From IMG/VR virus record IMGVR_UViG_3300043296_000162, positions 1-27,966 of that record: a DNA stretch of 27,966 nucleotides, one strand, 5' to 3'. Positions 1 through 27,966 of this stretch are shown in pieces. Under the pieces are notes generated by a model. That model was not told the origin of the DNA and made no database searches. It worked only from the letters and a program-made list of their open reading frames with translations. Both the position numbers and the translations under genes were made by a program. Source of the DNA: a virus (lineage: Duplodnaviria > Caudoviricetes). The number at the start of each line of letters is the position of its first letter. The stretch's first letter is position 1.

Positions 1-2
1 AT

Positions 3-449
3 CGCGCTTACGCTTCTGATGTTGATTTCACCGGAAACATTTACATTCATAAAGATAGTGATGCGGATGGTGGCACAGACGGAATACCCGATACTCCTGC
101 AACAGATATTGTTGCTGGAATTACTGCGGGCGAAGATCAAACTTTGCAATCCTGTTACACGGTTCCGGCTGGATATCATGCTTTTGTCACAACAACTTGT
201 GTCGTTAATACTAGCGAAGCTGCAGCGGGAACAGCGGTAACTTTCCGTCAACGCAAAACTGTATTCGGTGCAACTAGTTCACGTACACAATTACTGTTGA
301 CGCTTGGTGATGAAACTTCAGAATGCGTAAGCATTGATCCGCCTGTTAGGTTGGAATCGAAAACTGATTTTGAATATACGGGTGGCGGTGTTGGTGTTCT
401 CAATCAGGGAACAGCTGCAACATTTGGAATGTATCTGTATCGAGACTAA
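3..449 (+). CDS. 3' part of a phage hypothetical (probably virion-associated, beta-rich) protein, truncated by the window start
   Basis: The frame of the 144..449 ORF is open back to base 3 (RAYASDVDFTGNIYIHKDSDADGGTDGIPDTPATDIVAGITAGEDQTLQSCYTVPAGYHAFV...), so the true start lies upstream of the window. It sits directly before the portal gene. Confidence 0.7.
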   Translation, partial: RAYASDVDFTGNIYIHKDSDADGGTDGIPDTPATDIVAGITAGEDQTLQSCYTVPAGYHAFVTTTCVVNTSEAAAGTAVTFRQRKTVFGATSSRTQLLLTLGDETSECVSIDPPVRLESKTDFEYTGGGVGVLNQGTAATFGMYLYRD

Positions 450-497
450 AGATGAAATTGCTAACTAACAATATTGCGTTTAAGGAAAGGAACACTA

Positions 498-1790
498 ATG
501 GCATGGAGTAACCCTTGGCGCAAAAAACGCGAAGTCAAAACAATGGTGTTGGGAACATCAGACGCATTCGGACAATTTTTGATGTTCGGCGAAAGCGGTA
601 CTGCCGCAACTCCATCTTCATCTTTAGCTTTGTATGAGCAATCAACCGCAGTCAGCATTCCAATTAACATGATCGCCGATGCTTTTTCTGTGCTTGAACC
701 GATTCTAATTATTGATGATAAGCGAGTCAAAAATCATCCTGTAATTGGTTTGCTAAATAAGCCTTCTCCGTATTTTTCTGGCGAGCATTTTCTTGAAATG
801 CTTGGTAAAGAATATCTAATTACCGGGGAAACGATGTTGATTTTGCTCGGTGGTAGGCGAAGACCGCCGCTAGAACTGCAACCGATTAGCGTAAAAAATG
901 CGTCAGTACCTGAAGGAACAGGCGGCGCGCCAAGCCAAATTCAAGTTTCTGGGAACACACTAACGGGCGAATACATTCCTGATATCACGAAAGGCGTTCT
1001 TCGATATTTCAGCGGCACTTTGCGAGAACTAATTCAGATTCGCAATTACTCAACTCGAAACAATTCGCTTTTGCGTGGGCAGTCGCCTTTGCTTGCGGCG
1101 TCGAAAGAAGTTCGTCAGCATATTTTAGGCGGAACGCATAACATTTCGATTCTAGAAAAAGGTGGCCGCGTTAGTTTGATCTTCCATTTTGATGCTGATA
1201 TGGACGATGAAGATTTTGAAGAGGCAAAGAACCGAGTTAGAGAGCAATACGGCGGCGCTGGAAACGCTGGCGAAATTGGTGTTACTGCTGGCGGCGAATT
1301 GAGTATTAAAGAAGTCGGAATTAATAACCGCGACATGGACTTTTCAGTTCTGCAGAAAATGGCTGTTAAGTCTGTGACTCTTCAATACCATGTTCCGCTT
1401 CCGTTGGTAACTGACGAACGACAAACGCTTAACAATTACAGGGAAGGAAAATTGGCGTTGTATGATGATGCTGTTATTCCTCTTTCCAAAAGAATTTTTG
1501 GCGGTTTAGGTGATACGTTGCTGCCGCGTTTTGGAGTTGATCCCGCGCGCGGGCGCATAACATTCGATCCTGATCAAGTAAGCTCGCTAGTTGCTAGGCG
1601 AAATGAAGAAGTTGGAAAGCGTCAGAAGATCGGCGTTGAATCTGATAATGAAATTCGCGCCTATCTTGGGAAAGAACCTTACGAGGGTGGCGATACTATT
1701 TTGAAATCAGCAAGTTTGATTCCTGCTGGTACAGATATATTCACAGAAGATAATGACCCGGACTTTATTGAAATAGATGACGATTCCTAA
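498..1790 (+). CDS. Phage portal protein, HK97 family
   Basis: Portal motifs HPVIGLLNKPSPY, YLITGET, LRGQSPL, L-x-I-KEVG...DMDF, YHVPLPLV, NEIRAYLGKEPYEGGD. ATG at 498 follows AAGGAAAGGA and is preferred over the TTG at 474. Confidence 0.93.
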   Translation: MAWSNPWRKKREVKTMVLGTSDAFGQFLMFGESGTAATPSSSLALYEQSTAVSIPINMIADAFSVLEPILIIDDKRVKNHPVIGLLNKPSPYFSGEHFLEMLGKEYLITGETMLILLGGRRRPPLELQPISVKNASVPEGTGGAPSQIQVSGNTLTGEYIPDITKGVLRYFSGTLRELIQIRNYSTRNNSLLRGQSPLLAASKEVRQHILGGTHNISILEKGGRVSLIFHFDADMDDEDFEEAKNRVREQYGGAGNAGEIGVTAGGELSIKEVGINNRDMDFSVLQKMAVKSVTLQYHVPLPLVTDERQTLNNYREGKLALYDDAVIPLSKRIFGGLGDTLLPRFGVDPARGRITFDPDQVSSLVARRNEEVGKRQKIGVESDNEIRAYLGKEPYEGGDTILKSASLIPAGTDIFTEDNDPDFIEIDDDS

Positions 1791-3567
1791 GCAAAAAAGA
1801 CAAGCGGCGGAAGACCACAATATCAAGCTAGTGCTTGAAAGCCGTTTGCGTGCAAAAATCAACGCTTTGAATGAGAAAATCATTCGAGAGTTTACTGCTT
1901 CGGTTGCGAGAATTGGGAACATTCCAAATTTCTTTAAGTACGAAGACGCTTTAGAAAAAATTCTTACCCAACATGATCAACTTGTAGCGAGCGTTTTTAT
2001 TGAGCGAATAAATAGACAAGTTGAAGCAGAAGAAAGCGGAACAAAGCAATTAATTCCGTTTATAAAATTGTCTGCCGAAGAAACTGCGATTGGCGCAATC
2101 GAATTATTTTCTGCGCGGTCTGTTGCAAAAGTCCCTGTTGTCGTTAATAGCTATCTCACAACAAAAACATCAGATAGTGTTAGCAAGATAACCGAAACAA
2201 CTAAAAAAGATGCGGCAAGAGCGTTGCAGAAAGCGCAAACCATAGCCGCTACTACAGCTGTAGAAAAAGTTGAAGTCGCTAGTTTAAGTGGTTCGATATT
2301 CCGAACTAAATTGAATGGCCGAACAACTGGCATTGTCACGTTAAACACAAACGCCGCCGCAGAATCTGCAAAACTAACACAGATCGAATTGTTGAGCGGC
2401 GAAGAACCTACGCTTGGCGGCGCGGGAACTAACAGAAGTAAAAGCAAAAAATCTTGGGCGAATATGGGCGATAGCCTAGTTCGTGCCGGTGGCAAATCTG
2501 CGTTTAATCATCTTCGCGCGGAACAGGAAGTTCAAATTGATAAACCTTTCATCGTTAGTGGTGAAAGTTTACGTTTCCCCGGCGACATGAGTTTGGGAGC
2601 ATCTATCGGTAACGTTGCGAACTGCCGATGCTCTGCTACTTACGATATTAAGAAAGTCGTTAACACGCGAAAGGGTTTAAGTGAAGTTGCAAGTACAACT
2701 TCGCGCGGGGGCGCGCGCATAAGAGATGACGTTAACAGTTTATTGCGCGGGCAATTGGGAAGAAACTCTAGACAATTCGCAAGGGAACGTTTGGTTCCCG
2801 CTAGCAAAGCTGGCAAAGCGGGAACGGAAGCAATGTTTCGACATGCTGACGGATCATGGGTAGCAAGCAGACAAAAATTGCATGAAGAAATTATTGCTGA
2901 AATTATGGAAGCTGCAAAATCTGTTAAGCCGGGAGAAAAAGTGCGATTGCAATTGTTAGGCGGTGGTCCCGCGTCCGGTAAATCGACGTTAGGAATTGTT
3001 GCGCCTGATGGTTCGGTTGTAATTGACGTTGATGCTATTCGCGCATTCTTGCCGGAATTCAGAGCGGGTTCGCGCATTGGAAAAACAACCGGAGTTTTCA
3101 ACAACGCAAACGCTGCAGCAATGACGCATAACGAAGCGAGTTATTTGGGTGGCGAAATTGCTAAGCGTGCCGCGCGTATGCGCGCGCATGTAATTCTAGA
3201 TCAAGTTGGCGATGGAAAAATTGATAAATTTTTGAAGAAATTGAAACCATTTCTTGATGACGGTTATAAAATTGAGGGTAATTATGTAACCGTCGATGTT
3301 GAAGAAGCACTTAGGCGCGCGCGTATCCGCGCATTGAAAACCGGAAGAACGGTTCCCGAAGAAGTAATTAGAGAATTACATGCTGGTGTTTCTGACACTA
3401 CTTTGAAAATTCTAGAAAAAGGCGATGTGTTTGACGAATTTCGATTGGTGTTTGGTGACAAAGAAGGAAAAGAAATTGCAAAGATCGTCAAAGGCAAATT
3501 GAAAATCGTTGATCAAAAATTGTGGGATGATTTTGCTGCAAAGGCTGCTGATGTTGTTGTCAAGTGA
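1777..3567 (+). CDS. Head morphogenesis protein (MuF / SPP1 gp7-like) fused to a C-terminal zeta-toxin-like P-loop kinase domain
   Basis: Immediately after the portal. MuF signature KKSW...GDSLVR...H...IDKPFIVSGESLRFPGD...NCRC (about 2446-2631). C-terminal Walker A GGGPASGKST (2959-2988), IDVDAIR, THNEAS, GYKIEGNYVTVDVEEALRRARIR...TGRTVPEEVI, typical of zeta/PezT-like kinases. Confidence 0.85.
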   Translation: MTIPKQKRQAAEDHNIKLVLESRLRAKINALNEKIIREFTASVARIGNIPNFFKYEDALEKILTQHDQLVASVFIERINRQVEAEESGTKQLIPFIKLSAEETAIGAIELFSARSVAKVPVVVNSYLTTKTSDSVSKITETTKKDAARALQKAQTIAATTAVEKVEVASLSGSIFRTKLNGRTTGIVTLNTNAAAESAKLTQIELLSGEEPTLGGAGTNRSKSKKSWANMGDSLVRAGGKSAFNHLRAEQEVQIDKPFIVSGESLRFPGDMSLGASIGNVANCRCSATYDIKKVVNTRKGLSEVASTTSRGGARIRDDVNSLLRGQLGRNSRQFARERLVPASKAGKAGTEAMFRHADGSWVASRQKLHEEIIAEIMEAAKSVKPGEKVRLQLLGGGPASGKSTLGIVAPDGSVVIDVDAIRAFLPEFRAGSRIGKTTGVFNNANAAAMTHNEASYLGGEIAKRAARMRAHVILDQVGDGKIDKFLKKLKPFLDDGYKIEGNYVTVDVEEALRRARIRALKTGRTVPEEVIRELHAGVSDTTLKILEKGDVFDEFRLVFGDKEGKEIAKIVKGKLKIVDQKLWDDFAAKAADVVVK

Positions 3568-3730
3568 AGACGTAATAAATATTTATTTGGAAATCGTCAA
3601 TGGTGAAGCAGCGCCAAAAAATGAGCCTGAAGATCATAGAATTTTTCGCGCAAAAGTTGCAGAAGAAGTCCGACAATTGAAAAAATTAAATATGACGCTA
3701 GAAATACCAAGCGATGATTTAAGAGAATAA
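3551..3730 (+). CDS. Small charged helical protein, candidate immunity/antitoxin for the MuF-zeta fusion
   Basis: ATG at 3551 overlaps the end of the MuF-zeta gene by 17 nt. 59 aa: MLLSSEDVINIYLEIVNGEAAPKNEPEDHRIFRAKVAEEVRQLKKLNMTLEIPSDDLRE. Fills the gap to the protease ATG at 3733. Function is inferred from position only. Confidence 0.6.
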   Translation: MLLSSEDVINIYLEIVNGEAAPKNEPEDHRIFRAKVAEEVRQLKKLNMTLEIPSDDLRE

Positions 3731-3732
3731 CA

Positions 3733-4914
3733 ATGCCCCTAATGAAGTGCCAAAAAGATGGTAAATCGGGGTGGAAATGGGGCGAAGGTGGTGTTTGTTT
3801 TACTGGATCTAATGGGCGCAGTCGCGCAGCGGCAGTTGGCAGAGCCATTCATGCGCAGGGGAATAAATTGCATATGAAATCTATTGAAACCAAACGCTTT
3901 GGTGGACACATTTTAGATACAAAGCAAGAAGAACGCAACGGCGTTCCCGTCGGGATTGTGTCTGGCCATATTGCGGCTTGGACCCCCGATACCGGCGGCA
4001 TGTATGGAATGCCAGATAGATTTCACCCAGGCGCATTCTTGAAATCTTTAGCCGAACATCGTTTGCGTAACAATCGACAAGTCCGAATGAAAGATCATCA
4101 TGGCCGAACCATCGGCGGATTCCCGATTGAAACAATGCAAGAGGATGGAAAGGGATTGTTCGGGCGTGGCGAAATTAATCTTGAAACTCAACTTGGACGC
4201 GAAGCATATTCGCTTGCTAGGCAACGGGTACTAACTGATTTTTCAATTGGCTTCATCGCTATTGAAGACAAAATTGATGCTGGTTTCAGAGAAATTTTTG
4301 AAGCTGTAATTATCGAAGGAAGCATTGTTGATGAACCGATGAATGTAGACGCCAACATAACAGAAGTTAAAGTTGCAATACCTTTTCAAGATTTACCGCT
4401 TGCTGAGCGGATGACGAGTTGGAATCCGCAAGCCGCTAAAGATAGGGTGAAAGATTTCACAGAATCCAAAGGCGCGCCTAGCGGGAATTTCAAACAAGCG
4501 TTTATTTGGCTAGATGAAGAAAGGGTTGAAAGATTTGACGGTTACAAACTGCAAATCGCCGATGTTATTGACGACAAAATGTTGGCTGTTCCGCGCGCGA
4601 TTGTGAAAGCGGCGAATGAAGTTCTTAAACGCGACGTTGGGATTCCTGATGAAGACGTTGGCGGCGTAACCCAACACATTGAAAGGTATTATGCGAAGAT
4701 GGGTTTGGTTTCCCCATTTAGCGATGATGAAAAACAATTTTTTGGAGTGGAAGAAATTAAGAATTTCACTTGTAGAGATATGGAAAGGGCTTTGCGCGAT
4801 AGCGGCGCGTTTTCAAAAAGCGCAGCTGTTGAACTAGCTGGAAAATTTATTGGGTTGAAAAATCCTGAAAGTGCGGCAGATATTTTGAAAGTTTTGGATA
4901 GGATAAGGATTTAA
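3733..4914 (+). CDS. HK97-family prohead (maturation) protease with N- and C-terminal extra domains
   Basis: Protease core DRFHPGAFLKSL, DHH...IGG, EDGKGLFGRGEINLETQLGREAY, DFSIGF, EGSIVDEPMN-x-DA-x-IT-x-VK. C-terminal RDMERALRDSGAFSKSAA motif. Located between MuF and the capsid gene. Confidence 0.9.
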   Translation: MPLMKCQKDGKSGWKWGEGGVCFTGSNGRSRAAAVGRAIHAQGNKLHMKSIETKRFGGHILDTKQEERNGVPVGIVSGHIAAWTPDTGGMYGMPDRFHPGAFLKSLAEHRLRNNRQVRMKDHHGRTIGGFPIETMQEDGKGLFGRGEINLETQLGREAYSLARQRVLTDFSIGFIAIEDKIDAGFREIFEAVIIEGSIVDEPMNVDANITEVKVAIPFQDLPLAERMTSWNPQAAKDRVKDFTESKGAPSGNFKQAFIWLDEERVERFDGYKLQIADVIDDKMLAVPRAIVKAANEVLKRDVGIPDEDVGGVTQHIERYYAKMGLVSPFSDDEKQFFGVEEIKNFTCRDMERALRDSGAFSKSAAVELAGKFIGLKNPESAADILKVLDRIRI

Positions 4915-4953
4915 TAACAGAGGGATTCTGTTAGGGGTCAGCGGGACGCTGAT
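4915..4953 (+). promoter_or_regulatory. Two tandem RNA hairpins with GGGAY loops in the major capsid 5' leader (CsrA/RsmA-like binding sites)
   Basis: TAACAGA-GGGAT-TCTGTTA (4915-4933) and TCAGC-GGGAC-GCTGA (4938-4952), followed by Shine-Dalgarno AGGAG at 4995-4999. The hairpins are seen directly; the regulatory role is inferred. Confidence 0.5.
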
Positions 4954-5007
4954 ACTAAAACGAAATTGAAACAGCAACATAAACTAACGTAATTAGGAGC
5001 ATTGAAA

Positions 5008-6279
5008 ATGGCTGACCCTAAAACAAATGAAGAGGTAATGAGCGCTGTTACCGAACTTCGCGGTGAAGTTGAAAAGAAGGGCTTCATTGATAAGGATAAG
5101 ATTGAACGTTTGAATGAAGTTCTCGACGGACACGAAACGAAGAATCAGCAAATCGTTTTGCTTGAGCAGTCTACAAAGAATCATGAGCAAGCGATTACTG
5201 AACTGAAAGAAGCGCGCGTTGAAGTAAAAGAAGCAGACGAGAAACGACAAGCTGAGTTGAAGACTCAGATTGACGATCTTGAGGCGGAAGTCGCGCGCGG
5301 AATTGAAACAAAGATTGCGAATGATCCTAACGCTTACAAGAATGGTGAAGAGTATAAGGCTCTGAATGTTTTTTGTAAGAGTGGTGAAAATTCCATGAGC
5401 GCTGAGCAGAAGGTTTTGCTCAGAACTGATTCTGCCGTCGATGGTGGAATTCTTGCGCCGAGCGAACTTGATAATCAGATTATGAAGAAGATTACTGAGA
5501 TTGATCCGATTCGTTCGATTGCAAGAGTCAGAACTATCAACAGCAAGTCGATGGAAATGGCAATTCGGAACACCATTCCGGTTGCAACGTATGAAGGCGA
5601 AGCGGAAGAAGGCGCCGATAGTGTCGCCACTTACGAATCGGTGACTGTGACGCCGTATCGCCAAACTCATACGTCGCCAATCACTAAGGACATGCTGATG
5701 GATGCGGCTTTCGATATGGATTCGGAAATTGCATCGGATTCGGCGGAAGCTTTTGGTTTTGGTGAAGGCGCTGGATTTGTTCTTGGTGATGGATTCAAGA
5801 AACCTGAAGGGTTTATGCAGAATGCAATTATTCTTGCAGCAACCCAAGCGGGAACGACTGGCACAGCTGGTGTAATTCCTGCAGTTGATGTGATTCTTCT
5901 TACTGGCAAGCTCAAGACTGGATACAATCCTGTGTTCGTTTTGAATCGGCGAACGTTGGCGCAGTTGCGTTCACAGGTTTCAACAACTGGCCAATTCCTT
6001 TGGCAACCGGGGCTGAATGGCCCGGTAGCTAATAGTTTGGCTGGGTATCCGTATGCGGTTGCAAACACTATGGCAGATGAAGCGAATAATTCTTACTCGC
6101 TTGCCTTTGGTGATTTCCGACGGGGATACACAATCGTTGATAGAACTGGTTTGAGTGTTGTTCGTGACGAGTATACGCTCAAGAAGAAGGCGATTGTTGA
6201 ATTCACGATGAATCGTTGGAATACCGGCATTGTTACTTTGCCTGAAGCAATCAAAGTCACAAAGACTCCGGCAACTTAA
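5008..6279 (+). CDS. Major capsid protein, HK97 fold, with N-terminal coiled-coil delta (scaffold) domain
   Basis: Coiled-coil N-terminus, then DGGILAPSEL, PIRSIARV, EG-x-GFVLGDG-xx-KPEG, GQFLWQPGL, LAGYP, FGDFRRGYTIVDR. ATG at 5008 lies 8 nt after AGGAG. Confidence 0.96.
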   Translation: MADPKTNEEVMSAVTELRGEVEKKGFIDKDKIERLNEVLDGHETKNQQIVLLEQSTKNHEQAITELKEARVEVKEADEKRQAELKTQIDDLEAEVARGIETKIANDPNAYKNGEEYKALNVFCKSGENSMSAEQKVLLRTDSAVDGGILAPSELDNQIMKKITEIDPIRSIARVRTINSKSMEMAIRNTIPVATYEGEAEEGADSVATYESVTVTPYRQTHTSPITKDMLMDAAFDMDSEIASDSAEAFGFGEGAGFVLGDGFKKPEGFMQNAIILAATQAGTTGTAGVIPAVDVILLTGKLKTGYNPVFVLNRRTLAQLRSQVSTTGQFLWQPGLNGPVANSLAGYPYAVANTMADEANNSYSLAFGDFRRGYTIVDRTGLSVVRDEYTLKKKAIVEFTMNRWNTGIVTLPEAIKVTKTPAT

Positions 6280-6326
6280 AAACTAAAAACCGGAATTTTT
6301 AACGGGCAAAAGAAAAGGAAATCAAA

Positions 6327-6746
6327 ATGGAACAAGATCTTCATTCTGAAATCAAAGTTGTTTTTGCAATCGAGCCGGTGATTCACACCGCGCACGCAGT
6401 TGGGGCCGAGATTGATACTATTGGATTTGAATCTTGCGAGTTTGTTGTCGTAATCGGCGATGCTCTCGACGGTTCGTTTACTGCTGGCATTGATCAATCG
6501 CCGGATGATGATAGCGGTTCGCCGACTGGTGTATGGACCGCTGTACCTGCTGCCGAAGTTCTCGGCACAGATCTCGTCATTGCCATTGCGGATACTGATA
6601 AGGTATATCGCATCGGCACTATTGGGAAGGAACGTCACCAGCGTTTGACGTTGACGGAAGTTGACGCCAACTCTACTGGCATCATGGGCGCTGTTGCGAT
6701 CCTTAGTCATCCTGTGATTAAGCCTGTTGCAGAGCAGTTTACCTAG
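6327..6746 (+). CDS. Putative capsid decoration/accessory protein (beta-sandwich)
   Basis: Directly after the capsid gene with RBS AAGGA. Pattern DL...IK...AI-x-P...G-x-EIDT-x-GFES-x-EF...QS-x-DD resembles small beta proteins that follow HK97-type capsid genes. Confidence 0.55.
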   Translation: MEQDLHSEIKVVFAIEPVIHTAHAVGAEIDTIGFESCEFVVVIGDALDGSFTAGIDQSPDDDSGSPTGVWTAVPAAEVLGTDLVIAIADTDKVYRIGTIGKERHQRLTLTEVDANSTGIMGAVAILSHPVIKPVAEQFT

Positions 6747-6758
6747 AAAATAGAAAGT

Positions 6759-6800
6759 GGGGCGCGCCGTTAATTGTTAGGCGGCGTGCCCCTGCTTCCT
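6759..6800 (+). terminator. Strong GC-rich hairpin after the capsid/decoration genes (terminator or mRNA 3' stabilising stem)
   Basis: GGGGCGCGCCG (6759-6769) pairs with CGGCGTGCCCC (6782-6792), including one G-U pair. It is followed only by a weak pyrimidine tract (TGCTTCCT), so termination may be partial. Confidence 0.6.
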
Positions 6801-6829
6801 AACCCGTATTTTAAAAAATTGGGGAAGTT

Positions 6830-7078
6830 ATGAAAGTTAAATTTCTGAGAAACGGAACCGAAGCACATATTGCGCCCAAGCGTGGAAATTTTGTATTCAC
6901 AAAAGGCGAAGAAATGTCTGGACTTTCTGAAGAAATCGCTTCGCAAATGGTAAGCGATGGCAATGCTGAAATTATTAGCGACGATGCCCCAGAAGTTGAA
7001 GACGAAGAAGTTGAAACTGAAGACGAAGAAAACGACGACGAAGAAGAACCCAAAAGTAAAATGCCTTGGAGTAAGTGA
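6830..7078 (+). CDS. Small hypothetical head-region protein with an acidic tail
   Basis: 82 aa with a GGGGA RBS. Typical position between capsid and head-tail connector; E/D-rich C-terminus. Confidence 0.7.
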   Translation: MKVKFLRNGTEAHIAPKRGNFVFTKGEEMSGLSEEIASQMVSDGNAEIISDDAPEVEDEEVETEDEENDDEEEPKSKMPWSK

Positions 7079-7083
7079 GAGTT

Positions 7084-7647
7084 ATGCCGCTAACGTATAC
7101 ATACACACTAAACGACACTGGCACTTTGCCTATCTCTCTCAAACAAGCGAAAGCTTATTTGAAAGTTGATTCCACTACAGACGATTCGGTAATTCAAGAT
7201 TTGATTGCTACAGTTTTTCAGTTCGCAGAACGTTATTCCGGTAGGGATATGCGGGCGAAAACTTGGCAATTGGTACTGGATTGTTTTGACGATAGAATCC
7301 TTTTACGAAAAAGCGAAGTGTCGTCGATTACAAGTGTGAAGTATTCCGTTAGCGGCACTCTCGACACCATTTCTAGCGCAGTTTATTACCTAAAAGCTGG
7401 CCACCAATTTAGCGAAATTTTGCTTCAAGAAGATCAAGCTTGGCCGTCTGATATTGATGAAATTGAAGCTGGCATTCAGATCATTTTTGATACGAAAACC
7501 CCACGATACATTACACAATATAAGGTTGGCGCGCTAGAACATTTGGCGTTCTTGTATGCGAATCGTGGCGATTGTGATGTTAGTGTTGCCGCGCTCAAGT
7601 CGGGCGCAACTGAAAAATACGATCAAGGTAGAATACAAAGGATTTAA
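7084..7647 (+). CDS. Head-tail connector (HK97 gp6 / phiE125 gp8-like adaptor)
   Basis: PISLKQAKAYLKVD...DDSVIQDLI...AERYSGR...TW-x-L-x-LD-x-F and the C-terminal LYANRGD motif. An alternative GTG start lies at 7075. Confidence 0.88.
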   Translation: MPLTYTYTLNDTGTLPISLKQAKAYLKVDSTTDDSVIQDLIATVFQFAERYSGRDMRAKTWQLVLDCFDDRILLRKSEVSSITSVKYSVSGTLDTISSAVYYLKAGHQFSEILLQEDQAWPSDIDEIEAGIQIIFDTKTPRYITQYKVGALEHLAFLYANRGDCDVSVAALKSGATEKYDQGRIQRI

Positions 7648-7650
7648 ATC

Positions 7651-8043
7651 ATGGCTGCAATGTCAAATTTCATGGAAACAACTGTGCTTGAGCATTTTCT
7701 TGATGCGACTTCTTACACTAGTCCCACAAGTGTATATGTTGCAATTCACAATACCGATCCGACTGACGCCGATTCAGGAACTGAAGTTACGGGCGGCGCA
7801 TACGCGCGCGTAACCATGACGGGCGGTTGGACCGTTGCGGCTGACAACGCGACTAACACAGCGGCAGTAACTTTCCCGACTGCCACCGACGGAACGTGGG
7901 GAACGGCAGATTACTTTGGCATTTATGACGCTATTTCCGGTTCCGAACTTTTGATTCACGGTGCATTGACTGAAGGTAAAACCATTGGTGATGGCGATAC
8001 GTTTGAATTCGCAATTGGAAATCTTTCAGTAACGATGGCATAA
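7651..8043 (+). CDS. Phage virion structural protein (fibre base/tip-like family)
   Basis: Recognisable pattern SNFMET...YVAIH-x-TDP-x-D...EVTGGAYARV...FP-x-AT...WGT...GIYDA...GAL...K-x-I-xx-GD-x-F-x-F, found in phage proteins that typically precede long A/T/G/V repeat fibres, as here. Confidence 0.65.
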   Translation: MAAMSNFMETTVLEHFLDATSYTSPTSVYVAIHNTDPTDADSGTEVTGGAYARVTMTGGWTVAADNATNTAAVTFPTATDGTWGTADYFGIYDAISGSELLIHGALTEGKTIGDGDTFEFAIGNLSVTMA

Positions 8044-8057
8044 AAGGTTATAAGTAA

Positions 8058-11000
8058 GTGCCCACCTATATACTAAATAATGTTGGTGGAACCCTCAATT
8101 ATGACACACCTGTGGATCTTGGCGATCTTGATGACGATCCGTATAACCCAGATGGCGTGTATTGGGTGGCAAATGATGATGGCACTGACACTTTCATGCG
8201 CGCCGGATTTGAAAATCCGTCAGATGATCTTCTAGCTGGGGATAATTTACAAGAGTATCAAGTCCATGTAGTAAAAGTGGATACACTTGATGGCAACGAT
8301 CCAACTTTAACGATTGCACTTTATAATGGTGCAACTCCTGTACGTGATCTACTAACAGATGAACCTATTGGGAATGACCCTGCTGGTTACACTTTCAGTG
8401 TTTTCTGGAATGCAAATGAATTAACTCAAATCAGTGGCAATGCTGCTGCAATTGGTATTACAGGTAATCGTAGTGGTGGTGGGCCAACTGTTAGACGGGT
8501 TGCCGTAGTCGGTGCAGTTCGGTGGATTTCTACAGAAGATACAGGCGGCGTTACGCATCAAGGCGAAGGAATTGTTGACGGTGATGCTACCGTCGATGAT
8601 GCGACTGCCGAAGTTGATCATCAAGCGATTGCCGACGTAACCGGAAGCGCGATTGTTACGCTGGCTACTGCCAGTATGACGCGGGGTGACTTTGCTGATG
8701 TAACTGGAATCGCAACTGTAACTTTGGCGACTGGCGCCATAAAGAAACTTGCCGAAGCCGAAGCCGCAGGTTTGGCTGTTGCATCTGCGCTTGCTGAAGT
8801 AGATCATCAGGCCGTCGCTGGGGTTACTGGCGTTGCGACGGTCGATGCAAGCGCACATTTGAATATTATTCTTGGTGTTCCTTTCGCACCAGACTTTGAA
8901 GCTACTGTTATAAATTTCACCGGTTCCTACCTTGATATTGATGAAGATCCGTATGACATAGATGCAAATTGGATGGATGTTGTAGATGAAACTTCCGTCT
9001 GTTTTGGCATTTTTGATCTACCTGATTCGCTTCAATACAAAGTTGTTCGAGCAGTTGGCTTGCATTCTCTTGCTGTCACCGTTCGCAAGAATGCTTCTGG
9101 CGGAACTGATCCAACTGTTGCTGCTCAGATGTTTGATAATGCTGCCGGAAGAGAAATAGTTGTCGATAATGAAACTGTAACTAGCCTAACATCAGAAGTA
9201 CACACTGGCACATTCGGTTTAATACATGATCTAGATTACATAAATCTTCCATTCTTGCGGGTTGCAATATCTGGTACTTCATCTGGCGATAGAAATATTG
9301 ATATTGCTGCGATGCGTGTTTACCTTGCGATGGAAGGCACGCGCATCAAGTCTTCAGTTTCTGGCGCGGCGACAGTAACACTAGCTGATGGTGGTTTAAT
9401 TAAGATTGGCGCAGCGTCGGTATCTGGCGCAGCAACCATTACTGATGCTACTGGTGGAATTATTCATCCGGCGGCAGCGTCAGTAACTGGTGTTGCAACA
9501 GTTACCCTTGCAACCGCTGACGTTCTAAAAATTGGCGCGGCTGACGTTACTGGTGTTGCAACTGTAACGCTTGCAACTGCTGAAGTTTTACACATAGCAG
9601 CTGCAACAGTTTCTGGCGTTGCAACCGTAACGCTAGCAACAGCGAAAGTTGATCTTCAAGCAATCGGTTCGGTAACGGGTGTTGGCGATATTGACGCTGA
9701 CGCCAATCTTACTTTGCGTGTTCTCGCTTCTGTAACTGGAATCGCAACCGTTACTTTAGCTACCGCAACTATGGAATATTCCGCGTCGGCAAGTGTAGCT
9801 GGCGCTGCAACAATCACCGACGCTGGTGGTGGTTTAAGATTTGATGCTGCAGCTGATGTAACTGGCGCGGCAACAATTACTGATGCAACCGCCGAAGTTG
9901 ATCATAGTGCTATCGCTTCTGTTACTGGCATTTGTACTATCACCGACGCAACTGGTGATACCGGCGGTTTCAAACAAGGCGAAGCAGACGTAACAGGAAC
10001 TGCAACAATAACTGATGCTACCGCCGAAGTTCTTCATATTGCATCGGCGTCAGTTACTGGCGTTGCAACAATTACTGATGCGACTGGTGATGTTGGCGGA
10101 ATTCAAGATGGGGCCGCAAGTGTTACCGGAACTGCAACCGTAACGCTTGCGACTGCAATAGTTGAATATAGCGCGAATGCGTCAGTAACTGGCATTGCGA
10201 CTGTAACACTAGCAACCGCAAAAGTTCTTCATAGCGCGGGCGCGAGCGTAGCGGGCGCGGCAACTATTTCCGCGCGCGCGCATATGAATATAATTCTCGG
10301 TGTTCCATTTGCGCCGAGTGCTCATCTAAATAATATAAATTTCAGTAACGGCTCTAGTGGTTGGGAACAAATCGACGACGATCCGTTTGACATAGATGCG
10401 AATTGGCTAGATATTGTAGATGAAACTAGTTTGGGTTTTTATATTTCCGAACTTCCAAGTTCGCTTCAGTATAAAGCCATTAGAGGCATTGATTTACATA
10501 CCGCCGTGATCACAGTTAGGAAAAATGCTTCTGGCGGAACAGATCCAGACACTACTTTATCTATATTTGAAGGTGGTAACTCTAGAGAACATCCGATTCT
10601 TTCTGAAACTGTTACGGATTTAGTATCTGAAATTCACTCTGGTACATTTAGTTTACTAGATGTTACTGATCTTACAGAATTTAATACTGGAGTCCGTAGC
10701 AATACATCAGGTGATAGAGGTGTCGATGTTGCTGCCGTTCGTGTTTATCTTGCAATGGAAGGAACCCGCATAGCGGCATCAGTTACCGGAGTTGCCACAA
10801 TCACCGACGCAACTGGTGATATTCTTGGCGGAATTCAAGTTGGTGCTGCTGACGTAACCGGAATCGCAGCGACGACTGGCGATCTTACCGGAACTTATTC
10901 TGCTGATGCGGCTGTTACTGGTGTTGGTGCAATTTCTGCCGATGCTGATTTAACTTTAGTTGGTGTTACTTCAGTAACTGGCGTTTGTACCGTCAACGCA

Positions 11001-11894
11001 AAACCCGGAATCAAACTTTCAACTGCTGCAGCGTCGGTAACTGGCGAAGCAATTCTAGATCCTGATTACAGTCATGGTTGGCTAAATATAATTCCTGATC
11101 GACCGTTCGCGCCGATTGCTGATAGAGCAGGTTTTGGTTACACCGGAACTTTCGATTTTGTCGATGAAGATCCATATGACATTGACGATAATTGGGTAAC
11201 AGTTGACAACCCCAGCGGAAATTCAAATTACATAGTTGATTTTGTTGATGCTGCTTGGCTCAAAGCAGTTCACGCGCCTAACGCACACAATTTTGCAATT
11301 ACCGTTAGAAAAAATGCGGCTGGTGGAACTGATCCGGTTCGATTGAATGTTCGCAATACGGATGGCCCAGTTCAAAGAGAAACAATAATAGACGATGAAA
11401 CAGTAACTAACATAGTTTCTGAAGTTCATACTGGCACATTTAGTTTATTGTGGGCATTTGCAAACCTAACATTCCCGTCTGGTTCCAACAATTTGCGGAT
11501 TGCTGTACTTGGGAAAACTTCTGGCGATAGAAATCTTGATATTGCTGCATTCAGAATGTATATGTCGCTTGAAGGAACGCGCGGCAATGCGTCAGTAACC
11601 GGAACAGCAACAGCTATTGCGACTGGTGGAATAGTTGTTAGTGCTAACGCAAACGTTACAGGAATCGCAGCTGTTTCTGCGAATGCAATTATAAAACGTT
11701 CTGCGATTGCTTCAGTTACTGGTGTTGCGTCAGTTAGTGCCGAACCAGATTTGATAGAAGCTATTATTCTTGGGCGCATTATTTTTGAAGCAAGAATTTT
11801 CAAATCAATCGAAAGTAAAACTAACATTTATAAATCCATAAGAACATCAAGCGAACTAACAAAAAGCATTTATACCATGTCAGAGGTTGCATAA
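8058..11894 (+). CDS. 1278-aa repeat fibre protein: ~21-aa A/T/V/G repeats interrupted by repeated ~165-aa globular domains
   Basis: Repeat unit of the type AASVTGVATVTLATAEVLHIA. Three clear copies of a domain NII...PFAP...DEDPYDIDANW...TVRKNA-x-GGTDP...SGDR...EGTR, plus a diverged N-terminal copy. Confidence 0.8.
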   Translation: MPTYILNNVGGTLNYDTPVDLGDLDDDPYNPDGVYWVANDDGTDTFMRAGFENPSDDLLAGDNLQEYQVHVVKVDTLDGNDPTLTIALYNGATPVRDLLTDEPIGNDPAGYTFSVFWNANELTQISGNAAAIGITGNRSGGGPTVRRVAVVGAVRWISTEDTGGVTHQGEGIVDGDATVDDATAEVDHQAIADVTGSAIVTLATASMTRGDFADVTGIATVTLATGAIKKLAEAEAAGLAVASALAEVDHQAVAGVTGVATVDASAHLNIILGVPFAPDFEATVINFTGSYLDIDEDPYDIDANWMDVVDETSVCFGIFDLPDSLQYKVVRAVGLHSLAVTVRKNASGGTDPTVAAQMFDNAAGREIVVDNETVTSLTSEVHTGTFGLIHDLDYINLPFLRVAISGTSSGDRNIDIAAMRVYLAMEGTRIKSSVSGAATVTLADGGLIKIGAASVSGAATITDATGGIIHPAAASVTGVATVTLATADVLKIGAADVTGVATVTLATAEVLHIAAATVSGVATVTLATAKVDLQAIGSVTGVGDIDADANLTLRVLASVTGIATVTLATATMEYSASASVAGAATITDAGGGLRFDAAADVTGAATITDATAEVDHSAIASVTGICTITDATGDTGGFKQGEADVTGTATITDATAEVLHIASASVTGVATITDATGDVGGIQDGAASVTGTATVTLATAIVEYSANASVTGIATVTLATAKVLHSAGASVAGAATISARAHMNIILGVPFAPSAHLNNINFSNGSSGWEQIDDDPFDIDANWLDIVDETSLGFYISELPSSLQYKAIRGIDLHTAVITVRKNASGGTDPDTTLSIFEGGNSREHPILSETVTDLVSEIHSGTFSLLDVTDLTEFNTGVRSNTSGDRGVDVAAVRVYLAMEGTRIAASVTGVATITDATGDILGGIQVGAADVTGIAATTGDLTGTYSADAAVTGVGAISADADLTLVGVTSVTGVCTVNAKPGIKLSTAAASVTGEAILDPDYSHGWLNIIPDRPFAPIADRAGFGYTGTFDFVDEDPYDIDDNWVTVDNPSGNSNYIVDFVDAAWLKAVHAPNAHNFAITVRKNAAGGTDPVRLNVRNTDGPVQRETIIDDETVTNIVSEVHTGTFSLLWAFANLTFPSGSNNLRIAVLGKTSGDRNLDIAAFRMYMSLEGTRGNASVTGTATAIATGGIVVSANANVTGIAAVSANAIIKRSAIASVTGVASVSAEPDLIEAIILGRIIFEARIFKSIESKTNIYKSIRTSSELTKSIYTMSEVA
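8545..11745 (+). repeat. Degenerate ~63-bp coding tandem repeats plus three ~500-bp dispersed domain repeats (about 8851-9345, 10276-10770, 11071-11586)
   Basis: Recurring GTWACTGGYGTTGCAAC-like units. Shared blocks such as AATGCTTCTGGCGGAACWGATCCA (near 9090 and 10525) and TCTGGCGATAGAAAT (near 9282 and 11520). Confidence 0.85.
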
Positions 11895-12472
11895 TGGCTA
11901 GGAAATTGATTGATAGATATTCTGATTATGACATAATCAGCACAGCGCCAAAACTTTTTAATTACACAACTGATTTAAATGAAGTTGTAAATGACGCTTC
12001 TAGCGGTAGTGCATCGTTCAAAGTTTATGACATAAGCAAAGACGAACTTATTTTAGCCGATGAAGCAATCGGACAAACTGAATTGAGCGTTACAAATGCT
12101 GGCGTATTTAATGAAAATGATTCAGTTGAAGTAACGCAAAATGACGAAAGTATTTTGGCGTCAACTGTTAGTTCGGTCGATACTACAGCGGGAACAATAA
12201 CAATCGCCGACTCACTAACGGTTGCAGCTGATATTGGGCAAAGAGTTAGAGTTATATTTGGTGCATCTATTTCTATGACAGAGTTTGGAACAGCAAATTT
12301 GAATACTCGCAATTGGGGTTACATTGGTATTCTTGAAAATACACATGTCGCTCATTATGATGTTAGGGCCAAAGAAGGGCTCAACGTTGACATAGAAGTA
12401 AAAGTAACCAATAGTGTTATGACTTCTACTGATATTATCTGTGCAACCATAAAAGAAGATGATTGTGAGTAA
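11894..12472 (+). CDS. Hypothetical virion structural protein (probable fibre attachment partner)
   Basis: Translationally coupled (TAATG) to the fibre gene. Beta-rich and acidic, with an internal segment ADEAIGQTELSV...F...DSVEV...TVSSVD...TITIADSL. Confidence 0.6.
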   Translation: MARKLIDRYSDYDIISTAPKLFNYTTDLNEVVNDASSGSASFKVYDISKDELILADEAIGQTELSVTNAGVFNENDSVEVTQNDESILASTVSSVDTTAGTITIADSLTVAADIGQRVRVIFGASISMTEFGTANLNTRNWGYIGILENTHVAHYDVRAKEGLNVDIEVKVTNSVMTSTDIICATIKEDDCE

Positions 12473-12851
12473 AGACATAATCAAGAGAAAAAGCAGAGTT
12501 TCATGTATCGGTGACATGAGAGAAAGAATTAAGCTACATGATCGCGCGTTGCGCGTGCCCGAATTTGGAAACTCTGATTTTTCTGAAAAATTTAGTGGAA
12601 CAAAAACTGTTTGGGCAAATGTTAAAACTGTATCGGGGCAAACATTCTTTACCGGGGCAAATATTGACGTTAGTTTAACACATTCAATAGTCATTCGATA
12701 TGACGAATCTGTAACTTCTGAAACTTGGGTTGAATTGAATAACAACAATTTGAAGATTATTAGCGTTGAAGATTTAGATGAGCGACACGAATTTTTGCGG
12801 CTTCGATGCACCGAGCGTGGTGATAAGGATTTAGGAGCGGCGCAAGCATGA
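12459..12851 (+). CDS. Head closure / head-tail joining protein (SPP1 gp16-like)
   Basis: IGDMRERI-x-L...VWANVKTVSG...TH-x-IVIRY...I-xx-VEDLDERHEFL-x-L-x-C-x-E. Confidence 0.85.
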   Translation: MIVSKDIIKRKSRVSCIGDMRERIKLHDRALRVPEFGNSDFSEKFSGTKTVWANVKTVSGQTFFTGANIDVSLTHSIVIRYDESVTSETWVELNNNNLKIISVEDLDERHEFLRLRCTERGDKDLGAAQA

Positions 12852-13354
12852 AAAGCGCAATTGGTGTTGAGTCTAGTCTTGGAAACAAAAAGGTGTTTCG
12901 AGAAATAAATCGCATTCGGCCAAAGGCTAGAATGGCGATTAGAAATGCTTGGTTTGATATCGGTAAAGATTTGAAGAACGAAGCTAACACAGAAATAAAA
13001 CGCAAACCGAAAGGCGGAAAAACATATTACATCAGAATGAAAAGCGGAAATTATAGAAGGCATGTCGCTTCCGCTCCGGGTGAAACGCACGCGAATTTAA
13101 GTGGTGCATTGCGGAAATCTGTTAGTTGGAAAGTTCACGGTTATTATCGAATGGATTTCGGATATGGTTTTGCAACTGGTCCGAGTAGCAGAGCGCCAGA
13201 ATATGACCATGTTATCGAAGACGGATTTGAATTTAAAGATGGACGAAAAATACTAGCGCGCCCTAGCATTGGGAACGCTGTTAAAAAAATTCAAAGAAAT
13301 GCGACTAACGAATTTCATCGACAAATTGCAAGAGAATTCAAGAGAGTTAAATGA
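12848..13354 (+). CDS. Neck/tail completion protein (HK97 gp10-like)
   Basis: Basic protein with H-x-ASAPGE...SGALRKSV...IEDG...ARPS, located after the head closure gene. Confidence 0.75.
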   Translation: MKSAIGVESSLGNKKVFREINRIRPKARMAIRNAWFDIGKDLKNEANTEIKRKPKGGKTYYIRMKSGNYRRHVASAPGETHANLSGALRKSVSWKVHGYYRMDFGYGFATGPSSRAPEYDHVIEDGFEFKDGRKILARPSIGNAVKKIQRNATNEFHRQIAREFKRVK

Positions 13355-14442
13355 GAGCATCTAGCATCATTTCACAATTAAGTGTTTTGCTCCCCCAGCT
13401 TACAGATAAATTCACAACTGATATCGACGTTTTGAGCGTCACTAGATCAGGAACTGAAATGACGGTTATTTGTAATGAGCAGCATGGGCTAGAAGTCGGT
13501 CAAGCGTTTGCTGTTACCGGAACTGATGTTCCAATTGCCATTTCGTCATTGACTAGATCGGGCATAGTTGGAACTTTGGTAACTGCAACTAATCATGATT
13601 TGACTAACGCGGTCGCTACTTCAATTAGAATTACCGGCGCTACAGAATCTGAATTTAACGGAACGTTTGTGCGAACTAACATAGTCAATCGCAAAACAAT
13701 CACGTTTGTAATGGCTGATTCTGGTGCTGTTACTGCTACTGGTTCCCCGATTTTGCGGGACGCTGAATCTAAATTGCGTGATTACAATACAACTTATGAA
13801 GTTGACGACGTTATCGACGCTGCAACTTTTAAGTTTACACATTCAGTTACTGGTTTGACTGACCCTAACGGAACGATTGTTATCAGAACCAAACCTAGAA
13901 TTTCGTCCGGTATCAATATCGAAAGAATTATGGCCGCATATACAGAATCAGAGGTTGACGAATATTGGGCGTTTGTAGTTCTTGACGGTGTAACCGCTTC
14001 GCAAAGTAGACTAATCGAATCTGATGCTTTGGATAACATCCAACGCAATGCTAGTTTTCGACAACAAATTATAGAACCTTTTTCGGTGTATGTTTTTATT
14101 CCCGTCGAAAGCGAAATCGCTGCAAGGGAATCACGCGACGAAGCTTCTGATTTGCTTCGCCCGCTTTTGAGATCACTTTTGTTTAGTCGAATAAGCACCG
14201 GACTTTATTCAGACGTACAAAACCCTGTGCAATTTGTCGGGCATGATGTATTCAACTATGATTCGTCTGTGTATGTCCACGCATACAACTTTCAACAAGT
14301 CGCTGATATTTACGAAGAAGATACTGTTGGTCCCGATCTTGATGTTGCTTTTCGTGAAATTGATTTCAGTATTTTTAGCGACTTTGGAACGCAAGTTGAA
14401 TTCATGCAAGGAACGCCTAATTTGGATGATACCCCACTCTAG
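13351..14442 (+). CDS. Putative tail terminator/neck protein carrying inserted beta-domains
   Basis: Position between the gp10-like gene and the gp38-like/sheath genes. C-terminal alpha/beta part (FSVYVFIP...ARESRDEA...YVHAYNFQQ). N-terminal inserted TRSG...H-x-L...ITGA...FNGTF modules. Confidence 0.6.
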   Translation: MRASSIISQLSVLLPQLTDKFTTDIDVLSVTRSGTEMTVICNEQHGLEVGQAFAVTGTDVPIAISSLTRSGIVGTLVTATNHDLTNAVATSIRITGATESEFNGTFVRTNIVNRKTITFVMADSGAVTATGSPILRDAESKLRDYNTTYEVDDVIDAATFKFTHSVTGLTDPNGTIVIRTKPRISSGINIERIMAAYTESEVDEYWAFVVLDGVTASQSRLIESDALDNIQRNASFRQQIIEPFSVYVFIPVESEIAARESRDEASDLLRPLLRSLLFSRISTGLYSDVQNPVQFVGHDVFNYDSSVYVHAYNFQQVADIYEEDTVGPDLDVAFREIDFSIFSDFGTQVEFMQGTPNLDDTPL

Positions 14443-14450
14443 GAGAAATT

Positions 14451-14663
14451 ATGTTTATCCAAATAGAAGTTAAAAAAGATCTTGGTGATTACAAAGCCGG
14501 GGATATCATTAGTGTTGCTAGTCATGATGGTGTTCCTATTGATAATTTTTGGCGACGACGTTTACAAGATGCAACGTTTGATGATTGCTGTTCGATTGTT
14601 AAGCCAGCTGTAAAGGAAGAAGTAACTAAAAATGTTAGTTACAAAACTAAGGAGAAAGAATAA
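14451..14663 (+). CDS. Mu gp38-like small protein (DUF2635-like)
   Basis: GVP-x-DNFWRRRLQD motif, directly upstream of the sheath gene as in Mu-like tails. RBS AGGAG. Confidence 0.7.
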   Translation: MFIQIEVKKDLGDYKAGDIISVASHDGVPIDNFWRRRLQDATFDDCCSIVKPAVKEEVTKNVSYKTKEKE

Positions 14664-16222
14664 TGGGCGGAACGCAAATTCTGCAGCCTGAAGTTTCGAT
14701 ATCGCTGGCGAACGCAGATCGCGCAGTCAGCAACACAGATCAAAAAGTGCTTATTGTTGGTCAACAAGTAGCGGCGGCGACCGCTGTTAGTGGTGAATTG
14801 CAAGCAAACCTTGCGAGTACGGGCGCGCCCGAAAACGCTTTGTTTGGTGAAGCTTCGCAAGTTGCCGCAATGGTTCGCGCGTTTCGAGCGATCAACCCGC
14901 TAGTTCAAGTTGATGTTATTCCGCTTGATGACGCTGCCGGAACCGCTGGCACTAAAGTAATTACCATTGTTGGAACATCAAGTGAAGCCGGGACACTGGT
15001 AGTTGTAGCAGGATCTGAAACGCTTCACAGATATGAAATTGCTGTAGCGGATTTGGATACACCTACAATTATTGGTGACGCAATCGAAGCTGCAATTAAT
15101 GGGGATTCAAAGTGTCCCTATACTGCTTCAAATTCAACAGGAACTGTTACGCTTACTGCTGACAATAAGGGAACTGTTGCAAATGATCTTGGAGTTGAAA
15201 CTTCAGGAATAATCGCTGGCGTTACAGGAATGGCAGTTACAATTGGCGTTACCGGCGCAACTGATCCAACACTTACTGATATTTTGGATGTTGCAACAGA
15301 TCGTTATCAGGGAATCGTTTGGCCGTTTGTTGTTGGTGCTGCGCTTGACACTTTGCTTTTGTGGCTTGATGCTAGATTCAATCCTGATAATGCGATTGAA
15401 GACGGCGTTGCGTTTTCTACCATTGTCCAATCTTACGCAAATGTTCTTGCTGCTGGCAATGCGGAGAATTCGCCGAGTCTGGTTATTTTTGGTGATAAGC
15501 TAGAAGCTGAAACTAACTATCAGGGACCAGCGCAAAATGAGCCTACTTATTCTAAGTCGGCAATGTTTGCAGCTGTTCGTTCGTTGCGACTAACACCAGA
15601 CGCTTCGATTTCTAGATATCTAACTAGTTCGGCATCTTTGGATCAATTTGGTGGCCCTGCGCTAGCGTCGTTGCCTTATTTCAACACTCCAATTCCGCAA
15701 ATGCCTAACATTAAAGCGCCGCGCGGTTGGACTACTGGCGAAGTTGAATTGCTTCTTGCTGCTGGCGTTTCTGTTATTGGCGCGAATGCTACTGGTACTG
15801 CTGCGTTGGCTGGCGAAGTAGTGACAACGTACAAAACCGATAGTGGAGCAAATGCGGATATTACTTGGAAGTTTTTGAATTATGTTGATACTTCTAGTGG
15901 TGTTCGTGAATACATGTTTAGTAATTACAAGAGTCGATTTGCTCAATCTCGATTGACTGCGGGTAGTGTTAGTCGCGGGCGCGATATGGCAAATGATGTA
16001 ATTATCAGAGCATACACAGAGCAGCTTTACAAAGATCTTGCTGGCCCGAATTATGTTTTGGTCCAAAATGGTGAAGATGCTTTTGTGTATTTCAAGGAAA
16101 ACCTAACGGTGACACTTGATCTTGATCTTGGCAAAGCAACACTAACAATGTTTGTGCCTATCGTGACACAACTTCGCCAAATTATTGCGACTATCAAAAT
16201 CGCATTTGATACGGAGATCTAA
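14663..16222 (+). CDS. Contractile tail sheath protein (Mu gpL-like)
   Basis: KVLIVGQ, LFGEASQVAAMV-x-AF, VTLTA-x-NKG-xx-AND, GATDP, ELLLAAGVS, VTTYKTD-xx-A-xx-D. 519 aa. RBS AAGGAG. Confidence 0.92.
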   Translation: MGGTQILQPEVSISLANADRAVSNTDQKVLIVGQQVAAATAVSGELQANLASTGAPENALFGEASQVAAMVRAFRAINPLVQVDVIPLDDAAGTAGTKVITIVGTSSEAGTLVVVAGSETLHRYEIAVADLDTPTIIGDAIEAAINGDSKCPYTASNSTGTVTLTADNKGTVANDLGVETSGIIAGVTGMAVTIGVTGATDPTLTDILDVATDRYQGIVWPFVVGAALDTLLLWLDARFNPDNAIEDGVAFSTIVQSYANVLAAGNAENSPSLVIFGDKLEAETNYQGPAQNEPTYSKSAMFAAVRSLRLTPDASISRYLTSSASLDQFGGPALASLPYFNTPIPQMPNIKAPRGWTTGEVELLLAAGVSVIGANATGTAALAGEVVTTYKTDSGANADITWKFLNYVDTSSGVREYMFSNYKSRFAQSRLTAGSVSRGRDMANDVIIRAYTEQLYKDLAGPNYVLVQNGEDAFVYFKENLTVTLDLDLGKATLTMFVPIVTQLRQIIATIKIAFDTEI

Positions 16223-16227
16223 GAAAA

Positions 16228-16620
16228 ATGCCCATTCAACTATCTGACGCAACTTTGCTTGTTAATGATGAAGTTATAATGATTGTTGCAAATTCGTTGA
16301 AGTATACTGAAGGCTTCGGCGAACAAACGGTTCGCGCTGGTTCCGTCGGTGGTGGTGCTGTTGAGCAGATTTATTCGCGTGACGTTGAATCTTCGCTGAG
16401 TAAAATCATGTTTGAATTGCATACAACGCCAGAAAACGTGAAATTGGCGAGAACGTGGAAAGCAAATGCCAATCAAAATGTTGTGCAAATCGCTGGGAAA
16501 ACTACTGAGGGTGACGTTACCAGAACATTCACCCAAGCCGCTTTTACTGGCGACCCTGAAATTGAAATCAGTACCGAAGGCGTTATTGGCATCGAATTCA
16601 TGTCCAACGCAGCTATCTAA
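16228..16620 (+). CDS. Tail tube protein (Mu gpM-like)
   Basis: 130-aa beta-rich protein right after the sheath. C-terminal EISTEGVIGIEF pattern. Confidence 0.8.
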   Translation: MPIQLSDATLLVNDEVIMIVANSLKYTEGFGEQTVRAGSVGGGAVEQIYSRDVESSLSKIMFELHTTPENVKLARTWKANANQNVVQIAGKTTEGDVTRTFTQAAFTGDPEIEISTEGVIGIEFMSNAAI

Positions 16621-16640
16621 AAAGGAGATAGGCACCCGCT

Positions 16641-17108
16641 ATGCTTGACGAAAATGAAACAGAATTCCAATATATTTTGCAGATGAAATTCAGTTATGCA
16701 AACAAAGGTGAAACTGTGCAAGCAGAATTCATAACTTTGTCTGCGCCGACTTCGCGCACAACGCGCGAATGCGCGGCACTAAAACAAGCTTTTTTTAGGG
16801 CGACAAATGATCAAAGCACAACAACCACAACAAAAGAATCTGACGATGATCTTGATATTGATGGGTCTGACGTTATGGCTTTGCTGGCCATTTCTACTAG
16901 TGTTGATCTTCCTGACGTTATGGATATTGGGAAGAAGCTTTTTCAGATGCCGGGAATCGCTTTGGTTGATGGTGAAACAAAATTGGGAAGTACTTTGATT
17001 GATCGAATGAGCGTCGATGATTTTGAATCAATGCTAGGCGATTATCTTGTAAATTTTATTCTAGCATTTTCATTGAGGAAAATGAAAGCCAAATCATTCA
17101 AGGCATAA
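16641..17108 (+). CDS. Tail assembly chaperone (G-like, short form)
   Basis: Between tube and tape measure genes. ITLSAPT...IDRMSVDDF...YLVNF. RBS AAGGAG. Confidence 0.8.
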   Translation: MLDENETEFQYILQMKFSYANKGETVQAEFITLSAPTSRTTRECAALKQAFFRATNDQSTTTTTKESDDDLDIDGSDVMALLAISTSVDLPDVMDIGKKLFQMPGIALVDGETKLGSTLIDRMSVDDFESMLGDYLVNFILAFSLRKMKAKSFKA

Positions 17109-17233
17109 CAAATCTAATGTCTTTCTTTGAGGGTGCTTTGAGTTACAAAGAATTGCGTGAAATGCCGTTACCTGAAATTTCAATGTTGCAAGGCGAAGCC
17201 AAGCGCATACACGCGCAAAGGAATAAAAAGTAA
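17051..17233 (+). CDS. -1 frameshift extension of the tail assembly chaperone (GT-like long form)
   Basis: Slippery heptamer A AAT TTT at 17051-17057 in the correct phase. The -1 frame stays open to TAA at 17231-17233: YSSIFIEENESQIIQGITNLMSFFEGALSYKELREMPLPEISMLQGEAKRIHAQRNKK. Absent from the ORF track. Confidence 0.8.
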   Translation, partial: KFYSSIFIEENESQIIQGITNLMSFFEGALSYKELREMPLPEISMLQGEAKRIHAQRNKK

Positions 17234-18855
17234 TGGCCAATAGAGTTGTTTGGACGTTCCTAGCAAGAGATAAGTTTAGCGCAGTCGCTCAACGTGTTAA
17301 GCGCAAAACTGATCAAATGAATGTTAGGTTTCAACGTCTAAATGCAACAATGAAAAAAACAGCCGCTGGTATGAAAAAGATGGCGGTTCACATGAAAAAA
17401 GCAGCGGTCGCGGCTGGCCTTGCAGCCGGGGCCGCGCTTAAAGCATTTTCAAATATGGAAAAAGGCATTGTAAAAGTTTATGGTTTGTTAAACGTACAAG
17501 ATTTAAAGAAATGGAGTAAAACCATTGATGACACAATCGCAAATTCAATGGCTGAATTCGGAATCAATAGCGAAGAAGCTTCAACAGCGCTTTACAATGC
17601 AATATCTGTGTTGGGCGCAAGCGAAGAAACATTTAAAACATACAACGAATCAATAAGACTAGCGGTTGGCGGAAACGCTGATCTTGCACAAGCTACCATC
17701 GGCATTGGTAAACTTAAAAATGCTTATGAAGGATTGACGGGCGCAAAAGCAGCAAACATATTGTTTGTCGCTCAACAGTTGGGCGGCGCGGATGTTAATC
17801 AACTAGCGAAAAATGTTGGTAAGGTTGCGAAACTTGCTGCGTCGATGGGGATATCTGCAGAAGAATATGTTGCAACGTTAGGTGAACTTACAAAATTTAT
17901 TTCGCCAGAAGAAGCTACAACCGGAATTAAAGGTTTGACTCAAGCACTTACCGGCGCAAAGGGTGAAGCGAAGAAAATATTGAAAGAATTTGGTCTTCCG
18001 ACTACGCCACAAGAATTGATAGATACTGGTTGGACCGAATCTTTGTACCTAATGAACAAAATGATTGAGGAAAATATTGATCAAGCAAAACTAGCAATCC
18101 CAAATCAAGAGGGTCTTACAGCGGCATTGGCTATGACTGGTAAATCCGCTGAAAATGTTGCTCTATCAGTACAACAAATGGGTTCGGATCAACTAACACC
18201 GTCGTTTTTGCGGAACATGGAAACGCTAGATAGGAAATCAAAAATCGCTGGACAAAACATGGTTTTGTTTGCTGCCGAAATTGGCAAAGAACTAAAACCG
18301 GCGATAGTATTGGCAGCAAAAGTTATCGGCGGCCTAACAAGATGGTTTAAAAGTCTTGGTGATGCGTCAAAGAAATTCGTAGCGGGACTTGTAGTTGCGC
18401 CAATAGTGATATTTGTTCTAGTAAAAGCTTTTATGGTTCTCAAAACTGTGTTTCTTGCCCTAAAAGTTGCGTTTCTTTTCATTCTTCCCGTCTTGAAACT
18501 TGTATTTTTGGCATTTAAAATTATAGCGTGGGGAGTAGCGGCGGCTCTATCGGCTATTGGATGGGTTCCAATTGCAATTGCTGCTGCTGTTGTCGCGGTT
18601 GGTCTTCTAATTTGGAAATTTGATGTAGTGAAGCAAAAAATTATGGAAACTTGGGGCGCTGTTAAAAACTTTTTCGGTTTTGGTGGCAATGAAAAAGAGC
18701 TAGAGGTAACTGGTGCGGCAGACCTAACAAAAACCAACAAAACAGAAGTTGATATTGGACTCATAGCGCCAAAAAACACTGTTGAGTACATAAGATTGCG
18801 TACTTCTGGCGACACTTCGGGTTTGAAAACCGGAGTAAGCATGGTAACAGGATAA
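17233..18855 (+). CDS. Tail tape measure protein
   Basis: F-x-ARDKFS N-terminus, alanine-rich helical core (ALYNAISVLG, LAVGGNADL, EEATTGIK) and hydrophobic C-terminal segments. Follows the chaperone. Confidence 0.92.
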   Translation: MANRVVWTFLARDKFSAVAQRVKRKTDQMNVRFQRLNATMKKTAAGMKKMAVHMKKAAVAAGLAAGAALKAFSNMEKGIVKVYGLLNVQDLKKWSKTIDDTIANSMAEFGINSEEASTALYNAISVLGASEETFKTYNESIRLAVGGNADLAQATIGIGKLKNAYEGLTGAKAANILFVAQQLGGADVNQLAKNVGKVAKLAASMGISAEEYVATLGELTKFISPEEATTGIKGLTQALTGAKGEAKKILKEFGLPTTPQELIDTGWTESLYLMNKMIEENIDQAKLAIPNQEGLTAALAMTGKSAENVALSVQQMGSDQLTPSFLRNMETLDRKSKIAGQNMVLFAAEIGKELKPAIVLAAKVIGGLTRWFKSLGDASKKFVAGLVVAPIVIFVLVKAFMVLKTVFLALKVAFLFILPVLKLVFLAFKIIAWGVAAALSAIGWVPIAIAAAVVAVGLLIWKFDVVKQKIMETWGAVKNFFGFGGNEKELEVTGAADLTKTNKTEVDIGLIAPKNTVEYIRLRTSGDTSGLKTGVSMVTG

Positions 18856-20093
18856 TGGCAGACAAACTCAAAGAATATTCTGAATCAATTATTCAACATG
18901 AAGCTTCATATCGTGGCGCTTTCTTTTACATCAAAAGTTCTGAAATCGGCGGCGGTAGAAAAGACGCAAAAAAGGAATTTATCGACTCAGACCGACAAAT
19001 AATTGAAGATCTTGGTAAAAAACAGCGCGTTTTTACCGTCAATGGTTGTGTTTCTGACCGACGCGATAACACTGGAAAGCTGATTACACCCTATATTCAA
19101 GTTAGAGACACTCTAATTTCGGCTTTAGAGAAGGGTGGACCCGGAATTTTGATTCATCCTTGGTATGGAAAGCTTGAAAACATAGTTTGCAGAACGTTTA
19201 CAATTTCTGAAGACGTAACTAAGTTAGGCGATTGTACTTTTACCGCGACATTTGAGATTTCTAACACCGATGGTGTACCCGAATTCAATCCATTCGCGTT
19301 AACTGGTGTTGCGACTGGCGCTGCTACTGTTGCGACGGTTGCCGTTTCTATTTTCAGTTCAATTTGGGAAATAACAGGCGCTGCAACGGGTAATTTTCAA
19401 TCCGCTATGGATAAAGCGAACGGTTATATTGATTCTGTTAACGCAGCAACTGACCCAATTGCAACATTGGCTAGCAAACTAGATGATCATTCAAACTTGA
19501 TAACGTCATTTCAAAGTAATATCGCCACTCTAGTTAGCAATCCGGCGGAACTTTCGGCAAGCATTGATAGAATTATGGATAGCATAACAAGTTTGTATTC
19601 GACGCCAGAAGGGGCACTTATGGCGTTCAAAAACCTATTTAATTTTGGCGACAATGATATTTCTGCCCCATATCCTACATTTATTTCTTCAGAGCGAACC
19701 GCAAATAATCAAGTGTTTAATTCGATGGTGCAATCTGAAGCATTGAGCAACAGTTATCTAACTTCTTCGCAGTCAACATATAAAACTGTTACTGAAATAA
19801 ATGAAATCGAAGCCGATCTTGAAACTCAATATCAAAAGTTGTTTCTTTCTGAAAATATTGACGTTGAATTGATGAATTCACTAACGGAATTGAGAACAAC
19901 AACAACTGGTTTTTTCAGCGAGCAAAAATTAACTGTTAGTCAGATAATCACAATTCAAAGTAACCCGATATCAATTAGAGCGTTGGCATATTCTTATTAT
20001 GGCGATTCTTCCGACGGTGAAGATATCGCTGAATTAAATGGATTGTATGATCTTGCTTATGAGCAAGGCGATATTAGGATTTTTACAGCATGA
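18855..20093 (+). CDS. Mu gpN-like DNA circularisation / tail protein
   Basis: ASYRGAFF...GGR...EF...IEDLGK...LI-x-ALE-xx-GPGILIHPWYG. C-terminal LAY-x-YYGD...IAELN. Confidence 0.88.
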   Translation: MADKLKEYSESIIQHEASYRGAFFYIKSSEIGGGRKDAKKEFIDSDRQIIEDLGKKQRVFTVNGCVSDRRDNTGKLITPYIQVRDTLISALEKGGPGILIHPWYGKLENIVCRTFTISEDVTKLGDCTFTATFEISNTDGVPEFNPFALTGVATGAATVATVAVSIFSSIWEITGAATGNFQSAMDKANGYIDSVNAATDPIATLASKLDDHSNLITSFQSNIATLVSNPAELSASIDRIMDSITSLYSTPEGALMAFKNLFNFGDNDISAPYPTFISSERTANNQVFNSMVQSEALSNSYLTSSQSTYKTVTEINEIEADLETQYQKLFLSENIDVELMNSLTELRTTTTGFFSEQKLTVSQIITIQSNPISIRALAYSYYGDSSDGEDIAELNGLYDLAYEQGDIRIFTA

Positions 20094-21262
20094 TCATCGA
20101 AGTTGGCGGCAAAGCGTATACTGGTTGGACCGATGCAACCGTAAGTTTAAGCTTAGCCGAATTGAGTAACACATTTAGCTTTAAAGCCACTTCAGAAGAT
20201 GGCGGCGCATTGCCATTTAGGGGCGGCGAACCATGCAATATTAAAGTTGACGGTGAAAAAGTCATAACTGGGAATATTGAAATTGTTGGTGTTGATGGCG
20301 AGAAAGATAGTCATACAATCACAATTTCTGGAAGGGACAAAACAGGCGATATTGTCGATTCAAAAATTGGTTCGCTTGATAATTTACGCGCGCCAACTAC
20401 GCTAGCAATTATTATTCAAGCAGTTTTAAAGCATATCAAAAGCCCTGTAAGGGTTGTTAGTCAATACTTCCCAAAACCATTTCTACCGTCTGAAGATTTA
20501 GCTTCACCAGAATTCGGCCAAGGCGTTTGGGAATTCATAGAGAGTCTCGCGCGCAAGCGCCAAGTTTTACTTACATCAAATGCAAATGGCGATCTTGTAA
20601 TAACAAGATCATCAGGAATTTTTATTCCTGTAACTTTGCAGAACAAAATTAACGATAACAGCAATAATGTGTTGTCGTATTCTGTTGGCTATGACACAAC
20701 TGGGATATTTAATCTTTATCGAACTGGTGGGCAAGAAACTCCGGTCGCATTAAATAATGCTGGAGCAACATCAAATTATAGTGTAGTGGAACAAATATCT
20801 GCAATATTAGATGTTGGTATACGCCCCGGTAGACAATATTGTGTAACAGCTGAAAATTCCGGTTCAAAACAGAGCATGCTAGAAAGAAATAAATGGGAAT
20901 ATAATATTAGAAAATCGCGCAGTCAAGTGTATTCAGCAACAGTTCACGGGTTTAGAAATCAGACGGGTAATCTATGGGCAATCAACGAACTTGTAAATGT
21001 TGAAGATGAATTTGCTGGAATCAATTCAAGAATGCTAGTTAATTCTGTTCAATTTAGTCTTAGCGACGGTGGCCGACAAACTGTTTTATCACTAATACAC
21101 AAAGATGCTTATACGCTAACGCTTCCCACTCAAACGTCAATAGATAAATTGGGCGAAGGATTGGTTGAAGAAAGCGTTACCGAACCAATTGTGATAGACA
21201 CTGAAGAACAAATCCCTGTATGGGTTCCTTGGACGCCGCAAGCAGAATTTGGAACTAATTAA
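20090..21262 (+). CDS. Baseplate hub protein (Mu gpP/gp44-like)
   Basis: VGGKAYTGW...V...F-x-F...C-x-IKVDGEKVITG-x-I...ISGRDKTGDIVD...LWAINELV-x-VED. Confidence 0.9.
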   Translation: MIIEVGGKAYTGWTDATVSLSLAELSNTFSFKATSEDGGALPFRGGEPCNIKVDGEKVITGNIEIVGVDGEKDSHTITISGRDKTGDIVDSKIGSLDNLRAPTTLAIIIQAVLKHIKSPVRVVSQYFPKPFLPSEDLASPEFGQGVWEFIESLARKRQVLLTSNANGDLVITRSSGIFIPVTLQNKINDNSNNVLSYSVGYDTTGIFNLYRTGGQETPVALNNAGATSNYSVVEQISAILDVGIRPGRQYCVTAENSGSKQSMLERNKWEYNIRKSRSQVYSATVHGFRNQTGNLWAINELVNVEDEFAGINSRMLVNSVQFSLSDGGRQTVLSLIHKDAYTLTLPTQTSIDKLGEGLVEESVTEPIVIDTEEQIPVWVPWTPQAEFGTN

Positions 21263-22002
21263 TGAGCGTTGTAAATATGATGAAGAATTTGTTGCGATGG
21301 GCTGTTGTTACCGCTTTTTCTAGCGATAATCAAGATTTCCCTACGCATCAAGTAACTTATATGGGGAAGAACGCTGACGCATTGGCTTGGTATCCTTACG
21401 GGTATCACGCGAACCCCGGCGCGGGCGCGCTAGCTGTTATGTTGGCCATGAGCGCCGATCCAGAAAACCGCGTTATGTTTCCCGGTAGTCCGAAGGAAAG
21501 AGGTGGAACGCTTTTACCAACTCCGCTTTATCCGGGTGAAGTTTTGATATACAACCCGACAACGCAATCTTTTATTCATATGAAGCTAGATGGTGGTATT
21601 GATATTGAAGCCACCACTAGCGATATAAATATCAAATCGTCACTTGGTAACGTAAACGTCGATGCTATCAATGCAGTATTAACTACAACTGGAATAACAA
21701 GAATTGTAGCAGTTGGCGCAGTTGATATTGATGCGGGTGCTGCAGTAACTATTGATTCAGTCGGTCCAACTACAATTACAGGAACGGGGACAGTTACAGT
21801 TGACGGCAATGCACTTGTTGATTTGCTTGGAACGTTAGTTGAAGGAAGCGACGGCGGCGCAACTGAATTTCTGTGCAATGAAGCATTTCTAGCGTTATTT
21901 AATCTTCATATACATTCGACCCCAAGCAGCGGAAATACTAATGCTCCAACCACTACCGCTGTAGTTGGAACCGATACAACCACAGTTTTGAAAGGTGAAT
22001 AA
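21262..22002 (+). CDS. Baseplate central spike protein (Mu gp45-like)
   Basis: PYGYHANP...L-x-PGEV-x-IY N-terminal region, beta-helix-like repeats and a C-terminal FNLHIH (HxH metal-binding tip). Confidence 0.85.
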   Translation: MSVVNMMKNLLRWAVVTAFSSDNQDFPTHQVTYMGKNADALAWYPYGYHANPGAGALAVMLAMSADPENRVMFPGSPKERGGTLLPTPLYPGEVLIYNPTTQSFIHMKLDGGIDIEATTSDINIKSSLGNVNVDAINAVLTTTGITRIVAVGAVDIDAGAAVTIDSVGPTTITGTGTVTVDGNALVDLLGTLVEGSDGGATEFLCNEAFLALFNLHIHSTPSSGNTNAPTTTAVVGTDTTTVLKGE

Positions 22003-23688
22003 ATGACTGTTGGAATTGACGCATATTTGAAAAAAATTCCCGGTGGTCTTTATGATTTGGATTTCGTAGGAGAATCTGAAAAAAGAATTTTATTTCTTTC
22101 TTGTTTTAATGACTCTACAAATTGGACTCCAGACGTAAAAAATGATTTGTTTGATGAAGGCGTAATAGTTTCGCCTAACTCTAGTGGTTCACTAAAATTT
22201 GTAGCAACTTCTTCTGACAATTCTCTAAATGCAATTAGAACTTTTGATGCGGCAGATTTTACCGACACAACTTTAAGTTTCTGGATATACATAGGGGCAA
22301 ATTTCTGGGAAAATTTTAACACTGGTGGCAATGCTGTAACACTTAAAATTCATAGTGATGTAGGTGTTGATTGGCAAGTTTGGTTTTTTGATAGATCTGA
22401 ATTTATAAAAGCGGAAAGCTGGCTTCAACTAAAAGTAAATTTTTCTACTGATGACCCTGATAGTAGTGCTGGAAATTTGGATTTTACAGCAATTACTGAA
22501 ATTGAAATACATGCTTTTGCTGGGCCATTTACTCAAGTTGATGACATAATGTATATTGATCAAATTGAAATAATGAAACCAGCGGTTGTTTCTGGTGATA
22601 TCAGATCTGAAGATTTTTTTGACTCTGCAATTTTGGTTAGTTTATTTGCCGAAAGTCGGGCTAGTGAATCTGAAGTTTTTCAATCACATATGCGGCGCGG
22701 ATGGATTGGAAACGAATCGACTCCCGGTTTTGAAATCGGATCAAAGATTTGGCTCTATGAGCAAGCGCGCCTAACACGATCTGTGTTGAATGGAATTACA
22801 GCTGCTGCAAGGCAATCTTTACAATGGCTGATTGACGACGATTACGCTTTGGCAATTGATGTTGAAGCTATTTTAACTGCTAGTGGTGTAGATATAAACA
22901 TAATAATTTATAGACCAAACTCAAAAATTGATCATCGCTATTACACTTTATGGGATAATACAGGCGTTGAAGTCCCTAAACCTCAAACTTATTTTGAACT
23001 AACAGTTCCTTCTACTGATTTAGGCCCGCTCGATGGAACTAGAATTGTTAGTTACAATATTTTTGATAAAGTTGGAAACCCAAGTTACGCGGTTGATGTT
23101 ATTGTCTATTGCCGTTGGCCTTTCGCTGGTGTTGGTGCTCCGACAATGACAACAGGTAAGGGTTGGCACCCTGATAGCAAAATTACAATTTTTAACGATT
23201 TTAATAATCAAATTCTTGGTGCAGGTGGTCGCGGTGGTCGCGGTGGTGAAGTATCCGGTAATGGAGGTGTCGGCGGTGGCGGGGGCGGTGCTAACTCGTT
23301 TGGCGCCGGAGGTTTACCGAATGGTGTAGATGGTGTCTATGTTGTAAATTGGCCTACGGGCGGTGCCGGTAGTCCAACCGGCGGTGTTGAGGATCGTGAC
23401 GCCGAACCCGGACAAAGCGGTTTCCCTTGTATTGAAATGTTCCACCCAATAACGTTTATGAATAATGGTTCTATATCTGGTGGTTGTGGTGGCGGCGGCG
23501 GCGGTAGTTCTGAGGGCGGCGATGGCGGTGAGGGTGAGACTCACGGATTCCAAGCTATTCCCAGGGAAGGTGAACCAGGGACGGGAGATAATCCAGGTGT
23601 CGGTGGCAATTGGGAATATGCAATTATCACAAATGGTTACGTTATAACTTACAATCCTGAAGGGCTTATTCGGGGTGGAGTACTCTAA
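22003..23688 (+). CDS. Mu gp46-like baseplate protein with a ~175-aa internal insert and ~240-aa Gly-rich C-terminal extension
   Basis: gp46 core SAILVSLFAESRA...RRGWIG...IGSKIWLYEQAR...ARQSLQWLIDD at about 22591-22968, between the gp45- and gp47-like genes. Confidence 0.82.
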   Translation: MTVGIDAYLKKIPGGLYDLDFVGESEKRILFLSCFNDSTNWTPDVKNDLFDEGVIVSPNSSGSLKFVATSSDNSLNAIRTFDAADFTDTTLSFWIYIGANFWENFNTGGNAVTLKIHSDVGVDWQVWFFDRSEFIKAESWLQLKVNFSTDDPDSSAGNLDFTAITEIEIHAFAGPFTQVDDIMYIDQIEIMKPAVVSGDIRSEDFFDSAILVSLFAESRASESEVFQSHMRRGWIGNESTPGFEIGSKIWLYEQARLTRSVLNGITAAARQSLQWLIDDDYALAIDVEAILTASGVDINIIIYRPNSKIDHRYYTLWDNTGVEVPKPQTYFELTVPSTDLGPLDGTRIVSYNIFDKVGNPSYAVDVIVYCRWPFAGVGAPTMTTGKGWHPDSKITIFNDFNNQILGAGGRGGRGGEVSGNGGVGGGGGGANSFGAGGLPNGVDGVYVVNWPTGGAGSPTGGVEDRDAEPGQSGFPCIEMFHPITFMNNGSISGGCGGGGGGSSEGGDGGEGETHGFQAIPREGEPGTGDNPGVGGNWEYAIITNGYVITYNPEGLIRGGVL

Positions 23689-25008
23689 ATGGCATTTGAA
23701 CTACCGAAAACAGCAACAGAAGTTGATCAGCGAATGAAAGTTGATGTGATTAGGGAACTACCTAACGCTAATCCCTTTCTAAAAAATAGTTGGCTAGGCG
23801 CGTTGGTAACTGCTTGCGCGAATCGCGTGTTTGATTTTTACTATGCGTTGAGACAAGCAGAAAAAGAAGCAATCCCCGATACAGCTGTTATTAATCTCGA
23901 ACAATGGGCGGCTATTTGGAATATTCTTCGCATTTCCGCAACGCCCGCAATAGGTAATGTTGCTGTTACTGGCGCAGTTGGTGGGTCGATTGTAACTGGC
24001 GTCGATCCGTCAATTTGGACCGATAGCGACGGCGTTAGATATGCCGCAACCTCTGCTGGTGTAATTGTTCTTCAGTCTTTGGCTGTTACTTCAATAACAG
24101 AATCTGGCGGAATAGCGACACTAACAACGACTAATGATCATTTAATCGCATCAAATGTCTTGATTACTGTATCTGGTGCAAATGAATCTGAATACAATTT
24201 AACTGGGGTTGTTTGTACCGTTACCGGCGATAAAACTTTGACATATGCGGTTAGCGGTTCTCCTGCTGACGCGACGGGAACTGTTTTGCTCGGTTTCACT
24301 TCTGTATCAATTCCAGTTCAATCGACTGATTTTGGTGTTGATAAAAATCAAGTTTTCGACACTGTTTTGACCCTTACAAGTCCAATAACTGAAGTTGACG
24401 ATAGCGCTAGCGTTGATTATGGCGCTCTTGGCGGCGGCGCAGATCAAGAAGTTGATTCTAGTTTGCGTACTAGATTGCTTGACGCGATTCAAAATCCAAT
24501 TTCACATTTTAATGTCGCTGAAATAACTGCTGTGGCAAAATCAATTGCTGGTGTTACAAGGGTTTTTGTAGAAGAAATTTTCCCTGAAATTGGGCAAGTA
24601 ACTATTTATTTCATGCGCGATAATGACGATAGCCCGATTCCCGATTCTTCGGAAGTTGCGGCAGTAAAAGCAGCAATTGTTGATCAAATCATGCCCGCAA
24701 ACACTGTAGAAACTGATGTAATTGTTGCCGCTCCAACAGAAGTATCGACGGACTTTACATTCTCTGCAATCTCGCCTAACACTGTTACGATGAAGACGGC
24801 GATTGAGAATAGTCTAAATCAATTCTTCGCAGAACGTACAGAAGTTGGCGTTACAGTTGTTGAAGAGGCATACAACGCAGCAATTTTTAACACTGTTGAT
24901 CTAGTTACGGGCGTTGAATTGGATAGCTTTACATTGAGCGCACCGTCGGCAGATATTACAATTGATCCCGGTGAAATCGGCACGCTAGGGAATGTGACAT
25001 TCTCATGA
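23689..25008 (+). CDS. Baseplate J-like wedge protein (Mu gp47-like) with an inserted beta-domain
   Basis: IPDTA...LEQWA, AT-x-A-x-G-x-V-x-VTG, GGADQE-x-D-xx-LR-x-RLL, A-x-SIAGVTRVFV, G-x-VTIYFMRD. Confidence 0.92.
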   Translation: MAFELPKTATEVDQRMKVDVIRELPNANPFLKNSWLGALVTACANRVFDFYYALRQAEKEAIPDTAVINLEQWAAIWNILRISATPAIGNVAVTGAVGGSIVTGVDPSIWTDSDGVRYAATSAGVIVLQSLAVTSITESGGIATLTTTNDHLIASNVLITVSGANESEYNLTGVVCTVTGDKTLTYAVSGSPADATGTVLLGFTSVSIPVQSTDFGVDKNQVFDTVLTLTSPITEVDDSASVDYGALGGGADQEVDSSLRTRLLDAIQNPISHFNVAEITAVAKSIAGVTRVFVEEIFPEIGQVTIYFMRDNDDSPIPDSSEVAAVKAAIVDQIMPANTVETDVIVAAPTEVSTDFTFSAISPNTVTMKTAIENSLNQFFAERTEVGVTVVEEAYNAAIFNTVDLVTGVELDSFTLSAPSADITIDPGEIGTLGNVTFS

Positions 25009-25613
25009 CAATAAAAATTCCGGTTGTATTGACTCAACAAAAGCAAGCGCAAACACTCGCAAATTATCTTCCTAGCGGGAAGATTTTTGCTGCTAAAAAT
25101 ATCATCGGAACTAACATCAGAAAATTGTTGCTTGGATTTGCAACAGAAATGTCGAAAGTTGATTCGCTAATAGCGTTATTCAGAAGGGATACCGTTCCCG
25201 ACACAACACAAAATTATTTAGATGAATGGGAATCCGCGCTTGCAATTCCTGATAGCTGTTTGAAGGGTGACGGAACGGATGATCAGCGCCGAATAGGGGT
25301 TCTGATTAAGCTTGCTGGTTACGGTTTGCAAACACCGCAAGATTTTATTGACCTAGCCGCAAAGTTCAACATTATTATTAACGCAGAAGGCGGCGCGAAT
25401 CGTGGAATTTATGGTAAGGCACCGACGATATCTTTTGGGAGCGATAAAGAAGCGCGATTCACTTTAATAATTGCTCCAATCGAAAATATCGGCGAAGCGT
25501 TCACATATACATTTCCAATAACTTTTGGTACACAGGATCTTGCAACACTAGAATGTTTATTTGAACGTTTTAAGCCCGCAAATGTAAATCTTAGATATGA
25601 AAATGTTGTTTAG
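25005..25613 (+). CDS. Baseplate protein (Mu gp48 / YmfQ / DUF2313-like)
   Basis: L-xx-YLPSG-x-IF, PDTT-xx-YLDEWE-xx-LAIPDSC, LECLFERFKPA. Confidence 0.88.
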   Translation: MTIKIPVVLTQQKQAQTLANYLPSGKIFAAKNIIGTNIRKLLLGFATEMSKVDSLIALFRRDTVPDTTQNYLDEWESALAIPDSCLKGDGTDDQRRIGVLIKLAGYGLQTPQDFIDLAAKFNIIINAEGGANRGIYGKAPTISFGSDKEARFTLIIAPIENIGEAFTYTFPITFGTQDLATLECLFERFKPANVNLRYENVV

Positions 25614-25623
25614 GAGATAATTC

Positions 25624-26880
25624 GTGGAAGATCTTACCGGCAAAATCACAGGGAACACACTTACTGCCGCTGAATGGAATCAACTACCGACTGAAGTTCA
25701 AAATGTTATTGAAGCGTTTGGGCAAGGTTTAAGTAACGGTGATTTAGACCAACTTGGTAAATCCATTGCTGGTTACGCTGCGACTGGCGATTGGTATACC
25801 GGCGGCGGTGCGGCTGATGTTTATACCGCAACCAAAATTGCTGGATTTCAAGCGCCACCCGATTATTTTGTTGGGATGACTGTACGTTTCCGCCCAACAG
25901 CTGCAAATACCGGCGCATCGACTATCAATGTCGCAACGCTTGGCGTTAAAGACATTAAGCGCGAAGACGGAAACGCGCTAAATGCTGATGATATCATAAC
26001 GGCTCGTGACGCTTGGATACGTTATGACGGAACTGATTTTCTTCTAACAAATTTTTCGTCTGGCGATATTATAACACCATCTAGTTTGTCACCGGGTTTG
26101 GGAATTGGTCAAGTAATTTGGACCGACAACACTACAGTAACTGTTGCGCCGGGTGTTGGTGGTAACATCGAAATAAATATTGACGGAACTAAGCTTTCGC
26201 AAACTGGCGATCTAGTTTTCATTCTTGGCGATTTTGGTGTTGGTGGTTCGGTTCTTGATACGGGTTCGGAAACATCGTCAACACCCTATTATATGTATGT
26301 TGATAACGACGGCGGCGCAATGGCTCCCGTACTTTCTGCCGACGCTCCAACTTTACCCGGAACTGGAAACAAAGCTGGTTATCATCCTTCGAGAACCGAC
26401 GAACGTTGCATTGGTTCTTTTTGGAATAATGCAGCCGAACACATTTCAAGGTTTACAGTTTCAAACGCTGGCGAGATGAGACTACACCAACATGATTCTG
26501 ATCATGAGCATGAGCTTCTGACAACTTTACGAAATTGGACCGCAGTACCGCTTAATATTCCTAAGTGTTGTTATTCTGTTAAGGGTATGTCTTATGCGAA
26601 TGGTGTTACGCCGACATTTCACTTCGGCCCTGATGATGCTGCTGGAACCTTGAGCGATTCTAATCCTCTTGAGTCTGGAAACCAGCAATCATTTATGGTT
26701 CTAACAACTGGTGATGCTTCCAATAACAATACTGCAAGCGCGATTGATATTCCGATTGTGAATCCTGATACGCCTGAAATTATGTACGGTGTTACTGCTA
26801 ATGCTGGTGGTGGTGGGCCGAAGAATAGTTTGGTTATAACATCATGGGTTGATATGTTTTTGATTGCACCGAGAAGTTAA
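25624..26880 (+). CDS. Tail fibre / receptor-binding protein
   Basis: GTG start after AGGAG. N-terminal baseplate-anchor motif TAAEWNQL-xx-EVQNVIE...DL-x-QL-x-K-x-I, then YFVGM-x-VRF...NTGASTINV-xx-LG-x-K-x-I. Follows the gp48-like gene. Confidence 0.85.
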   Translation: MEDLTGKITGNTLTAAEWNQLPTEVQNVIEAFGQGLSNGDLDQLGKSIAGYAATGDWYTGGGAADVYTATKIAGFQAPPDYFVGMTVRFRPTAANTGASTINVATLGVKDIKREDGNALNADDIITARDAWIRYDGTDFLLTNFSSGDIITPSSLSPGLGIGQVIWTDNTTVTVAPGVGGNIEINIDGTKLSQTGDLVFILGDFGVGGSVLDTGSETSSTPYYMYVDNDGGAMAPVLSADAPTLPGTGNKAGYHPSRTDERCIGSFWNNAAEHISRFTVSNAGEMRLHQHDSDHEHELLTTLRNWTAVPLNIPKCCYSVKGMSYANGVTPTFHFGPDDAAGTLSDSNPLESGNQQSFMVLTTGDASNNNTASAIDIPIVNPDTPEIMYGVTANAGGGGPKNSLVITSWVDMFLIAPRS

Positions 26881-26884
26881 TTGT

Positions 26885-27169
26885 ATGTCCGATGATTTTA
26901 AAACGGCTTTGGAAATTGCGGCCCTAGTTATCGGGGGTATTGTGGCTATTTTTGTTAGCGGTCGATGGTTCGGATGGAAACACAAAGAAATACTTGATAA
27001 AATAGCAACGATTAAAAACATGCTTGAAATTCATATTATTGATGAAACTGAAGTTTTTAATAAAATTGAACAAGATATTTGCGAGCAAACTAAATCAATT
27101 AGAGATTTGCAAATAATCTGTAATGGGTATGCTGAGCATGGGCATACGGAACATGGACGCCCACAATGA
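26885..27169 (+). CDS. Small single-TM membrane protein of the lysis region
   Basis: Hydrophobic helix ALEIAALVIGGIVAIFVSG followed by a coiled segment. ATG at 26885 just after the fibre stop. Confidence 0.6.
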   Translation: MSDDFKTALEIAALVIGGIVAIFVSGRWFGWKHKEILDKIATIKNMLEIHIIDETEVFNKIEQDICEQTKSIRDLQIICNGYAEHGHTEHGRPQ

Positions 27170-27420
27170 AAATTGAAAAAATACATGGGGTGATTGCTTT
27201 CGTTCTAACTATTGGCGGTTTGCTTTGGTGGTGGTTCGGACATATTAGTGTCGCGCAAACGGATCATACAGAGCAAGTAACTATTGTGGAAGCAGTTGAA
27301 AAACTAACAGAAATTCACATTCGACAAGATACAGTTGAGAAAGCAGAAGAAGAACTGTTGAAGAAATTGTGTGATGAAGGCAAACTTGTTGACTGTGCTA
27401 AGGATGATGAAATTGAGTAA
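27166..27420 (+). CDS. Small single-TM membrane protein of the lysis region
   Basis: ATGA overlap with the previous gene. TM segment GVIAFVLTIGGLLWWWF, then an acidic coiled coil with two cysteines. Confidence 0.6.
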   Translation: MKIEKIHGVIAFVLTIGGLLWWWFGHISVAQTDHTEQVTIVEAVEKLTEIHIRQDTVEKAEEELLKKLCDEGKLVDCAKDDEIE

Positions 27421-27838
27421 ATCAAAAAGCGATCTTCATACTGCAACTAGAATAAGATGCAATGCGACAATGGCGGCAATGCGCGCGTATGGGTATCCAA
27501 TTTTCATTGTTCGGACTTATGACACTTTGACGAAGCAAGAAAAACTTTATGCACAGGGACGAACGACACCCGGAAAAATTGTCACCAAAATTAAAAAGGG
27601 TTGGCATAACATCCGGCAAGACGGGAAACCCTGTGCAAGAGCGATTGATTGGGCTTTTTGTGAGCAGGAACAATTTCCAAATCGTGATTCATGGTCGATG
27701 GATTGGCCTTGGGACCGACTGAAGAAAATCGCGGAAGCTTGCGATTTGAAGAAAACACTTAAATGGGATTATGGACATTTTGTAGACAAGCAAGGCGAAA
27801 AATTCAAAGAAGCTTGGCGCAATTCTGATCAATGTTAA
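27404..27838 (+). CDS. Endolysin, peptidase M15 (L-Ala-D-Glu peptidase-like), divergent
   Basis: Q-xx-LYAQGRT-x-PGKIVT signature, then H...AID and D-xx-HF zinc-site motifs. Start at ATG 27404 or 27407 rather than GTG 27371. Confidence 0.82.
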   Translation: MMKLSKSKSDLHTATRIRCNATMAAMRAYGYPIFIVRTYDTLTKQEKLYAQGRTTPGKIVTKIKKGWHNIRQDGKPCARAIDWAFCEQEQFPNRDSWSMDWPWDRLKKIAEACDLKKTLKWDYGHFVDKQGEKFKEAWRNSDQC

Positions 27839-27853
27839 CTGGGGGGTAAAAAA

Positions 27854-27966
27854 ATGGAATGGATTACAAATATAGGTAGCTGGGTTCTGAATAATGGTGC
27901 TTTAATTCTTGAAATACTTGGTGCATTTGCTGTAGTTGCAAGATTCACACCTAACAAAACTGATGA
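27854..27966 (+). CDS. Probable holin, 5' part (runs off the window end)
   Basis: ATG after GGGGGG. MEWITNIGSWVLNNGALILEILGAFAVVARFTPNKTD...: hydrophobic helix followed by a TP-x-K-x-D motif common in small phage membrane proteins. Follows the endolysin. Confidence 0.6.
   Translation, partial: MEWITNIGSWVLNNGALILEILGAFAVVARFTPNKTD

Follow-up and report, generated by a model that had tools for sequence, protein, structure and literature searches.

In a tailed phage (IMG/VR record IMGVR_UViG_3300043296_000162), the head gene that follows the portal gene encodes a MuF-type protein with a kinase of the zeta-toxin superfamily as its C-terminal tip, and its 3′ end overlaps a small gene specific to that kinase. 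The window, i.e., the whole stretch of 27,966 nucleotides analysed, carries a myovirus-type structural module (the record is 53% complete) in which the portal gene is followed by the fusion gene, the small ORF, the protease and major capsid protein genes, and then those for the neck, sheath, tape measure, baseplate and endolysin (Table 1). With somewhat better than even confidence, we propose that the kinase is a swappable tip served by a dedicated partner, that the fusion protein is likely packaged and injected, that the partner is likely an inhibitor, and that the kinase likely acts on a nucleotide other than UDP-GlcNAc, for which NAD is the leading guess.

Table 1. Features of the MuF-kinase locus in the window
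Feature	Position	Strand	Basis
Portal protein (context; 14-nt overlap with the MuF start)	474-1790	+	Pfam Phage_portal, E = 4.6e-38
Divergent MuF-type head-morphogenesis carrier domain, aa 1-293 (NCRC end at 2620-2631)	1777-2655	+	PHROG 2468/3517, alignment
Basic linker, aa 294-351	2656-2829	+	Sequence composition
Zeta/PezT/AvrRxo1-fold P-loop kinase tip, aa 352-596	2830-3567	+	Pfam Zeta_toxin, model pLDDT 91, Foldseek, VIA-align
Walker A GGGPASGKST (Lys402; aligns to zeta K46)	2959-2988	+	Alignment
Asp419, predicted catalytic base (zeta D67, AvrRxo1 D193)	3031-3033	+	Alignment; roles as described in PMC3062530, PMC4938570
HxExS motif (H451, E453, S455)	3127-3141	+	Present in AvrRxo1, lacking in zeta and PezT
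DQVGD loop (zeta EGTGR; clade consensus DGTGD); Asp479 in place of zeta Arg120	3199-3213	+	Alignment
59-aa partner ORF, two-helix hairpin predicted; candidate cognate inhibitor	3551-3730	+	Overlaps the kinase stop
Prohead protease (context)	3733-4914	+	Pfam Peptidase_S78, E = 9.7e-14

The fusion is genuine. The ORF at positions 1777-3567 (plus strand) is a single unbroken frame of 596 residues, with NCRC at residue 282 (nucleotide 2620), GGGPASGKST at 395, IDVD at 416, DQVGD at 475 and GRTVP at 523, and the linker holds 12 Lys/Arg against 5 Asp/Glu in its 58 residues. The preliminary description had reported a MuF head protein joined to a zeta-like kinase, with the NCRC end, basic linker, Walker A, IDVD and lid motif, and all of these were found in place. 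An assembly misjoin or a frameshift as the source of the fusion is excluded by the continuous frame, by a single contig that covers positions 2527-3105 with 0 differences (from a run labelled marine sediment metagenome, possibly the source sample), and by recurrence of the fusion in L003, a variant with 89% identity, as well as in two further proteins, P0002 and P0003 (57% BLASTP identity). No RNA dataset is listed as containing the sequence.

Of the two Pfam profiles that the preliminary description had put forward for the halves of the protein, Zeta_toxin matched and Phage_Mu_F did not. The latter (PF04233) gave no match to the whole protein at E ≤ 1 or to residues 1-293 at E ≤ 0.1, nor did any NCBIfam model, the gp7 models included, match residues 1-293 at E ≤ 1. 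Instead, the N-terminal half matched PHROG head-morphogenesis families 2468 (residues 118-293, E = 2e-11) and 3517 (E = 5e-10). The CRC end motif and the place between portal and protease, both features of MuF/gp7 proteins, are present, and MuF landmarks are visible by eye in an alignment of 16 sequences in which identity to the distant rows is just 13-16%. Given the PHROG matches, the position between portal and protease and these landmarks, we assign the N-terminal half to a divergent MuF-type domain.

As in the definition of MuF polymorphic toxins by Jamet et al. 2017 (PMC5576092), a conserved carrier bears interchangeable C-terminal enzyme tips. Among the 10 proteins returned by a whole-protein search, P0002, P0003 and P0007 represent the same MuF-kinase fusion; P0004, P0005 and P0008 have the common carrier with an HExxH tip (the motif was read in the sequence and has no Pfam match), and P0006 has it with an ADP-ribosyltransferase tip. 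Sister phage L007 is similar to the window up to nucleotide 2645, just 5′ of the linker, and again from 3884; nucleotides 2646-3883, which include the partner gene, are replaced by an HExxH tip and by another small ORF (66 aa). The 87 loci selected by the carrier are mostly tipless, with the kinase in 8 and an HExxH tail in 12 rows, some of them duplicates. Because sister phages keep the N-terminus with a peptidase, an ADP-ribosyltransferase or no tip, the head protein behaves as a MuF polymorphic effector. Neither this tip swapping nor the overlapping ORF at 3551-3730 figured in the preliminary description.

The tip belongs to the zeta-toxin kinase superfamily, as attested by Pfam, fold, P-loop lysine, catalytic aspartate and lid arginines. 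Zeta_toxin (PF06414) matches residues 377-559 with E = 5.5e-17 and 62.3 bits (cut-off 22.3). In fold comparison, the model (pLDDT 91) resembles zeta of S. pyogenes (Z 18.4), PezT (17.9) and AvrRxo1 (17.8, over 228 aligned residues), and ranks these above polynucleotide kinases and ng_zeta1 (Z ≤ 13.1); zeta is the top Foldseek row. Profiles were needed to detect these relationships at the sequence level: a single-sequence search of the PDB returned nothing below E = 0.08, whereas profile search recovered zeta (E = 4e-17), PezT (1e-9) and AvrRxo1 (1e-8, with the longest aligned span). The NCBIfam model XopAJ (NF041405) scored 15.8 bits, far under its cut-off of 300. Lys402, Asp419, Arg518 and Arg524 are intact and near-invariant across 262 distinct domains. 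In AvrRxo1, the Walker A change T167N still allowed product to form (PMC5491322).

Relatives of this kinase are numerous, with 1,690 cluster representatives matching at E ≤ 1e-10, of which the best 150 were inspected and the weaker ones may be ordinary zeta-family proteins. At least 150 residues precede the domain in 131 of 171 proteins that contain it, and 22 of the 171 carry it at least twice. A viral scan yielded 157 relatives, 80 of which were kept. Once near-duplicates and the two closest copies were removed, 63 distinct viral carriers, each scanned for its best 5 families, comprised 26 of MuF type, 4 portal proteins, 2 proteases, 4 members of phrog_2859, 1 DarB-like protein and 26 without a recognised carrier, so that fusions to MuF, portal or protease account for 32 of the 63. 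A head or packaging gene lies near 18 of the 24 carrier-less loci examined (56 of 64 neighbouring ORFs were scanned). Another 13 loci come from bacterial genome assemblies, the matches on plasmids are distant zeta-family genes (28-29% identity), and the sole match among annotated phage genomes is cyanophage P-SS2.

The P-SS2 homologue, ORF030, provides the evidence on virion packaging. Its MuF domain (residues 154-270) is combined with a kinase of the same clade (residues 427-597; 37% identity), and it differs from the window protein in being a 1499-aa polyvalent protein with the partner-family member, ORF033 (E = 7e-13), encoded three genes downstream. According to Table 2 of PMC2784084, purified particles contained ORF030 with a mean of 96.5 peptides, a count for the whole protein that is not split by domain, and the tape measure protein with 102; these counts are close, which is compatible with few copies of ORF030. 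ORF033 was also detected, at a low mean of 2.5 peptides, compared with 1-1.5 for neighbouring small ORFs and 0-0.5 for non-structural genes. In that paper the pair is labelled ‘major capsid protein’ and ‘unknown structural protein’. It thus seems likely, by analogy with P-SS2, that the MuF-kinase protein is packaged in the virion in few copies, as the preliminary description had proposed.

The small gene directly downstream is specific to the kinase tip. The profile of its family was built without the window ORF and its two closest copies; on iteration it gathered 46 of 91 distinct downstream candidates and then matched the window ORF with E = 7e-7, and a reversed-sequence control gave 0 matches in 15,666 segments. 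A member is found at 72 of the 80 viral kinase loci, a count that takes in near-duplicates and the loci from which the profile was made: 58 lie directly downstream, 4 are fused in frame, 7 lie further on and 3 are convergent; of the 8 loci without a match, two reach the contig edge and one has 181 nt left. The independent, carrier-selected set contains a partner at 4 of its 8 kinase loci (the window's own copy and the contig of L003 again account for two, and two loci are truncated) versus 0 of 79 kinase-free MuF loci, and at 3 of 4 versus 0 of 49 after removal of duplicates, of loci with <300 nt downstream and of loci without the CRC motif. It also occurs at 7 of the 13 bacterial-assembly loci. 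The dN/dS of the partner is 0.22, and its model is a two-helix hairpin (pLDDT 71). The window ORF matched nothing in Pfam, NCBIfam, PHROG or Atlas, and the fold search returned nothing at E ≤ 0.001; designed repeat proteins, which surfaced as PDB sequence matches, proved to be short helix matches only and were rejected as relatives. The 59-aa product is a candidate inhibitor of the kinase, and this is its likely role.

What the kinase phosphorylates is suggested by the acceptor side of its active site. The zeta residues on the UDP-GlcNAc side are described as E100, T118, R120, T121 and T128 (PMC3062530, PMC4938570); the corresponding residues here are G459, V477, D479, G480 and approximately K488 (the T128 position adjoins a gap), so that none of the five is kept and, by sequence, the protein does not have the residues of a strict zeta/PezT UDP-GlcNAc 3′-kinase. 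Among the 262 domains, a collection skewed towards the query, 259 have Asp or Asn where zeta has Arg120, and H451, E453 and S455 are retained in 260, 262 and 254, respectively. The preliminary description took the DQV reading of the loop as a hint of an altered substrate; such a substrate is plausible, but DQV is the wrong reason, being a local variant (DQVGD in 7 of the 262 domains, DGTGD in 194), and the clade-wide changes are Arg120 to Asp/Asn and the HxExS motif. The latter, which sits on the helix that bears zeta E100 and for this reason probably lines the acceptor site, is common to the kinase and the NAD 3′-kinase AvrRxo1, along with an N-terminal RxxLH element, and is not found in zeta or PezT. 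The AvrRxo1 loop equivalent to residues 475-480 is unlike that of the phage clade, and the acceptor pocket would accordingly be of a third type. In PezT, a Thr-to-Val change at the 118 position is described as rendering the toxin non-toxic; Val477 is the equivalent here, and 27 of the 262 natural domains have Val at this site. On these sequence grounds, a nucleotide that is not UDP-GlcNAc is the likely substrate of the kinase, with NAD as no more than a lead. Among possible acceptors, we give NAD or another adenine nucleotide a little less than an even chance; something that is neither an adenine nucleotide nor a UDP-sugar is a tentative possibility, and a UDP-sugar appears rather unlikely.

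The classical alternative, suggested by Iyer et al. 2017 for MuF-zeta fusions, is a cell-wall-weakening kinase of UDP-GlcNAc or another UDP-sugar. Zeta is indeed the best match by profile and by Foldseek, the Gly-Thr-Gly of its loop is kept by most clade members, and ng_zeta1 indicates that UDP-sugars can be bound by different residues (PMC5923241). We nevertheless consider this reading unlikely: all five zeta residues are changed here, the Arg that contacts the UDP phosphates is nearly always Asp or Asn in the clade, and the precursor is cytoplasmic, so that an injected kinase would presumably act after the wall has been passed. An enzyme resembling polynucleotide kinases, which would heal the ends left where host defence nucleases cut RNA, is very improbable; there is a match to Pnkp1 (E = 1.4e-6), a weak one to a PHROG polynucleotide kinase family, and PNK folds align at Z 11-13, but these lie ~5 Z units under the zeta group, and the presence of a dedicated partner gene would point to a toxic enzyme more than to a repair enzyme. 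Least probable of all is a decayed, inactive passenger on a structural protein, to which the Val at the Thr118 position and the faster divergence of the kinase (84.5% identity versus ~95% in the flanks) might point; against it, the catalytic residues are all intact, the kinase has a dN/dS of 0.23 relative to L003, and the partner gene has been kept.

Regarding the partner, an improbable alternative to immunity is that it acts as a chaperone or an activating subunit packaged together with the kinase. This draws on its detection in P-SS2 particles and on its in-frame fusion behind the kinase (4 of 80 viral loci, 8 of 176 proteins), two observations that are as compatible with such roles as with inhibition. 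An ORF directly 3′ of the tip occupies the usual immunity position, reported for 89.4% of MuF toxins (PMC5576092), at three loci the partner is convergent on the other strand, and the downstream-encoded partner of AvrRxo1 is a potent inhibitor (PMC5087710), all of which argue for inhibition. Equally doubtful to our mind is a role in kin discrimination or competition among lysogens, in which partner-expressing lysogens would be immune and the injected kinase would stall non-lysogens or bias the lysogeny decision. This has been put forward for MuF toxins generally (PMC5576092) and accords with the relatives in bacterial assemblies, the integrase encoded by P-SS2 (PMC2784084) and the convergent partner genes. 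However, the partner here is embedded in the late head operon, no promoter-like plus-strand site was found in 3000-4000 (weak evidence; the scan was at chance level), and no lysogeny module is visible within the fragment.

Under the reading that we favour, i.e., a packaged kinase tip held by an inhibitory partner, the carrier would place the kinase inside the head in few copies. During late expression, the partner would bind the kinase and shield the producing cell while particles assemble; upon ejection with the DNA, the kinase would enter a naive, partner-free cell and be freed, and might then alter a nucleotide pool ahead of phage gene expression, slowing the host or blunting nucleotide-based defence. 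Few injected copies could matter if turnover is like that of AvrRxo1 (kcat 430 per s; PMC5087710). A wider reading, in which the clade consists of widespread capsid-delivered kinases of NAD or defence nucleotides with co-packaged inhibitors, which make 3′-NADP or cap an immune signal before expression starts, and is the sister or source of AvrRxo1, an effector of plant pathogens, seems rather unlikely to us.

The novelty of the fusion was overstated in the preliminary description. Iyer et al. 2017 (PMC5512222) state in one sentence, citing their Fig. 5F, that phages have a zeta-toxin-like kinase joined to MuF, and suggest that it weakens the wall; the architecture is the same as ours, whereas a cell-wall precursor is assumed as the substrate and the relevant text passages include neither a partner gene nor a changed pocket. 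In the open-access literature, we found the MuF-kinase fusion only in that sentence, and nothing on its partner or substrate. New, as far as searched, are the partner family, the argument for a substrate other than UDP-GlcNAc and the re-reading of the P-SS2 proteomics. The locus shares with the toxins of Jamet et al. the carrier between portal and protease, the variable tip and the small downstream ORF; it differs in that the carrier misses the Pfam MuF model, and in their dataset P-SS2 gp030 is entered for its ADP-ribosyltransferase alone, with 0 occurrences of ‘zeta’ or ‘PF06414’ in the main text and readable supplements. MuF-borne enzymes are still described as thought to sit in the head (PMC12226406). 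With zeta/epsilon and PezT/PezA, the phage system has in common the fold (Z ~18), Walker A lysine, catalytic aspartate and lid arginines; by contrast, the UDP-GlcNAc-side residues are replaced, the kinase is joined to a virion protein, and the partner, 59 aa long, comes from a family that has no name and no counterpart in Pfam, in PHROG or by fold. The similarities to AvrRxo1/Arc1 extend to an N-terminal W..eR.kLH element, HxExS and a small partner encoded downstream, although identity is 18%, the loop after strand 2 is another one, the partner has no match to Arc1, and delivery is by type III secretion there and, as proposed, by the capsid here. In the accessible text of PMC10989847, AvrRxo1 serves only as a control.

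The kinase clade is large and recurs on several different head proteins. Its partner family is the control needed for cloning and assaying the kinase, and P-SS2 is a cultured phage whose particles contain the kinase carrier as well as the partner, which makes it suited to direct tests. Should NAD or a signalling nucleotide prove to be the acceptor, the cell-wall interpretation in print would be wrong for this clade, and these phages would possess a handle on host nucleotide pools that acts before transcription.

The zeta-family kinase domain is borne by several kinds of protein, and 22 of the 171 kinase-bearing proteins in the fetched set carry at least two copies of it. ORF030 of cyanophage P-SS2 is a polyvalent protein combining MuF and the kinase, an architecture that differs from the label “major capsid protein” given to it in PMC2784084. 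In another viral locus, L030, a DarB-like antirestriction protein ends in the kinase, and the next gene encodes the domain of the kinase's partner, the candidate inhibitor. The L004 protein joins the kinase to cytidylyltransferase-like, PI3/4-kinase-like and weak 2H domains; a partner profile search of this locus yielded no match. Kinases devoid of a recognised carrier open with short recurring motifs, GGxGSGxxGHxGxPG and RDxxG[RKQ][FW] (motif set: L026, L033, L035, L037, L043, L047, L059, L080 and L089), which we take to be candidate capsid-loading signals, and repeated short RDxxG motifs are also present in the L004 protein.

Coordinates of features in the window and in related viral loci
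Feature	Sequence	Position	Strand	Remarks
Two-cysteine segment	Window	3733-3883		Short; opens protease ORF
Repetitive ORF	Window	8058-11894	+	1278 aa, Ala/Val/Thr/Gly-rich; flanked by head-tail adaptor genes
ORF with baseplate wedge match	Window	22003-23688	+	Match restricted to aa 195-320 of 561-aa product
P-SS2 ORF030	L001	5786-10285
DarB-like protein with kinase	L030	3-5702
Multidomain kinase protein	L004	3886-9339		1817 aa
MuF with HExxH tip	L007	5252-6997		His/Ala repeat insertion

Sequence comparison showed that the two-cysteine segment of the prohead protease is absent from the sister phage, L007; it may be a separate module moving with the cassette. The HExxH tip of the sister-phage MuF protein is followed by an unrelated 66-aa ORF, which is a candidate partner of that tip. 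Elsewhere in the window, the repetitive ORF, for which a PHROG search returned no match, may encode a head fibre or a decoration protein, and the baseplate wedge match is preceded by an N-terminal domain that is unassigned and followed by a C-terminus rich in glycine.

In three loci (L017, L031 and L036), the partner gene lies on the opposite strand, tail-to-tail with the kinase gene, so that expression of the partner could be independent of the late operon.
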